Origin: an uncultured Actinomycetota bacterium
GTDB taxonomy: Bacteria; Actinomycetota; Actinomycetes; JACCUZ01
Reading direction: 5' to 3'
Length of the DNA: 64,000 bases
Assembly (NCBI GenBank): GCA_963726615.1
Contig: CAVSCX010000006.1
Span: 1,241 to 65,240 of the forward strand
This document shows positions 1 through 64,000 of this stretch, in pieces (positions within the stretch are counted from its first letter, which is position 1; the number at the start of each line of letters is the position of its first letter). Under the pieces are notes generated by a model that had not been told where the DNA came from, ran no database searches, and worked only from the letters and a program-made list of their open reading frames with translations. The translations under genes and the position numbers were made by a program.

Positions 1-1427
1 GTCACGCCGAGCACGCAGAGGGCGGCACCCGCCAGAAGGCAGAGCACCACGATCCAGTCGGCGTCCCGAACGACGGCGGTCGCCGCGAGCAGACCGCACA
101 GCCCGGCGCAGGAGAGGGTGTACGGCTCGCGGCGGTACGGACTCGCGGCGAGCACGACCACGCCGGCTGCGGCGAGCACGACGAAGGTGCCAAGGCCGAG
201 GTCCCGGAAGGGCAGGACCACGCCGCCGAGCACGCCGGCCCCCACGGCGCCGAGCAGCACGGCCAGCCGGGCGGGAACGCCGCGGTCGGGCCAGAACCCG
301 CCGAAGAGGTCGTCGAGCAGCGGCCGGGCGGGCACGGCTCCGGGCGCCGCGTACGTCGCCGGCGCCGCGGGCGGTGGCAGGGCGGTGGGCATGGTGGTCT
401 CCAGACGCTGCACGGGTCGGTCGGGCGGCTCGAGGGGGAGCTCGACCCGGACGCGGGCGCCCCCGTCGGGCGGCTCCGGGTCGAGGAAGCGGATGCTGCC
501 GCCGTGGAGGTCGGTGACCCATCGGGCGATCGCCAGTCCGAGACCTGTGCCGCCGCCACCCTCGGTGTCGCGCAGGGACCCGAACGGCTCGAAGACCCGC
601 TCGCGGTCCTCGGTTGCGACGCCGGCCCCCTGGTCGTGCACCTCCAGCTGGAGCCGGTCGCCGCGACGGGCGGCGGTGACGAGGACGGTGCCGGCGGCGG
701 GGCTGTGCCGGGACGCGTTGTCGAGCAGGTTGGCCACGAGCTGCCGCAGCCGGGCGGGGTCGGCCCTGACGACGAGATCGGCGGGATCGATGCGCACGTC
801 GTAGTCGACCGAGCGACCGAGCACCTGCGCCTCGGCGACGGCGTCGGCGAGCAACCCGCCGAGCGGGACGTCCTCGGGGGCCAGTGGCGCCTTGCCCGCG
901 TCGACGCGGGCCAGGTCGAGCAGGTCGTCCACGAGCCCGCTCAGACGCTCCGCCTGGGCGAGGGCGGCGGCGAGCGAGTCGGGTTCGCGCGGCGCGACGC
1001 CGTCGACGAGGTTCTCGAGCACGGCGCACAGCGCGGCCAGGGGGGTCCGGAGCTCGTGGCTGACGTTGGCGACGAGCTCCCGGCGCTGGCGATCGACGCC
1101 GGCCAGGTCGCGCGCCATCGTGTTGAAGGCGCGGGCCAGCGCGCCGACCTCGTCGCCTGAGGTCTGGGTGACCCGGACGTCGTAGTCGCCGGTCGCCATC
1201 CGGCGGGCCGCACCGGTCATCTCGCGCAGCGGCGAGATCATGCCGACAGCGAGGAGCTGGGTCACTGCCAGGGCGAGCAGGACCGTCACCGGGATGCTCA
1301 GCCAGACCGGCACGCCGCCGGCCCGGCCGAGGCTCGCGACCGTCACGGCGACCACCACGCTCGCGGTCACCAGCAGGCCGAGCTTCACCTTGAGCGAGGT
1401 GACGCCGGCAAGCGGCTGGACGGTCAC
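1..1427 (-). CDS. HAMP sensor histidine kinase fused in frame to a DUF4153-like membrane domain (runs off the window edge)
   Basis: GTG at 1427 overlaps the regulator stop. Hand translation gives 2 TM, HAMP, H-box VSHELRTP and G2 box GGTGLGLAIA. The frame continues with no stop into MPTALPP... (ATG 392) and a hydrophobic region. Absent from the ORF track because there is no stop in the window. Confidence 0.85.
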   Translation of the reverse strand, partial: MTVQPLAGVTSLKVKLGLLVTASVVVAVTVASLGRAGGVPVWLSIPVTVLLALAVTQLLAVGMISPLREMTGAARRMATGDYDVRVTQTSGDEVGALARAFNTMARDLAGVDRQRRELVANVSHELRTPLAALCAVLENLVDGVAPREPDSLAAALAQAERLSGLVDDLLDLARVDAGKAPLAPEDVPLGGLLADAVAEAQVLGRSVDYDVRIDPADLVVRADPARLRQLVANLLDNASRHSPAAGTVLVTAARRGDRLQLEVHDQGAGVATEDRERVFEPFGSLRDTEGGGGTGLGLAIARWVTDLHGGSIRFLDPEPPDGGARVRVELPLEPPDRPVQRLETTMPTALPPPAAPATYAAPGAVPARPLLDDLFGGFWPDRGVPARLAVLLGAVGAGVLGGVVLPFRDLGLGTFVVLAAAGVVVLAASPYRREPYTLSCAGLCGLLAATAVVRDADWIVVLCLLAGAALCVLGV

Positions 1428-2116
1428 GGCGATCTCTCGGTCTCGATCGCGTACCCGACGCCGTGGACCGTGCGGATGAGCTCGGCGCCGACCTTGGCGC
1501 GCAGGCCCTTGATGTGGCTGTCGACGGTGCGCGTGCCGGACGCACCGGCCCAGCCCCAGACCTCGGCCATCAGACGCTCGCGGGTCACGACCGCGCCGGG
1601 GCTGGCCGCCAGGCAGAGCAGCAGGTCGAACTCGGTCGGCGTCAGGCGGACCTCGTCCTGGCCGAGCCACACCCGGCGGGCCGCGCCGTCCACGCGGAGA
1701 CGCCCGAGCTCGAGAGCGCGCCGGCCGACGAGCTCGGCCGCGCGCTCGACCCGACGCAGGAGGGCGCCGACCCGGGCGACGAGCTCACGCATCCGGAACG
1801 GCTTGGTGAGGTAGTCGTCCGCCCCCAGTCCGAGCCCGACCAGGACGTCGGCCTCGTCGGTGCGAGCCGTGAGCATCAGCACCGGCACCGGCCGGTCGGC
1901 CTGGATGCGGCGGCACACCTCGTGCCCGTCGTACCCCGGCAGCATGACGTCGAGCACGACGAGGTCCGGGGAGTGCTCGGCATACGCGGCAACTGCTCCC
2001 GGTCCGTCCCAGGCGCGCACGACGTCGTACGCCTCGGCCGCGAGCCGGTCGGAGACGGCCTGGTTGATGACCGGGTCGTCCTCGACGACGAGGACCTTCC
2101 GGCTCGCGCTGCTCAT
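1424..2116 (-). CDS. OmpR-family response regulator
   Basis: VLVVEDD, LDVMLPG, GADDYLTKPF; winged-helix end IRTVHGVGY. Confidence 0.95.
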   Translation of the reverse strand: MSSASRKVLVVEDDPVINQAVSDRLAAEAYDVVRAWDGPGAVAAYAEHSPDLVVLDVMLPGYDGHEVCRRIQADRPVPVLMLTARTDEADVLVGLGLGADDYLTKPFRMRELVARVGALLRRVERAAELVGRRALELGRLRVDGAARRVWLGQDEVRLTPTEFDLLLCLAASPGAVVTRERLMAEVWGWAGASGTRTVDSHIKGLRAKVGAELIRTVHGVGYAIETERSP

Positions 2117-2160
2117 GCCCGAAGGCTACGAGCGCGAGCGGTCAGCAGAGGGGGGCGACG

Positions 2161-2178
2161 TGTGCAGGTTCTGTGCAG
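2161..2178. promoter_or_regulatory. Direct repeat TGTGCAG-N4-TGTGCAG, candidate OmpR-family site
   Basis: 11-bp-period repeat upstream of the response regulator. Confidence 0.45.
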
Positions 2179-2232
2179 ATCGGCCCGGACGCCACGGTCC
2201 GGCGGCTGCCGAGACCGGGTCGATCGGTCGGT

Positions 2233-2249
2233 TCTCAGCGCGCTCTCAG
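2233..2249 (+). promoter_or_regulatory. MprA-box-like direct repeat TCTCAG-N5-TCTCAG
   Basis: Exact hexamer repeat 24 nt upstream of the phosphoesterase start. Confidence 0.5.
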
Positions 2250-2272
2250 CATGATCCGGGGATCATGTGTGC

Positions 2273-3223
2273 ATGGGACGCCGCCTGCCTGTCGCCGTGG
2301 CTTTGGCCGGTGTCGCCCTGGTGGCTGCGGCCGCGGTGGGCACCCAGGCCGCGACGGGCGCCGGCTGGCCGTGGTCGCCGCAGCCCGCGACAGTCTCTCC
2401 GGCGGCGACCGCCCCGGCCGCTCCGGGCTCCTCCGCGGCCACGGAGCCCGCTCCGCCGGTCAGCGGCGAGCCGCTCGTCCGGCTGGCGGTCGCCGGTGAC
2501 ACCGGCACCGGCGGTGAGGCCCAGCACGAGACCGCAGCGGTGATGGACGCAGCGGACGATGCCGACCCCTACGACGGGTTGTTGCTCCTGGGGGACCTCA
2601 TTTACGAGAACGGCAACCCCGACCTGCTCGGCGAGAGGCTGCTCGACCCGTTTGCGCCTGTCCTCGACACCGGCACCGAGCTCGTCCCCGTTCTGGGGAA
2701 CCACGACATCCGGCGCGGCAAGGAGGACGAGATCCTCGCCGCCCTGGGCCGGGACCAGCGCTGGTACGTCCACCGGATCGGTCCGCTCAAGATCGTCGCG
2801 CTCGACTCCAACAGCGCCGACGACCGGGAGCAGACGCGGTGGCTGGAGGACACCCTCGCCGAGCCCGAACCCGAAGGGACCTGGACGATCGCCGCGATGC
2901 ACCACCCGGCGTACTCGGCGGGGGAGCACGGCTCCGATCGCGACGTCCAGCGGAACTGGGCCCCGCTCTTCAGCCGCTACGGCGTCCCCCTCGTCTTCGC
3001 CGGCCACGACCACGACTACCAGCGCTCGCACCCGCAGGACGGTGTGACCTACGTGGTGTCCGGTGGCGGGGCCAAGCTCCGGGACACCGGCCGGCAGGAC
3101 TTCACGGCCGTGAGCGCTTCCGTCCTGCACTACGTGGACCTGCTGGTCTATGACGACCGCCTCGTCGGGCGCGCCATCGACCACGCGGGCAACCTGGTCG
3201 ACGAGTTCACCCTCACCCGCTGA
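2273..3223 (+). CDS. Secreted calcineurin-like metallophosphoesterase
   Basis: Signal peptide; GD, GDxxY, GNHD, HHP and GHDH motifs. Confidence 0.9.
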   Translation: MGRRLPVAVALAGVALVAAAAVGTQAATGAGWPWSPQPATVSPAATAPAAPGSSAATEPAPPVSGEPLVRLAVAGDTGTGGEAQHETAAVMDAADDADPYDGLLLLGDLIYENGNPDLLGERLLDPFAPVLDTGTELVPVLGNHDIRRGKEDEILAALGRDQRWYVHRIGPLKIVALDSNSADDREQTRWLEDTLAEPEPEGTWTIAAMHHPAYSAGEHGSDRDVQRNWAPLFSRYGVPLVFAGHDHDYQRSHPQDGVTYVVSGGGAKLRDTGRQDFTAVSASVLHYVDLLVYDDRLVGRAIDHAGNLVDEFTLTR

Positions 3224-3249
3224 GTCGACCCACCCGCTCGCGGCGCGGC

Positions 3250-4260
3250 TCAGGCGGTGAACAGGGCGCTGTACGCGTTGAGGGCCGGCTGACCACCCAG
3301 GTGCGCGTACAGCACGGTGGAGTCCCTGCCGATGTCGCCGTCCCGCACGAGGTCGATGAGCCCGGCCATCGACTTCCCTTCGTACACCGGGTCGATGATC
3401 ATGCCCTCCAGCGCTCCGGTGAGGCGGATGGCGTCGAGGGTCGACTGCACCGGGACGCCGTACAGGTCACCTGCCCACCCCGCCAGCACGGTGATTTCTT
3501 CGTCGCGCAGCTCCCGGCCCAGCCCGATCAGGTCGGCCGTGCTGCGAGCGATCCGCTCGACCTGCTGGCGGGTCTCGTCGATCTTCGCCGAGGCGTCGAT
3601 GCCGATGACCCGCCGGGGCCGGTCCTGCCCCGCGAAGCCGGCGATCATCCCGGCGTGGGTCGATCCCGTGACCGAGCACACCACGACAGTGTCGAAGAAG
3701 ACGCCGAGCTCCTGCTCCTGGTGTGCCAGCTCGTCGGCCCAGCTCGCGAACCCCAGCCCACCGAGGCGGTGGTCTGACGCGCCGGCGGGGATGCCGTACG
3801 GAGTACCGCCGCGGCGCCGGACGTCCTCGAGCGCGGTGTTCCAGCTGTCCTTGAAGCCGATCCCGAAGCCGGCTGGGTCCAGCCGCACCTCAGCACCCAT
3901 GATCCGCGAGAGCATGATGTTCCCGACCCGGTCGTTGACGCAGTCCGGCCAGTCCACCCAGTTCTCCTGGACGAGGAGCGCTTTCAGCCCCATCTTGGCG
4001 GCGAGCGCGGCGACCTGACGGGTGTGGTTCGACTGGTAGCCGCCGATCGACACCAGGGTGTCGGCACCCTGTGCGATCACGTCCGGGGCGATGTACTCCA
4101 GCTTGCGGGTCTTGTTGCCGCCGTAGGCGAGTCCACTGTTGCAGTCCTCCCGCTTGGCCCAGATCTGCGCGCCGCCGAGGTGCGCGCTGAGCCGCTCCAG
4201 CCGATGGACCGGGCTCGGACCGAACAGCAACGGGTAGCGAGGGAAGTCCTGCAGCGCCAT
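3250..4260 (-). CDS. acdS: 1-aminocyclopropane-1-carboxylate deaminase
   Basis: [39 protein letters not shown] and AHLGG, with the diagnostic Glu/Leu. Confidence 0.95.
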
Positions 4261-4619
4261 GGGGTCTCCTGCGGTCGGGTGGGTCGATCCTGCCCGGTCG
4301 GCCGACCGTGGCCCGACCCGGGCTTTCGACCGCGACCTGGCGCCGCTCCGGCATCCTCGCGGTGCGGGCCGCTACTATGGCCGGAGCACCAACAGGGCAC
4401 GGCGCTGGTGTGGCGACGACGCTCGATGCGCGGCTGGCCCCACCCGGGCAAGCCGCCGGCGCGGAGGCATCGATCTCTCGGGATTCCCGGGACCGGTGCA
4501 CAGCCGGAGCAGCCGGCAGGGACGGACCTTCGCCCCACGTCTGTCGGCCCGGCCACTGGACGGCGCACGAGTACGTCTTTCCGCCGCGGCGAGCGCCGCG
4601 CGCTCCGGAGGAGGGGTTT

Positions 4620-6767
4620 GTGGCTCGAGAAGGCCAGCGCTCATCGGGTGCTCGCCGTACCGCCCCGCGCAACCAGCGACGGGGCCGCGACCGCGACAAC
4701 GAGGGCATCATCCCGGTGCTCGCCCGCGCGGTGCGCGAGGTCGAGGCCGCGGCCGAGCGCGGGCGGGTGAGGCCATCGGTGCGTACGAAGTTCCAGGCCG
4801 TCGCACTGCTGGTGCGCCAGGAGCGTGCCCGGGTCCGGGCGGACGGCTCCATCGGCGACACGCACCGCGGTGAGATGCTCAAGCGGCTCGACGGCGTCGC
4901 CACCATCCTCGCCAAGGCAGCGGTCCGGGACGCCGCGCTCCTCTCCCTCCTCGCCGACGACGCCGTGGTCTCCGGCGCAGCCGCCTCGCTCGCGCGGGAC
5001 ATGCAGCGGGACGCCGGGATCGAGTCGGTCGCTGACGAGGCCGCGCCGCCGGAGCCCGTGGCGGCCGCGGCCACCACCGAGCGTCGGGTCGTGCCGCAGT
5101 CCGTCGTCTCACGGCAGCTCGCCAACCCGTTCCTCGCCCCGGACTTCAGCACCGTCCGGCAGCGTGCCGCCCCCGCCCGGCGCCTGGCCAGCTGGGAGCT
5201 GCTCGGCCCGCTCTTCAGCTCGTTCGAACGCGCCGGCGGCGGCGCCTCGACGGGCATGACGCTGCCCGCGGCTTCCTCCCTCCGCGCGGCGGGCGGCCTC
5301 ACACTGATGCCGCACCAGGCCGGGCTGATCGCCGCCGCCGCTGCCGGCCACCGGACGTTCCTGCTGGCGGACGAGCCGGGCCTGGGCAAGACCGCGCAGG
5401 CGCTGCTCGCCGCGCAGGCGGCAGACGCCTATCCGCTGCTCGCCGTCGTGCCGAACGTCGTCAAGACCAACTGGGCCCGTGAGGCCGGTCTCTGGACCCC
5501 CAGCCGCAAGGCCACCGTGATCCACGGCGACGGCGAGACGGTGGACGGCTTCGCCGACATCGTGATCGTCAACTACGAGGTGCTCGACCGGCACGTGGGC
5601 TGGCTCGGTGACCTCGGCTTCCGCAGCATGGTCGTCGACGAGGCGCACTTCATCAAGAACAAGTCATCTCAGCGCTCACAGCACGTGCTGGAGCTCTCCG
5701 AGCGGATGCGGGCCCGGGCCGCGCGCCCCTTGCTGATGGCCCTCACCGGGACCCCGCTGATCAACGACATCGAGGACTTCCGGGCGATCTGGCAGTTCCT
5801 CGGCTGGATCGACGACAAGAAGCCGCTCGCGGAGCTCATGCACGCCCTGGAGGAGACCGGCCTGACGCCGGAGGACCCCGCCTTCTACCCTGCGGCTCGC
5901 CGCTGCGTGGTCGACCTCGGCATCGTCCGGCGCCGCAAGGTCGACGTGGCCGCCGACATCCCCGCACGGCGCGTGGCCGACCTGCCGGTCGAGCTCGACG
6001 ACGCGGTCGGCCGCTCGATCCGGGAGGCAGAGCGTGACCTTGCGCGCCGCCTGGTGTCTCAGTACGACCGCGCGCTGGCGAGGCGGGCGTCCGGTCCCGC
6101 CGAGGGGACGGGCCACGACGGCATCGACCACGATCTGGTGCGAAGGATCGCCACCAGGGAGCGCAAGGCGTCGTCCGAGGCGAAGACCGGCGAGAACGTG
6201 TTCAGCATGATGCGGCGCATCGGCCAGGCGAAAGCCGGCCTCAGCGCCGACTACGCCGCACAGCTGGCCCGCAGCGCCGGCAAGGTCGTCTTCTTCGCCA
6301 AGCACATCGACGTCATGGACGTCGCGGAGGAGGCCTTCACCAAACGAGGGATCCGTTTCTCGTCGATCCGTGGCGACCAGACCCGGACGTCTCGTCAGAA
6401 GAACATCGACGCCTTCACGAACGACCCCGACGTCCACATCGCGGTCTGCTCTCTCACCGCCGCCGGCGTGGGCATCAACCTGCAGGTCGCCTCCAACATC
6501 GTGCTTGCCGAGCTCTCGTGGACGGACGCGGAGCAGACCCAGGCGATCGACCGGAGCCATCGCATCGGTCAGACGGAGCCGGTCACGGCATGGCGCATCA
6601 TCGCCGCCCAGACAATCGACGCGAGGATCGCCGAGCTGATCGACAGCAAGGCGGGACTGGCCGCCCGGGCGCTCGACGGCGCCGAGGACGTCGAGTTCTC
6701 CTCTGCCGACGTGCAGCTCGAGGCCATCGTCGCGCTGTTGACCGACGCGCTGGCGGCCCGGCAGTAG
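4620..6767 (+). CDS. SNF2-like DEAD/DEAH-box helicase
   Basis: LADEPGLGKT, DEAH, TGTP, QAIDRSHRIGQ; GTG 4620 after GGAGGAGG. Confidence 0.9.
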   Translation: MAREGQRSSGARRTAPRNQRRGRDRDNEGIIPVLARAVREVEAAAERGRVRPSVRTKFQAVALLVRQERARVRADGSIGDTHRGEMLKRLDGVATILAKAAVRDAALLSLLADDAVVSGAAASLARDMQRDAGIESVADEAAPPEPVAAAATTERRVVPQSVVSRQLANPFLAPDFSTVRQRAAPARRLASWELLGPLFSSFERAGGGASTGMTLPAASSLRAAGGLTLMPHQAGLIAAAAAGHRTFLLADEPGLGKTAQALLAAQAADAYPLLAVVPNVVKTNWAREAGLWTPSRKATVIHGDGETVDGFADIVIVNYEVLDRHVGWLGDLGFRSMVVDEAHFIKNKSSQRSQHVLELSERMRARAARPLLMALTGTPLINDIEDFRAIWQFLGWIDDKKPLAELMHALEETGLTPEDPAFYPAARRCVVDLGIVRRRKVDVAADIPARRVADLPVELDDAVGRSIREAERDLARRLVSQYDRALARRASGPAEGTGHDGIDHDLVRRIATRERKASSEAKTGENVFSMMRRIGQAKAGLSADYAAQLARSAGKVVFFAKHIDVMDVAEEAFTKRGIRFSSIRGDQTRTSRQKNIDAFTNDPDVHIAVCSLTAAGVGINLQVASNIVLAELSWTDAEQTQAIDRSHRIGQTEPVTAWRIIAAQTIDARIAELIDSKAGLAARALDGAEDVEFSSADVQLEAIVALLTDALAARQ

Positions 6768-6782
6768 CCACCCCGTCAGCCC

Positions 6783-6883
6783 GTCCGAGTCGCATCCCGG
6801 CACCAACGACGGCGCAATGCTGCGCCGTGCCCGGTTCCAGGCCCACGGAGCGAGTTGCTCCGTCGTTGGTGTCGCCGTCGGAC
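6783..6883. repeat. Long imperfect palindrome (REP/MITE-like) between convergent genes
   Basis: 6798-6817 matches the reverse complement of 6855-6874 at 18/20; outer GTCCGA/TCGGAC; internal sub-hairpins. Confidence 0.7.
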
Positions 6884-6944
6884 TCTCGGGTCCCTGGACC
6901 GCGGCCCTCGTGGTCGCCGCCGGCTCCCGGCCGAGCGCCCTGCG

Positions 6945-7757
6945 TCAGCGTGAGGACGTTCCGGCCGAGCCCCCCTGCTCGACCGACACGTACTCCTGGA
7001 CTCGCTGGGCCCAGAGGCGGATCGACGGACCGTTCAGCGCCATGTCGGATGTGCTCGGCCAGTCGGCGTACATCGTCGCCGCGTCCCGAGGGTGAGCCTC
7101 GGACACCCAGGTGGCAAACGGCTCCCACATCTGCGCGGAGAAGCCGTTGGACTCGAAGTCGAGCTGCTGCTCCACCGCGGTAATCTTCCCGTCCAGGACG
7201 GTGATGTTGAACTGGCTGTTGGCGAACGGCCCGCGGCCCAGCTCGTCGGAGCCCAGCGCGTGGTAGTCGAACGTGCACACCACGTTGGTGGTCCCGGACA
7301 GCGTGCTAGACATCCTGTCGCAGGAGTCGACCAGCAGCAGGTACCGGACGGCCTCCATCCAGCGGTTGCCGGCACGCCAGACGTCGAAGCCACGCTCGTC
7401 CCGCCAGATCGACACGTAGGCGTCGGGGGCCAGGTACGACGCGGCGCGATCCCGGTCGAAGGACCCGTAGGCGTCGAGGAAAGCCGCTGCCACCTCGGTC
7501 GAGGAGGCAGGCGGCGCGACGGCCTTGGTCCGGTCGAGGTCCAGGCCGCTCGTCCAGACGACGAGCACGACCGCAGCCGCGGCGGCGGCGGCGACCAGGG
7601 CCCTGGTGCCCCAACGACGATGGCGACGAGCGACCTCGTGCTCCGCGTCGACCAGCAGGGTCTGCAACTGCTCTTCGGTGCGTGTGTGGCTCATGGCGTT
7701 CTCCGCATGTTGGTGGAGCACCGCGGTCAGCCGGCGCTCCAGGTCTGAGGTGGTCAT
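6945..7757 (-). CDS. Single-TM protein, probable anti-sigma factor
   Basis: ATGA overlap with the ECF gene; DLERRLTAVL N-terminus, one TM, extracytoplasmic domain. Confidence 0.7.
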   Translation of the reverse strand: MTTSDLERRLTAVLHQHAENAMSHTRTEEQLQTLLVDAEHEVARRHRRWGTRALVAAAAAAAVVLVVWTSGLDLDRTKAVAPPASSTEVAAAFLDAYGSFDRDRAASYLAPDAYVSIWRDERGFDVWRAGNRWMEAVRYLLLVDSCDRMSSTLSGTTNVVCTFDYHALGSDELGRGPFANSQFNITVLDGKITAVEQQLDFESNGFSAQMWEPFATWVSEAHPRDAATMYADWPSTSDMALNGPSIRLWAQRVQEYVSVEQGGSAGTSSR

Positions 7758-8311
7758 GGCGCGACCTCCAGGCAGCGAGCGAGCGCGGCCAGGCCGCGGC
7801 TGGCGTGCCGCTTGACCGAGCCGCGCGACACCTCGAGCGTGCCGGCGATCTCCGCCTCGCTCTGGTCGAGGTAGTAGCGCAGAACCAGCACCTGCCGCTG
7901 CCGTACCGGCAGGTGGGTGATGGCCTGCCAGAGGCGGTCCGCCTGATCGTGCTGGACGGCGTCCTGCTCGGCCGACGGCAGTCCTTCGGGACGTGGCGTC
8001 AAGCGGAGCAGCGAGGAGGTGACCCGCCGCCCGTGGCGGAGCTGGTCGCGACCGCCGTTGACGACTGCGCGGTTCAGGTACGCGACCGCTGCCTGCGGGT
8101 CGCGCAGTGTCCGCCACCTGCGGTACAGGCCCATGAACGCCTCCTGCACCACGTCCTCAGCGGTCTCCCGGTCATCGACGAGCAGAGAGGCGAGCCCGAC
8201 CAGGCGGCGGTGGTGGACGAGGAACAGGCCCGCGACCGCGTCGCTGCGCTCGACCGGCTGCGGTTGGTCCGCCGGCTCGGTCTCGCGCACCCGACCCACT
8301 CCGTTCACCAC
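7754..8311 (-). CDS. ECF sigma factor (SigE-like family)
   Basis: AEDVVQEAF; LPVRQRQVLVLRYYLDQSEAEIA...GSVKRHASRG. Confidence 0.92.
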   Translation of the reverse strand: MVNGVGRVRETEPADQPQPVERSDAVAGLFLVHHRRLVGLASLLVDDRETAEDVVQEAFMGLYRRWRTLRDPQAAVAYLNRAVVNGGRDQLRHGRRVTSSLLRLTPRPEGLPSAEQDAVQHDQADRLWQAITHLPVRQRQVLVLRYYLDQSEAEIAGTLEVSRGSVKRHASRGLAALARCLEVAP

Positions 8312-8316
8312 GGATC

Positions 8317-8341
8317 AGACGACTCAGCGTCGCGCCGGTTG
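8317..8341 (-). promoter_or_regulatory. ECF-type promoter CAAC-N16-CGTCT (probably autoregulatory, leaderless)
   Basis: Lies immediately before the ECF GTG start. Confidence 0.55.
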
Positions 8342-8596
8342 ACAGCGGCATCAAGGTCCGTGGACCGGGCTGGGCCGGTCCGTGCGCTCCGCGACCTCCT
8401 CACACCAGGCCCGGGCGGCACCGGCCGGCATCCGGCGAAAGATTGCAGACGGTGGTGTAAAGGTCCGCGTCAGGTGGTACGTCCCCGACGGCGACGGCTC
8501 CCGTGCCCCCCTTGCCAGGTGTCCCCCTCCCGCCCCGGCAGTAGGGGACGAGCCGTGGAGCCGTCGCCGATCTCGTGCGGTGCGCGCCATCGGGCC

Positions 8597-8863
8597 TCAG
8601 GCAGGAGGCGCCAGCGGGTTCGTCCCGCCCTGCGTGAGCTGGGCTGCCCGCGACTCGCTCGGCATCAGGATCCACAGCGCCGGGTAGACGAGCAGCTGGC
8701 TGCCGGGTACGACGAGCAGCAGCAGCACGAACAGGAACCGGGACGGCCACGGCTCGATGCCGATCCGCCGGCCGAGGCCGGCGGCCACGCCGCCCAGCAC
8801 CTTGTCGTTGCGGGCGCGGACCAGCCCGTGCTGGGCGAAGGTGCGGTGAAGGTTGTCCATCAT
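8597..8863 (-). CDS. PspC domain protein
   Basis: R..NDKVLGGVAAGLG...YPALWILMP. Confidence 0.9.
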   Translation of the reverse strand: MMDNLHRTFAQHGLVRARNDKVLGGVAAGLGRRIGIEPWPSRFLFVLLLLVVPGSQLLVYPALWILMPSESRAAQLTQGGTNPLAPPA

Positions 8864-9151
8864 GTTCGATCCTGAGTCCTGTCGCAGTCGCCGTGCCGCC
8901 GGTCGGCGGCACGCGTGTACCTGGGTACGGGATCCACGATGGACCCCGGGCCACCCCGTGTGCATCGGGGACCGACCCTGGTCGGACCCCGGCTTCGCCG
9001 CGGGACCGACTCAGGGGCGGCGACCAGCACGTGGGCGCCTCGGGTGCTGTCCCGATGGTCCGACCGCGGGCCGGGCAGTCGGTGTGTCGTTATCGAGTCC
9101 GACACGACCGCCTACCGGCGAGGAGGCGCCCAGCACAGGAGAATGCCCGGC

Positions 9152-10365
9152 ATGGCGAAACCCCTGACCAGCGCGCAGCACATCGACCTCACCGAGCGGT
9201 ACGCGGCGCACAACTACCACCCGCTCCCGGTCGTGCTCAGCCACGGCGACGGGGCATGGGTCACCGACGTCGAGGGCGAGCGCTACCTCGACTGTCTTGC
9301 CGGCTACTCCGCGCTGAACTTCGGCCACCAGAACCCGCGGCTGGTAGCCCGGGCCCAGGAACAGCTGCATCGGCTGACCCTCACCAGCCGGGCCTTCTAC
9401 AACGACCAGCTCGGCATCTTCGCGGAGGCTCTGGCGCGCCTGGTGGGCAAGGACATGATCCTGCCGATGAACTCGGGAGCCGAGGCAGTCGAGACCGCCC
9501 TGAAGGTGGCCCGCAAGTGGGGCGTCCGGGTCAAGGGCGTGTCGGCCGACCGGGGGCGCATCATCGTCATGGACGGCAACTTCCACGGCCGGACGACGAC
9601 CATCGTCGGCTTCAGCAGTGACGACGATGCCCGCCGTGACTACGGCCCGTTCACGCCGGGCTTCGACCCGGTGCCCTTCGGCAAGGCGGTCGCCGTCGGC
9701 GACGCACTCACCGAGGACACCGTGGCCGTGCTCCTCGAGCCGATCCAGGGAGAGGGCGGGGTCCTCATCCCGCCGCCGGGCTTCCTCCGACAGGTGCGCG
9801 AGATCTGCGACCGGAACGGCATCCTGCTCATCGCCGACGAGATCCAGTCCGGGCTCGCGCGCACCGGACGCACCCTCGCCGTCGCGCACGAGGACGTGCA
9901 GCCCGACATCGTGATCCTGGGGAAGGCCCTCGGCGGGGGGATCCTCCCGGTGTCCGCCATCGCAGCTGACTCCTCCGTCCTGGGCGTGATCACGCCCGGC
10001 ACCCACGGCTCGACTTTCGGTGGCAACCCGCTTGCCGCCGCAGTGGGGCACGAGGTGTGCCTCATGCTCGAGACCGGCGAGTTCCAGGCGCGCGCCTCGG
10101 AGCTGGGGGGCCGGTTGGAGGCCGGCCTGCTCGGTCTCGGCTCCGACGCGATCCGCGAGGTGCGCTGCCGCGGCCTGTGGGCAGGGATCGACCTCGACCC
10201 CGCGGTGATGACCGGACGTCAGCTCTGCGACGGCCTCCTCGCACATCACGTGCTGGCCAAGGACACTCATGGCTCGACGATCCGGCTCGCCCCGCCGTTG
10301 GTCTGCTCCGCCGACGACATCGACCTGCTCGTCGAGGCGATCGGCACTGTGCTTGCAAGCAGTCC

Positions 10366-10378
<13 letters not shown>
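9152..10378 (+). CDS. rocD: Ornithine-oxo-acid aminotransferase
   Basis: AHNYHPLPVV, GYSALNFGH, EPIQGEGG, DEIQSGLARTG, LGKALGGG. Confidence 0.93.
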
Positions 10379-15879
<5,501 letters not shown>

Positions 15880-16031
15880 GTACGACGCCTCCAGTCGGCC
15901 GGCGGACATCTCACCCTAGAGGCGCCATGCCGTGCTCTACCGCTGACCGGGCCGCCTGGTTGAGGACGCGGCCCGACCGAGGCCGCTCCCCAGGTCGCAC
16001 CGGCGGCAGGCCCCCACGGGAGGATGGGCCC

Positions 16032-16511
16032 ATGGACGTGAACGAGATCCTGCTGCCCGGCGTCGGCGTGCGGTACGAGCTGGACACCGCGGCCGGGGTG
16101 CGCGTCGGGGTCGTGTCGTACCGCGACGGCCGGTTCGAGCTGGTCCGCTACCAGGCTGACGACCCCGACTCCTCCTCCTCCTTGCTCGTCCTGACCTCCG
16201 AGGAGGCGGACACGGTGGCCGAGCTCATGGGCGCCCCCAGGCTCACCGAGCGGTTCGCCGACCTCACCCGCGAGATCCCCGGGCTGGCGTCGGCGACGGT
16301 GGACATCCCGAGCGGCTCCGAGTTCGACGGCAGCCCGCTGGGCGACACCCGGGCACGCACCAGGACTGGTGCTTCGGTGGTTGCCATCGTCCGCGGCGCG
16401 GACGTGATCGCCTCCCCGACGCCGCAGCAGGTCCTCCGCGGCGGAGACGCCCTGGTCGTCGTCGGGACGGACGCCGGTATCCACGGCGTCCGGACCATCG
16501 TCGGCGGCTGA
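16032..16511 (+). CDS. Cation:proton antiporter regulatory subunit (KhtT-like, TrkA-C)
   Basis: LPGVGVRY start; RTRTGASVVAIVRG...P. Confidence 0.88.
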   Translation: MDVNEILLPGVGVRYELDTAAGVRVGVVSYRDGRFELVRYQADDPDSSSSLLVLTSEEADTVAELMGAPRLTERFADLTREIPGLASATVDIPSGSEFDGSPLGDTRARTRTGASVVAIVRGADVIASPTPQQVLRGGDALVVVGTDAGIHGVRTIVGG

Positions 16512-16515
16512 CGGC

Positions 16516-17673
16516 GTGGACGAGGTCGGCCGCTTCCTCGTCGAGCTTGGTCTGCTCCTCGTCCTGCTGGGGGTGCTGGGGACCCTGGCCCGCATGATCG
16601 GGCTGTCGCCCGTGCCGTTGTTCCTGCTCGGCGGGCTCGTACTGGGCCGAGGCGGGCTGGCGGAGGTCGAGGCCACGGCCCCCTTCGTGGAGTCCACCGC
16701 CGAGATCGGGGTGCTGCTCCTGCTGCTGCTGCTCGGGCTGGAGTTCTCGGCCGCCGAGTTCACCTCGTCCCTGCGACGCCACGCACCCAGCGGCCTGGTC
16801 GACCTCGCCCTCAATGCCACGCCTGGGTACCTGGCCGGGCTGCTGCTCGGGTACTCCTGGCCGGCGTGCACCGCCCTGGCGGGGATCACCTGGATCTCCT
16901 CGTCGGGGATCGTGGCGCGGCTGCTCCGAGACCTGGGTCGTATCGGCAACCGGGAGACGCCGGCGGTGTTGTCGGTGCTCGTGCTCGAGGACCTGGCCAT
17001 GGCGCTGTACCTGCCGGTGCTCTCGGTGCTGCTGGCGGGCGGCACGGCGACCCGAGCGGTGGTGGGCGCGGCGGTGGCGGTCGGCGTGGTCCTGGTGGTG
17101 CTCCTCGCCGGGCACCGCTTCGGCGACCGCCTCGGAAGCGTCCTCCGGCACGAGGACGACGAGCAGGTGCTGCTGCGGGTGCTGGGGCTCACGCTGCTGG
17201 TCGCGGGGCTCACCCACTGGGTCGGCGCGTCCGCAGCGGTGGGTGCCTTCCTCGTCGGCCTCGCCATCCCGGGCGAGACGGCGCGCCGGGCCCGCCAGGT
17301 GCTGTCACCCCTGCGGGACCTGTTCGCGGCGCTGTTCTTCCTGTCGTTCGGCCTTCAGGTGGCCCCGGCCGAGGTCGCGCCCGTGCTCCCCGCGGCCCTG
17401 GCGCTGGCCGTGGTCACCACCGGGTCCAAGGTGCTGACGGGCAGGTACGCCGCGCGTCGCGACGGAGTGGGTTCCCGCGGGCAGCTCCGCGCCGGCGCCG
17501 CCCTGGTCGCGCGGGGTGAGTTCTCGGTGGTCATCGCGGGGCTGGCCGTGCTTGCGGGCTACGAGCAGATCGGGCCGCTCGCCAGCGCCTACGTGCTGCT
17601 CCTCGCCGTCGCGGGCCCGGTCCTTGCGCGCTTCGCGGGCACCGTCCCGGCAGACCGGTCCCGTGCCGGGTAG
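16516..17673 (+). CDS. CPA2 cation:proton antiporter (KhtU-like)
   Basis: About 12 TM; LGLEFS, ISSSGI, LVLEDL, RGEFS. Confidence 0.9.
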   Translation: MDEVGRFLVELGLLLVLLGVLGTLARMIGLSPVPLFLLGGLVLGRGGLAEVEATAPFVESTAEIGVLLLLLLLGLEFSAAEFTSSLRRHAPSGLVDLALNATPGYLAGLLLGYSWPACTALAGITWISSSGIVARLLRDLGRIGNRETPAVLSVLVLEDLAMALYLPVLSVLLAGGTATRAVVGAAVAVGVVLVVLLAGHRFGDRLGSVLRHEDDEQVLLRVLGLTLLVAGLTHWVGASAAVGAFLVGLAIPGETARRARQVLSPLRDLFAALFFLSFGLQVAPAEVAPVLPAALALAVVTTGSKVLTGRYAARRDGVGSRGQLRAGAALVARGEFSVVIAGLAVLAGYEQIGPLASAYVLLLAVAGPVLARFAGTVPADRSRAG

Positions 17674-18230
17674 GGCGCCGGCTGGATCGGCTTGGAGGCC
17701 GCCGCCGCTGCGCGCGCCGCCGGCTGGACGTCACCGTCCTCCAGCAGGCCGAGCTGCCCCTGCGCATCCTCGGTCACGACGTCGCCAGGGTGTTCGTGGA
17801 CCTGCACCGAGACCACGCGGTGGACCTGCGCTGCTCGGTACAGTCACGGCGATCCCCGGCCACGGCGGGCGCGTCTCCGGTCACCCTCGACGACGGGAGC
17901 CACCTGGACGCGGACCTCGTCCTGGTGGGCGTTCGGGCCACCCCCACTGTCCAGCTCGCCCGAGGACGCCGGACCCGAGACGAGCAACGGGGTGGTCGAC
18001 CTCGGGATGGAGTTCACCGGACTACGTCGAGCCTCACGGCTACGACCAGACGGTGTTCCGCGGCGACATCGCGGGGTCGCGAGTTCGTGGCCTCTTTGGC
18101 TGGCCGGGGGCAGTGCGGACGGGCATGAACGTCAACACCTTGGCGTGACCGACGCCCTCGAGGGCCTCGTCCGCTCCGGCCGGGCCGTTCGACCACCGGC
18201 GTCTCGGAGCCCCGGACATCCCGCTGCACG
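17674..18230 (+). pseudogene. Degraded FAD-dependent ferredoxin reductase remnant
   Basis: Pieces in shifting frames: GAGWIGLEAAAAAR, DVTVL..AELP.RILG, LHRDHAVDLR, DADLVLVGV, DLGMEFTG, GYDQTVFRGD, GMNVN; no start codon, internal deletions. Confidence 0.8.
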
Positions 18231-18282
18231 AGGTCGGAGAGCACCACCCCGGGTCGTGCATCGTCACCGCGGGTGCCGCGTC

Positions 18283-18645
18283 CTACCCGACGCCGGCGAA
18301 GGCGCGGACCTCGATAGGCGCCTTGATGGCGTCGGTGACCTTGGCCGCCCAGCCCAGCGCGGCCTCGAGGTCCGCGGTCTCGATGATGTAGAACCCGCCG
18401 AGGTGCTCCTTCGTCTCGGCGAACGGGCCGTCGGTGGTCGTGACCTGCCCCTTGGTCGTCCGTACGACGGCGGCCGCCATCGGCTCGGACAGCCGACCGG
18501 AGAACCTGAGCGTGTCGGTCGCCCTCATCTCCTGCTCCAGGGCGCCGACCTTGTCGTGGGAGTGCTTCTTCTCCTCGTCGGTCATTGCCCGGTGCGGCTC
18601 GCCCTCTTCCTCGACCATGTGGACGGACAGCAGGTAGTGCGTCAT
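18283..18645 (-). CDS. YciI/DGPF-family protein
   Basis: TTDGPFAETKEHLGGFYII...IEVR. Confidence 0.92.
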   Translation of the reverse strand: MTHYLLSVHMVEEEGEPHRAMTDEEKKHSHDKVGALEQEMRATDTLRFSGRLSEPMAAAVVRTTKGQVTTTDGPFAETKEHLGGFYIIETADLEAALGWAAKVTDAIKAPIEVRAFAGVG

Positions 18646-18805
18646 ATGCGGCTCCTCTCGCCGATCCCGGTGCTTCTGGTGCCTCACTACGTCGACGAGT
18701 GAGTCTCGCCCGGATCGACCAGTCTCACCGGGAATGGTGCTCGGGTGCGCCAACGCCGGCTCAGCGACCCGATCAGCGCACCCGACCGCGTCAGTCGTCG
18801 AGTGG

Positions 18806-19135
18806 TCAGTGGAGCTTGACCACCGTCAGCAGGACGCACGAGTCCTCGACGGCCGCGAGCGAGTGCCGTTCGCCCGGCACCACGAGGAGGTCGCCGACCG
18901 TGCCCTCCCATGACGTGGCGCCCGACGTCAGCCGGACGTGCCCGTGCAGCACCTGGAGGGTCGCCTCACCGGGGCTCTCGTGCTCGTCCAGCCCCCGGCC
19001 CGCGCTGAGGGCGATGACTGTCTGCCGGAGCGTGTTGTCGTGACCGCCGAACACGGTGTGCGCGCTGCGGCCGCTGGAGGCGGTGCTGGCCAGGTCGAGC
19101 TGGTCATGCGCGAGCGAGGTCAAGGACGTCACCAT
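18806..19135 (-). CDS. Cupin domain protein
   Basis: LRQTVIAL..G..LDEHESPGEATLQVL...RHSL. Confidence 0.85.
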   Translation of the reverse strand: MVTSLTSLAHDQLDLASTASSGRSAHTVFGGHDNTLRQTVIALSAGRGLDEHESPGEATLQVLHGHVRLTSGATSWEGTVGDLLVVPGERHSLAAVEDSCVLLTVVKLH

Positions 19136-20414
19136 CGGTTCTCCTGTTCTCGGGGCCCGGCGCGGAGGTCTGGGGGCTGCCGTGGTCCGGGCCGGGGGAC
19201 CAGGGCAGCGGGAGGTACCGGACGCAGTCACCGGCGGTCGCACCGGCGGGAGGCACGACCGCCAGCCCGGTCGCCAGTGCCAGGCCACGGAGCATGGCAG
19301 GGCCGCACGACGGCAGCACGGCCGCCGTTCCGTCTTCGCACGACACCGGCAGCAGCCGGTGCCCGTCACCCGGCCGGCCAGGCTCGTCGGAGCCCAGCCG
19401 CACCCGGCTCTCCCACGCCGCCGGTCGCCCGCCGAGAGCGGCGAGGAGCGGTTGCACCAGCGTGACCAGCGCCGCGCAGGCGGCGAACGGGTTGCCCGGC
19501 AGACCCACCAGCCAACGACCTCGGGGGAGTCGGCAGAGCAGCATGGGGTGGCCGGGCTTCACGGCGACTCCGTCGACGACGACCCGGCCACCCACTCTCC
19601 GGACCGCGTGCCGGACGTGGTCCCGAGGGCCGACGCTGGTCCCGCCGGTGGTGACCACGACCCGCGCGTCGGTCGACCGCAGCGCACGCTCGAGTGCGTC
19701 GAGGTCGTCCGGCAGATGCCGGGCCGCCTCAGCCGGCACCCCGAAGCCGTGCAGCCACCCGGGCAGCTGCGGACCGAGCGCGTCCCGGACCTGTCCATCG
19801 CCTGGCAGCCCCGAGTCGAGCAGCTCGTCGCCGAGCACCAGCAGCTGCACGGTCGGGGCCGGTACGACGGCGAGCGCGTCGTGCCCGGTCGCGGCGGCCA
19901 GTCCGAGCACCGGCGGCGTCACGACGGTGCCGGCGGGCAGCAGGACGTCACCGCGACTGGCTTCCTCCCCGCGGAGACGGATGTGCGAGGTCGCCGGGCC
20001 GCCCGCGGACCACGCCGCGCCCGGGCACACGCCGGCGGCGCCGACAACCGACTCCTCCACCGGCAGCACGTGCGAGACGCCCGCCGGGACGGCGGCACCT
20101 GTGGCGATGCGCACGCACTCACCGGGACCGACGTGCCCGTGGTGCAGCCCTCCGGCGGGCAGGTCAGCGACGATCCGCCAGGGCGGCGGCCCAGCCACGC
20201 CCCAGCCGTCCATCGCCGAGCTGTCGGCCGCCGGCAAGGGGCTGCGCGCGACCATGTCGTCGGCCAGCACGCACTGCATCGCCTCGGCCAGGGGAACGAG
20301 GACCGCGGGCAGCGGATCGGCTGCTGCCGCCAGGCTGCGGGCGGCCGACCACGGCATCCCGCCGTGCCGCCTGTCGCTGGGGAGCAGCGCCGTCCAGTCC
20401 GCCCTGCTCGTCAT
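19104..20414 (-). CDS. moeA: Molybdopterin molybdotransferase
   Basis: SAMDGW, IATGA, GDEL, TTGGTSVG, KPGHP, GLPGNP. Confidence 0.9.
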   Translation of the reverse strand: MTSRADWTALLPSDRRHGGMPWSAARSLAAAADPLPAVLVPLAEAMQCVLADDMVARSPLPAADSSAMDGWGVAGPPPWRIVADLPAGGLHHGHVGPGECVRIATGAAVPAGVSHVLPVEESVVGAAGVCPGAAWSAGGPATSHIRLRGEEASRGDVLLPAGTVVTPPVLGLAAATGHDALAVVPAPTVQLLVLGDELLDSGLPGDGQVRDALGPQLPGWLHGFGVPAEAARHLPDDLDALERALRSTDARVVVTTGGTSVGPRDHVRHAVRRVGGRVVVDGVAVKPGHPMLLCRLPRGRWLVGLPGNPFAACAALVTLVQPLLAALGGRPAAWESRVRLGSDEPGRPGDGHRLLPVSCEDGTAAVLPSCGPAMLRGLALATGLAVVPPAGATAGDCVRYLPLPWSPGPDHGSPQTSAPGPENRRTDGDVLDLARA

Positions 20415-21166
20415 GACCCGACCCGCTCCCAGCCCCGCCGCGGCTTGCGGCTGCCGAGCGCGTCGTCCCGCGAGCGGTACACGATGTACGGCCGGGTGAG
20501 GTAGCCCAGCGGCGCACTGAAGACGTGCACCAGCCTGGTGAACGGCCACAGGGCGAACAACGAGAAGGCGGCGAGGGCGTGCAGCCTGAAGCCGATCGGT
20601 GCGGCCGCCATGAGCTCGGGCCGGGGGTCGAGTCGGAAGATCCCGCGGAACCACACCGAGACGCCCTCTCGGTAGTCGTAGTCACCGACCACGTTGGCCA
20701 CCACGGTGTTGGCGAGGCCCAGGACGATGACGGTGCCCAGCACCGCGTACATCGCCTTGTCCATGCGGGTGGTGGCCGAGAAGACCGGGCCGACGGTGCG
20801 GCGGCGGTAGATCAGGATGGCCATCCCGACGACGGTGCCGACACCGGCGACCGAGCCGATGCCCACGGCGGACGCGTGGTACATCCCCTCGGACACCCCG
20901 ACCGCCTCTGTCCAGGACTTCGGCACGCCCAGCCCCATGACGTGGCCCATCAGCACGAACAGCAGGCCGAAGTGGAACAGCGGGCTGCCGAGCCGGAGCA
21001 GTCGGTGCTCGTGCAGCTGCGACGACCGGGTCGTCCAGCCGAACTTGTCGTAGCGGTACCGCCACCAGTGGCCCACGACGAAGACGGCCAGGCAGACGTA
21101 GGGGAACGCGACCCAGAGCAGTGTGTCGACGGCCCCCGTGTCCGTCGCGACCTCGGCGCCCCTCAT
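20411..21166 (-). CDS. narI: Respiratory nitrate reductase gamma subunit
   Basis: YDKFGWTTRSSQL, FHFG..GH, WPFTRLVH. Confidence 0.95.
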   Translation of the reverse strand: MRGAEVATDTGAVDTLLWVAFPYVCLAVFVVGHWWRYRYDKFGWTTRSSQLHEHRLLRLGSPLFHFGLLFVLMGHVMGLGVPKSWTEAVGVSEGMYHASAVGIGSVAGVGTVVGMAILIYRRRTVGPVFSATTRMDKAMYAVLGTVIVLGLANTVVANVVGDYDYREGVSVWFRGIFRLDPRPELMAAAPIGFRLHALAAFSLFALWPFTRLVHVFSAPLGYLTRPYIVYRSRDDALGSRKPRRGWERVGS

Positions 21167-21843
21167 CGGCGCACTCCGCCGGTCAGGTCGGGGCGTCGGA
21201 CGGTGGGGTAGGGCAGCGCGACCGGCATCTGGTCCGGTGGAGCGAACGGCGCCAGCCCGACGTCCTCGGTCGGTGGGCCCTGGGCCGCGAGGCGGTGCAC
21301 CGCGGACCGCTCGTCGCCGGCCAGCGGGGGCAGCGTCGCGGTGACGGCGCGCAGGACGTCCGCGTACGGCGACTCCGCATCCACCAGCGCGAGGCGCAGC
21401 AGCTCGATCCCGGCGCGGTGGTCGAGGAGCAGCCGTCTTCCGAGGACCGGATCGGTCGCGGCGAACTCCAGCACTACCGCGAGGTGGTCCGGCAGCTCGT
21501 CGGGCGCCAGCTCGAGACCGGCCTGCCGATAGGCGGTCTTGAGCTCGAGCAGGGCCATCCCGCGCTTGCGGGTGTCGCCGTGCGCGTAGTAGGTCAGGTA
21601 CAGGCAGCACCGGCGCTGGTGGTCGAAGGTCTCGACGAAGTGCGACGCCAGCTCCAGGACCGGCGTGGCGGCGGCGCGGTCGAGGAACCGGCGCAGCGGC
21701 GTGGCGAGGCTCCCGGGAAGTCGCTCGACCTCGGCGCCCAGAAGCGGCAGCTGCTCCACGAGCTGCCCGTCCGGGTAGCCGAGCAGGACCGAGGACACCT
21801 GCCAGGCCCGGGCGTCGGCAGGGCCTCCACGGTCGCGGCTCAT
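21163..21843 (-). CDS. narJ: Nitrate reductase chaperone (delta subunit)
   Basis: LYLTYYAHGDTRKRGMAL, ELPDHL; ATGA overlap with the narH stop. Confidence 0.92.
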   Translation of the reverse strand: MSRDRGGPADARAWQVSSVLLGYPDGQLVEQLPLLGAEVERLPGSLATPLRRFLDRAAATPVLELASHFVETFDHQRRCCLYLTYYAHGDTRKRGMALLELKTAYRQAGLELAPDELPDHLAVVLEFAATDPVLGRRLLLDHRAGIELLRLALVDAESPYADVLRAVTATLPPLAGDERSAVHRLAAQGPPTEDVGLAPFAPPDQMPVALPYPTVRRPDLTGGVRR

Positions 21844-23544
21844 CGCTCGCCCCCATCGGGGCTTCCGCCGTCGCCGCCGGTCTCGCCAGTGCCAGCAGGA
21901 CGAGGTGGGAAGAGCCCCTCCGGGGCGCCCCTGCCGTCCCAGTTGAGCAAGTTCACCCGGCTCGCCTTGTCGTCGGGCGTCACGACGGAGTCGCTTGTCT
22001 GCCGGAGCTGGAGCATCTGGAAGTTCTCGACGGCGATCGGCGAGGTGCCGCCCGACCCCTCGCCGAACGGGCCCGAGCCACCCATGCCCGGCCCGCCGTC
22101 GTAGTCGAGGCTGCACTCGGTGGCCAGCTCTTCGAGGGAGTGGGCCTGCTCGGCGTGCGCGGGTGGGATGACGTACCGCTCGTCGTACTTGGCGATCGCC
22201 AGCAGCCGGTACATGTCGTACATCTGCTCGCCGGTCATACCGACCGCGGCGGCGATGCTCTCGTCGGGGTCGCGGCCCATCGTGATGTCGCGCATGTAGC
22301 AACGCATGGCGGCGAGCCTGTGCAGGACGGCGTCGACCGGGGCCGACGTCTCCGGCGGTGAACAGCTCGGCGAGGTACTCCACCGGGATGCGCAGGGCGT
22401 CGATCGCGGCGAACAGGTTGCCCTTGTCCTCGGCGTCGAAGCCCGTGTCCTTGACGACGTCCACCACCGGGGACAGCGGCGGGATGTACCAGACCATCGG
22501 CATGGTCCGGTACTCCGGGTGCAACGGCAGCGCGACCTGATAGGTGTTGATGAGTGCGTGGATCGGGGAGCGCTGAGCCGCGTCGATCCAGTCCCTGGGG
22601 ATGCCCGCCTCCTCGGCTGCGCGTACCACTGCCGGGTCGCTGGGGTCGAGGAACACCGAGCGCTGCGCCTCGTAGAGGTCCTGGTCACCCTCGGTCGACG
22701 CGGCCGCCAGTACCTTGTCGGCGTCGTAGAGGATCAGGCCGATGTAGCGCAGCCGGCCGACGCACGTCTCCGAGCACACGGTGGGTAGTCCGACCTCGAT
22801 GCGCGGGAAGCAGAACGTGCACTTCTCGGCCTTACCGGTGCGGTGGTTGAAGTACACCTTCTTGTAAGGGCAGCCGCTCACGCACTGCCGCCAGCCGCGG
22901 CACCGGTCCTGGTCGACCAGGACGATGCCGTCCTCGGACCGCTTGTAGATGGCACCGGAGGGACAGGAGGCCGCGCAGGACGGGTTGAGGCAGTGCTCGC
23001 AGATGCGCGGCAGGTAGAACATGAAGGTCTGCTCGAACTCGAACTTCACCTTGTCGGCGATGTTCTTGAGCATCACGTCCTTGTCACCGTGGTCGGGTGA
23101 GCCGCCGAGGTCGTCGTCCCAGTTCGCCGACCACTCGATCTTCATGTCCTTGCCGGTGATCAGCGACTTCGGCCGGGCGACGGGGATGTGCTCCTGCAAC
23201 GGGGCGTTCGTCAGGGTGTCGTAGTCGTAGGTCCACGGCTGGTAGTAGTCGTCCAGGCTGGGCAGCGTGGGGTTGGAGAAGATGGTGAGCAGCTTGCGCA
23301 GCCTGCCCCCGCCCCTCAGGGCCAGGCGGCCACGCTTGTTGAGCGTCCAGCCGCCACGCCACTTCTCCTGGTCCTCGTAGCGGCGCGGGTAGCCCTGCCC
23401 TGGGCGCGTCTCGACGTTGTTGAACCACACGTACTCGACGCCGCTGCGGTTGGTCCAGGCCTGCTTGCAGGTGACCGAGCAGGTGTGGCAGCCGATGCAC
23501 TTGTCGAGGTTCATCACCATCGCCATCTGTGCCATGACCCTCAT
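21840..23544 (-). CDS. narH: Nitrate reductase beta subunit (one +1 frameshift near 22340)
   Basis: NLDKCIGCHTC, CEHCLNPSC, CRGWRQC, CTFCFPR; C-terminus (LAIAKYDERYVIP) lies in the adjacent frame. Confidence 0.92.
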
Positions 23545-26500
23545 CAGTACGTCACCTCCTGCGATCGCCTGCGGATGACCGTGACCTCGTCGCGCTGGTT
23601 GCCGGTCGGGCCGAGGTAGTTGAAGGCGAAGGACAGCTGCGCGTACCCGCCGACCAGGTGGGTCGGCTTGATGAGGAGTCGGGTGAGCGAGTTGTGGACG
23701 CCACCGCGCTTCTTCGACGTCTCGGCGATCGGCACGTCGATGAGCCGGTCCTGCGCGTGGTGCATGTACACGGTGCCTTCGGGCATCCGGTGCGACGACG
23801 ATGGCTCGCGCAACGACGACGCCGTTGCGGTTCACCGCCTCTATCCAGTCGTTGTCGTGGATGCCGATCTTGACGGCGTCCTCCTTGCTCATCCAGATCA
23901 CCTGCCCGCCGCGCGACAGCGACAGCATGAACAGGTTGTCCTGGTACTCCGAGTGGATGGACCACTTGTTGTGCGGCGTCAGGTACCGCAGCGTCAGACC
24001 GAGCTCGCCGGTGTCGCCGACCTTCGGCTCCCCGAACAGCGCGGTGCATGTTCAGCGGGGGGCGGAAGACGGGGAGGCCCTCGCCGAGCTCGGTCATCCA
24101 GTCGTGGTCGAGGTAGAAGTGCTGCCTGCCGGTCAGGGTGTGCCACGGCTTGAGCCGCTCGACGTTGATGGTGAACGGGGAGTACCGGCGACCGCCGGTC
24201 TCCGACCCGGACCACTCCGGGGAGGTGATGACGGGCACCGGACGGGCCTGGGTGTCGGCGAAGGTGATCTGCTTGCCCTCGTGCTCAGCGGCCAGGTCGG
24301 CCATCGGCTGACCGGTGCGCTTCTCGAGTGTGCGGAACCCCTGCGTCGCCAGGTGGCCGTTCGTGGTGCCGGACAGCGCCAGGATCATCTCGCACGCGTC
24401 GACGTCGCGGGCCAGCGACGGCCGGCCGTCCGCGGGGCCACCGCGGACGGCGCCGTTCTTGTGGCGCAGGTAGTCGACCTCGCGGTCGAGCGCGTAGGTG
24501 ACCCCTTTCGTCGTGGCGCCCAGCTCGTCCATCAGCGGGCCCAGCGCCGACATCTTCGCGGCGACGGCGCCGTAGTCGCGCTCGACGACGACGCAGCTTG
24601 GGCATCGTGCTCCCGGGCACCGGTTCGCAGTCGCCGGCCTTCCAGTCGGCAACCACACCGTGCGGGTTGGCCATCTCGTCCGCCGTGTCGTGCAGCAGTG
24701 GCACTGCCACGACGTCACGACGGACGCCGAGGTGCCGCTCGGCCAGCCGGCCGAACGCCACTGCGATCGTCTGGAAGGCGTCCCAGTCGGTGCGGGTCTG
24801 CCACGGGGGCGCGATCGCCGGGTTGAACGAGTGGATGAACGGATGCATGTCGGTGGTGTTCAGGTCGTGCTTCTCGTACCACGTGGCCGCCGGCAGGACG
24901 ACGTCGGAGAAGATCGTGGTGCTCGTCATCCGGAAGTCCAGCGACAGCAGCAGGTCGAGCTTCCCCTCCGGCACCTCGTCGCGCCAGACGACGTCCTTGG
25001 GTCGTGCCTCGGGCGGCGCCTCGGTGGCACGCAGGGAGTTGTCCGCGCCCAGCAGGTGCTTGAGGAAGTACTCGTTGCCCTTGCCCGAAGACCCCAGCAG
25101 GTTGGCGCGCCATACCGTGAGGACGCGCGGGTAGTTGTCCTCGGCGTCAGGATCCTCGCAGGCGAAGCGCAGGCCACCGGACTTCAGCTCGCCCACGACG
25201 TAGTCACCGACGCTCATCCCCGACGCCTGTGCGTCGTCGGCGAGGGTGAGCGGGTTGCGGTCGAAGGTCGGGTACGACGGCATCCAGCCCATCCGCGCCG
25301 ACTGGGCGATGAGGTCTGCGGTCGTCTTGCCGGCGAGCCGGCCCGCACCGGTGGTCGCCGCCAACGTGTCGGCACCGAAGTGGTCGTATCGGTACTGGTC
25401 GGAGTGCAGGTACCAGTACGCCGTCTGGATCATCTGCCGCGGCGGCCGGGACCAGTCCAGGCCGAACGCGAGCTGGGCCCAGCCGGTGACCGGTCGGCAC
25501 TTCTCCTGTCCGACGTAGTGAGCCCAGCCACCGCCGTTGACGCCCTGGCAGCCGGTCAGTGTCGTCAGTGCCAAGAAGGCCCGGTAGATGGTGTCGGAGT
25601 GGAACCAGTGGTTGGTTCCCGCCCCCATGAGGATCATCGACCGGCCGCGCGACTCCTCGGCGTTCGCCGCGAACTCGCGTCCGATCCGCTCCGCCTTGTG
25701 GGCCGGGACGCCGGTGATGGTCTCCTGCCAGGCCGGCGTGCACGGCTGCGACGCGTCGTCGTAGCCCGTCGGCCAGACGCCGGGCAGGCCGTCGCGAGCG
25801 ACGCCGTACTGCGCGAGCATCAGGTCGTACACCGTCGTCACCAGGTGGCCGCCGACCCGGCGCACCGGTACCCCGCGCCGCATCGTCGCTGCCGCGCCGT
25901 CCGCAGCGTCGAAGCGCGGCAGGTGCACCTCGACCGGCGGCTCCGTGCCACCCGCTGCGGAGAGCAGCGGGTCGACATCGGCCAGGTCGAGGTTCCAGCG
26001 GCCCGCGCCGCCGGGGCCGAACCGGAAGCCGAGGGAACCGTTGGGCACGACCGGTTCGCCGGTGCGCGAGTCGAGCAGCACGGTCTTGAACTCTGGGTGT
26101 TCGGCGTCCTGCTCCGCCTCGAGGTCGGACGCAGTCAGGAACTTGCCGGCGTGGTATCCGCCGTCGCGCTCGTCGAGGCGGACGAGGAAGGGGAGGTCGG
26201 TGTACTTCTTCACGTATTCGGTGAAGTACGGGACCTGCCGGTCGACGAAGAACTCCTTCAGCGTGACGTGACCCATCGCCATCGCCAGCGCGCCGTCCGT
26301 GCCGGGCTGGGCCGCGAGCCACTCGTCGGCGAACTTCACGTTGTCGGCGTAGTCCGGGGAGACGGCCACCACCTTCTGCCCCCGGTAGCGCGCCTCGGTC
26401 ATCCAGTGCGCGTCGGGCGTGCGGGTCACCGGGACGTTCGAGCCCCACATGATCAGGTAGCCGGCGTCCCACCAGTCGCCGGACTCCGGTACGTCCGTCT

Positions 26501-27249
26501 GGTCGCCGAACACCTGCGGCGACGCGACAGGCAGGTCGGCGTACCAGTCGTAGAACGACAGCATCGTGCCGCCGATCAGTGACATGAACCGCGCCCCGGA
26601 TGCGTGGGAGACCATCGACATCGCCGGGATCGGTGAGAAAGCCGGCGACCCGGTCGGGGCCGAAGCGCTTGATCGTGTAGACGTGGGCGGCAGCAACGAT
26701 CTCGGCAGCCTCCTCCCAGGTCGCCCGGACCAGGCCGCCCTTCCCGCGGGCCTGCTTGTAGCGCCGTGACAGCTCCGGGTCGGAGACGATGTGCGCCCAG
26801 GCGAGCACCGGGTCGCCGATGCGGGCCTTGGCCTCGCGGTACATCTCGAGCAGCACTCCCCGCACGTACGGGTAGCGGACCCGGGTGGGGGAGTAGGTGT
26901 ACCAGGAGAACGCCGCGCCGCGGGGGCAGCCGCGCGGCTCGTACTCGGGGCTGTCAGGCCCGACCGAGGGGTAGTCGGTCTGCTGCGACTCCCAGGTGAT
27001 GATCCCGTCCTTGACGTAGACCTTCCACGAGCACGAGCCGGTGCAGTTGACGCCGTGGGTGGACCGGACGACCTTGTCGTGGCTCCAGCGGTCCCGGTAG
27101 AAGTCGTCGGCCTGTCGGCCACCGGTGCGGTGCAGCGTCCGCAGGTCGGTGGACACCTCGGCCCGGGTGAAGAACCTGCGGGTCCGCACCAGCGCCTCGC
27201 TGAGCCCGTCGTCCATCCGCGGGCCAGGGCGCCGCTCGCCCGCCGTCAT
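23544..27249 (-). CDS. narG: Nitrate reductase alpha subunit (four +1 frameshifts)
   Basis: RSTHGVNCTGSC, PRGCPRG, SFYDWYADLP, HYVGQEK, C-terminal GPTGNQRDE; spread over several ORF-track pieces. Confidence 0.92.
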
Positions 27250-28481
27250 GCCTGGCTCACCACCGGTCGGCGGACGACGCCGACGGTGAACGCGAGGGCG
27301 AGGACTGCCACCAGGGCGAGCAGGAGCAGACCGACCGCGTAGGACCCGGAACTGCCGTAGATCGAGCCCATCAGCAGGGGAGGCACGAAGCCGCCGAGGC
27401 CGCCGGCAGCTCCCACCACGCCGGTGACCGAGCCCACCGTGCCGGCTGGGCTGCGGCGGGCCACCAGGGCGAACACTGCGCCGGCTCCTGCGCCAAGCGC
27501 CGCCGCCATCGACAGGAACGCGACCGTCCCTACCGGCAGCAGTCCGGGCCGGGCCGACTGCACTGTCGCGCAGAGAGCGACCACACCGAGCACGCCCGCG
27601 AGCACGGACGACGGTGTGTACCGGTCGGAGAGCCAGCCACCCACCGGCCGCATCAGCACCGCGACGAGGACGAAGCCCGCCATCCGGTTGGACGCGTCCG
27701 CCTGGGTCAGCGCGTAGTCGTTCTTGAGGTAGGTCGGCAGGTAGACAGAGAAGGCCACGTAGCCGCCGAAGGTGACGGAGTACAGGGTCGAGGCCTGCCA
27801 GGTGATGGGTAGTCGCAGCGTGGCGCGCAGCCCCGAGACGAAGCTCCCCGTCGGCATGGTCCGGTCCGGCGGGTCCCGCAGCAGGGCGGCGGCCACGGCC
27901 CCGTACGTCGCGAGCACGACGGCGGTGAGGATGAACGGTGCGGCGATGCCGAACCTGTCGGCGAGCTTGACCGTGGTGAGCGCGCTGATGGCGGTGCCGC
28001 CCATGCCGGCACCGAAGACCCCGACGGCGGTACCGCGGTGGGTGGTGGTGAACCAGCCGTTGACCAGAGGCACTCCGACCGCGAACGAGGTGCCGGCGAT
28101 GCCGAGGAAGAAGCCGCCGACCAGCAGGCCACCGAAGGACTCGTGCCCACCGAGGCCGAGGTACAGCACCGGGACGACGGTGGCGAACGAGACGGCGGGA
28201 AGCATCGTCCGGCCGCCGAGCCGGTCGGTCATCGCACCGACCGGGATCCGGCCGAGGGCACCCACGATGACCGGGACCGCCACCACCATGGCCTGCTGGA
28301 ACGACGTGAGGTCGAGCGACTCCTTCAGTCGCGGTGCGAGCGGACTCAGCAGTGCCCAGGCCCAGAAGTTGATCGCGAAACCGACCGTGGCCAGGGCCAG
28401 GACCGTCCCCGTGGAGGATCCGCGGGCGGCGCGCCCCTGAGGGATCCGGGTCGTGGCAGGGACGTTCGACGGCGTACTCAC
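27246..28481 (-). CDS. narK: NarK-family nitrate/nitrite MFS transporter
   Basis: 12 TM; GRIPVG, RPVGG, GAAGGLGGF signature; first gene of the nar operon. Confidence 0.9.
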   Translation of the reverse strand: MSTPSNVPATTRIPQGRAARGSSTGTVLALATVGFAINFWAWALLSPLAPRLKESLDLTSFQQAMVVAVPVIVGALGRIPVGAMTDRLGGRTMLPAVSFATVVPVLYLGLGGHESFGGLLVGGFFLGIAGTSFAVGVPLVNGWFTTTHRGTAVGVFGAGMGGTAISALTTVKLADRFGIAAPFILTAVVLATYGAVAAALLRDPPDRTMPTGSFVSGLRATLRLPITWQASTLYSVTFGGYVAFSVYLPTYLKNDYALTQADASNRMAGFVLVAVLMRPVGGWLSDRYTPSSVLAGVLGVVALCATVQSARPGLLPVGTVAFLSMAAALGAGAGAVFALVARRSPAGTVGSVTGVVGAAGGLGGFVPPLLMGSIYGSSGSYAVGLLLLALVAVLALAFTVGVVRRPVVSQA

Positions 28482-28518
28482 GGCTGGCAGGCTTCCGTGC
28501 GAGCCTGGCCGTCAGCCA

Positions 28519-28553
28519 GGGGCAAAGGTCCCGCCGCCGGGGTCGATCGACCC
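28519..28553. promoter_or_regulatory. Tandem DosR/DevR(OsdR)-like boxes upstream of narK
   Basis: GGGGCAAAGGTCCC (28519-28532) and GGGTCGATCGACCC (28540-28553), both GGGnCnnnnGnCCC, 21 bp apart. Confidence 0.7.
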
Positions 28554-28640
28554 GAGGCGGCGGGACGACCGCGCGGGCCGGTCAGCGCTCGAGCCAGACG
28601 TTCGGCCGCCCGCACGGATGTCACGAACTGCCCGAAGGGC

Positions 28641-29417
28641 TCAGTCAGCGAGCGAGCCACCGAAGATCTGCCAGGCGAGCACCGACTTCGCCACCAGGCT
28701 GAGCACCAGGTAGACCTTCTCGCCGTAGGCGTAGTCGGTCCACCGGCCGAGGCCGCGGTACTGCAGCCACTGGTTCAGGCCGAAGCTGAAGAAGAACACG
28801 AACTGGGCAAGGACGATGCCGTAGACGAAGCCCGGCACCGTCTCCGAGCCGACGATGTTCACCGCGATCGCCGCCCACGGGGCGAGGCCGGCCAGCGTCC
28901 CGAACCAGAACGGCAGCATCGTCGTGCGCTCTCGGCCGGGCGGGTTCATCAGCTCCTGCAGCCAGCCGAAGAGGATCATCGCCACGTTCGCGCCGGCGAC
29001 GGCGATGACCGCGTTGATGCCGCTGATGCCGGAGTAGAAGCCGATCAGGACCACCATCAGGGTGGCGCTGACCGAGTACTCCACCCACCGGAAGCGGTTG
29101 ATGCCGCCGGCGAGGTCCCGCTCGTACGTCGGCCGCGCGACCGTCGCGGTCAGCAGGTGGTCCAGCGCGGCCAGGCCCAGGAAAACCGCGACCGCCCAGC
29201 CGATCCGGACGTCGAACAGAGCGTCGGGTGCCGGCACCGCGGTGCCGGGCGGCCCCTCCGGGAACGACGAGGTCACGGTGATGGCGAAGTCGCCGGCGAG
29301 CACGAGGACGAGGACGGCCTGGGCCAGGTGCAGGACCGTCAGACCGAGGTTCCACCGGCGCAGCCCGGCCAGGCGCTGGTCCGTGACGCCTGTCGCGACG
29401 GTTGCTCCGGTGGTCAC
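28641..29417 (-). CDS. heR: Heliorhodopsin
   Basis: 7 TM; LHLAQ, LDH, NRFRWVEYS, and LSLVAKS with the retinal lysine. Confidence 0.95.
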   Translation of the reverse strand: MTTGATVATGVTDQRLAGLRRWNLGLTVLHLAQAVLVLVLAGDFAITVTSSFPEGPPGTAVPAPDALFDVRIGWAVAVFLGLAALDHLLTATVARPTYERDLAGGINRFRWVEYSVSATLMVVLIGFYSGISGINAVIAVAGANVAMILFGWLQELMNPPGRERTTMLPFWFGTLAGLAPWAAIAVNIVGSETVPGFVYGIVLAQFVFFFSFGLNQWLQYRGLGRWTDYAYGEKVYLVLSLVAKSVLAWQIFGGSLAD

Positions 29418-29537
29418 GAGGGCACCTCCGGTCGTGGGCGGCTGGCCTTCGACGCTAACAGCGGCTCGCGGATGCTGCCGCGCCCGGCCTTCGCCGCGAC
29501 CGGGTCCGGCCGGTGACGAGGACAGGGCACGTTGCAG

Positions 29538-30431
29538 TCAGAGCCCGTCGAGGGCTCGCTGGAGTTCGCTGACCCGCCTGGTGGCTCGCTCCGCGACGGC
29601 TCGGGTCTCGTCACGGGCGGCGGCCGCCTCCCGGCTCGCGGCCGCCGCCGCCTGCTCGCCCGACTCCGCCTGCTCGAGCTCGTCGGCCAGCCGCTGCGCC
29701 GTGCGCCGCGCCTCGGCCGCGGTCCGGTCCGCCACGATCGCGGCGTCCTCGGCGTCGGCGCGGGCATCGGCCGCGGCGCGGGCCTCCCGCCAGGCGTCGG
29801 CGAGCTCGGCCTCGAGTGCAGCCCGGCGCTCGGCACGTTCCCGTTCCTCCGGAGTGGACGCCGACCTTGACCTACGCCGGGCGGCCGGCGTCCGTCGCGC
29901 GACCGGCCCGCCCGGGTCGGAGCGGAACGCGTCGTGCCGCAGCACCTCGGACAGCCGGCCCTCGCGCAGGAGCTCGCCGGCCCGCTCGTCGGCGAGCGCC
30001 GCCAGCAGGGTCTGCTCGAGGCCGCGGGCGGCGTCCTCGGAGACTGGTTGCCCGACCGCGTGGGCGTCCTTGCGAGCCTGGCGGACCAGAGCCTGCACCA
30101 GCCGGCCCCGCTGCAGTGACAGCTCCTTGAGCTGCGGACCGCTCAGCGCTGCGGCCGCCTCCCGCAGGCCGGCACCGAGCTCGAGCAGCGGCTCGATCTC
30201 GTCGGCGTGCTCGCGGACCAGCTGGTTCGCCAGCCACGCCGCCACGGTCGGGCGGCGCAGCGCTGCCACCTCTCGTGCCGCGACCTGGTCGCCGCCTGCC
30301 CGCAGGGCCTTCGCCCTGGCGTCCCGCGCCGCGACGAACTCCTTCGGCCCCAGGCCGTAGAGCTCGTCGGCGGCCGAGGCGACGACGTCGTCGATGCCGT
30401 GGATTCCGTTCTGCTCGTCGCGACCGGGCAC
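29538..30431 (-). CDS. Conserved-looking actinobacterial hypothetical protein with coiled-coil tail
   Basis: ADELYGL.P.EF.AARD...LRRPTVAAW..N; GC-typical codon usage. Confidence 0.7.
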   Translation of the reverse strand: MPGRDEQNGIHGIDDVVASAADELYGLGPKEFVAARDARAKALRAGGDQVAAREVAALRRPTVAAWLANQLVREHADEIEPLLELGAGLREAAAALSGPQLKELSLQRGRLVQALVRQARKDAHAVGQPVSEDAARGLEQTLLAALADERAGELLREGRLSEVLRHDAFRSDPGGPVARRTPAARRRSRSASTPEERERAERRAALEAELADAWREARAAADARADAEDAAIVADRTAAEARRTAQRLADELEQAESGEQAAAAASREAAAARDETRAVAERATRRVSELQRALDGL

Positions 30432-30520
30432 GTCCTGATCCTGGCAGGACCCGCTGCCGGCCGCGACGGGCGGTCATCGTCGGTCGTCGCGCCAGGGAGG
30501 CGGCCGGTGAGCCCCCCGAC

Positions 30521-31009
30521 TCACCAGCGCACGGCGGACGAGAACGATGCGCCGTAGCCGTAGCCCAGCGAGTTCGAGGCCGCGATCAGGCCGTCCCCGA
30601 CCACGCGGACCTTGCGATGAGCGGTCCCGGAGTACGTCGCGTGCCGGTTGCGGAACGACGCGTTGAGGATCAACGTCGGGCTGAACTGGTGCATGCACAC
30701 CTCGCCGCGCGTGTGCACGGTGAGCTGCTCGCCCGGCGAGACGGTCAGCACGGCGTCCACGTGCACGCGGTCGCATGCCCCCTGCTCCGTCGGCAGGCTG
30801 CCGTCCTTCGCGGTGACCACGAGGTCGAGGAAGCCGCCGAGCTCCCCGGCCGTCGAGCCGTCGAGGTGCAACGACGAGGCGCTGACCTCCGGCGAGCTGT
30901 CGAAGATGCGGCGGTCGATGTTCTCGACAGAGCGCGCCTGGGCAGTGACGGGCACGGTGGCCAGGGCCGCGGCGGCGACGACGGTGGCGAGCAAGGGTCT
31001 GATGCGCAT
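30521..31009 (-). CDS. Secreted hypothetical protein
   Basis: Signal peptide ending AQA; two Cys; GGAG RBS. Confidence 0.7.
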   Translation of the reverse strand: MRIRPLLATVVAAAALATVPVTAQARSVENIDRRIFDSSPEVSASSLHLDGSTAGELGGFLDLVVTAKDGSLPTEQGACDRVHVDAVLTVSPGEQLTVHTRGEVCMHQFSPTLILNASFRNRHATYSGTAHRKVRVVGDGLIAASNSLGYGYGASFSSAVRW

Positions 31010-31136
31010 GAGGACTCCGTGACGGCGGGCCGGGGCGAACCCGGTGCGGTATATGGACCCCAAGACAGTGCGGTCAGGACCTTGCGCGGCGCTTGGAGAT
31101 GACTTGCCGGGCAGGGTGCCGTGCCGGGTCGACGGG

Positions 31137-31490
31137 TCAGCGCCGCCCCGCCCGCACCAGGACCCCGGCGGCAACCCAGACGGCTGCGGCGCCGGCGCTG
31201 ACGGCGGCGGCGGTGCGGTAGCGAGGGGAAAGCGCCGCCACGGGCAGCATGCTCAGGCCGTGCAGGGCGTCGAGCACGAGTCCGGCCTCGACGGACGCCG
31301 GGGCAGGGCGCGCCAGCAGCAGGGCCCCCTGCGCGATGTCGCGGGCCGCCAGGGCGCCAGCCGCCCCGCGTCCCGGGCCGGGGAGCGTGCCGCCGGCGGC
31401 CGGGTGCCGGGCAGCCAGGCCCAGGGCCCAGGCCGCGCCGACGCCCACCCGGACGGCGCCGAGCACCTGCATCCCGGCCGTCCCGGTCAC
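31137..31490 (-). CDS. Small membrane protein
   Basis: GTGA overlap with the SDR; hydrophobic; LAARD.AQG...DALHGLSM. Confidence 0.7.
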   Translation of the reverse strand: MTGTAGMQVLGAVRVGVGAAWALGLAARHPAAGGTLPGPGRGAAGALAARDIAQGALLLARPAPASVEAGLVLDALHGLSMLPVAALSPRYRTAAAVSAGAAAVWVAAGVLVRAGRR

Positions 31491-32482
31491 GAACGGCGCC
31501 AGAGAGCCGCAGCCGCGGCCCCGAGGACACCGACCGCGGCGGCCACGGCCCCGTGGTGCTGGCTGGCCCACAGCTGCGGGCTGCGCGAGTGCGACCTGTC
31601 GTCGAACGCTCCGCGGGCGCCGAAGTCGCGCGTCGCATCCGCGGGCTCCCACAGGTTCTCAGGGGCGTCCGGGTCCCGGGGCTGCGAGGTCTGCTGCGAG
31701 TCGAACCCGGTCCGGCCCAGGTACCGGTCGAGCAGGCCGGGTGCCACGGCATTGGCCATCAGGGTGGCGGCCGTCGAGGCGCCGACCCAGTACTCCCGTC
31801 GCTGCGGGTGGTCGGCGGCGTGCACCACAGCACGCGCCGCGACCTCCGGCTGGTAGATGGGCGGCACCGGCTGCGGGTGCCGGGGCAACCGCGACAGCAC
31901 CCAGGAGAACTGCGGCGTGTTGACCGCCGGCATCTGCACCATCGTCACGTGCACGCCGCTCTTCTCGTGCAGGAGCTCGCACCGCAGGGCTTCGTTGAAC
32001 CCCTGGATGGCGTGCTTCGCCCCGCAGTACGCCGTCTGCAGCGGGATGCCACGGTAGGCCAGCGCCGAGCCCACCTGGACCACCACGCCGCGGTCCCGCG
32101 GCTTCATCCGGTGCAGCGCCGTCATGGTCCCGTACACGTAGCCGAGATAGCTGACCTCGGTGACGCGGCGGAACTCCTCCGCCGTGATCTTCTCGAACGG
32201 CGAGAACACCGAGGTGAACGCGTCGTTGACCCAGACGTCGATGGGGCCGAGCTCCTCCTCCACCCGGTCCGCGACCGCCTCGAGCTGGGCGGGGTCGGCA
32301 ACGTCGGCGGGCAGGACCAGCGCCTCCCCGCCTGCGGCGGCCACCTCCTCGGCAGCGGCCTCCAGCCCCGACCGGCCGCGGGCGACGAGGGCGACCTTGG
32401 CACCGCGCCGGGCGAAGGCGGTCGCGGTGGCGCGGCCGATCCCCCCGCTGGCCCCGGTGACGACGACGACTTCTGCTGACAT
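31487..32482 (-). CDS. SDR oxidoreductase
   Basis: TGASGGIG, YCGAK. Confidence 0.92.
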   Translation of the reverse strand: MSAEVVVVTGASGGIGRATATAFARRGAKVALVARGRSGLEAAAEEVAAAGGEALVLPADVADPAQLEAVADRVEEELGPIDVWVNDAFTSVFSPFEKITAEEFRRVTEVSYLGYVYGTMTALHRMKPRDRGVVVQVGSALAYRGIPLQTAYCGAKHAIQGFNEALRCELLHEKSGVHVTMVQMPAVNTPQFSWVLSRLPRHPQPVPPIYQPEVAARAVVHAADHPQRREYWVGASTAATLMANAVAPGLLDRYLGRTGFDSQQTSQPRDPDAPENLWEPADATRDFGARGAFDDRSHSRSPQLWASQHHGAVAAAVGVLGAAAAALWRRS

Positions 32483-32618
32483 GGCGTGACTGCTCCACTC
32501 GTGACGACGGCAGGTGCTCCCGGCGCCTACCCGGCCCGGCCCGGGGTACTCGTCCCGACGCTGTGACGTCGTCGGGCTTCCGGCGGCGGCGCGGACGCGG
32601 CGGTCGTAGTGTCGGCGC

Positions 32619-33275
32619 ATGCGGATCTCGGTCCTCGGCACGGGGACGGTCGGGCGCACCCTCGCCGGCGCGCTGGCAGCAGCCGGACACGATGTCGTCA
32701 TCGGCACCCGGGACGTCGCGGCGTCGGCGGCGCGACCTGAGGTGTCCGCGTGGGCTGCGGAGCACGAAGGCATCGCCGTCGTCGACCTTGCCGTCGCCGG
32801 CGCCCGCGCCCAGGTCGTCGTCAACGCGACAAGTAGTGACGGGACCTTGGCAGCGCTGCGCGGCGCCGGCGACCTCGACGGCGTCGTCGTCGCCGACGTC
32901 GCGAACCCGCTCGACTTCTCCGCCGGGTTCCCGCCGACGCTGTCGATCGCGAACAACGACAGCCTCGGCGAGCAGGTGCAGGCGGCCTTCCCCGGTGCGC
33001 GCGTGGTGAAGACGCTCAACACCGTGACCGCGGCCGTGATGGTGGACCCCGGTGCGCTGCCGGAGGAGCACCACGTGTTCGTGGCCGGTGACGACGCCGA
33101 CGCCAAGGCGGTCGTCACCGGCCTGCTCGGCGACCTGGGCTGGCCTCGGTCGTCGGTCGTCGACCTCGGGGGCATCCGTGCGGCCCGCGCCTGCGAGATG
33201 TACCTCCCGCTCTGGCTCGCGCTGATGGGCGAGGTCGGGTCGCCGTTCTTCAACATCCGGGTCGTCCGGCCCTGA
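32619..33275 (+). CDS. NADPH-dependent F420 reductase-like oxidoreductase
   Basis: GTGTVG, DVANPLDFS, VVKTLNT. Confidence 0.85.
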   Translation: MRISVLGTGTVGRTLAGALAAAGHDVVIGTRDVAASAARPEVSAWAAEHEGIAVVDLAVAGARAQVVVNATSSDGTLAALRGAGDLDGVVVADVANPLDFSAGFPPTLSIANNDSLGEQVQAAFPGARVVKTLNTVTAAVMVDPGALPEEHHVFVAGDDADAKAVVTGLLGDLGWPRSSVVDLGGIRAARACEMYLPLWLALMGEVGSPFFNIRVVRP

Positions 33276-33318
33276 CGGCGAACGGGCTCGGCCGGCTCGC
33301 CGACGTACGGTGGCGCCT

Positions 33319-34101
33319 GTGACCGAGACCCGTGACAGCGCCCCGGTGGACTTCGACGACAGCGCCGCCTTGGCAGCTCGGATGGACGCCCGCCGCATGG
33401 ACCTCACCGTCGTGTCGGTACGGGCGCTCACACCCACCCTGGTGCGGGTCGAGCTGGCAGGCGAGGGGCTGCGGGGGCTGAGCGCGGAGCCCGGGCAGGA
33501 CCTCATGCTGACCGCGGACGCGACCAGCCCGGTGGTCCGGCGCCGATGGACGATGCGGGACCTCGATCCGGCGGAGGGGACCGTCGCCGTGGACGTCGTC
33601 GTCCATCCCGGTGTCGAGGGAGCCAGCCGTCTGCACGAGGCCGCGCCGGGAGACGTCGTCGAGGCCATCGGGCCACGAGGGAAGGTGCACCTCGTCGCCG
33701 GGGCGCGGGTGCACCACTTCCTCGGCGACCAGAGCTTCCTGCCGGCCGCGTACGCGATGGCGGAGGCCGTCACCGGCCCGGCCTCTGCGGTGGTCACGCT
33801 GACGGTCCCCTCGCCCGTGGACCGGCTCCCGTTGCGGGCCCCGGCCTGCCCCCACGGGGTCAGCTGGGTCGAGGCCGCCGACGACGACTCCGGCACCGGC
33901 CTGGCGCTGCTCGCCGCGAGCGGACTGGGCGACCCCGAGGACGGCGTCGTCGTGTACGTCGGCGGCGAGATGTCGATGGCGGCAAGCATCCGGGCGGCGC
34001 TGGTGAAGGACCGAGGCTGGCCGCGCGACGCCGTGCTGCCGAAGCCGTACTGGCGGCGCGGCACACCTAACGCCCGTCATGGTGAGCCCGGCCGCGACTG
34101 A
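33319..34101 (+). CDS. Siderophore-interacting protein (FAD-binding reductase)
   Basis: RRWTMR, VDVVVH, GPRG, GD...PA, YWRRG. Confidence 0.8.
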   Translation: MTETRDSAPVDFDDSAALAARMDARRMDLTVVSVRALTPTLVRVELAGEGLRGLSAEPGQDLMLTADATSPVVRRRWTMRDLDPAEGTVAVDVVVHPGVEGASRLHEAAPGDVVEAIGPRGKVHLVAGARVHHFLGDQSFLPAAYAMAEAVTGPASAVVTLTVPSPVDRLPLRAPACPHGVSWVEAADDDSGTGLALLAASGLGDPEDGVVVYVGGEMSMAASIRAALVKDRGWPRDAVLPKPYWRRGTPNARHGEPGRD

Positions 34102-34117
34102 CCGGATCGACGCCCCC

Positions 34118-34489
34118 TCAGGGGGCCGCGACCGGCACGCGCTCGACCAGCTCGTAGAGACGCCCGTCCGGTGCCACGAAGTGCGCGTAGCGGTAGGTGT
34201 CGTCCGCAGCGGGTCGGTCGACGTGGACGCCGTGTGCGCGCAGCTCGGCAATCGCGGCATCGAGGTCGGCCACCAGGAAGCCGACCGTCCGCGACGTGCC
34301 CGTACCGGGCTCGCGCTCGTCGGCGACGGCGAAGCCGGAACCGTCGGGGAGGGTGAAGTGGTCCGCGTCGCCGGGCGTGGTGGCCGTCCCGGCTCGCGGA
34401 GGCAGCTTCAGCACGTCGGACACGAACGCAGACATCGCCCGGCGGTGTGGGGTCGCCGTGCCGGCGAAGACGAGCCCGAGGATCTCCAT
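34118..34489 (-). CDS. VOC/glyoxalase family protein
   Basis: GFLVADLDAAIAELR...HFVAPDGRLYELVE. Confidence 0.85.
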   Translation of the reverse strand: MEILGLVFAGTATPHRRAMSAFVSDVLKLPPRAGTATTPGDADHFTLPDGSGFAVADEREPGTGTSRTVGFLVADLDAAIAELRAHGVHVDRPAADDTYRYAHFVAPDGRLYELVERVPVAAP

Positions 34490-34638
34490 GGCGGACGACC
34501 GTAGGGCCTCGAGCTCGTTGTCGCGCGTCGTGGGCCGAGACCGGGTCGGTCGGAACACAGCCCCCGACCGGCATCCGCCCGGGGGACTGGCGGCGAACCA
34601 CTGGACGAGATCGCACCCAACCCGGACCGGAGGACGAC

Positions 34639-34758
34639 GTGAGGCACTTCCCGGCCAAGCGACAGGACATCGCACCGCCGACCGGACTGGTGCCGCTCCT
34701 GCTCGTGGCGGCCGCCGTCCTGGTCGCGCTCGTCCTGGTGATGGTCGTGGTCGTCTGA
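34639..34758 (+). CDS. Putative 39-aa single-TM micropeptide
   Basis: GGAGG at 34629-34633, GTG start, C-terminal hydrophobic run of about 22 aa. Confidence 0.55.
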   Translation: MRHFPAKRQDIAPPTGLVPLLLVAAAVLVALVLVMVVVV

Positions 34759-34819
34759 GCCGACCCGAACGACCCCGACGACCCCACGACCCGGCCCCGC
34801 CCGAGACGATGCGGGCACG

Positions 34820-35665
34820 ATGGCGTCCATGACCCCGCTCCTGCCCCCGACGGCTCCGGTGCTCGTGACCGGCTGCTCGAGCGGCATCGGGCGGGCCGTC
34901 GCTCAGCACCTCCTGCGCGGTCCCCGCCCGGTGTGGGCGACCGCCCGGCGGCCGGGCTCGCTGACCGAACTCGCTGCTGCCGGGGCCCGGGTGATGGCGC
35001 TCGACGTCACCGACGAGGAGTCCATCGTTGCCGCCGTACGCGCGGTCGAGGCCGAGCACGGTTCCGTCGGCGCGTTGGTGAACAACGCCGGCTACGGCGA
35101 GTACGGCGCGGTCGAGATGGTGCCGATCGAGGCGGTGCGTCGTCAGTTCGAGACCAACGTCTTCGGCCTGCTGAGACTGACGCAGCTGGTGCTGCCTGCG
35201 ATGCGGGCGGCCGGGCGGGGCCGCGTCGTGAACATGTCCTCGATGGGTGGCCGGATGACCCTTCCCGGCGGGGGCGCCTACCACGCCAGCAAGTACGCCG
35301 TGGAAGCGCTCAGCGACGCCCTGCGCTTCGAGACCCGCGGGTTCGGCATCGGTGTCTCGGTGGTCGCGCCGGGACCGGTGATGACCGGCTTCGCCGAGGA
35401 CGCCACCCGGCCCGGACCGGGGACCGGTCCGTACGCCGGGTTCATGCGAGCGGTTGCCGCGCGCAACGCTGCCGGGTATGACGGCGGCCGTGGCACCCTG
35501 ACCGCCGACGACGTGGCCGACGTGGTGGTCCAGGCCGTCGAGTCGGCCCGCCCGAAGCCGAGGTACCCGGTCGGCGCCGTGAGCCGGCAGGTCGCCGGGG
35601 CGCGACGGATCCTGCCGACCCAGGTGTGGGACGCGCTGCTGCGACGGCAGTACCCGACCCCCTGA
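34820..35665 (+). CDS. SDR oxidoreductase
   Basis: TGCSSGIG, NNAG, YHASK. Confidence 0.92.
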   Translation: MASMTPLLPPTAPVLVTGCSSGIGRAVAQHLLRGPRPVWATARRPGSLTELAAAGARVMALDVTDEESIVAAVRAVEAEHGSVGALVNNAGYGEYGAVEMVPIEAVRRQFETNVFGLLRLTQLVLPAMRAAGRGRVVNMSSMGGRMTLPGGGAYHASKYAVEALSDALRFETRGFGIGVSVVAPGPVMTGFAEDATRPGPGTGPYAGFMRAVAARNAAGYDGGRGTLTADDVADVVVQAVESARPKPRYPVGAVSRQVAGARRILPTQVWDALLRRQYPTP

Positions 35666-35697
35666 GGCGGCCCGCGGACGGCACTACAGTCTCGGGG

Positions 35698-36804
35698 GTG
35701 ACCGACCGCCGGCCGTCGCTGCTCGGACGGCCGTACCGCGACGAGTCGGCACGACCGCCGCGAGTCAGCCCGCTCAACGCGGCGCTGCTCACCGTCGGCG
35801 TCGACATCGGCGGCACCAAGGTGGTCGCAGGGGTGGTCACGCACGAGGGCGAGATCGTCGACCAGGTGCGTCGCGACACCCCGGACCGGAGCAAGAGCCC
35901 GCAAGTCGTCGAGGACACGATCGTCGACGCGGTCCTCGACCTCGCGACCCGGCACGAGATCCACGCCGTCGGCATCGGCGCCGCGGGGTTCATCGATGCC
36001 GAGCGGGCCACGGTCCTGTTCTCGCCGCACCTCTCCTGGCGCAACGAGCCGCTGCGGGAGGCGATCAGCTCGCGACTCCGGCTGCCGGTCGTGGTGGACA
36101 ACGACGCGAACGCCGCCGTCTGGGCCGAGTGGCGCTTCGGAGCCGGCCGGGGCGAGACCCACCTGGTGTGCGTCAACCTCGGCACCGGCATCGGCGGCGC
36201 GATGATCGTCAACGGAGCGCTGCAGCGAGGCCGGTTCGGGGTGGCGGGGGAGTTCGGTCACATGCAGGTGGTGCCGGACGGCCGGCGCTGCGAGTGCGGC
36301 AACCGCGGCTGCTGGGAGCAGTACGCCTCCGGCAACGTGCTGGTGCGCGAGGCGCGGGAGCTGGCCGCCTCGCACTCGCCGGTGGCGCACGGCCTGCTGG
36401 ACCGCGCCGGGCGCGACCCCGAGGCGATCACCGGGCCGCTGATCACGGCGGCGGCGCAGGACGGCGACCCCGCCGCAAGGGAGCTGTTCGAGGAGATCGG
36501 GCACTGGCTCGGCGTCGGCATGGCCAACCTTGCTGCCGCGGTCGACCCCGGCACCTTCGTCATCGGAGGAGGTCTCTCCGAGGCGGGAGACCTGCTCATC
36601 GTCCCCGCCCGGGAGGCGTTCGCGAAGTCGCTGACCGGTCGGCGGTTCCGGCCCGAGGCGATGATCGTGCCCGCGGCCCTGGGGAACGCAGCCGGCCTCG
36701 TCGGCGCGGCCGACCTCGCGCGCCCGTTCGCCCGGCGGTTCCGCCGGGCCAGGGCCCGCGCCCGCGACCGGCGGGCCCGGCGCGGCGAGCTCGGCACGCC
36801 GTGA
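35698..36804 (+). CDS. ROK-family glucokinase
   Basis: GVDIGGTK, NDANAA, GTGIGG, GEFGH, CECGNRGCWE. Confidence 0.92.
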   Translation: MTDRRPSLLGRPYRDESARPPRVSPLNAALLTVGVDIGGTKVVAGVVTHEGEIVDQVRRDTPDRSKSPQVVEDTIVDAVLDLATRHEIHAVGIGAAGFIDAERATVLFSPHLSWRNEPLREAISSRLRLPVVVDNDANAAVWAEWRFGAGRGETHLVCVNLGTGIGGAMIVNGALQRGRFGVAGEFGHMQVVPDGRRCECGNRGCWEQYASGNVLVREARELAASHSPVAHGLLDRAGRDPEAITGPLITAAAQDGDPAARELFEEIGHWLGVGMANLAAAVDPGTFVIGGGLSEAGDLLIVPAREAFAKSLTGRRFRPEAMIVPAALGNAAGLVGAADLARPFARRFRRARARARDRRARRGELGTP

Positions 36805-38645
36805 CGGCTCCCGTCCGGATGTCCAACGTGGACGCCGCCTGGCTCGGCATGGACTCGCCCGAGAACCTCATGATGGTCACGGGCGTCCTCCGCCTGGACG
36901 AGGAGCTCGACCAGGCCCGGCTCGTCGAGGTGATCAACCACCGGCTGCTTGCCGCGTTCCCGAAGTTCTCGATGCGGCCGCTGCCTTCCGGCAGCCCCTT
37001 CGAGCAGCCCGTCTGGGTCGACGACCCGGGGTTCGACCTGGGCCGGCACGTCCTCGTCGCGGGCCGGGTCGAGGGCGACGCCGGGCTGGCGCATCTCGTC
37101 AGCGGACTCCTCGGGCGACCCCTGGACATGCGGCACTCGCCGTGGCAGTTCCACCTTGTGACGGTCCCCGCCACCGACGGCGGTGTGCCGACCTCCGCCG
37201 TCGTGGCCCGGCTGCACCACTGCATCGCGGACGGCATCGCGCTGGCCAGCGTCCTGCTGTCCCTCACCGACGACGACCCGGACATCCCTCCCCACGTCGT
37301 CAACGAGCCGGCCCCGGGTGATCCGCGCCGCCCCGGGATCCGGTCCCGGCTCGTCGAGGGGTCCCGCGACCTGCAGCCGGTGGCGGGGGTCGACCCGCTG
37401 TCCCCGCGCTCGCTGCACCAGGCGGCTGCGGCGCTGCGCTTCGGCTGGCGGGTGCTGAGCACCGGGGTCGGCCTGCTGCTGGCCAACCGGGACCCACGGA
37501 CCAGGTTGTCCGGCCGTTTGGGGACCGCGAAGGTCGCGGCCTGGTCGCGACCACTCGAGCTGTCGGTGACCAAGCGGGTCGCGGCCGCGCTGGGGGTCAC
37601 CGTCAACGACGTCCTGCTCGGTGTCACTGCCGGTGCGCTGCGCAGGCACCTCACCGGGCTCGGTGAGGCCGCTCACGACCTGCGGGTGTTCGTGCCCGTG
37701 GACCTGCGCCGAGGCGAGCCCGTCCACTCCTCGTTGGGCAACAAGTTCGGCATCGTCTTCGTCAAGCTGCCGGTGTCGGTGCCCGACCCGGTGGAACGCG
37801 TCCGCCGCGTGCACGAGCGGATGAGCCGGCGGAAGGCTGGTGCCCAGGCCGCGTCGACCTTCGCGATCCTGGCCGTCGTCGGCGCTCTGCCGGCGTGGGC
37901 GCACCGGCTGGCGGTGCGCGTCCTCGGGGCGAAGTCCTCGGCGATCGTCACCAACGTGCCGGGCCCGGTCCGGCCGGTCTACCTTGCCGGTTCGCGGGTC
38001 ACCCGGCTGTCCTTCTGGGTCCCCCAGGCCGGGTCGGTGGGGCTGGGCGTGAGCATCCTCAGCTACGCCGGCGAGGTCACCATCGGTGTCGCGGCGGACC
38101 GCAACCTGGTCCCCGCACCGGACGAGCTGGTCCGCGCTGCCGAGGACGAGCTCGCCGAGCTCGCCGCCCGGGTGCTCGGCGTCGACGACGCCGCCGTGGA
38201 GCTGGAGGTGGTGCCGTTCGACTCCGGCCTGGCCACGGTCCTCGTCGCCGAGGTCCAGGACGAGTACGTGCGCCGCTACGGCGGTCACGACGAGACGCCG
38301 GTGGAACCGGCCGAGTTCACCGCGCCGTACGGCGCATTCATGGTTGCCCGGGTCGGCACGACGGCGGTCGGCTGCGCCGGCCTCCGCCGCCACGGCGACG
38401 GCGTCGTCGAGGTGAAGCGGATGTTCGTCCGGCCGGAGTACCGGCGGCGCGGGCACGCCCGTCGGCTGCTCGCGGCACTCGAGGAGCTCGCCCGGGCGCA
38501 GGGCGACCGGCGCGTGGTGCTCGAGACCGGGCTGGCGCAGCCGGAGGCGATCGCGCTGTACAGAACTGCCGGCTACACACCGATCGACGGCTTCGGGCAC
38601 TACCAGGACTCGCCCCTGTCGCGCTCGTTCGCACGCGACCTCTGA
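36801..38645 (+). CDS. WS/DGAT O-acyltransferase fused to a C-terminal GNAT acetyltransferase
   Basis: HHCIADG, TVNDV, LGN, TNVPGP; then EVKRMFVRPEYRRRG, LETG..QPEAIALY, all in one frame. Confidence 0.88.
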   Translation: MTAPVRMSNVDAAWLGMDSPENLMMVTGVLRLDEELDQARLVEVINHRLLAAFPKFSMRPLPSGSPFEQPVWVDDPGFDLGRHVLVAGRVEGDAGLAHLVSGLLGRPLDMRHSPWQFHLVTVPATDGGVPTSAVVARLHHCIADGIALASVLLSLTDDDPDIPPHVVNEPAPGDPRRPGIRSRLVEGSRDLQPVAGVDPLSPRSLHQAAAALRFGWRVLSTGVGLLLANRDPRTRLSGRLGTAKVAAWSRPLELSVTKRVAAALGVTVNDVLLGVTAGALRRHLTGLGEAAHDLRVFVPVDLRRGEPVHSSLGNKFGIVFVKLPVSVPDPVERVRRVHERMSRRKAGAQAASTFAILAVVGALPAWAHRLAVRVLGAKSSAIVTNVPGPVRPVYLAGSRVTRLSFWVPQAGSVGLGVSILSYAGEVTIGVAADRNLVPAPDELVRAAEDELAELAARVLGVDDAAVELEVVPFDSGLATVLVAEVQDEYVRRYGGHDETPVEPAEFTAPYGAFMVARVGTTAVGCAGLRRHGDGVVEVKRMFVRPEYRRRGHARRLLAALEELARAQGDRRVVLETGLAQPEAIALYRTAGYTPIDGFGHYQDSPLSRSFARDL

Positions 38646-38728
38646 TCCGCGTCGTCCGTCGACCGGACCCCGGCCGGCGCACGACCGGCTCGACCTGTGA
38701 GACGAAGGGACGATCCGGCTCCGAACCG

Positions 38729-38757
38729 CTCAGGAGTCCGTGGGGCCCGGCCGATGA
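38729..38757 (+). promoter_or_regulatory. FliA/WhiG-type promoter candidate CTCA-N17-GCCGATGA
   Basis: Resembles the sigma28-family -10 GCCGAT; upstream of the DUF5999-like gene. Confidence 0.5.
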
Positions 38758-38845
38758 GGTGAGCACGGACGGCCGGTCTCAGCTGGCAGCACCAGCGAGG
38801 TTCCCGGGGACCCGGCCCCCCGGCGCTCACCAGCAGGAGGTCCGC

Positions 38846-39037
38846 ATGTGCCAGCACCAGCCGATGTGTCCGCCGGCCGACAGCCCGGCGCGCCAGCTCG
38901 CGCACACAGTCGTGGCCCACCCCGAGCAGGGCTGGAGCCTGCTGTGTAACGGCGTCGTGGTGTTCGACGACCTCGGAGAGCTGCTCCCGACTGCTCCGGC
39001 CCGTCCGCCCGCACCGATCGCGACCCGGGCCGCCTGA
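38846..39037 (+). CDS. DUF5999-like small protein
   Basis: MCQHQP.CP..D...HPEQGWSLLCNGVVVFDD; AGGAGG RBS. Confidence 0.85.
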   Translation: MCQHQPMCPPADSPARQLAHTVVAHPEQGWSLLCNGVVVFDDLGELLPTAPARPPAPIATRAA

Positions 39038-39050
39038 GGAGGTGGACGTC

Positions 39051-39143
39051 GTGAAGCAGGTGAAGGTGAGCAAGACGACGACGCCGCAGCGCCCGGTCGA
39101 GCTCGACCTGCGTTCGCCGTCCGGTCGCTCGCTCCCGTTCTGA
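39051..39143 (+). CDS. 30-aa small protein (VKQVKVSKTTTPQRPVELDLRSPSGRSLPF)
   Basis: GAGGAGG RBS directly after the DUF5999 stop; GC3-rich codons. Confidence 0.6.
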   Translation: MKQVKVSKTTTPQRPVELDLRSPSGRSLPF

Positions 39144-39168
39144 GCGGTCGGCTCAGAAGGCCAGCGGC

Positions 39169-41037
39169 TCAGCCGAGCCGATCGTCGACGTAGCACCACC
39201 GCCACGCCTCACCCGTCTCGAAGCTGCGCATCACCGGGTGCTGGGTCTCGGTGAAGTGCCGGTCGGCGTGCCTCTCCGGCGACGAGTCGCAGCACCCGAC
39301 GTGCCCGCAGGACAGGCACAGCCGGAGGTGCACCCAACGGGTGCCGTCGCGCAGGCACTCCTCGCAGCCCTCCGGGGTCGACGGCTTGATGGCCGGTGGA
39401 GCCGCCTGCAGGTGCTCGCAGTCCTCGGCGCGGTCGATGCGGGCGACCAGCTCTTGCTCGACGGCAAAACCCTTGTCCTCGAGCCGGTCCAGCAACGACT
39501 CCTCGGCGTCGAGCAGGGTGAGCACGTCGCGCAGCACCTCGTCGTCGACCTTGCCCGAGGCGCGTGCCTCGAGCACGACCCGACGCTCGGCGTCCAGCAT
39601 CTCCTGGCGCAGCCGGCGGTACAGCTCGCTGGGGGTCTCGTCGTCGCTCGGGGCACCGAGCCGCTCCCACGCCGCGTCGGCCCGGCTGCGGGCCCGCTCT
39701 TCGAGTCGACCGATCACCGTCGGGTCGAACCCGTCCTCCCTGAGCTCCTCCAGCCGGTCGAGTCCGGCACGCGTCGCCCGGGACAGCAGGGCCGCCTCCT
39801 CGAGCGCGTCCTCGGCCGGGTCAGGTCCCGGCAGGCCGATCGCGCGGACCAGCACCGGAAGGGTGCCGCCGTTGACGAGGAGCGTGCCCCCCACCACAGC
39901 GAAGGCCGCGAGGATGAGGACGTCCCGGTGCGGCGTCTCGGCGGGCAGGACGAAGGCGGCCGCCAGCGTGACGACGCCGCGCATCCCGGCCCAGGACACC
40001 AGGGCAGCATGGCTCCAGGTCCACGCGTTCTGCCGCATCGTCGAGGTGCCGAACTTGTACGCCGCGGTGGCGGCATACACCCAGACGACCCGCGTCAGCA
40101 CGGTCGCGACGACGACGGCCCCGCAGACCACCGCGATCGTCGTGTACCCGAGGTCGTCCCGGCCGGCCCGCTGGACGATCTTGGCGACCTGGAGCCCGAT
40201 GAGCAGGAAGACCGCGTTCTCCAGGACGAACGTGATCGTGCGCCAGTTGGTCTGCTCCGCCAGCCTCGACGACGCCGATTGCAGGACCGGGGACTTGTGG
40301 CCGAGCAGCAGTCCGACGATGACGACGGACAGGACGCCGCTCGCGTGGACCGCCTCGGCAGCCAGGTAGGTGAGGAACGGCGCCACGAGGGAGAGGGTCG
40401 TGTCGAGCACCGGGTCCACGACCCGCTTGCGAGCGGCGGCCAGGACGGCGGCCAGCACCAGGCCGACGGCTATCCCGCCGCCGGCGGCGAGCGCGAACGA
40501 CGTGCCGACGTCGACGACCGTGACTGTCGTCGCGATCGCCGCAGCGGACGTGCTCAGCGCCACCAGCGCGGTCGCGTCGTTGAGCAGGCTCTCGCCCTCC
40601 AGGATCGACACGGTCCGGCGGGGCATGCCCACCCGCCGCGCGATCGCGGTGGCCGCGACCGCGTCCGGCGGCGACACCACGGCCCCGAGTGCCAGGCCGG
40701 CAGCCAGGGTCATGCCCGGGACGACCCACCAGGTGACGAGGCCCACCCCGACGGTCGTGAACGCGATCGCGCCGACCGCGAGGATCCCGATGGCCTGCCG
40801 GTTGGCCCGGACGTCGACCAGCGACGTGCGCAGGGCAGCGGAGTAGAGCAGCGGCGGGAGGAAGCCGATGAGCACCAGCTCCGGCTCGATGCGGTACTCC
40901 GGCACGCCGGGCACGAAGGAGGCCAGCAGCCCCACGACCACCAGCGACAGTGGGGCGGACAGGCCGAGACGCCGCGCCGCGGCGGCGACAACTGCCACCG
41001 TGACGACGAACGCCAGGATCTGGAGTGCCTCACTCAC
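39169..41037 (-). CDS. CPA1 Na+/H+ antiporter with C-terminal UBP-type zinc finger
   Basis: SPPDAVA, EGESLLNDA, WAGMRGVVTLAAA; CEEC...HLRLCLSCGHVGCCD...H..RH. Confidence 0.92.
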   Translation of the reverse strand: MSEALQILAFVVTVAVVAAAARRLGLSAPLSLVVVGLLASFVPGVPEYRIEPELVLIGFLPPLLYSAALRTSLVDVRANRQAIGILAVGAIAFTTVGVGLVTWWVVPGMTLAAGLALGAVVSPPDAVAATAIARRVGMPRRTVSILEGESLLNDATALVALSTSAAAIATTVTVVDVGTSFALAAGGGIAVGLVLAAVLAAARKRVVDPVLDTTLSLVAPFLTYLAAEAVHASGVLSVVIVGLLLGHKSPVLQSASSRLAEQTNWRTITFVLENAVFLLIGLQVAKIVQRAGRDDLGYTTIAVVCGAVVVATVLTRVVWVYAATAAYKFGTSTMRQNAWTWSHAALVSWAGMRGVVTLAAAFVLPAETPHRDVLILAAFAVVGGTLLVNGGTLPVLVRAIGLPGPDPAEDALEEAALLSRATRAGLDRLEELREDGFDPTVIGRLEERARSRADAAWERLGAPSDDETPSELYRRLRQEMLDAERRVVLEARASGKVDDEVLRDVLTLLDAEESLLDRLEDKGFAVEQELVARIDRAEDCEHLQAAPPAIKPSTPEGCEECLRDGTRWVHLRLCLSCGHVGCCDSSPERHADRHFTETQHPVMRSFETGEAWRWCYVDDRLG

Positions 41038-41046
41038 GGCTGGTCA

Positions 41047-41073
41047 CAGCGTCGGCTGCCCGACAGGGATTCC
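41047..41073 (-). promoter_or_regulatory. SigR-type promoter GGAAT-N18-GCTG
   Basis: Shares GGGAATCCCTGTC with the sigR promoter; 9 nt before the GTG start. Confidence 0.55.
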
Positions 41074-41091
41074 CCGGCCGTCGTGGTCGCC

Positions 41092-41796
41092 TCAGCGGTA
41101 CTCCGGGTTGGGGTGGTCGAACCGCGCCCCCGCGTCCCACTCGGTCCGCTGGTTGCCCCAGGCGGGCACACCGCCGGCGTCCTTGAGCAGCCGGGCCAGG
41201 TGCAGCAGGTTCCAGGACATGAACGTCGTGTTGCGCCGGGTGAACTCGTTCTGCGGGCCGCCGGAGTCCTCGTCGAGGTAGCTGGGTCCCGGGCCGGCCT
41301 CCCCGATCCAGCCGGCGTCCGCCTGCGGAGGGATCGTGCACCCGAGATGCTGCAGCGAGTAGAGGACGTTCATCGCCACGTGCTTGATGCCGTCCTCGTT
41401 GCCGGTGACGATGACGCCGCCGACCTTTCCGTAGTAGGCGTACTGCCCGGCGTCGTTGAGCTCCGCGCTGTTGCCGTAGAGGCGTTCGACCACCCGGGTG
41501 CAGACGCTGCTCTTGTCGCCGAGCCAGATCGGCGTGCAGATGACGAGGATGTCGGCGGCCTTGACCGTCCGGTAGATCTCCGGCCAGTCGTCCCGGTCGA
41601 AGCCGTGCTCGCGCATGTCCGGCTGCACGCCCGGGGGCAGCTCGTGGTCCACCGCCCGCACCTCGTCGACGTGCACGCCCTGCGCCCGCATGACAGCGAT
41701 GCTGTTGGCAGCGAGCCCGGCGGTGTGCGACGGCTCGGGGCTCGGCTTGAGGGTGCAGTTGAGGAACAGCGCCCGCAGGTCGCCGTAGGTCGTCAC
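41092..41796 (-). CDS. Flavodoxin-like NADPH-dependent FMN reductase family protein
   Basis: NCTLK, TPIWLG, TGNEDG. Confidence 0.88.
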   Translation of the reverse strand: MTTYGDLRALFLNCTLKPSPEPSHTAGLAANSIAVMRAQGVHVDEVRAVDHELPPGVQPDMREHGFDRDDWPEIYRTVKAADILVICTPIWLGDKSSVCTRVVERLYGNSAELNDAGQYAYYGKVGGVIVTGNEDGIKHVAMNVLYSLQHLGCTIPPQADAGWIGEAGPGPSYLDEDSGGPQNEFTRRNTTFMSWNLLHLARLLKDAGGVPAWGNQRTEWDAGARFDHPNPEYR

Positions 41797-41833
41797 GGTC
41801 GGGTGCCGTCCAGGTGCTGTCGTCGCGCGGGGG

Positions 41834-42769
41834 TCATGCCGAACGCCGAGTCGCAGTCTTCTTGGCGGCCTTCTTGGCGGCCTTCTTCGCAGGTGCCTTC
41901 TTCGCGGCCTTCTTGGACGACTTCTCCGCGGCGGCGGCCTTCTTGTCGGCCTTCTTCGCCGGCTTGTCCTCGGCCGCGGCCGAGCCGCTCGCGCGGCGTT
42001 CCTTCGCCTCGGCGACGCTGCGTCGCAACGCCTCCATCAGGTCGACGACCTGTCCGGTGGAGGCCGGCTCCTCGGCCGGTGCCACGACCTCACGGCCGGC
42101 CACCTTGGCGTCGATGACCTCCTCGAGGGCGCCGCGGTACTCGTCGGTGAACTCCTCCGGCTCGAAGTCGCCGGACAGCGCATTGATGTAGGACTCCGCC
42201 ATCGCGAGCTCCTGCTCACGAACCTTGACGTCGTCGTCGACGAAGTCGAGCTTGGGCTCTCGCACCTCGTCCGGCCACAGCAGCGTCTGCAGCACGAGCA
42301 CGCCGTCACGGGCGCGCAGCATGGCGAGCCGCTCCCGCTGGCGAAGGGCGACCTTCACCACCGCGACCCGGTCCGACTTCTCCAGCGAGTCGCGCAGCAG
42401 GACGTAGGGCTTCACGTCGCCGGTCGGGTCGCAGTAGTACGGCTTGCTCATCTGCACGGCGTCGATCTGCTCCGCCGGGACGAAGCTGAGCACCTCGACA
42501 GATCGGGACGAGGAGATCGGCAGGTTGGCGAAGTCGTCGTCGTCGAGAACCACCATCTCGCCGTCCGGCAGCTCGTACCCCTTGGCGATGTCGGCATAGG
42601 CCACCTCCTCGCCGTCCACCGAGCAGACCCGCTTGTAGCGGATCCGGCCGCCGTCCTCGCGGTGCACCTGCCGGAAGGAGATGTCCTTCTCCTCGGTGGC
42701 GCTGTACAGGCGGACCGGGATCGAGACCAGCCCGAAGGAGATCGCGCCCTTCCAGATGCTCTGCGGCAT
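41834..42769 (-). CDS. ku: Non-homologous end-joining protein Ku
   Basis: IWKGAISFGLVSIPV, VVDLMEALRRSV, basic AKK tail. Confidence 0.95.
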   Translation of the reverse strand: MPQSIWKGAISFGLVSIPVRLYSATEEKDISFRQVHREDGGRIRYKRVCSVDGEEVAYADIAKGYELPDGEMVVLDDDDFANLPISSSRSVEVLSFVPAEQIDAVQMSKPYYCDPTGDVKPYVLLRDSLEKSDRVAVVKVALRQRERLAMLRARDGVLVLQTLLWPDEVREPKLDFVDDDVKVREQELAMAESYINALSGDFEPEEFTDEYRGALEEVIDAKVAGREVVAPAEEPASTGQVVDLMEALRRSVAEAKERRASGSAAAEDKPAKKADKKAAAAEKSSKKAAKKAPAKKAAKKAAKKTATRRSA

Positions 42770-42900
42770 GCGCCCATGATCGTGCCCCGGGGCCGGACGC
42801 GCCAGCGCGGACCGGTCGCCGGGGCTCTTTGTCGACAAATTCAGGTCGGTGGCGGCGCGTCCTGCCGGGTTGTGTCCAGGGCCCGTGGCACCGTCGAGGC

Positions 42901-43113
42901 ATGACCACGAGCGCAGTCGTCCTGAGGTGGTGCGCCACCTGCCTCGCCGAGACCATGTTCGAGCAGCCCGAGTGCCGGGACCACCACGAGGCCGAGTGCC
43001 CGGAGTGGGTCTGCGTCGGCTGCGGGGACGCCTTGCTGCTCGGATTCGCCCCGCCCGAGCGTGACCGTCGGCACCGGCGCGCAGCCCGGCGCCAGGGGCA
43101 CCGGGTCGCCTGA
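42901..43113 (+). CDS. Small Cys/His-rich zinc-ribbon-like protein
   Basis: CATC...FEQP.C.DHH...CPEWVCVGC. Confidence 0.75.
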   Translation: MTTSAVVLRWCATCLAETMFEQPECRDHHEAECPEWVCVGCGDALLLGFAPPERDRRHRRAARRQGHRVA

Positions 43114-43134
43114 CGCACCCGTGAGCAGCACACA

Positions 43135-43695
43135 GTGACCGGCAGGGAGTCGGACCAGGAGCCGCCGCGCTACGTCCGCATCGGCAACGCGTTGCTGGCC
43201 ATCACGGAGGACGTGGTCTACGTCGGCATCGCGGTCGTCCTGGCGGTGTCCGCACTGGCCCTGCTGGTCGACGCCGCCCACGGGATGACCGATCTGGGCG
43301 GGGACGTGGCCACCACCGAGGTGGTGCTCGACGTCCTCGACTCGCTCCTGCTCGTCTTCATCGTCGTCGAGCTGCTCTTCGCCGTCCGGGTGATCCTCGG
43401 CAAGCGGGAGGTCGTCGCCGAGCCCTTCCTCGTCGTCGGCATCATCGCCTCGATCAAGGAGATCATCGTCCTCTCCGTCGAGGCCGCGGACCTCGTGGGC
43501 AAGGGCGAGAAGTTCACCCACGCCATCGTCGAGGTCGGGGTCCTGGGCGCGCTGGTGCTGGTGCTCGCCGTCGCTGCGATCCTGCTCCGGGCCAAGGAGC
43601 GTCAGCCGGAGGAGGGCGACGAGACCTCCCGGTCGGAGAGCCGCAAGGACGGCGACGCGCTGAAGGTCGGTCAGGGCGACCCGCGCGACGCCTGA
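43135..43695 (+). CDS. PsiE-family membrane protein
   Basis: LLVFIVVELL, EPFLVVGIIASIKEI. Confidence 0.8.
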   Translation: MTGRESDQEPPRYVRIGNALLAITEDVVYVGIAVVLAVSALALLVDAAHGMTDLGGDVATTEVVLDVLDSLLLVFIVVELLFAVRVILGKREVVAEPFLVVGIIASIKEIIVLSVEAADLVGKGEKFTHAIVEVGVLGALVLVLAVAAILLRAKERQPEEGDETSRSESRKDGDALKVGQGDPRDA

Positions 43696-43729
43696 CCCCC
43701 GGCCGTTCACCCCGGGGCCGGGCGCAGGG

Positions 43730-44128
43730 TCAGCCGACGAGCTCGCCGTCGGTGCGCTCGTCGGCCCAGCAGCGGACGATGTCGCGCACCGAGAGGATGC
43801 CGGCCACCTCGCCCTGGTCCAGGACCACGAGGTGCCGGAAGCCGCCGTGCATCATCGCCTCGGCCGCCTGCTCGAGGCTCCAGGTGGGGGCGGCGTAGAC
43901 CAGGTCGCCGGTGAGGTGGTGCCGCACGTGCTCGGTGTCCGGGTCCTGCCCCGCGCCGACCGAGGCCAGCACGTCGCGCTCGGTGAGGATGCCGATGCCT
44001 GCGCCGTCCGGGTCGTGCACGACCGCAGCGCCGACGTGCCGGCGGGACATCGCCCGGCTGGCCTCGCGCAGCGTGTGGTCGGGGCCGATGGTGAGCACCT
44101 CGGGGCTCATGCCCTCGCGGACCTGCAT
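43730..44128 (-). CDS. CBS domain protein
   Basis: Tandem CBS; GILTERD, FRHLVV. Confidence 0.92.
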   Translation of the reverse strand: MQVREGMSPEVLTIGPDHTLREASRAMSRRHVGAAVVHDPDGAGIGILTERDVLASVGAGQDPDTEHVRHHLTGDLVYAAPTWSLEQAAEAMMHGGFRHLVVLDQGEVAGILSVRDIVRCWADERTDGELVG

Positions 44129-44228
44129 GGTCGGGACCTCCTCGGACGGACGTCGGACCTACCCATCCTGTCGTGGCCGGCGCCGGCAGGGAAGGGAAAC
44201 GTGCTGGGCGGGCCGTATCCTCGGCCCG

Positions 44229-45050
44229 GTGGCGAGCGAGACGGTGACCGTGCCGGCAGGTGCCGTCGGAACAGGTGCCGTCGGAACAGGTGCCGTCGGA
44301 ACAGGTGCCGATGCCAGACCGGCGGCCGGACGGCTCGGCGCCAGCCTGGACCCGCCGGTGGTGCTCACCCTGGTGTGGGTGCCGCTCGTACTGCTGCTCG
44401 ACGTCGGCGCGGGCATCTGGCTGCAGCGCGCGCTCGGTGCCGGCACCTGGCTTCTGCTGCTCGCTCTGCTGCGCCGCGAGTCACCGCTGGTCCGGGCCCA
44501 GGTCGCGGTGGTCGTGGTGTTCGCGACCGCGGTGGAGTACACGTTCTCGCCGCTGCTGGAGGTGTACGTCTACCGGCTCGACAACGTCCCGTCGTTCGTG
44601 CCGCCGGGGCACGGCCTCGTCTACCTCTGCGCGCTGGCCATCGGCCGGGCCGACTGGGTGCACCGCAGGTCCGGAGCCCTGGTGGTGGCGACCGTCGCCG
44701 CCGGCGGTGCCTACGCCGCGTGGGGGCTGATGCTGTCCGGCCGGCCCGATGCCCTCGGTGCCTTCTGGTACCTCTGCCTGCTCGGCTTCCTTGCCTGGGG
44801 CCGGTCCCGGACGCTGTACGTCGGTGCCTTCCTCGTCGTCACCTACCTCGAGCTGCTCGGTACCTGGCTGGGCACCTGGTCCTGGTCCACCCTCGACCCG
44901 ACCGGTCTGGTGACGATCGGGAACCCACCCTCCGGGGCCGCCGGCGGGTACGGCTGGTTCGACCTGGCCGCGGTACTGGCCGGGCCCATGGTCCTCGCCG
45001 CGGCACGCCGCCTCCACCGCCACCGATCGGCGGAGATCCACAGCTCCTGA
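44229..45050 (+). CDS. Integral membrane hypothetical protein
   Basis: Multi-TM; YRLDNVPSFVPPGHG, GNPPSG; TATCCT -10 before a leaderless GTG. Confidence 0.8.
   Translation: MASETVTVPAGAVGTGAVGTGAVGTGADARPAAGRLGASLDPPVVLTLVWVPLVLLLDVGAGIWLQRALGAGTWLLLLALLRRESPLVRAQVAVVVVFATAVEYTFSPLLEVYVYRLDNVPSFVPPGHGLVYLCALAIGRADWVHRRSGALVVATVAAGGAYAAWGLMLSGRPDALGAFWYLCLLGFLAWGRSRTLYVGAFLVVTYLELLGTWLGTWSWSTLDPTGLVTIGNPPSGAAGGYGWFDLAAVLAGPMVLAAARRLHRHRSAEIHSS
44257..44310 (+). repeat. 15-bp tandem repeat CAGGTGCCGTCGGAA x3.6 (in-frame VNTR)
   Basis: Three exact units plus a partial one; encodes GAVGT. Confidence 0.9.
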
Positions 45051-45167
45051 GCTGCCGCGGCACGCCGGTGCTGGCGGGCGTGTCGTGAGCGAAGGGGACC
45101 GGCGGCCGGGGTCGACTCCCCAACAACTGCTTGACGGTTGCCCGGGCGGTCCGACAGACTCCCCAAC

Positions 45168-45698
45168 ATGTCTTCGGGGGTCACCGACGCGGACCGGGTC
45201 GTCTCGTTGCGAGCGCTGGCGCACCCGGTGCGGCTGCAGATCCTGTCGCTGCTGACGGGGGCGGCGATGTCCGCCGCCGAGATCGGCCGCGAGCTCGGGA
45301 TCACGCACGCGAACGCCAGCTATCACCTGCGGCAGCTGATCGCCGCCGGGCAGCTGGTCGAGGCGGGTGAGGAGACGATCCGGGGCGGCCGGGCGAGGCG
45401 CTACCGGTACGACGTCGCCGCTCCGGGCGCCTCGGCGCACGACGCTGACGAGCGCAGCGCGTTCTTCCGGGTGCTGGCCGACGAGCTGGTCCGGCGTGCC
45501 ACGACGGCCGACCCGGCCGGCAGGGGGCACAGCACCGACGCCGAGCTCTGGGTGTCTCCGGAGGCGTGGGCCGCGGCACTCGAGCTGGTGCGGAAGGCCA
45601 GCACGGACCTGCATGCGGTCGCGCAGCCGCCCCGGTCCGCGGGCACCGTGCACGTCAGCCTGACACTCGGTCTGTTCCAGATGCAGGCCGGCTCGTGA
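45168..45698 (+). CDS. ArsR-like HTH regulator
   Basis: LRALAHPVRLQILSLL...ASYHLRQL; TTGACG/CAGACT leaderless promoter. Confidence 0.88.
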   Translation: MSSGVTDADRVVSLRALAHPVRLQILSLLTGAAMSAAEIGRELGITHANASYHLRQLIAAGQLVEAGEETIRGGRARRYRYDVAAPGASAHDADERSAFFRVLADELVRRATTADPAGRGHSTDAELWVSPEAWAAALELVRKASTDLHAVAQPPRSAGTVHVSLTLGLFQMQAGS

Positions 45699-46936
45699 GC
45701 GTCCGGGCGGTGCTGCGGCACCGGTCGTACACCTACCTGCTGACCGGCCGCACCGTCTCGCTGGTCGGCAACTCGATGGCGAGCATCGCCGTCACCTTCG
45801 CCGTGCTCGACCTGACCGGCTCGGTCGGCGACCTCGGGCTGGTGCTCGCTGCCCGCAGCCTGCCGCAGGTGGTGTTCCTGCTCTTCGGCGGCGTGATCGC
45901 CGACCGGTTGCCCCGGCACCTCGTGCTTGTCGTCACCAACGTGGTCAGCGCGGCCACCCAGGCCGTGGCGGCGGCGCTGCTGCTGACCGACCATGCCACG
46001 GTCGGCGCGCTCGCGGCGCTGGGCGCGGTCAACGGTGCGTCGACGGCGTTCATCTTCCCGGCCAGCGCCGGGCTGCTGCCGCAGACGGTACCGACGGATG
46101 AGCTGCAGCCGGCCAACGTGCTGCTGCGGATGTTCTCCACGGCCGCGATGATCGGCGGCGTCTCCGTCGGCGGCGTGCTCGTCGCCGGTGTGGGCCCGGG
46201 CTGGGGTCTGGCCGTGGACGCGACGTCCTTCCTCGCGGCCGCTGCCTGCTTCGCTGCCATCCGCGTCGACCCGCACGAGCGACTGGCGTCGGGCAACGTC
46301 CTGGTCGACCTGCGAGAGGGCTGGTCGGCGTTCCGGTCCCGGACCTGGCTCTGGGTGGTCGTGCTCGCGTTCGGGGTCATCAACGCGGTGCACGCCGCAG
46401 GCTGGAGCACGCTGGGTCCGAAGATCGCCGACGAGACGTTCGGCCGGCAGGGCTGGGGCTTCGTCCTCGCCGCCGAGACCGCCGGGATGTTCCTGGCCGG
46501 GCTCTTGCTGCTGCGGGTCCGGTTCCGGCGCCCGCTGTTCGTCGGGATGCTCGGGGTCACGGTCTGGTCGCCGCTGATGCTCGTCCTCGCTGCGGAGCCG
46601 GCCGTGCTCGTGCTGGTCGTCGCGAGCCTCGTGGCCGGCTCGGCGATCGAGCTGTTCGGGGTCGGCTGGGACCTCACCATGCAGCAGCACGTCCCACCGC
46701 ACCTGCTCAGCCGGGTCTACGCCTACGACGCGCTGGGCTCCCTGGTGGCGATCCCGCTCGGCCAGGTCCTCGCCGGACCGGCCGCAGCCTGGCTCGGCCT
46801 CCGGCCGGCCGTCGTGCTCTGCGCGGTCGTGCTGATGCTCGTCGGGGCAACGGCGACGGCCGTGCCCGCCGTACGCCGGCTGGAGCGCACCGACCTCGCC
46901 GAACCGGTGCCGGTCGGTGACACCGCTAGGGCGTGA
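45695..46936 (+). CDS. MFS transporter
   Basis: 12 TM; [10 protein letters not shown]; GTGA overlap with the regulator. Confidence 0.9.
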
Positions 46937-47708
46937 GCCGCCGCACCACCTCGTCGTGCAGGTGGCCGTTGGTGGCGACGGCGCTGCCTCCCGCCGGGCC
47001 GTCGGCGCCGGTGAGGTCGGTGAACCTGCCGCCGGCCTCGGTCACGATCACCGATGGAGCCGCCAGGTCGTGCAGGGCGACCTCGGGCTCTGCCGCGACG
47101 TCCACGGCACCTTCCGCGACGAGCATGTAGCTCCAGAAGTCGCCGTACGCGCGGCTGCGCCAGACGTCGCGGGTCAGGCCGAGGAACGCCTCCCCGCGGC
47201 CGTGGTCGTGCCAGCCGGACAGGCCGGAGTAGGACAACGACGCGTCGTCCAGCGTGGTCACCGAGGACACTGCCATCCGCGACGCCGCCGTCAGGCTCTT
47301 GCCGGTCCAGGCACCGGACCCGATGCCGGCCCACCAGCGACGGCCCAGGCTGGGCGCGCTGACCAGACCGGCCACGACCTCGTCGCCGTCCATCAGAGCG
47401 ATCAGCGTGGCCCAGACCGGAACACCCCGGACGAAGTTCTTGGTCCCGTCGATCGGGTCGAGGATCCACCGGCGAGGCCCATGGCCGACGGCGCCGAGCT
47501 CCTCACCGAGGATGGCATCCCGTGGCCGGGCCCGCGCCAGGATCGACCGGATCGACTCCTCGACGCCGGTGTCGGCGTCAGTGACCGGCGTCAGGTCCGG
47601 CTTGCTGGTGACCTCCAGGTCGAGCGCTCGGAAGCGTGACATCGAGATGGAGTCGGCGGAGTCGGCCAGGACGTGCGCCAGACGGAGGTCGTCGTCGTAG
47701 GCCGGCAT
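46926..47708 (-). CDS. hisN: Histidinol-phosphatase (inositol monophosphatase family)
   Basis: [29 protein letters not shown]. Confidence 0.9.
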
Positions 47709-47821
47709 GTAACGAACGGTACAAGTCTCTTCCCGGTACTCCAGTCATCGCCGCATACTTCCGAACATCGACGTGGGAACTCGTCACGCACGCAGTCACC
47801 TCGTCCCGAGAGAGGGAGGCC

Positions 47822-48220
47822 ATGTCGCTCTTCCGCAGGCGCGTCCAGGACGTCATGATCGAACCGGCTGCCATCCCGGTGCCCCGATTCAGCATCGACG
47901 GGTGGACCTTCGACGGCACGCCGGACCTGCCGAGGCTGGCCGGGCTGTCGTCCGGAGACCTGCGCGAGCTCGAGACGCTGCTGCACGGCGTCGCCGTCGA
48001 GGTCGACACCCCGTACACCTACGAACGCGCGGCGGTCCTGCTGGAGCGGGCCGGCGAGCACGGCTCGGCGTTGTCGGTCTGCGAGGCGTGGCTCGCGCAC
48101 CCCGCGTCCCGCTGGCCGGAGTACCTGCAGCACACCCGCGGCCTGGACAAGCACCGAGCCCGGCTGCGCTCCCGGCTGACCTCGGCGGTGGCCGCCGGGG
48201 CCGTCGCCCCCGCTTCCTGA
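47822..48220 (+). CDS. Hypothetical protein
   Basis: GGAGG RBS; helical, GC3-rich. Confidence 0.65.
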   Translation: MSLFRRRVQDVMIEPAAIPVPRFSIDGWTFDGTPDLPRLAGLSSGDLRELETLLHGVAVEVDTPYTYERAAVLLERAGEHGSALSVCEAWLAHPASRWPEYLQHTRGLDKHRARLRSRLTSAVAAGAVAPAS

Positions 48221-48246
48221 CCCGGGTCGCGGCTAGCCTCGCCCGG

Positions 48247-48606
48247 ATGAGCAGCAAGCCCCGGTCCGACCGTGACGTCGTGCTCGGCCGGTTCATGCCG
48301 GCCGGCCGGATCGCCCAGATGCCGGCCAAGCGCAGTCGGCGCCTGCTCGTGCTCGACCACGTCGCCCGCGCCTTCGAGCCCGGCCGCCGCTACCCGGAGC
48401 GGGAGGTGAACGTCCTCCTGCGCGCCTTCTACGACGACTACGCCGCGCTCCGGCGCTATCTCGTCGACGAGGGCTTCCTGGCCCGTAGTGGCGGCGAGTA
48501 CTGGCGCACCGGTGGCACCGTCGACGTCGTGTCCGCCTCGGCGGAGGACGCCACCACCGGGGACGCCGCGTTCAGGCCCGAATCCGACGGGCATCCGCGG
48601 TCGTAG
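48247..48606 (+). CDS. DUF2087-like protein
   Basis: YPEREVN, DYAALRRYLVDEGFL.R. Confidence 0.85.
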   Translation: MSSKPRSDRDVVLGRFMPAGRIAQMPAKRSRRLLVLDHVARAFEPGRRYPEREVNVLLRAFYDDYAALRRYLVDEGFLARSGGEYWRTGGTVDVVSASAEDATTGDAAFRPESDGHPRS

Positions 48607-48640
48607 CACTCTCGACACCCGCCACCGGAGGAGCGCGCCG

Positions 48641-49111
48641 ATGTTCGACACCGTCCTGGGTCTCCCCGTCCACGCGCTCGTCGTGCACGCCGTCGTCGTG
48701 CTGGTGCCGCTGGCGTCGGCCGGGCTCGTCGTGGTCGCACTGCGCCCGTCCTGGCGCCGGGCCTACCTCCCGGTGGTGGTGCTGCTGGCCACCGCGGGCC
48801 TGGCCATGGTGCCGGTCGCGACCCAGAGCGGGAAGAGGCTGGAGGAGCGGGTGAACGCTGGTGGTGTCGTTGCCCAGCAGATTCACGACCACCAGCAGAT
48901 GGGCCAGCTGGTCATCTACCCCACCGTCGCCATGTGGCTGCTCGCCCTGGCGCTGCTCTACCTGGACCGCGCGCGGGTGCGCGGCCGCGCCGTCACCGTC
49001 GTGGCGGGGCTCGGCGTCGTAGCCGCCGTTGCCGCAGCCGGGCAGGTGACGATCGCCGGCCACCTGGGCTCGACGGCGGTCTGGAAGTGCACGATCGGCA
49101 GCTGCCAGTAG
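48641..49111 (+). CDS. DUF2231-like membrane protein
   Basis: GLPVHALVVH...GH.G...VW. Confidence 0.8.
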   Translation: MFDTVLGLPVHALVVHAVVVLVPLASAGLVVVALRPSWRRAYLPVVVLLATAGLAMVPVATQSGKRLEERVNAGGVVAQQIHDHQQMGQLVIYPTVAMWLLALALLYLDRARVRGRAVTVVAGLGVVAAVAAAGQVTIAGHLGSTAVWKCTIGSCQ

Positions 49112-49112
49112 G

Positions 49113-50186
49113 TCACGGGCGCCGGTCGTCGACCGGGTCGACGGGGTCTGCAGGGTCTGCAGGGTCGGCAAGGCCGGCAGGGTCGGTCGGATCCTGCAGG
49201 TCGTCCGGGACCTCGCGGCTGCGCAGCAGGCGGCGCAGCGACGCGAGCCGGGCGGGGTCGCTGTGCCCGGCTGCCACCCAGTCGTCCAGCCCGCACTCAG
49301 GCTCGTCGTGGCTACAGGACCGTGGGCATGCCGCTGTCCCCTCCGCGAGGTCGGGGAAGGCATGGATGACCCGGTCGAGGTCCACGTGGGCCAGGCCGAA
49401 GCTGCGCACCCCGGGGGTGTCGATGACCCACCCGCCGCCGGGGAGCTCCAGCGCGATGGCGGAGGAGGACGTGTGCCTGCCCCGCCCGGTGACCGCGTTC
49501 ACTCCGCCGGTGGCCCGGCCGGCCCCGGGTACCAGCGCGTTGACCATCGTGGACTTCCCGACCCCGGAGTGCCCGACCAGCACGCTGAGCCGGTCGTGCA
49601 GATGGCGGCGCAGCTCGTCGAGCGGTTGGCCGCGGCGGACGACGACGTGGTCGACGTCGAGGGCGCGGTAGGTCTCGAGCAGCTTCTCCGGCGGGGCGAG
49701 GTCGGACTTTGTCAGGCACAGCAAGGGCCGCAGCCCCGCGTCGTAGGCCGCGACCAGGCACCGGTCGATCAGTCGTGGTCGAGGCTCCGGGTCGGCGAGG
49801 GCGGTGACGATCACGAGCTGGTCCGCGTTGGCCACGAGGACCCGCTCGACGGGGTCGGTGTCGTCGGCTGTCCGGCGGAGGGTCGAGGTGCGTGGCTCGA
49901 CCCGCACCAGCCGGGCCAGCGTGTCGGCCGTGCCCGAGACGTCGCCGACCAGTGCCACCCGGTCGCCGACCACGACATTGCCTTTGCGCCCGAGCTCACG
50001 AGCCTTCATGGCCACCACGTCGTGGTCGCCCACCCGCACCGTGATGCGACCACGGTCAACAGTGACGACGACTCCGGGACGCGCGTCGTCGTGGCTGGGC
50101 CGGTCCTTCGTGCGCGGGCGCGATCCGCGCCCTGGACGGACGCGGACGTCGTCCTCGTCGAGGTCGCGGCCTTGTCGTCGGGTCAA
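49113..50186 (-). CDS. rsgA: Ribosome small subunit-dependent GTPase A
   Basis: TKSD, GHSGVGKST, GRGRHT, DTPG, C-x3-CxH-x4-C; TTG start overlapping the aroA stop. Confidence 0.93.
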   Translation of the reverse strand: MTRRQGRDLDEDDVRVRPGRGSRPRTKDRPSHDDARPGVVVTVDRGRITVRVGDHDVVAMKARELGRKGNVVVGDRVALVGDVSGTADTLARLVRVEPRTSTLRRTADDTDPVERVLVANADQLVIVTALADPEPRPRLIDRCLVAAYDAGLRPLLCLTKSDLAPPEKLLETYRALDVDHVVVRRGQPLDELRRHLHDRLSVLVGHSGVGKSTMVNALVPGAGRATGGVNAVTGRGRHTSSSAIALELPGGGWVIDTPGVRSFGLAHVDLDRVIHAFPDLAEGTAACPRSCSHDEPECGLDDWVAAGHSDPARLASLRRLLRSREVPDDLQDPTDPAGLADPADPADPVDPVDDRRP

Positions 50187-51466
50187 GACGCCCCCGCGAG
50201 CATCCGGTCCCACAGGTCGACAAAGCCGGGCAGCGTCTTGGCGGTGGTCCAGACGTCGTCGACCGAGATGCCGTCGACGCAGAGGCCGAGCACCGCCGCC
50301 ATCGTGGCCAGCCGGTGGTCGTCGTAGGTCGACACGGTCCCGCCGTGCAACGGTCGCGGGACGATCTCCAGCCCGTCCTCGGTCTCCCGGACGTCGCCGC
50401 CGAGCGCCGTGACCTCCGTCGCGATGGCGGCAAGGCGGTCCGTCTCGTGGTGTCGCAGGTGGGCGATGCCCCGCAGCCGCGACGGGCCGCTGGCGAGGGC
50501 GCAGACCGCTGCCAGGACCGGTGCCAGCTCGCCGACGTCCCCGAGGTCGAGATCCACCCCGTCGATGCGCTCGGGTCCGGTGACGCGCAGACCCTCGCTG
50601 ACGCGCTCGACCCGTGCGCCGAACCTGGGCAGCAGGTGCCGCAGCGCGTCCCCTGCCTGGGTCGTCCGCTCGGGCCAGGCCGGGACGGTGACCTGACCAC
50701 CGGTCACCACGGCGGCGGCGAGGAACGGCGCGGCGTTCGACAGGTCCGGCTCGACGTGCAGCCGCCCGACCTCGAGGGGGCCGGGCTCCACCCGCCAGGT
50801 GAGCTCGTCGACGTGCTCGACGAGCGCGCCGGCCGCCCGCAGCATCTCCACGGTCATGTCGATGTGGGCTCCTGACGGCAGCCGTCCTCCGCTGTGCCGC
50901 ACCTCCACGGCGTCGGCGCATCGCGGCGCGGCGAGCAGCAGCGCACTGACGAACTGCGACGACAGGCTGGCATCGATCACGACACTGCCTCCGAGCAGCC
51001 AACCCCGGCCGTGCACCGTCAGCGGCAGCCGGTCGCCCGGTGCGGTGACGTCGGCGCCGAGGTCGCGCATGGCCATCACGACCGGGGCCAGCGGCCGCTC
51101 CCGGGCCCGCGGGTCGCCGTCGAAGGTCACGTCCCCCTGTGCGAAGGAGGCGATCGGCGGGAGGAAGCGCATGACGGTGCCGGCGTTGCCTACGGCGACC
51201 TGTGCCGGGCCGGCCATCGGCTGCGGGGTCACGGACCAGTCGCCACCGCGCTCGTCGACCCCCACCCCGAGGGCGCGCAGGCCGTCGACCATCAGCGAGG
51301 TGTCGCGGCTCACCAGGGGCTGCACGAGCGTGCTCGGGCTGCGGGCCAGTGCGGCGAGCACCAGGGCCCGGTTGGTCTGCGACTTCGACCCCGGCAGGCG
51401 CACGCCGGCCCGCACCGGACCGTCGGCCAGCGGCGCGGGCCAGGGCCGGACCCTCGTCGGCGTCAT
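50183..51466 (-). CDS. aroA: EPSP synthase
   Basis: LPGSKS, GNAGT..RF, SSQFVS, HETDR, DDHR, KT.P.F. Confidence 0.95.
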   Translation of the reverse strand: MTPTRVRPWPAPLADGPVRAGVRLPGSKSQTNRALVLAALARSPSTLVQPLVSRDTSLMVDGLRALGVGVDERGGDWSVTPQPMAGPAQVAVGNAGTVMRFLPPIASFAQGDVTFDGDPRARERPLAPVVMAMRDLGADVTAPGDRLPLTVHGRGWLLGGSVVIDASLSSQFVSALLLAAPRCADAVEVRHSGGRLPSGAHIDMTVEMLRAAGALVEHVDELTWRVEPGPLEVGRLHVEPDLSNAAPFLAAAVVTGGQVTVPAWPERTTQAGDALRHLLPRFGARVERVSEGLRVTGPERIDGVDLDLGDVGELAPVLAAVCALASGPSRLRGIAHLRHHETDRLAAIATEVTALGGDVRETEDGLEIVPRPLHGGTVSTYDDHRLATMAAVLGLCVDGISVDDVWTTAKTLPGFVDLWDRMLAGAS

Positions 51467-51606
51467 CGCGAGATCACGGCCGGGAGACTAGCCGGGGCAG
51501 CGCCGCTGCCGGGGCCGGAAGCCGCTGGGAGTCGTGGACTCGCGGGGACTCCTGCGCCGGCCCGCGCACCGGCCGGCCGGACCCGGTGACGTGGGAGCGG
51601 CTCCGG

Positions 51607-52134
51607 TCAGCCGGGGAGCTTCGCCCGCGCGGCCCGTGCCGCGAGCCGGGCCTCGCGCCGGGCCGTCCGGGTCGTGCGTCCCGTGCCGGACGCCGTGTGG
51701 TGGGCAGCGTGCCGGGCCCGCCAGGCCAGGCCCGGTTTCCCCGCGGTGTCGACCGCCGCGAGCATGAGGCCGCCGAGCATGCTGACGTTCTTGTAGAAGT
51801 GCATCTTCTGCTGAGCGCGACGGGTCTCGTCCTGCTCCTCCCAGAAGCGGTGTGCGGCGAGCGTCGTGGGCACCAGGCTGCCCGCGAGGACCGCGGCGGA
51901 CAGGCGGGGGAGTCGCCCGGTGGCCAGCATGAGCCCGGCGACGACCTGGGCGGCCCCGTTGATCCGGACCAGCGCCTCGGGGTCCTCCGGCAGGTAGGGC
52001 AGCCTCTCGGCGATCCGCGGCGCGATGGGGTCGGCAACGGGCGCCTTGGGCTCGGGACGCTGGAGGGCGTCGAGGCCGCCGGTGACGAACATGGTGGCGA
52101 GGCAGGGACGGGCGAGCCGGCGTACGAGCGTCAT
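51607..52134 (-). CDS. DoxX-family membrane protein
   Basis: PTTLAAHRFWE, FYKNVSMLGGL. Confidence 0.88.
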   Translation of the reverse strand: MTLVRRLARPCLATMFVTGGLDALQRPEPKAPVADPIAPRIAERLPYLPEDPEALVRINGAAQVVAGLMLATGRLPRLSAAVLAGSLVPTTLAAHRFWEEQDETRRAQQKMHFYKNVSMLGGLMLAAVDTAGKPGLAWRARHAAHHTASGTGRTTRTARREARLAARAARAKLPG

Positions 52135-52209
52135 GGTCGGCCCTTGCCCGACCCCCGGCCCGTCAACCGTGCCGGTGCACCGTCGGCGCCGCATGGCAGG
52201 CTGGGCGCC

Positions 52210-52971
52210 GTGTGCGGACGGTACGCGGCCAGTCGGAACCCGGACGACCTCGTCGAGGAGTTCGAGGTCGTCGACGCTCCCGACCAGTCCCTGTCGCCGA
52301 GCTGGAACGTCGCCCCGACGCAGGACGTGTACGCCGTCATCGAGCGTGCCCCGCGCGAGGACAGGGAGGCGCCACCACGTCGCCGCCTCCAGGTCGCCCG
52401 CTGGGGTCTGGTGCCCTCGTGGGCGAAGGATCCCTCCATCGGCAACCGGATGATCAACGCGCGGATGGAGACCGCGCACGAGAAGCCGGCGTTCCGCCGT
52501 GCCTTCGCCGGCCGGCGGGCGCTGCTGCCGGCCGACGGCTACTTCGAGTGGTACGGCGAGGTGAAGGGCAAGAAGCAGCCCTTCTTCATCCACCCGTCCG
52601 ACGGTGGCGTCCTGGCAATGGCCGGGCTCTACGAGCTCTGGCGCGACCCGTCGGCGCCGGAGGGCTCCGAGGTCGACCCGTGGCTCTGGTCCGTCACCGT
52701 GCTGACCACCTCCGCCACCGACGACGTCGGCCGCATCCACGACCGGATGCCCCTGCTGGTCGAGCCGAGCCGGTACGCCGAGTGGCTCGACCCGGCCGTC
52801 GAGGACCCGGACCGGTTGCGCGACCTGCTGGTGCCGGCGGCGCCGGGACGGCTGACGGCGTACCCGGTCTCGACCACCGTCAACAACGTCCGCAACAACG
52901 GTCCCGAGCTCGTCGACCCGCTCCCGCTCGAGCCTGTCCCGGCGACGGCGGACCAGGAGGAGCTCTTCTGA
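52210..52971 (+). CDS. SOS response-associated peptidase (SRAP/HMCES)
   Basis: (M)CGRY, NVAPT, INAR.E, IHDRMP. Confidence 0.93.
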   Translation: MCGRYAASRNPDDLVEEFEVVDAPDQSLSPSWNVAPTQDVYAVIERAPREDREAPPRRRLQVARWGLVPSWAKDPSIGNRMINARMETAHEKPAFRRAFAGRRALLPADGYFEWYGEVKGKKQPFFIHPSDGGVLAMAGLYELWRDPSAPEGSEVDPWLWSVTVLTTSATDDVGRIHDRMPLLVEPSRYAEWLDPAVEDPDRLRDLLVPAAPGRLTAYPVSTTVNNVRNNGPELVDPLPLEPVPATADQEELF

Positions 52972-53627
52972 CCGCCGCGCCGGAGGTCTCGGTCCTCGCG
53001 ACCCCGGTCGGTGACGCCCGGGTGCACACCGCTGCCGCCGCGCAGCCGGTCGGGACGGTCGTGCTCGGCCACGGGGCGGGCGGCGGCGTCGGCACCCCCG
53101 ACCTCCGGGCGCTCGCACGGGGACTGCCGCCGGCCGGCGTGACGGTGGTCCTGGTCGACCAGCCCTGGGTGGTCGCCAGGCGGAGGGTCGCCGCCCCGCC
53201 CCCCACGCTGGACCGGGCCTGGACAGCCGTGCTCGAGCAGCTGTCGCTCGCCGGGCCGCTCCTCGTCGGCGGCCGGTCGGCGGGGGCGCGGGTCGGCTGC
53301 CGGACCGCGGTCCAGGTCGGCGCGGCGGGCGTGCTCGCGCTGGCCTTCCCGCTGCACCCACCGGGGAACCGGCCCAGCCGGCGGCCCGAGCTGGACGCCC
53401 CGAGCGCCGCCGGGCTGCCGGTGCTGGTTCTTCAGGGCACCCGCGACTCGTTCGGCGCACCCGCGGAGATCCCTGTGGCGCCCGGGCGGGTGGTGGTCGC
53501 CATCGAGGACGGCGACCACTCGTTCCGGGTCCGGAAGGGCGGCGACCAGGCTGGCACGCTGACCCGGCTCGTCGAGGCCGCCACCGGCTGGGCCCTGACC
53601 GTCTGCGCAGCGGCGGACGGTGAGTGA
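52968..53627 (+). CDS. Alpha/beta hydrolase (probable CTG start)
   Basis: [29 protein letters not shown]. Confidence 0.85.
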
Positions 53628-53647
53628 CGCCGACCGGCCCGGCCTCG

Positions 53648-53674
53648 GGAATCCCTGTCCCTGGCGGCCGGTTG
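53648..53674 (+). promoter_or_regulatory. SigR/SigH autoregulatory promoter GGAAT-N18-GTTG
   Basis: Exact match to the consensus. Confidence 0.85.
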
Positions 53675-53797
53675 CACCACTACATGGCCTCCCTCGCGTC
53701 CACCGGACGCCGCACCGACCTGGCCACGCCTGGCGCCGGTCGATGGCAGGAGTGGCCCGGGATTGAGAACACCCCCCGCGGGATAGCATCGAGGACG

Positions 53798-54418
53798 ATG
53801 ACCCAGCCCCTTGCAGAGACCGTCGACGAGCGCAATGCCCGTTTCGAACGGGACGCGATGCAGTTCCTCGACCAGCTGTACTCCGCCGCCCTGCGCATGA
53901 CGCGCAACCCGGCTGACGCCGAGGACCTGGTGCAGGAGACCTACGCCAAGGCCTTTGCCTCCTTCCACCAGTTCCAGGACGGTACGAACCTCAAGGCCTG
54001 GCTCTACCGCATCCTCACCAACACGTTCATCAACACCTACCGCAAGGCGCAGCGGCAGCCGAAGCAGGCGGGTACCGAGAACGTCGAGGACTGGCAGCTG
54101 GCTCAGGCCGAGTCGCACATGTCGACCGGGCTGAAGTCGGCCGAGGCCGAGGCGCTGGACCACCTTCCCGACTCCGACGTGAAGCAGGCACTGCAGGAGA
54201 TCCCGGAGGACTTCCGGATCGCGGTCTACCTTGCCGACGTCGAGGGGTTCGCGTACAAGGAGATCGCCGAGATCATGGGTACGCCGATCGGCACCGTGAT
54301 GTCCCGGCTGCACCGCGGCCGCCGCCAGCTGCGGGGCCTGCTCGAGGACTACGCGCGGGAGCGGGGACTCGTCCCCGCCGGCGCCACCGACGGGGGAGAG
54401 GGAGGCGAGCGGTCATGA
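53798..54418 (+). CDS. sigR: ECF sigma factor SigR/SigH (longer isoform possible from ATG 53684)
   Basis: [37 protein letters not shown]; adjacent to rsrA. Confidence 0.95.
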
Positions 54419-54687
54419 GCTGCGGCAACCCGCACGACACCCCGTGCGACGAGGTGCTCGCCCGCGTCTACGAGTTCATCGACGGTGAGCTCGCCGACGG
54501 CGAGAAGCGGCACGCGATCAAGCACCATCTGGACGAGTGCGGGCCGTGCCTGGCCGAGTTCGGGCTCGAGGAGCAGGTGAAGTCGATCGTCAAGCGCTCC
54601 TGCTCGGACCCGGCTCCGGCCGAGCTGCGGGCCAAGGTGCTCAGGCACATCGCAGCCGCCCGTGACGAGCTGCGCACCGAGATCTGA
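54415..54687 (+). CDS. rsrA: ZAS anti-sigma factor RsrA
   Basis: [16 protein letters not shown] (HxxxCxxC). Confidence 0.93.
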
Positions 54688-54767
54688 CCGCTCGCTCGCC
54701 GGGACGACGACGGCCCGGCCGCCGAGGGGCGATCGGGCCGTTGCCTTCGGAGCGGCAGCGCGCGGAC

Positions 54768-54842
54768 TCAGCTGTTCGGTCGCTTGCCGTGGTTGGCCTT
54801 GTTCTTCTTGCGGGCCTTCTTCTTCCGTGACTTCTTGGCCAT
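54768..54842 (-). CDS. 50S ribosomal protein bL37
   Basis: MAKKSRKKKARKKNKANHGKRPNS; usual position next to rsrA. Confidence 0.88.
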   Translation of the reverse strand: MAKKSRKKKARKKNKANHGKRPNS

Positions 54843-54997
54843 CTGAGGTCTCCCGGGGGTAGAGGGTCTGCCGTCATCCTCCCACGCCGGACCGGTGCGG
54901 CCCGGCCACCCCGGCGGCGGCCGCCACCCGGTCCACGCGGAACAGCACACCATCGCCAGCTATCAGCAGCTCACACCTAGGAGCGGGAGACCCACCC

Positions 54998-56048
54998 ATG
55001 CGCGCCACCCTCATCCACGCTGCTCGCGACATCCGAGTCGAGGATGTGCCGGACGCTGCCGTGCAGCGCCCCGGCGACGCCGTCGTCCGGGTGGTCGCCG
55101 CCTGCGTCTGCGGCTCCGACCTGTGGCCCTACCGGGGTGTGATCGAGACCACCGCTCCAGGCCGCATCGGCCACGAGTTCGTCGGGGTCGTGGAGGACAT
55201 CGGCTCCGACGTCGCGACGCTGCGCGTCGGTGACTTCGTCATCGCGCCGTTCGCGCTGTCCGACGGCACCTGTGTCCACTGCCGCAACGGCATGTACACC
55301 TCGTGTGTGAACGGCGCCTGGTGGGGCGGCGAGGACTCGTACGGCCTCAGGGTCGACGCCGGGCAGGGTGAGGCGGTGCGGGTGCCGATGGCCGACGGCA
55401 CGCTGGTCGCGACTCCCGACCTGCCCGACGAGTCGATGATCGCGAGCCTGCTCACCCTGTCCGACGTCATGGGCACCGGACACCACGCAGCGTCGTCGGC
55501 CGGTGTCGGCAAGGGCTCGACCGTCGTCGTGGTGGGCGATGGTGCTGTCGGTCAGTGCGCCGTCCTGGCCTCACGCCGCCTTGGCGCGGAGCGGGTTGTC
55601 GCGATGTCGCGCCACGCCGACCGCCAGGCGCTGGCCCGGGACTTCGGGGCCACCGACGTCGTGGAGCAGCGCGGCGACGAGGGTGTCGCCGCGGTCGAGG
55701 AGCTGTTGGGCGGCATCGGTGCCGACGCGGTGCTCGAGTGCGTGGGCACCAAGGAGTCGATGCAGCAGGCGATCGACGTGGCCCGTCCCGGCGGCCGGGT
55801 GGGGTACGTCGGCGTGCCGGCAGGCGGCGCCGAGCTGCCGATCCGGCAGCTGTTCTCGTCGAACGTCACGGTGGGTGGCGGCGTGGCGCCGGTCCGGGCG
55901 TACATCCCGGACCTGCTGGCCGACGTGCTGTCGGGCGAGCTCGACCCGGGCCGGGTCTTCGACCTGGTCCTTCCGCTCGAGCAGGTGGCCGACGCCTACG
56001 CGGCGATGGACGACGCGGCGGTCGATCAAGACGATGCTGCGCCCGTAG
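54998..56048 (+). CDS. Zn-dependent alcohol dehydrogenase (+1 frameshift near 56014)
   Basis: CGSD, GHE, GDGAVG; C-terminus RRSIKTMLRP in the next frame. Confidence 0.88.
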
Positions 56049-56064
56049 CCGGACCGGGTGCCGC

Positions 56065-56763
56065 TCAGCCCGCGAGCTGGCGGTTGAGGGCAGCCAGCAC
56101 GGAACGGGCGACCGACTCGGCTTCGTCCCCGCGGACCGCGGCGCAGCCCGTGAGCACCTGCTCGCCGGTGCGAGGCAGCAGCATGGTCAGGACCGTCATG
56201 GCGACGTCACGCGTGCCGGTGGCGACGATCGTCGACGACTCGACCTCGCAGGGCTGACCGAGCAGCTCGGCTACGGCGTCGAGGGTCGCGACGGCCACCA
56301 ACCGGGCCCGGTGGCTGGCGCCGGCCGGACCCTGGCTCCGGCCCTCGAACAGCTGGTCGCCGGCGGCCAGGGTCACGGACGCCTCGGTCTCACCCTTGCC
56401 GCTGCGCACCATGATCGCGGCGATCGCGGGCCGGACCACAGCCTCCGGCTCGCTGGCGGGAACGTCGGGCGCGACGTCCGGGCCGTCGGCCGGCGCAGGT
56501 GTGACCGGGACGGCAGGCCCGCGCAGCTCGTCGTCGCCCATCTGCACGACCGACACGATGCGGTGGTCGATGTCGATGTCGTAGCGCGCCATGGCGAGCG
56601 ACTGCACGTCGCGCACCACCTGCTTGGCCGCCTTGCCCGGGTCGGCAAGCACGTGCACCTCGGTGGGCACGGCGTCCGGCCCGGTGACGACGCTGGCAGC
56701 GCGAACGCCCTGGATGTGGCGCAGCGCGTCCTCGAGCTCCGGCAGCAGGCGCAGCGTGGGCAT
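56065..56763 (-). CDS. Hypothetical protein with a LeuA-regulatory-like C-terminal domain
   Basis: GAGGAG RBS; EVHVLA...KQVVRDVQS...IDHRIVSV; ends VARSVLAALNRQL. Confidence 0.8.
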   Translation of the reverse strand: MPTLRLLPELEDALRHIQGVRAASVVTGPDAVPTEVHVLADPGKAAKQVVRDVQSLAMARYDIDIDHRIVSVVQMGDDELRGPAVPVTPAPADGPDVAPDVPASEPEAVVRPAIAAIMVRSGKGETEASVTLAAGDQLFEGRSQGPAGASHRARLVAVATLDAVAELLGQPCEVESSTIVATGTRDVAMTVLTMLLPRTGEQVLTGCAAVRGDEAESVARSVLAALNRQLAG

Positions 56764-56810
56764 GAGCGGGGGGCTCCTCGGGCGGGTGCGATGGGAGGTC
56801 GGGGTGGCGA

Positions 56811-57428
56811 TCAGGCGCGGTCCGACGCGGGGATCTCTCGGAGGTCGGCCACGAACAGGCGGGGCGATGGTCTCCCCAGGGTGCTCGGTCCGGTCCCCGC
56901 AGGGGCTGAGGCGCGCCGGTCGGCGTCGAGATCGGCCCGCTCCGCCGGGAGCCGGACCACCCGCTCGGCAGTCGTCTGCGGCCACCCCGGTCCGGACCGC
57001 TCGGGGGTCGCGGGAGGGACGGGGGCCGGCGCCGGGCGGCCCGCGGTCCCGGTCGGCCCGGCCTCGGTCGGCCCGGTCTCGGTGGGCCCGGCCCCGGTGG
57101 GCCCGGCCCCGGTGGGCCCGGCCTCGGTCGGCCCGGCCTCGCCCAGCGTGGCCGCGGCCCCGCCGGCGTACCGGCGCGCCTCGGCGTCGCTCGCGTCCAG
57201 GGCGTCCAGGACGGCCGGCAGCACCGTGCGGGCGTGGTCGTCGACCGCGTTGACTGCCGCTCGCTGCCAGAAACGGAGCCGGTTGGCCGCGCGTGGGGAC
57301 AGCTCCTCGGCGGCGACCGCGGCCGCCAGCTCGGCGTCGAACCGGGCGGTCGCATGGTCCGTCCGGGCGTCGAGCAGCCCGTTCACCAGGTCGGACCACG
57401 ACGCTCCCGGAGCCCCTGCCGCGGTCAC
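56811..57428 (-). CDS. Hypothetical protein with a GPT-repeat linker
   Basis: GTG after AGGGGGGAG; helical N-domain (RFDAEL...LRFWQR). Confidence 0.7.
   Translation of the reverse strand: MTAAGAPGASWSDLVNGLLDARTDHATARFDAELAAAVAAEELSPRAANRLRFWQRAAVNAVDDHARTVLPAVLDALDASDAEARRYAGGAAATLGEAGPTEAGPTGAGPTGAGPTETGPTEAGPTGTAGRPAPAPVPPATPERSGPGWPQTTAERVVRLPAERADLDADRRASAPAGTGPSTLGRPSPRLFVADLREIPASDRA
57051..57140. repeat. 15-bp tandem repeat x6 (GGTSGGCCCGGYCYC)
   Basis: Six adjacent units encoding (E/G)(A/T)GPT on the minus strand. Confidence 0.9.
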
Positions 57429-57720
57429 TCTCCCCCCTGCTCCACGGGCGGAGCGTAAAGGAGCCAGACGGGAGAACGGCTCCCATTCCCCTCGGAATGG
57501 TCAGGTCGGAGCAAAGTCGTCACTCGTTCGGGCGCACCGGCCACGCCTAGTCATTTCGGGCGAGATTGCCCGGACTACTAGACACAAATCGGCCTAAGGC
57601 TTGACGGGAGGTTTACCCGCACCCTTCACTGACATGGCGGACGAGCCGACATGTTCCCCGGGGGCCGGGACCATGCGGCCCCCGGAACGGTCCCTGATGG
57701 ACCACCCGGACGGCCGTGGG

Positions 57721-57739
57721 GCCTTTGACAACTGCAGAG
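57721..57739 (+). promoter_or_regulatory. boxA-like element GCCTTTGACAACTGCAGAG in a structured leader
   Basis: Resembles rrn boxA/leader sequences (CTTTRAMAAC). Confidence 0.45.
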
Positions 57740-57900
57740 AGCGTGATCGGGATCGGCAGCACAAGCAAGCCGATCAGCACCATGTGCAGATCTTTCGCAG
57801 CACCAGCACATGCACCACGGATTCATCCTGAGCGGAGCGGATCGTGCACGGGCACATAGCGGAGCCCGTGACATGACACGCAAGGGGATGAGACCCACAT

Positions 57901-57963
57901 ATGAAGAAGATCGTGTCCGCTGTCGAGCAGTTCCTTCAGTCCGGCGCCACATGGCGTTGGTAG
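57901..57963 (+). CDS. 20-aa peptide MKKIVSAVEQFLQSGATWRW
   Basis: AAGGGGATGA (8/10 match to the extended SD) 9 nt before the ATG; TAG stop; directly upstream of the HD-GYP pair. Confidence 0.7.
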   Translation: MKKIVSAVEQFLQSGATWRW

Positions 57964-58047
57964 AGCTGAGGGCTGACAGAAGGCAGTACCACCCTGCGCT
58001 GCCGATCCCCGTCATTCTCTCCGCCTTCCCCCTTGTCAGGAGCGTCG

Positions 58048-59403
58048 ATGCGGGCACTGCCGCTGCCGGCGCGGCTCTACGTCGCGTCCGTGCTCGCCGC
58101 TGCCTGCATGCTGGTGGCCCTGGCGGTCGCGTTCCTCCCCAGATCCGCGATCGACGACGTCATCGTGCTGGGGACGCTGTACCTGATCAGTGAGTCGTTG
58201 TCGTCCCGGGGCAGCCGCGACATGCTGACGATCTCCTTGGGCTCGGTCGTGATCATGGCGGCGATCCCGCTCGTCGGCGTGTGGGGGGCAGTGCTCGTCG
58301 CGTGGACCTCGGCGTTCGCCCATGAGCCACAGGCGACCGAACCCGTGAAGAGGGCCTTCAACGGCGCCATGCTCGTTGTCTCGGCCGGCGCCGCAGGTGG
58401 CGCGTACCAGGCTCTCGGTGGTCGCGTCGGGCTCGGTGCCGACGACTTTCCCAACGTCCTCGGTCCCATGCTGGCCGCGGATCTCGTGCAGTGCGCTGTC
58501 AACGGCGGTGTCGTGGCATTGATCGTCGGCCTGTCGAGCCAGGTCTCTCCGGTGGTCGTCTTCCAGGGGACCATGGCGCGCTCGGTGGTCCCGTACATCG
58601 CCTACGGGTTGTTCGGCATCTCGCTGGCAGTGCTCTGGGACCCGGTCGGCCTCGGGCCGGTCTCGGCAGCGCTGCTGCTGCTCCCGCTGTTCGTCGCCCG
58701 GTGGGCCTACGCGCAGTACGCGGAGGAGCAGCGCGCCTACGACCGCACTGTCCGGACGCTGATGGCGGCCGTCGAGACGAAGGACCTCTACACCCGTGGC
58801 CACAGCGAGCGGGTCTCCGCGGCCTCGGTCCTCATCGCGCGGGAGATCGGGATGCGCGAGGACCGGGTCGCCTCGCTGCGGTACGCCGGGATGCTCCACG
58901 ACGTGGGCAAGCTCGGCGTGCCCACGCGCGTGCTGCAGAAGGCGGGCCGGCTCACCGACGACGAGTTCGCCGCGATCCAGCGGCACCCGGTGCAGGGACT
59001 CGAGATCGTCCGGGAGATCGACTTCCTGGAGGAGGCGAACGCCGGGATCATGCACCACCACGAGCGGCTCGACGGGCTCGGCTACCCGATGGGTCTCACG
59101 GGCAGCCAGATCCCCGAGTTCGCCCGGGTCATCGCCGTGGCGGACGCCTTCGACTCGATGACGACCACCCGGTCCTACCGGGGCGCGCGCAGCATCGAGG
59201 ACGCCGTGGTCGAGCTGCACCGATGCGCCGGCACCCAGTTCGACCCGCCCATGGTCGACGCGCTCGTGCGCGCACTGGACGAGCACGGCTGGGACCCGGA
59301 GACGACGCCGTTGTTCACGGCTCCCGACCCCGACCAGGTCTTCGACCAGCAGGGCGGGGCGCTCGACCACGACGACCCGGCCTACGCCGAGGATTCCCGG
59401 TGA
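58048..59403 (+). CDS. Membrane-bound HD-GYP cyclic-dinucleotide phosphodiesterase
   Basis: Multi-TM N-terminus; YTRGHSERV, LHDVGK, HHHERLDGLGYP, VADAFD, GTQFDP. Confidence 0.93.
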   Translation: MRALPLPARLYVASVLAAACMLVALAVAFLPRSAIDDVIVLGTLYLISESLSSRGSRDMLTISLGSVVIMAAIPLVGVWGAVLVAWTSAFAHEPQATEPVKRAFNGAMLVVSAGAAGGAYQALGGRVGLGADDFPNVLGPMLAADLVQCAVNGGVVALIVGLSSQVSPVVVFQGTMARSVVPYIAYGLFGISLAVLWDPVGLGPVSAALLLLPLFVARWAYAQYAEEQRAYDRTVRTLMAAVETKDLYTRGHSERVSAASVLIAREIGMREDRVASLRYAGMLHDVGKLGVPTRVLQKAGRLTDDEFAAIQRHPVQGLEIVREIDFLEEANAGIMHHHERLDGLGYPMGLTGSQIPEFARVIAVADAFDSMTTTRSYRGARSIEDAVVELHRCAGTQFDPPMVDALVRALDEHGWDPETTPLFTAPDPDQVFDQQGGALDHDDPAYAEDSR

Positions 59404-60680
59404 CCGCGCGCAGCCGGCTCGACGATGCCGGCAGCATGGGCTACCTCGTCGTGGTGGTCGCCGCTGCGCTGCTCGCCGTCGCCTCCGTCGTCGTGACGGC
59501 GGGCGCCGGCCTGGTCCAGCCGCAGGTCGCTCTGGCGTTCGCCGCCTTCATCGCCCTGGGCGAGCTGGTCCGCATCACCCTGCCGGGCGGGCGCGACGCG
59601 GCCCCGCTGGCCACCGCCGGTGCGCTGGCCTACCTCCTGCTCACCACCTTCTCCGGCCGGCCCGCCGACCACGGCGCGATGCAGGTGGTCGCCGTCTCCG
59701 TCGCGGCCATGCTGCTCGGGGTCGTCCCGCACGCCGTCGCAGGTCGGGCGCCGACGCCGGACATCCTCGCCCGGCGGCTGCTCGTCATCGGCGTGTCCGC
59801 AGCGGCGTTCCGCGGCAGCGGCCTCGACGGCCGGCTCGACCACGTCGCAGGTGCCTTGCTCGCGTTGGTGCTCATCGCGATCGTGGCCTTCAGCCTCGTC
59901 GTCGACGCGGTACTTGCGGCAGCAGTTCGGGCCGGTGCGGATCGCGCCCCCTTCAAGGCGGTCCTGCGCAACGAGGTCCGGGCCCAGGTCGGCATCGGCT
60001 CGGCCATCGGCGCGACCGGCGCCCTGATCGCTCTCGCCGCGACGATCATGGGCTACTGGGCGCTGCCCGTCTTCGTCGTGCCGTTGCTGCTCACCCAGTT
60101 CTCGTTCCGACGGTACGCGGCGATCCGTGAGTCCTCGCTGCAGACGATCCGGGCGCTGTCGCGAGTGACCGAGCTCGGTGGGTACACCGAGGCCGGCCAC
60201 TCCCGGCGGGTGAGCACGCTGGCCGTCGCGGTCGGCCGCGAGCTCGGCATGAGCGACGCCGAGCTGCGCGACCTCGAGTACGCCGCGCTGATGCACGACA
60301 TCGGCCAGCTCTCGCTGGCCGAGCCGATCCCCGGCGGCGCCACCGTCGTGGCTGCCCCTGCCGACCAGCGGCGCATCGCCCGGTTCGGCGCCGAGGTCAT
60401 CAAGCAGACGGGCGTCCTGGACGAGGTGGCCTCCATCGTCGAGCAACAGGCTGAGCCGTACCGCCGGGCGCACGAGGTGGAGCGACCGGACGTCCCGCTG
60501 GCGGCGCGCATCATCAAGGCCGTCAACGCCTACGACGACCTGGTGGGAGACTCTTTCGAGGTCAGGCGGCGGCTCGACGCGCTCGAACGGCTCCGCCTCG
60601 GCATGGCCTACGAGTACGACCCGAAGGTCGTCGACTCCCTCTCGCAGACTGTCGAACGCACGGCCCGCCTCGGCGTCTGA
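59400..60680 (+). CDS. Membrane-bound degenerate HD-GYP protein
   Basis: GTGA overlap; GHSRRV and MHDIG retained; HHE and GYP replaced by QQAEPY; NAYD. Confidence 0.88.
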   Translation: MTARSRLDDAGSMGYLVVVVAAALLAVASVVVTAGAGLVQPQVALAFAAFIALGELVRITLPGGRDAAPLATAGALAYLLLTTFSGRPADHGAMQVVAVSVAAMLLGVVPHAVAGRAPTPDILARRLLVIGVSAAAFRGSGLDGRLDHVAGALLALVLIAIVAFSLVVDAVLAAAVRAGADRAPFKAVLRNEVRAQVGIGSAIGATGALIALAATIMGYWALPVFVVPLLLTQFSFRRYAAIRESSLQTIRALSRVTELGGYTEAGHSRRVSTLAVAVGRELGMSDAELRDLEYAALMHDIGQLSLAEPIPGGATVVAAPADQRRIARFGAEVIKQTGVLDEVASIVEQQAEPYRRAHEVERPDVPLAARIIKAVNAYDDLVGDSFEVRRRLDALERLRLGMAYEYDPKVVDSLSQTVERTARLGV

Positions 60681-61213
60681 AGCCCCGTCGCGCGTCGGCG
60701 CCCACCTGCCGTCACGAGCAGCAGCCCGATGCCGGCGGCGACCAGGACGTCGCCGAGGCTGACCACCTGCGGCCGGTACGGCAGCGCCACCGGCACCCGG
60801 TCACCGAGGGCGGCCCACCGGGTGCCTGGCCCGGAGGGCTCGCGCATCGCGTCGCGCTCCAGGCCCAGCTGGGCGCTGCTGATGCCCGCCTTCGCCGCGG
60901 CATCGAGCGACACCGGCATCGCGGCGTTCGCTGTCACCACCAGGATGTTGAGCAGCAGGCCCAGGGCCATCAGCGGGATACCGGGCAGGCGGGCGTTGCC
61001 GGCGAGGAACAGGGCCACCAGCACGGCAGTGAGGGCCAGCGCGACGCCGCGGGCGAGGCCCGAACCGGGTGCCACCGTCGAGGTGACGAGCTGCACGATC
61101 GCGGCTGCAACGAGAAGGCGGACGGCCCGCAACCGCACTCGCGCCAGCCTGGCGGGACCGGTGGCGACGGCCATCGCCAGTGCGCCGACCGCCACGACCA
61201 GGACCAGGACCAT
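60608..61213 (-). CDS. DUF5317-like membrane protein
   Basis: Multi-TM; LN.LV..AN..MPV, LGD...SLGD. Confidence 0.8.
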   Translation of the reverse strand: MVLVLVVAVGALAMAVATGPARLARVRLRAVRLLVAAAIVQLVTSTVAPGSGLARGVALALTAVLVALFLAGNARLPGIPLMALGLLLNILVVTANAAMPVSLDAAAKAGISSAQLGLERDAMREPSGPGTRWAALGDRVPVALPYRPQVVSLGDVLVAAGIGLLLVTAGGRRRATGLQTPRRAVRSTVCERESTTFGSYS

Positions 61214-61263
61214 CCCGCTAGTCTCGCCTGCCGGACCGCCGCCGACCGGGAGGCCACCCCACC

Positions 61264-62604
61264 GTGTTCGAGACCGTGCTCGTCGCCAACCGCGGCGAGA
61301 TCGCGCGCCGCATCATCCGCACCGTGCAGCGACTGGGCATGCAGGCTGTCGCCGTCTACTCCGACGTTGACGCCAAGCTGCCCTTCGTCCGGGAGGCCGA
61401 CGAAGCCGTCGCGATCGGGCCGGCCCAGCCGGCCGCCAGCTACCGGAACGCCGACGCCCTGCTCGAGGCGGCGCGCCAGACAGGGGCCCAGGCGGTACAC
61501 CCTGGCTACGGCTTCCTGGCCGAGGATGCCGGCTTCGCGCGCCGGGTCCGCGAGGCCGGGCTCGCCTGGGTCGGACCGTCGGCCGACTCCATCGAGGCGA
61601 TGGGAGACAAGATCCGCGCCCGCAACCTGGTGGCAGCCGCGGGGGTGCCTGTGTCCCGGGGCACAGCCGAGCCGGTCGGCGACCCCGAGGCGGCGGTCGC
61701 GGCGGCGCGGGAGATCGGCTTCCCGGTCATGGTCAAGGCCTCCGCCGGCGGCGGTGGCATGGGCATGGCGGTGGCGATCGACGAGGAGTCCCTGCGCACC
61801 GAGCTGGACCGGGTCCGCGGGTTCGCCGAGCGGATGTTCGGCGACCCCGCCGTGCTGGTCGAGCGGTTCTTCCCCCGGGTGCGGCACGTCGAGGTGCAGG
61901 TGCTCGGGCTGTCCGACGGCCGCGTGGTGGCCCTGGGGGAGCGGGACTGCTCCGTGCAGCGCCGGCACCAGAAGCTCGCCGAGGAGACCCCGTCGCCCGC
62001 GGTCGGCCCCGCCCTGCGCGAACGGCTGTTCACCGCCGCCGTCCGGGCGGCCGAGGCAGTCGGCTACCGCAACGCGGGCACGGTCGAGTGCCTGCTCGAC
62101 GTGGACAGCGGCGAGGTGGTGTTCCTCGAGATGAACACCCGGCTGCAGGTCGAGCACCCGGTCACGGAGATGGTCACCGGCATCGACCTGGTCGAGCAGC
62201 AGCTGCGGATCGCGGCCGGCCTGGCGGTCACGTTCGACCCTGACGCCGTCCGCGCCTCCGGGCACGCGATAGAGCTCCGGGTCAACGCCGAGGACCCGGT
62301 GCGATTCCTCCCCGGACCGGGCGCGGTGACGGCGTGGGAGGAACCGTCCGGGGAAGGCGTCCGGGTGGACAGCGGCTACGCAGCGGGGACGACCGTCACG
62401 CCGCACTACGACTCGCTGATGGCCAAGCTCGTCGTCCACGGCGCCGACCGGGACCAGGCGCTCGAGCGAGCCCGGGCAGCGGTGGCCGCGTTCCGGGTGG
62501 AGGGTCCCAAGTGCAACCTGCCGTTCTTCGCCGAGCTCCTCGTGCACCCGGAGTTCGTCTCCGGCGACTACGACACCGGGATCGTCGGCCGGATGCGGGG
62601 CTGA
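61264..62604 (+). CDS. Biotin carboxylase subunit
   Basis: ANRGEIA, HPGYGFL, RDCSVQRRHQK, EMNTRLQVEH. Confidence 0.93.
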   Translation: MFETVLVANRGEIARRIIRTVQRLGMQAVAVYSDVDAKLPFVREADEAVAIGPAQPAASYRNADALLEAARQTGAQAVHPGYGFLAEDAGFARRVREAGLAWVGPSADSIEAMGDKIRARNLVAAAGVPVSRGTAEPVGDPEAAVAAAREIGFPVMVKASAGGGGMGMAVAIDEESLRTELDRVRGFAERMFGDPAVLVERFFPRVRHVEVQVLGLSDGRVVALGERDCSVQRRHQKLAEETPSPAVGPALRERLFTAAVRAAEAVGYRNAGTVECLLDVDSGEVVFLEMNTRLQVEHPVTEMVTGIDLVEQQLRIAAGLAVTFDPDAVRASGHAIELRVNAEDPVRFLPGPGAVTAWEEPSGEGVRVDSGYAAGTTVTPHYDSLMAKLVVHGADRDQALERARAAVAAFRVEGPKCNLPFFAELLVHPEFVSGDYDTGIVGRMRG

Positions 62605-62694
62605 CCACCGACGCCGGGCGGCCGGTCCACCCTGTGGTTGGATGCCGAACCGGTGGCCGCACTGCCGCCGACGGTGAACGAGGGAGGAGCCTCC

Positions 62695-62910
62695 GTGGCG
62701 AAGGAAGTTCGGGCCGAGATGGTGGCGAACGTCTGGAAGGTCGTGGTCGCGGAGGGTGACAGCGTCGCCGACGGGGACACCCTGGTGATCCTCGAGTCGA
62801 TGAAGATGGAGATCCCCGTCCTGGCGGAGAGCGACGGGACCGTCGCCGCCCTGCACGTCGCCGAGGGCGACGTGGTCCAGGAGGGTGACGTCATCGCGGT
62901 GCTCGAGTAG
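62695..62910 (+). CDS. Biotin/lipoyl carrier protein
   Basis: ESMKME; GGAGGAG RBS. Confidence 0.92.
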   Translation: MAKEVRAEMVANVWKVVVAEGDSVADGDTLVILESMKMEIPVLAESDGTVAALHVAEGDVVQEGDVIAVLE

Positions 62911-62942
62911 CGCCGCCTGCCCGGAACGGGAGATCCTTCCCG

Positions 62943-62971
62943 CTCAAGGTCACGGGTCATGGGCCCGATGC
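62943..62971 (+). promoter_or_regulatory. FliA/WhiG-type promoter candidate CTCA-N17-CCCGATGC
   Basis: Same geometry as 38729-38757; 8 nt before the pilT GTG. Confidence 0.45.
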
Positions 62972-62979
62972 CTAGTTTT

Positions 62980-64000
62980 GTGACTGGTTCGGAGCCGTTG
63001 AGCGTCATCCCGTTCCTCCGTGCCCTGTCGGAGGTCGGAGGGTCGGACCTGCACGTCAAGGTCGGCTCGCCTCCGCGGGTCCGGATCGACGGCAGGCTGC
63101 GGCGCCTGCAGGCCCCCAACCTCACCCCCACCGACACCGAGCACATGGTTCGGGAGGTCCTCCGTGAGGACCTGATCACGGAGTTCGCCACCACCAACGA
63201 GGCGGACTTCGCCTACTCCGTGCCCGGTCTGGGCCGCTTCCGGGTGAATGCGTTCCGCTCCCGCGGGTCCTCGGGCATGGTCTTCCGTCGCGTGAGCGTG
63301 GGGGCGATCCCGCTCGACGAGCTGGGCCTCCCCCCGGTCATCAGTGCCCTCGCGATGGAGCCTCGGGGCCTCGTGCTGGTCACCGGGCCGACCGGTTCGG
63401 GGAAGACGACCACCCTCGCCGGCATGATCGACCAGATCAACAACAACCGCGAGGTGCACGTCGTCACCATCGAGGACCCGATCGAGGTGCTCCACTTCGA
63501 CAAGCTCTCGATGATCAACCAGCGCGAGGTGCGGCTGGACACGGCCGACTTCGGCGTCGCGCTGAGGGCCGCCATGCGGCAGGACCCGGACGTGATCCTC
63601 GTGGGCGAGATGCGCGACCACGAGACGGTCAAGGCGGCTCTGGCGGCCTCGGAGACCGGTCACTTCGTCATGTCGACGCTGCACACGACTGACGCCCAGG
63701 AGACCATCACCCGGGTGATCGACTTCTTCCCGCCGCACGAGCAGAAGCAGGTGCGGCTCTCCCTGGCAGGAGCGCTCCGCGGCATCATCTGCCAGCGGCT
63801 CGTGCCGCGGGCCGACGGTCAGGGTCGCTGCGTGACCATGGAGGTCTGCGTCGCCACCGGCCGCATCGCCGACGCCATCGCCGACCCCGACAAGACCGGC
63901 ACCATCGGCGAGCTGATCAAGGAGGGTGCCTACTACGGCATGCAGACCTTCGACCAGCACCTGGTGGCGCTGATCCGTGACGGTGTCATCACGCTCGACG
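62980..64000 (+). CDS. pilT: PilT/PilU-family type IV pilus ATPase (3' truncated by the window)
   Basis: SDLHVKVG, GPTGSGKTT, TIEDPIE, RQDPDVILVGEMRD, STLHT, GMQTFDQ. Confidence 0.9.
   Translation, partial: MTGSEPLSVIPFLRALSEVGGSDLHVKVGSPPRVRIDGRLRRLQAPNLTPTDTEHMVREVLREDLITEFATTNEADFAYSVPGLGRFRVNAFRSRGSSGMVFRRVSVGAIPLDELGLPPVISALAMEPRGLVLVTGPTGSGKTTTLAGMIDQINNNREVHVVTIEDPIEVLHFDKLSMINQREVRLDTADFGVALRAAMRQDPDVILVGEMRDHETVKAALAASETGHFVMSTLHTTDAQETITRVIDFFPPHEQKQVRLSLAGALRGIICQRLVPRADGQGRCVTMEVCVATGRIADAIADPDKTGTIGELIKEGAYYGMQTFDQHLVALIRDGVITLD

What the first reader, a model, noticed from the sequence alone, without database searches (positions are those of the whole stretch)
57882..57963. Hidden 20-codon ORF MKKIVSAVEQFLQSGATWRW
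Seen: it is below the ORF-track cutoff and has a strong extended SD (AAGGGGATGA). The sequence runs MKK, an amphipathic stretch, a small-residue SGA site and a Trp-rich tail. Inference: this is a leader-plus-core layout with cleavage near G-A releasing about ATWRW or TWRW, reminiscent of Trp-rich pheromone cores.
Basis: partly seen in the sequence, partly recalled or inferred. Interest (0 to 1): 0.85.

Follow-up and report, generated by a model that had tools for sequence, protein, structure and literature searches.

The report
Conserved tiny gene inside RNA leader
The 20-codon frame is a real, widely conserved mini-gene that lies inside a folded RNA leader in front of a membrane c-di-GMP-degrading enzyme operon in many actinobacteria, and it looks more like a regulatory leader peptide than a pheromone.

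Summary
The ORF (57901-57963, +) and its Shine-Dalgarno box are exactly as described. The ORF is not a chance frame. A homologous ORF with the same start, frame and stop is intact in 53 of 54 aligned loci from many families of the class. Synonymous codon changes are frequent, and a Trp-x-Trp or single-Trp tail is invariant.

The ORF lies inside a structured 5' leader with strong covariation. This leader has a 20-24 bp long-range helix (57735-57760 with 57998-58023) that encloses the ORF, a 7-bp hairpin (57847-57870) and an invariant 12-nt box (57831-57842). An ortholog of the 6TM HD-GYP gene (hdgA, 58048-59403) follows in 52 of 54 loci. The two exceptions are cut by contig ends. A degenerate paralog (hdgB) comes next.

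Families with a different leader still carry a 9-36-codon ORF with a Trp tail just upstream of hdgA. Two Streptomyces-like genomes carry none.

There is no Rfam, Pfam or NCBIfam match, and my literature searches found no description. My best reading is a new leader-peptide plus RNA-leader regulator of hdgAB; the signal and the switch are unknown. The pheromone or RiPP reading has no support: no processing or export genes lie nearby, the genome has no C39 peptidase, and minimal versions have no "leader" part.

The parts
57601..57630 (+). Candidate promoter: a -35-like hexamer at 57601-57606, an 18-nt spacer, and a -10-like hexamer at 57625-57630.
   Evidence: Both hexamers and their spacing are conserved in the alignment of upstream regions from family f1 and several other families. 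The generic sigma-70 scan found nothing. No transcription start data are available, so this is an inference.
57636..57727 (+). Upstream leader segment with two family-level hairpins.
   Evidence: Paired blocks are visible in the f1 alignment. The single-sequence fold has z = -1.6 only. Support is weak.
57728..57733 (+). Nearly invariant 6-nt box immediately 5' of the long-range helix.
   Evidence: Invariant or at least 90% conserved columns in alignment A1. Its function is unexplained.
57735..57760 (+). P1, 5' strand of the long-range helix. The core is 57739-57760 and the extension is 57735-57738.
   Evidence: RNAalifold and pair counts. The core has 20 pairs, 97.5% of cells are paired, and 15 pairs show compensatory changes. 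The 4-pair extension is 80.8% paired. Mismatches are G-U on the + strand only.
57761..57830 (+). Variable spacer. Its length and sequence differ between families, and it often holds lineage-specific hairpins.
   Evidence: Alignment A1, columns 46-195.
57831..57842 (+). Invariant 12-nt purine-rich box made of two tandem copies of a 5-nt unit. A third copy lies in the P2 loop at 57858-57862.
   Evidence: Eleven invariant columns across 54 sequences. It has no consistent pairing partner: pairing with codons 6-7 of the ORF is complete in only 25 of 54 sequences.
57847..57870 (+). P2 hairpin. The arms are 57847-57853 and 57864-57870, and the loop sequence is conserved.
   Evidence: Seven pairs, 98.4% paired, 6 with compensatory changes.
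57882..57891 (+). Shine-Dalgarno box of the small ORF.
   Evidence: A G-rich box is conserved in A1. A proposed mini-hairpin that would sequester it is not supported: 63.5% paired, the same as the shuffles.
57901..57963 (+). Small ORF of 20 codons plus a stop, ending Trp-x-Trp-stop.
57998..58023 (+). P1, 3' strand of the long-range helix. It starts 35 nt after the ORF's stop.
58038..59403 (+). hdgA-like gene with its ribosome site (58038-42) and ATG at 58048. It encodes an N-terminal membrane domain plus an intact HD-GYP domain.
   Evidence: Pfam HD_5 at 3e-38. The HD and GYP residues are invariant in 25 orthologs. An ortholog lies directly downstream of the leader in 52 of 54 loci.
59472..60680 (+). 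hdgB-like paralog with a degenerate HD-GYP domain. The start is approximate.
   Evidence: Pfam HD_5 at 4e-11. It is 26% identical to hdgA, and the GYP block is not conserved in the pairwise alignment. The same pair and order is described for Streptomyces venezuelae (PMC6205966, passages read).

Best explanation
The ORF is a translated leader ORF (uORF) that belongs to a conserved, structured 5' leader RNA of about 410 nt. This leader precedes the hdgA-hdgB operon, which encodes a membrane HD-GYP c-di-GMP phosphodiesterase and its degenerate paralog.

Shown:
- The peptide is under amino-acid-level selection.
- The RNA around it forms a long-range helix (P1) that encloses the ORF, plus a hairpin (P2).
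- The whole unit is strictly linked to hdgA.

Inferred:
- The position or dwell time of the ribosome at the Trp codons and stop at the end of the ORF remodels the leader and so sets hdgAB expression. Possible routes are P1 and its pyrimidine-rich 3' flank next to the hdgA ribosome site, or processing at P1.
- The ribosome's behaviour could be governed by charged tRNA-Trp supply, or by a peptide- or ligand-dependent arrest. This would work in the manner of ribosome-mediated attenuators and arrest peptides.

The signal and the exact switch are not known.
For: (1) Coding. The ORF is intact in 53 of 54 aligned loci. Synonymous codon sets are seen at conserved residues: Val8 uses 3 codons, Leu12 uses 3, Ala16 uses 4. 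Glu9 is present in 35 of 35, Lys3 in 34 of 35 and Leu12 in 34 of 35. Third-position differences number 185, against 132 at position 1 and 114 at position 2 (35 of 54 sequences could be put in one codon register). All three stop codons are used: 13 TAG, 17 TAA, 23 TGA.

(2) The conserved part is the C-terminal Trp tail, while the N-terminal part varies from 9 to 36 codons and from amphipathic to hydrophobic. This is what a peptide acting inside the ribosome, or codons acting as a sensor, would show. In 20 hdgA upstream regions from families without the DNA-level leader match, 12 have an ORF ending Trp-x-Trp-(0-2)-stop on the sense strand and 0 on the antisense strand. The background is at most 57 such ORFs in 559,456 nt, and that count includes the true ones.

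(3) RNA. P1 and P2 together are 95.6% paired, against 84.6% in shuffles (0 of 500 shuffles reached the observed value) and 33-43% when slid. Twenty-two pairs show compensatory changes.

(4) Linkage. hdgA lies directly downstream in 52 of 54 loci.

(5) Three short RNA contigs of relatives in one soil metatranscriptome cover 57723-57962. This is only a weak hint of expression.

(6) Genome G005 has both a frameshifted ORF and an hdgA match with an internal stop, which is consistent with joint decay.
Against: - No conserved terminator or ribosome-site-sequestering hairpin was found downstream of the ORF.
- The distance from the stop codon to the P1 3' strand varies from about 9 to more than 60 nt, so a terminating ribosome cannot touch P1 in all lineages.
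- The N-terminal two-thirds of the peptide is also well conserved in many families, more than a pure Trp-codon sensor needs.
- Within family f1, codons 1-13 are nearly invariant even at synonymous sites, so RNA-level constraints overlap the coding signal.
- Some lineages have a single Trp only.
- hdgA exists without any such ORF in the two Streptomyces-like genomes examined.
- There are no ribosome profiling, transcription-start or reporter data, and contigs from an RNA library do not prove transcription.
Confidence: 0.55

Rival explanations
1. The ORF encodes a trans-acting small protein or peptide that works with the membrane proteins HdgA/HdgB, for example as a subunit, modulator or ligand of the 6TM input domain. 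The RNA structure would serve mRNA stability or processing, so that the peptide and the enzymes are made in different amounts.
For: - Peptide-level conservation extends over the whole length in many families.
- Some families have 24-36-residue hydrophobic, helix-like versions with a basic N-terminus and an aromatic C-terminus.
- The ORF is strictly adjacent to a membrane sensor-type gene.
- A strong ribosome site is conserved.
- P1 is long enough to be a double-strand-specific processing site. This last point is an inference.
Against: - The window's own peptide has Glu and two Gln in its centre and is too short and too polar for a membrane span.
- Lineages with only 9-16 codons leave little for a folded partner.
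- Hydrophobicity is not conserved; only the Trp tail is.
Confidence: 0.25
2. One reading: a precursor of a secreted, processed Trp-rich signalling peptide (leader plus core, cleaved near Gly-Ala), perhaps sensed by the adjacent membrane HD-GYP protein.
For: - The residues between and before the Trp residues are hypervariable even within one family, while the N-terminal part is conserved, as in many pheromone precursors.
- The gene sits next to a membrane receptor-type gene.
- Some hydrophobic versions resemble signal peptides.
Against: - No modifying, processing or export gene was recognised nearby.
- There is no Peptidase_C39 domain in the genome.
- Gly-Ala is not conserved across families.
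- The core would be only 4-5 residues.
- The minimal 9-10-codon versions have no leader.
- The window's peptide lacks a hydrophobic export signal.
Confidence: 0.05
3. The region is an independent, abundant small RNA, either an RNA-polymerase-binding Ms1/6S-like RNA or another trans-acting RNA. The ORF would then be secondary (a dual-function RNA) or irrelevant.
For: - There is a long closing helix, conserved internal motifs and strong covariation.
- Short contigs of three relatives assembled from a small (95 million letters) soil metatranscriptome cover just this region.
- An invariant repeated 5-nt unit could be a protein-binding site.
Against: - No Rfam match, including 6S, at E up to 1.
- Ms1's defining neighbours, a HAD-IB hydrolase and an oxidoreductase (PMC9130861, passages read), are not present here.
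- No terminator lies between the element and hdgA.
- The element never occurs away from hdgA in the loci examined (52 of 54; the other two are cut by contig ends).
- The peptide is clearly under selection.
Confidence: 0.08
4. The ORF is not translated. It is an open frame kept by chance in GC-rich RNA whose sequence is conserved for structural reasons.
For: - Frame +2 is also stop-free in 46 of 53 sequences.
- Codons 1-13 are nearly invariant at the nucleotide level within family f1, including rare T-ending codons.
- Codons 6-7 can pair with the invariant box in f1.
Against: - Between families there are many synonymous changes at conserved residues, and the start, stop and ribosome site are conserved.
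- Only one of 54 loci breaks the frame.
- A Trp-tailed ORF recurs upstream of hdgA in leaders with unrelated sequence.
- The ORF region itself forms no conserved helix.
Confidence: 0.03

Closest known systems
Ribosome-mediated attenuator leaders with Trp regulatory codons (trp-operon leader peptides; in rhizobia the trpL peptide and the released attenuator RNA also act in trans). Seen here only as search listings and abstracts (PMC6614838, 10.1101/606483, PMC1262725); the rest is recalled.
   Same: A very short ORF in a 5' leader has Trp codons close to its stop. Only the tail is universally conserved. It is embedded in conserved RNA structure on the same strand as the regulated genes.
   Different: The downstream genes are c-di-GMP signalling genes, not Trp biosynthesis genes. 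The Trp codons are split by a variable codon, or there is only one. No terminator/antiterminator pair was found. The ORF is enclosed by a 20-24 bp long-range helix.
Arrest peptides that act at or near termination: TnaC (recalled) and PepNL (PMC11890864, abstract read). Also the actinobacterial ApcA/ApdA (PMC7897499, passages read).
   Same: A small upstream ORF whose conserved C-terminal residues lie within the ribosome at the stop codon. Its length (9-36 codons) is in the range of TnaC and PepNL. It sits upstream of the gene it would control.
   Different: Stalling has not been shown. The stop codon is not fixed: all three are used. The Trp-to-stop distance varies from 0 to 6 residues. ApcA and ApdA are 80-200 residues long, carry export signals and a different arrest motif, and precede sec/yidC genes.
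c-di-GMP riboswitches and other structured 5' leaders of GGDEF/EAL/HD-GYP genes (recalled; Rfam families were searched).
   Same: A covarying, sequence-conserved RNA lies in the 5' leader of a c-di-GMP turnover gene. It has invariant unpaired nucleotides next to helices, as in aptamers.
   Different: No match to any Rfam family. The helix encloses about 240 nt, including a translated ORF. No ligand or expression platform is known.
Ms1 / 6S-like RNAs of Actinobacteria (PMC9130861, passages read).
   Same: An actinobacterial intergenic RNA of about 300 nt with a long closing helix, apparently abundant.
   Different: The flanking genes differ, there is no Rfam 6S match, it contains a conserved coding ORF, and it is tied to the downstream operon.
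Small proteins encoded beside membrane sensors or enzymes (for example MgrB, KdpF, CydX; recalled), and actinobacterial SafA next to sortase (PMC9282373, search listing only).
   Same: A tiny gene immediately upstream of, and co-oriented with, a polytopic membrane protein gene. Some versions look like a single hydrophobic helix.
   Different: The window's version is polar and has 20 residues. Some lineages have only 9-16 residues. Conservation is centred on the last few residues.

Membership tests
RiPP / processed pheromone precursor (leader plus core) | Modifying enzyme, dedicated protease or exporter encoded nearby | tested here: not met
   Pfam on 8 neighbouring ORFs found an ECF sigma factor, a zf-HC2 anti-sigma factor, a Zn-dehydrogenase, two HD_5 proteins and DUF5317. 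Two ORFs had no match. Only about 4 kb upstream and 3 kb downstream were examined.
RiPP / processed pheromone precursor (leader plus core) | Double-glycine-type cleavage served by a C39 peptidase transporter | tested here: not met
   PF03412 was not found in the window's genome (95.7% complete), while it rings in 7 of 14 control genomes. Gly-Ala is not conserved across families.
RiPP / processed pheromone precursor (leader plus core) | Conserved leader with a variable core | tested here: inconclusive
   Positions 17 and 19 are hypervariable and the N-terminus is conserved within and between several families. However, 9-16-codon versions lack a leader.
Leader-peptide attenuator / arrest peptide | Short ORF with its own ribosome site in the 5' leader, same strand, upstream of a constant gene | tested here: met
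Leader-peptide attenuator / arrest peptide | Selection focused on regulatory codons or residues near the ORF's end | tested here: met
   The Trp tail is present in all versions seen, while the N-terminal length and composition vary.
Leader-peptide attenuator / arrest peptide | Alternative RNA structures (terminator/antiterminator, or a ribosome-site sequestor) that depend on ribosome position | tested here: inconclusive
   No terminator-like site. No conserved local helix downstream of the ORF. P1 exists, but its link to ribosome position is unknown.
Leader-peptide attenuator / arrest peptide | Ribosome pausing or arrest, and an effect on downstream expression | not testable with these tools
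   This needs toeprinting, ribosome profiling or reporters.
Riboswitch-like cis-regulatory RNA | Conserved helices supported by covariation, in the 5' leader of one gene family | tested here: met
Riboswitch-like cis-regulatory RNA | Ligand binding and an expression platform | not testable with these tools
   No platform was recognised. Binding needs in-line probing or a similar method.
Ms1 / 6S RNA | Characteristic flanking genes (HAD-IB hydrolase and oxidoreductase), or a match to the 6S model | tested here: not met
   The neighbours differ (compared with PMC9130861 passages). There is no Rfam hit at E up to 1.
Single-span small membrane protein | A hydrophobic stretch long enough to span the membrane | tested here: not met
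   The window's 20-residue peptide has Glu9, Gln10 and Gln13. The feature is met only in some other families.
HdgA/HdgB-type operon (downstream genes) | A membrane N-terminal domain plus an intact HD-GYP domain, followed by a paralog with a degenerate GYP block | tested here: met
   The description of the Streptomyces pair is in PMC6205966.

The most novel reading that the evidence does not exclude
The Trp-x-Trp nascent peptide, together with the invariant repeat-bearing leader RNA, is a sensor of c-di-GMP or its breakdown product. The substrate would induce synthesis of its own phosphodiesterase, as free tryptophan does for tryptophanase through TnaC. The ligand would stack on the Trp side chains in the ribosome tunnel or bind the RNA, giving a new class of second-messenger-sensing leader. 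Nothing in my evidence excludes this, and nothing tests it.
Probability: 0.07. Interest if true: 0.9.

Novelty: new variant of a known kind. Interest (0 to 1): 0.66.

Why it matters
If this reading is right, it defines an undescribed and widespread regulatory unit: a mini-ORF plus a structured leader. The leader's DNA was found in 114 of 401 sampled genomes of the class. The Trp-tailed ORF is also seen in further families upstream of hdgA, which is present in 189 of 401.

The unit sits in front of the only HD-GYP-type c-di-GMP phosphodiesterase operon of these bacteria. The input signals and physiological role of this operon are unknown even in Streptomyces. The unit would give a concrete handle on when actinobacteria make this enzyme pair, through reporters, Trp-codon mutants and ligand screens.

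It would also add a family to the short list of bacterial leader or arrest peptides. Most carriers are uncultured soil and freshwater lineages, so the unit could also serve as a marker RNA in metatranscriptomes.

Tried and rejected
**Ms1/6S-like RNA.** This was my first idea (note 1). I dropped it because the flanking genes differ and Rfam gives nothing.

**Mini-hairpin sequestering the ORF's ribosome site.** It is 63.5% paired, equal to the shuffles, and was rejected.

**Pairing of the invariant box with codons 6-7.** It is complete in only 25 of 54 sequences and appears to be family-specific. It is not a universal helix.

**Conserved local structure between the ORF and hdgA.** None was found by RNAalifold on sub-alignments. 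The one weak f1-only pairing, between the Trp codons and the P1 3' strand, has no covariation.

**Generic promoter/terminator scan.** Nothing was found.

**Genome contigs pattern scan.** Most hits were chance matches. All Streptomyces hits lie at an unrelated locus upstream of a different gene. True hits came only from metagenome-assembled genomes titled Jiangellales, Mycobacteriales, Frankiaceae, Sporichthyaceae, Nanopelagicales, Actinomycetes or Actinomycetota. The scan therefore gives no distribution figures.

**Family libraries.** The peptide and 10 variants have no NCBIfam or Pfam family. The only rows were far below cut-off, at E 0.16 and 0.65. An exact look-up of two peptides found nothing; the second reference in that call probably had wrong minus-strand coordinates.

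**Protein searches.** The search for homologous proteins refuses queries under 40 aa. By their stated limits, the other large protein searches need 30 aa or more, so no protein-database census of the peptide was possible.

**Complex prediction.** I tested the 35-residue version from locus L222 against residues 1-235 of its HdgA, using a 25-row alignment. The result was no verdict (score 0.01). It counts neither for nor against binding.

**Sequencing runs.** One RNA run held 5% of the sampled words. The stretches of the window without contig cover (57600-57722 and 57963-58400) say nothing.

**Literature.** Six searches listed no paper describing a small ORF or RNA motif upstream of hdgA or HD-GYP genes in actinobacteria. 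Supplementary files, for example the lists of Ms1 candidate intergenic regions of PMC9130861, could not be seen and might mention this intergenic region.
Full report
**Observation**

The window reads ATG at 57901 and TAG at 57961-57963 on the + strand. The translation is the 20-residue peptide given in the finding, and the purine-rich box lies at 57882-57891. The ORF lies in a 560-nt gap of lower G+C (about 0.61-0.65, against 0.70-0.87 around it).

Upstream lie two minus-strand ORFs without Pfam matches. Downstream lie two tandem genes for membrane proteins with HD_5 (HD-GYP-type) domains. The first (58048-59403) has the HD and GYP residues intact; they are invariant in 25 orthologs. The second (about 59472-60680) is 26% identical to the first and lacks the GYP block. 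This is the hdgA (6TM-HD-GYP) and hdgB (6TM-degenerate HD-GYP) pair described as a likely operon in Streptomyces venezuelae (PMC6205966, passages read).

**Conservation of the ORF**

A DNA search with 57480-58200 in 61 related genomes matched in 40, and in 31 of 36 genomes of the same family.

In the 30 loci returned:
- 28 have an intact 20- or 21-codon ORF in the same place;
- one is cut by a contig end;
- one (L030, genome G005) has a 1-nt insertion before the Trp codons;
- one of the 30 (L015) is from an unpublished genome, and without it the count is 27 of 29.

Within the family, codons 1-13 are almost invariant even at third positions, including rare T-ending codons. Codons 14-17 and 19 change both synonymously and non-synonymously, and all three stop codons occur.

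A class-wide search with 57825-57970 matched 114 of 401 genomes (the tally includes two unpublished genomes). Other families keep a homologous ORF with many substitutions: 20-23-residue amphipathic forms, 24-25-residue hydrophobic forms, and a 13-residue form in genomes of 1.2-1.7 Mb.

Of 68 loci that passed a pattern test for the full architecture, I aligned 54, dropping 14 near-duplicates (alignment A1). Five further loci failed the pattern test but show the box, the hairpin and an ORF.

The ORF is intact in 53 of 54. In the 35 sequences that share one codon register:
- Glu9 is present in 35 of 35, Lys3 in 34 of 35, Leu12 in 34 of 35 and Val8 in 33 of 35;
- each of these uses several synonymous codons;
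- differences from the consensus number 132, 114 and 185 at codon positions 1, 2 and 3.

Openness alone is weak evidence, because frame +2 is stop-free in 46 of 53 sequences. The case for coding rests on the conserved start, stop and ribosome site, on the in-frame length changes, and on the amino-acid pattern.

**The RNA around the ORF**

The upstream block at 57749-57760 is the reverse complement of 57998-58009. Across families the two blocks change together, and the single mismatches are G-U only if the + strand is the RNA.

RNAalifold on A1 predicts two structures:
- a long-range helix P1 (core 57739-57760 with 57998-58019);
- a hairpin P2 (57847-57853 with 57864-57870).

Counting pairs on A1 gives these figures:
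- 95.6% of cells are paired, against 84.6% in column shuffles (0 of 500 shuffles reach this) and 33-43% when the partner is slid by 1-3 columns;
- 22 of 31 pairs have compensatory changes;
- the P1 core is 97.5% paired, with 15 of 20 pairs covarying;
- P2 is 98.4% paired, with 6 of 7 covarying;
- a 4-pair extension of P1 (57735-57738 with 58020-58023) is weaker, at 80.8%.

P1 thus encloses about 240 nt. These hold a variable spacer, an invariant 12-nt box built of two copies of a 5-nt unit (57831-57842), P2 with a third copy of that unit in its loop, the ribosome site, and the ORF. The single-sequence fold of 57733-58060 contains P1 and P2 (-136.6 kcal/mol, z = -3.1).

A 6-nt box just 5' of P1 (57728-57733) is nearly invariant and unexplained. 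Further upstream, two promoter-like hexamers 18 nt apart (57601-57630) are conserved in this and several other families. This would make the leader about 410 nt long, but it is an inference without start-site data.

No Rfam family matches, at E up to 1 in 57000-58600 or at gathering score in the whole window.

**Linkage**

A tblastn search with the window's HdgA finds an ortholog directly downstream on the same strand in 52 of the 54 aligned loci. The other two end within 350 nt of the leader.

HdgA orthologs (E up to 1e-40) occur in 189 of 401 class genomes (the tally includes unpublished genomes), more than have the DNA-level leader. I therefore looked upstream of hdgA elsewhere.

In the two Streptomyces-like genomes examined, hdgA follows the anti-sigma gene directly, with about 110 nt between them and no small ORF. 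In the window, the sigma/anti-sigma pair lies 3.3 kb upstream (53624-54687).

In two genomes of family f3, the leader is different, but a 35-codon hydrophobic ORF ending in Trp-Thr-stop lies about 70 nt before hdgA.

I then took 20 further upstream regions chosen by hand. They come from families f3, f46, f41, f44 and f30, which have hdgA but few or no DNA matches to the leader. The script flagged an ORF with Trp within its last seven residues in 19 of them; the last shows one by eye. The forms include:
- 25-29-residue hydrophobic ORFs ending Gly-Trp-x-Trp-Trp-stop;
- 16-residue polar ORFs ending Gly-Ile-(Ser/Thr)-Trp-Thr-stop;
- 21-residue relatives of the window's peptide;
- in f46 and f44, a second ORF of 9-10 codons ending Trp-x-Trp-(x)-stop.

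With the stricter pattern Trp-x-Trp-(0-2)-stop, 12 of 20 regions score on the sense strand and 0 of 20 on the antisense strand. All other fetched loci together hold at most 57 such ORFs in 559,456 nt, the true ones included.

So the Trp tail of a short ORF upstream of hdgA is older and more widespread than the particular RNA fold. The N-terminal part is free to vary in length and character.

**Expression**

One soil metatranscriptome run held a small share of the sampled words. Three short contigs (166-214 nt) from relatives cover 57723-57962, that is, from the 5' side of P1 to the end of the ORF. This fits an abundant RNA. However, contigs from an RNA library do not prove transcription, and no control stretch could be laid.

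**Interpretation**

Three features point to a cis-acting leader ORF whose end is read by the ribosome as a signal:
- selection on a few C-terminal residues or codons of an ORF that can be as short as 9 codons;
- a constant position just upstream of one operon;
- embedding in conserved RNA structure.

This would be as in Trp-codon attenuators or termination-proximal arrest peptides. I could not find the switch. There is no terminator-like site. There is no conserved helix between the ORF and hdgA. A variable 9 to more than 60 nt separates the stop from P1's 3' strand.

P1's pyrimidine-rich 3' flank lies next to the hdgA ribosome site, and P1 is long enough to be a processing site. Both are possible routes, and both are only inferred.

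The good conservation of the N-terminal two-thirds in many families keeps a trans-acting peptide or small protein as the main rival. So do the hydrophobic versions in others.

**The pheromone/RiPP reading**

The pheromone/RiPP reading lacks its defining companions:
- no processing or export genes nearby;
- no C39 peptidase in the genome;
- the proposed Gly-Ala site is not conserved;
- minimal versions have no leader.

**Prior knowledge**

No family model covers the peptide. Six literature searches listed no description of it. Supplements were closed.

The carriers named by public titles are all metagenome-assembled genomes of soil and freshwater actinobacterial lineages. This may explain why the element has gone unnoticed.

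**Verdict**

The ORF is real and conserved. It is part of a new, widespread structured leader of the hdgAB operon. Its mechanism is open, and a regulatory leader-peptide role is the most likely.

Noticed in passing
window 57831-57842 and 57858-57862: The same 5-nt unit occurs three times: twice in tandem in an invariant box, and once in the P2 loop. It is invariant across 54 sequences from many families, yet has no consistent pairing partner. It could be a protein- or ligand-contact site.
   Followed up: partly
window 57601-57630: Two promoter-like hexamers 18 nt apart are conserved across several families, about 100 nt upstream of P1. The -10-like hexamer departs from the usual actinobacterial consensus.
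   Followed up: partly
window 57050-57141: A 15-nt unit is repeated 6.1 times (92% matches) inside the most GC-rich stretch of the region (0.84-0.875). It lies within overlapping minus-strand ORFs (56811-57428 and 56065-57486) that have no Pfam match.
   Followed up: no
window 53624-54687, compared with loci L223 and L224: The redox-type ECF sigma and zf-HC2 anti-sigma pair lies 3.3 kb upstream of the leader, separated by a Zn-dehydrogenase gene and two unknown ORFs. In two Streptomyces-like genomes, hdgA follows the anti-sigma gene directly. This suggests an ancestral sigma / anti-sigma / hdgA neighbourhood.
   Followed up: partly
L030 (G005:C8), and G005: The only locus with a frameshifted small ORF belongs to a genome whose hdgA match starts at residue 149 and contains an internal TGA. 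This could be joint decay of ORF and enzyme gene, or an assembly error in a metagenome-assembled genome.
   Followed up: no
L237, L238 (family f46) and L241 (f44): Two small ORFs lie in tandem upstream of hdgA. One is a 21-codon relative of the window's peptide with a single Trp. Closer to hdgA is a 9-10-codon ORF ending Trp-x-Trp-(x)-stop.
   Followed up: no
L097 (G019:C108), L098 (G022:C153), L099 (G289:C66), G150:C33: Second copies of the ORF plus the P1 3' strand plus an hdgA-like start lie at contig ends in four genomes. They could be paralogs, strain variants or binning duplicates.
   Followed up: no
L011 (G012) and L012 (G032): The hdgA ortholog aligns in 4-5 separate tblastn pieces, which points to frameshifts or assembly errors, while the small ORF is intact.
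   Followed up: no
window 1-64000: No Rfam family reaches its gathering score anywhere in the 64-kb window.
   Followed up: no

Follow-up and report, generated by a model that had tools for sequence, protein, structure and literature searches.

A DUF5317 membrane protein with a conserved, putatively outward-facing polar site in a probable micropeptide and c-di-GMP enzyme module

The open reading frame (ORF) at positions 60608 to 61213 of the window, a 64,000-nucleotide stretch of DNA from an uncultured Actinomycetota bacterium, is a genuine gene for a DUF5317 membrane protein. It very probably forms part of a conserved module that comprises a micropeptide gene at the head of an operon, one or two c-di-GMP enzymes with membrane sensors, and DUF5317 (Table 1). 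The protein is not a member of the LspA family, and a local likeness of its residues 76 to 175 to the two-aspartate site of LspA is weakly supported by structural models. As a tentative best explanation of its sequence and predicted fold, DUF5317 may present an outward-facing, aspartyl peptidase-like site that hydrolyzes the co-encoded micropeptide.

Table 1. Features of the DUF5317 locus in the window and of the second locus (L004) in the same genome
Feature	Position	Strand	Remarks
20-codon Cys-free mini-ORF, ends W-R-W	57901..57963	(+)	AAGGGGA ribosome-binding site; heads HD-GYP operon
First membrane HD-GYP phosphodiesterase gene (HD-GYP1)	58048..59403	(+)	PF13487, E 3.3e-38; HD and HHExxDGxGYP present
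Second membrane HD-domain gene (HD_5)	59436..60680	(+)	PF13487, E 4.9e-11
DUF5317 gene	60608..61213	(-)	201 codons + stop; PF17248 match
Convergent overlap of the 3' ends of the DUF5317 gene and the second HD-type gene, 73 bp	60608..60680	both strands	ORF list, stop-inclusive
Codon D155 (S-x-G-D)	60749..60751	(-)	Third residue of TM5
Codon D138 (LGD)	60800..60802	(-)	First residue of strand 138-142, hairpin running into TM5
Codons N89 to N96 (N-ILVVTA-N)	60926..60949	(-)	Outer end of TM4; followed by conserved G/A-A-M-P-V-S
Conserved cytoplasmic loop N73-x-R-L-P-G78, TM3-TM4	60980..60997	(-)	Conservation; positive-inside side
Second-locus DUF5317 paralog	L004 7165..7767		4-bp start/stop overlap with GGDEF-EAL
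Second-locus GGDEF-EAL gene	L004 7764..9863		Same genome
Second-locus mini-ORF, 31 residues, signal-peptide-like	L004 9913-10005		Same genome

In Pfam, the gene product matched PF17248 (DUF5317) with 84.3 bits against a cut-off of 25 (E 1.1e-23), and the match covered positions 2 to 150 of the 151-position model, in agreement with the original prediction, which had assigned the protein to this family. No NCBIfam family was found for it. Searching a representative library yielded 1684 homologues at E<=1e-3. DUF5317 was present in 77 of the 201 Actinomycetota genomes sampled, with matches also in Thermus and Thermotoga control genomes, and the source genome itself harbors two copies. The family is thus widespread, has no assigned function, and was not mentioned in the literature searched. 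Long spurious ORFs are numerous in high-GC DNA, and the frame overlaps another gene by 73 bp, so that it could be taken for a chance open frame antisense to real genes. This reading, to which we assign practically no probability, is refuted by the Pfam match, the number of homologues, and the confidently predicted fold, and is also at odds with the conserved synteny described below.

The AF2 model of the protein (pLDDT 90, pTM 0.80) contained five predicted transmembrane (TM) helices (residues 2-18/20-23, 31-47, 52-72, 79-96, and 153-171) and an extracytoplasmic loop of 56 residues between TM4 and TM5. Four short strands within this loop constituted the only sheet of the model, the loops at residues 19-30 and 48-51 being strandless. 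DSSP analysis of the model revealed that strands 138-142 and 149-152 run into helix 153-171, so that D138 and D155 would flank one hairpin. Lysine and arginine together reached a per-residue density of 0.19 to 0.23 in the C-terminal tail and in loops 1 and 3, compared with 0.01 to 0.08 in loop 2, the big loop, and the N-terminus; by the positive-inside rule, the N-terminus is therefore expected outside and the C-terminus inside. Residues 76-175 folded alone gave a model with a pLDDT of 95.4.

All motifs on which the original prediction had been built were present in the translation: G85-LLL-N89-ILVV-T94-A-N96, L136-G-D138, and S152-L-G-D155. The two aspartates are 17 residues apart, as had been claimed, and in the model the second one is the third residue of helix 153-171 and thus lies at the start of the last TM helix, where it had been placed; the spacer between LGD and SLGD comprises 13 residues, however, and not 14. 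Conservation was counted in 128 DUF5317 representatives with <=50% identity. P100 and G154 were kept in all 128, G78, N89, and D155 in 127, N96 and M99 in 126, S152 in 123, N73 in 121, and D138 in 119. The aspartates, whose lack of conservation would have refuted the original prediction, were thus retained in most of the family. At position 138, two other representatives carried E, five that were otherwise intact carried A, Q, or R, and two appeared frameshifted, as did the sole exception at D155. Conservation of these motifs exceeds chance. According to the model, N89, N96, M-P-V-S, D138, S152, G154, and D155 would form a near-invariant polar cluster at the outer membrane face, around the beta-hairpin leading into the last helix.

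The protein had originally been interpreted as a distant protease of the LspA fold, which for the protein as a whole was not borne out. No match to PF01252 (LspA, Peptidase A8) was obtained at E<=0.1, and hhalign comparison of a 122-sequence DUF5317 profile with 30 actinobacterial LspA sequences gave probabilities of 0.05% (global) and 1.8% (local), with an aligned region that was not the motif. Foldseek searches of the PDB with the whole model (best E 2.9) and with residues 76-175 (best E 5.0) gave no match at E<=0.001, and LspA was not found. A VIA search with the whole model reached a best Z of 7.3; LspA was absent among the best 50 rows, all of which were generic helical hairpins over residues 8-75. 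None of 14 PDB chains aligned by VIA to the model of residues 76-175 attained Z>=2. A profile search of PDB sequences retrieved only a KAS II chain (E 0.34), and no usable match was found in the ESM Atlas.

A part of the claim was weakly supported by the local resemblance of residues 76-175. In a VIA search with this segment, the last two helices and the hairpin superposed on residues 93-156 of Staphylococcus aureus LspA (6ryp_A) with an rmsd of 2.0 Å over 63 of 64 residues. This match is weak, as its Z of 3.6 is below the noise level of the tool and its rank is 37 of 48,161, with 36 unrelated rows scoring higher; among the best 50 rows, it was the only one with at least 60 residues aligned at an rmsd of <3 Å. 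Segment 93-156 of S. aureus LspA contains D118, D136, and 10 of the 14 residues that are conserved in LspA (PMC6952399). A restricted hhalign path likewise paired D138 and D155 with the two catalytic aspartates of LspA, at a nonsignificant E of 0.13. Any resemblance to LspA would thus be limited to the local site.

Like LspA (MEROPS A8, PF01252; PDB 6RYO/6RYP), DUF5317 is a small polytopic membrane protein with a conserved aspartate pair that would lie at the outer membrane face, the second aspartate being at the start of the last helix (17 residues apart compared to 18 in S. aureus LspA). In addition, a DUF5317-associated peptide resembles LspA substrates in its basic N-terminus, its hydrophobic core, and the small residues with which this core ends. 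In PMC6952399, LspA is described as having four TM helices, a beta-cradle between H1 and H2, and 14 conserved residues, including those of the GN..DR and FNxAD motifs. DUF5317, in contrast, lacks sequence or profile similarity to LspA, has five helices with the N-terminus predicted outside, whereas the four of LspA leave both termini inside, and contains a 4-residue loop in place of the cradle. Between the Asn at the TM end and the first Asp it has ∼30 additional loop residues, and its motifs are S-x-G-D and L-G-D rather than F-N-x-A-D and V-x-D, with a D138 that is not invariant. Neither a D-R pair nor F-N-x-A-D occurs in the DUF5317 sequence, and counterparts of LspA D21, K25, N52, and G54 are missing from the aligned part. 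Its candidate substrates also lack a lipobox cysteine: a Cys after the small residues was found neither in the 20-mer of the window nor in 14 peptides of the second module type.

That DUF5317 nevertheless processes lipoproteins as a genuine but strongly diverged signal peptidase II (A8), as the motif resemblance and the weak 6ryp_A match alone would suggest, is highly improbable. Apart from the divergent helix number, the missing cradle, and the cysteine-free peptides, the genome encodes its own LspA, which matched PF01252 with 125.6 bits where DUF5317 gave no match, and an ordinary LspA was present in 40 of the 41 genomes from the class. In GxGD intramembrane aspartyl proteases (presenilin, SPP, and prepilin peptidase), YD and GxGD motifs lie inside TM helices, of which these proteins have 6 to 9. 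The x-G-D motifs of the five-helix DUF5317 protein are found at a strand and at the start of a helix, and no GxGD-type protease was among the best 50 rows listed in either VIA search.

The original prediction had also linked DUF5317 to a neighboring Cys-free peptide, and this link stood as a genetic association. The 20-mer lay at the corresponding position in all window-type loci that include upstream sequence: it was complete in the window, L093 to L101, and L104, and partial in L102 because of a contig end, whereas L103 ends inside HD-GYP1 and is therefore outside the count. W18 and W20 were invariant in 11 of 11 full copies. The only hydrophobic stretch of the 20-mer is interrupted by E9, Q10, and Q13, and the peptide is too short to span the membrane; how it would gain access to an outward-facing site is not obvious. 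A GYP motif was absent from the second HD protein in the window copy and in all ortholog matches; as this protein has the HD, it is a degenerate HD-GYP.

The combination of a mini-ORF, DUF5317, and a gene for a membrane HD-GYP or GGDEF-EAL protein was encountered at both loci of the genome. GGDEF-EAL was located directly upstream on the same strand in 19 of 19 loci of the second paralog type. All 14 of 14 GGDEF-EAL loci contained an ORF of 30 to 36 residues with a GGAGG ribosome-binding site, whose product has a hydrophobic core between a basic N-terminus and a (V)GAG(T)KW end. Only 0 to 3 residues, variable in both number and sequence, follow the conserved Trp, and any product released would therefore be tiny. 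A complex prediction for the paralogous DUF5317 and its 31-residue peptide, run without controls, scored 0.18 compared to a mark of 0.32. At phylum level, a strict mini-ORF filter applied to 1.5-kb flanks of 30 loci detected none, these flanks being too short; in a heuristic search of 5-kb flanks, performed for 20 of the 30, similar mini-ORFs were found in 9 of 20 loci. A c-di-GMP enzyme was encoded within 5 kb in 13 of these 20 loci and in the remaining 7 was not.

The N-terminal TM domains of HD-GYP1 and the GGDEF-EAL protein are homologous (hhalign 97%, E 8.8e-11, 144 columns), even though pairwise BLASTP of these sensor domains was not significant (E 0.07 to 0.11). Between DUF5317 itself and these neighboring sensor domains there is no relationship (hhalign 0.1 to 0.3%). 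A polytopic N-terminal sensor shared across HD-GYP and GGDEF-EAL outputs is likewise a property of the MASE9-type membrane proteins (Galperin and Chou preprint, 10.1101/2021.11.05.467447). The GGDEF-EAL protein gave a weak match to MASE9 (E 0.002, 18.5 bits), which was below the Pfam cut-off of 24.3, and no MASE9 match was obtained for the two HD proteins of the window. The accessible text of the preprint contains no occurrence of DUF5317 and no mention of a micropeptide.

This genetic context would also suit a different role, which we consider nearly as likely as a peptidase. DUF5317 might be a noncatalytic membrane partner that binds the micropeptide, the TM sensor domain of the neighboring enzyme, or both and modulates activity, with the Asn/Asp cluster serving as a binding site. 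Small membrane proteins are known to regulate membrane sensors or enzymes, as in MgrB-PhoQ, where the small protein acts on a membrane sensor, and AcrZ-AcrB. These systems similarly comprise a single-pass peptide of 20 to 36 residues encoded with a membrane partner, whereas here the pair is always accompanied by a third conserved protein with five helices and an enzyme-like polar site. A partner role is consistent with the conserved synteny with c-di-GMP enzymes carrying TM sensors, the sensor domain common to HD-GYP1 and GGDEF-EAL, and the 4-bp start/stop overlap between GGDEF-EAL and the DUF5317 paralog. It would also accommodate conserved residues on both membrane faces, including the cytoplasmic loop N73-G78, the incomplete invariance of D138, and the lack of a protease family match in Pfam, the PDB profile search, and hhalign against LspA. 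On the other hand, four to six small polar residues are nearly invariant in the 128 representatives and in fusion proteins with major facilitator superfamily (MFS) transporters, a pattern that is more often expected at catalytic or ion-binding sites than at protein interfaces, and 7 of the 20 phylum-level loci lack a c-di-GMP enzyme within 5 kb.

The MFS fusions suggest that DUF5317 handles an exported molecule, which speaks against a noncatalytic partner. Among the 16 long DUF5317 matches (>=448 amino acids, E<=1e-5), 15 had DUF5317 fused N-terminally to MFS transporters (MFS_1/MFS_3), and 9 of the 15 additionally carried PF05977, of the secretion-effector type. The conserved N/D/S/G site residues, D155 included, were retained in 16 of 16 MFS-fused forms. 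Such fusions recall those of peptidases with exporters. They would also be compatible with a site for a cation, a lipid head group, or another small molecule at the outer face, in which case DUF5317 could act as a sensor or could assist or gate export, with the micropeptide being no more than a co-regulated subunit. The acidic and amide residues predicted to face outward at the membrane interface argue in the same direction. We regard this explanation as unlikely: it leaves unexplained why a mini-ORF with a small-residue-x-x-Trp end lies beside the gene in both paralogous modules, and neither Foldseek nor the best VIA rows revealed a fold match to a known ion- or lipid-binding membrane protein.

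If DUF5317 is peptidase-like, the micropeptide would be bound by its C-terminal small-residue-x-x-Trp end and hydrolyzed at the outer membrane face, in the outward D138/D155 site with its local similarity to the LspA dyad. Once processed or removed, the peptide could control which state is adopted by the membrane sensor domain of the HD-GYP or GGDEF-EAL protein, and this state would determine the c-di-GMP level. Several observations speak against a peptidase. A, Q, or R at D138 in five intact representatives of the 128 would be unusual for a catalytic residue, and the conserved cytoplasmic loop N73-G78 fits a signaling partner better than a plain peptidase. Moreover, profile and fold searches with the whole protein yielded nothing, the GN..DR and FNxAD motifs of LspA are missing as such, the 6ryp_A match is below noise, the 20-mer has no membrane-spanning stretch, and c-di-GMP enzymes are found within 5 kb of only 13 of the 20 phylum-level loci.

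In staphylococci, AgrB, AgrD, and AgrC mediate peptide signaling, AgrB being a cysteine endopeptidase. The logic would be alike here, with a small precursor peptide, a putative polytopic processor, and a polytopic sensor that controls the output. However, AgrB is unrelated to DUF5317 in sequence, the output is c-di-GMP turnover and not a histidine kinase, and the peptides are far shorter, with their 0 to 3 residues after the conserved Trp. In its most far-reaching form, the peptidase explanation would make DUF5317 the founder of a new family of intramembrane aspartyl peptidases, with an outward-facing site convergent with or very distantly related to that of LspA. These enzymes would cut Cys-less, signal-peptide-like micropeptides after G-A-G or S-G-A, and MASE9-like sensors would read either a Trp-containing product of 3 to 6 residues or the loss of the peptide, in an Agr-like autocrine loop wired to c-di-GMP; MFS-fused versions would both process and export. 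We consider this full scheme rather unlikely.

Should the aspartates prove catalytic, DUF5317 would represent a new intramembrane protease family and also the first enzyme known to process members of a class of unannotated micropeptides. Otherwise, membrane c-di-GMP enzymes with MASE9-type sensory domains would still have DUF5317 as their conserved third component. In both cases, a small, defined gene set would make the input side of these enzymes testable.

Within the window, Pfam assigned no family to a conserved upstream gene (56065-57486, minus strand), and a search of positions 55000 to 64000 against Rfam gave no match at E<=1. HD-GYP1 starts with a TTG at 58033 in the ORF list, while the conserved ATG is at 58048. 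The 73-bp antisense overlap of the DUF5317 gene with the second HD gene was reproduced from the gene ends at 60608 and 60680. A convergent HD gene was found beside DUF5317 in 9 of 11 window-type loci, and match coordinates indicated a convergent overlap of ∼70 bp also in loci L093 and L094.

The window DUF5317 protein, encoded by one of two such genes in the genome, matched PF17248 in Pfam (E 1.1e-23, 84.3 bits; cut-off, 25) but no NCBIfam model, and 1684 homologues were found at E ≤ 1e-3 in the representative library. In an alignment of 128 representatives (160 to 260 residues), N73 (121/128), N89 (127/128), N96 (126/128), M99 (126/128), P100 (128/128), D138 (119/128), S152 (123/128), G154 (128/128), and D155 (127/128) were nearly invariant. 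Chance thus does not account for the motifs, which are genuine features of the family, and a spurious ORF is effectively excluded. D138 was laxer than D155: it was replaced by E in 2 representatives, 5 that are intact apart from this position have A, Q, or R, and 2 more look frameshifted. The strings on which the original prediction was based are present (G85-LLL-N89-ILVV-TAN96, L136-G-D138, and S152-L-G-D155), with the aspartates 17 residues apart as claimed; the spacer between LGD and SLGD, however, counts 13 residues rather than 14. The predicted 73-bp overlap of the DUF5317 3' end with the convergent HD-type gene was likewise found. The searched literature, supplementary files excepted, contained no mention of "DUF5317" or "PF17248," and four papers that combine HD-GYP with "small membrane protein" were apparently unrelated, as judged by titles and the beginnings of abstracts.

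An AlphaFold2 model from a 122-sequence alignment (pLDDT 90.0, pTM 0.80) comprised five helices (2-18/20-23, 31-47, 52-72, 79-96, and 153-171), with helices 4 and 5 joined by a 56-residue loop that contains two short helices in addition to strands 99-101, 124-126, 138-142, and 149-152. In this model, D155 is the third residue of TM5 and thus close to the start of the last helix, as originally proposed. Alignment-wide, Lys plus Arg per residue amounted to 0.21 in loop 19-30, 0.19 in loop 73-78, and 0.23 in the C-terminal tail, and to 0.01 at the N-terminus, 0.05 in loop 48-51, and 0.08 in the large loop. According to the well-established positive-inside rule, this distribution would place the N-terminus and the large loop outside and the C-terminus inside. 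In that case, N89 and N96 (at the end of TM4), D138 (at the first position of a strand in the hairpin), and D155 would all be located at the outer membrane face, and since they flank one hairpin, D138 and D155 should lie near each other. A second conserved patch, N73-R-x-L-P-G78, is found on the cytoplasmic side.

Considered as a whole, the protein did not bear out the claim of a distant LspA fold. No match to PF01252 (LspA) was obtained in Pfam at E ≤ 0.1, and the genome's own LspA (125.6 bits) sits on another contig; within the class, 40 of the 41 sampled genomes had a normal LspA. Comparison of the DUF5317 profile with 30 actinobacterial LspA sequences by hhalign (LspA profile including L037, L041, L052, L055, and L061 from the unpublished genomes G058, G030, G046, G038, and G052, respectively) yielded probabilities of 0.05% in global and 1.8% in local mode, and what aligned was TM1, not the motif region. 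When the profile was run against the full set of PDB sequences, the sole hit was an unrelated chain at E 0.34, and Foldseek found no match to the whole model in the PDB at E ≤ 0.001. When the whole model was submitted to an exhaustive VIA search, the best 50 rows were all generic helical hairpins in the region 8-75 (best Z 7.3), with no LspA among them. Moreover, a beta-cradle accompanies the four helices of LspA, whose dyad D118/D136 lies toward the outer surface (PMC6952399), whereas the DUF5317 model has five helices and no cradle. DUF5317 is thus not a member of the LspA family, and a true LspA paralog, which the motif resemblance might have suggested, is effectively excluded.

The local resemblance fared differently. 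Residues 76-175 were folded separately (pLDDT 95.4) and searched against 48,161 chains, none of which reached Z 5. LspA of S. aureus (6ryp_A, residues 93-156) ranked 37th (Z 3.6, rmsd 2.0 Å, 63 residues aligned, 16% identity) and was the sole chain among the best 50 rows with ≥60 aligned residues at an rmsd of <3 Å, but 36 unrelated rows ranked higher, and such a Z is within noise according to the tool's warning. The matched LspA stretch contains D118, D136, and 10 of 14 conserved LspA residues (PMC6952399). In an hhalign comparison with the same LspA profile restricted to the C-terminal parts, the best path placed S152-x-G-D155 on F-N-x-A-D and, by greedy extension, L-G-D138 on V-V-D-F, although this path was not significant (score 12.4, E 0.13, probability 0.46%). 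Hence, two weak, independent indications agree with the proposed motif mapping, but neither reaches significance. We read them as an LspA-like local site layout inside a different overall fold, arising through convergence or very remote descent.

Both DUF5317 genes lie near c-di-GMP enzyme genes and a mini-ORF (see table). The second HD gene kept the HD motif but lacked HHExxDGxGYP in the window and in every ortholog match; its product is probably non-catalytic or differently acting and paired with the intact upstream HD-GYP protein. At the second locus, the GGDEF-EAL and DUF5317 genes share a 4-bp overlap. Among 30 relatives' loci examined for synteny (including L022 from the unpublished genome G017), a GGDEF-EAL gene was directly upstream in all 19 loci of this second type, and a convergent HD gene was present in 9 of 11 window-type loci, with none within the 1.5-kb flank at L021 and L028. 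The TM sensor domains of the intact HD-GYP protein (HD-GYP1) and the GGDEF-EAL protein are homologous (hhalign 97%, E 8.8e-11, 144 columns), and that of the second HD protein matched weakly (23.8%, E 8e-4). MASE9, described in a preprint (10.1101/2021.11.05.467447) as a sensor domain common to HD-GYP and GGDEF-EAL proteins, matched the GGDEF-EAL protein below threshold (E 0.002). The second locus is ∼13 kb from lspA and adjoins a dnaE-like gene for DNA polymerase III alpha. In L099 (G012), both HD genes look split into several frames, with DUF5317 and the mini-ORF intact; this genome is 74% complete, and an assembly error is possible. The gene divergent from the window mini-ORF has no Pfam match, but its synteny is kept in relatives (54-67% identity); its 5' half lies within a stretch of 81-87% GC, where another frame reads Gly-Pro-Thr repeats.

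Coordinates of the DUF5317 loci and associated features
Feature	Position	Strand	Remarks
Gene divergent from mini-ORF	window 56065-57486	-	
HD-GYP operon leader	window 57830-58030		
20-codon ORF	window 57901-57963		first in window order
Membrane HD-GYP gene, intact	window 58048-59403		second
Second membrane HD gene	window 59436-60680	+	third; then convergent DUF5317, then divergent biotin carboxylase gene
DUF5317 gene	window 60608..61213	-	201 residues
Second locus, L004 (contig C11)	7165-10005	one strand	31-codon ORF, 699-residue TM-GGDEF-EAL gene, DUF5317 in succession
lspA	C11:696070-696480		
L099 (G012)	4232-6920		
L120, tandem mini-ORFs	5731 and 6114	+	
L122, tandem mini-ORFs	3192 and 3403	+	

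The 20-codon ORF, preceded by the ribosome-binding site AAGGGGA, occurred at the same position in every window-type locus with upstream DNA to inspect. Full copies were found in the window, L093-L101, and L104 (the latter two at 80-95% identity over 20 residues) and a partial one in L102 (contig end); L103 was cut inside HD-GYP1. W18 and W20 were invariant in the 11 full copies, and variable sites numbered 6, 3, and 9 by codon position. In the operon leader, nucleotide conservation extended past the ORF, with blocks AGCGGAGCGGATC-TGCACGGGC and GCCCGTGAC upstream and CCCTGCGCTGCCGATCCCCGTCAC downstream, and the GC-poor codons GCT, CTT, and ATC were invariant inside the ORF (genome GC content, ∼72%). 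Together, this suggests an RNA element in addition to the coding mini-ORF; no Rfam family matched the leader.

The 31-mer of the second locus, whose ORF is preceded by GGAGG, combines a basic N-terminus with a hydrophobic core (∼18 residues) and terminates in V-G-A-G-T-K-W followed by 0-3 further residues. Such ORFs were present in all 14 GGDEF-EAL loci, those of L114-L116 being recognized by design and weak similarity only. In a phylum-level sample (20 of 30 loci, flanks extended to 5 kb, including L073 [G181], L077 and L126 [G209], and L088 [G080], all from unpublished genomes), a gene for an HD-GYP or GGDEF-EAL protein was present at 13 of 20 loci. At least 9 of 20 had a comparable mini-ORF with a small residues-x-x-W end; because the search was heuristic, this count is a lower bound. 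None of the conclusions depends solely on the loci from unpublished genomes. Tandem, nearly identical mini-ORF pairs precede the c-di-GMP enzyme gene in L120 and L122, from distant Actinomycetota genomes.

With its N-terminus inside, a 31-mer-type peptide would put its conserved end at the outer face near the predicted DUF5317 site, where the two might be in contact. Tentatively, we rank first a putative Asp-dependent, peptidase-like action of DUF5317 on the micropeptide, with hydrolysis being hypothetical. A second-ranked and nearly as probable reading is that DUF5317 is a partner of both the peptide and the sensor but not a catalyst. The window 20-mer ends in S-G-A-T-W-R-W, resembling 31-mer-type ends, but its middle has E9, Q10, and Q13 and is too short to cross the bilayer. 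The 20-mer seems to be an amphipathic peptide and not a transmembrane one, so that the original proposal of this copy as a substrate loses weight.

A profile search of longer proteins revealed 16 matches of ≥448 residues at E ≤ 1e-5, all with an N-terminal DUF5317 domain that retained N73, N89, N96, D138, S152, G154, and D155. In 15 of the 16, DUF5317 was combined with MFS_1 (PF07690), and 9 of those 15 also matched MFS_3, the "transmembrane secretion effector" type. A five-helix DUF5317 domain with its C-terminus inside fits an MFS transporter with its N-terminus inside. The arrangement recalls peptidase-exporter fusions. Such a connection with export is in keeping with peptide handling without proving catalysis; a small-molecule or ion site tied to export seems unlikely and ranks third. 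The fusion proteins (P0270-P0285) have 582-752 residues, and for one of them the source gives Acidimicrobiales as the origin.
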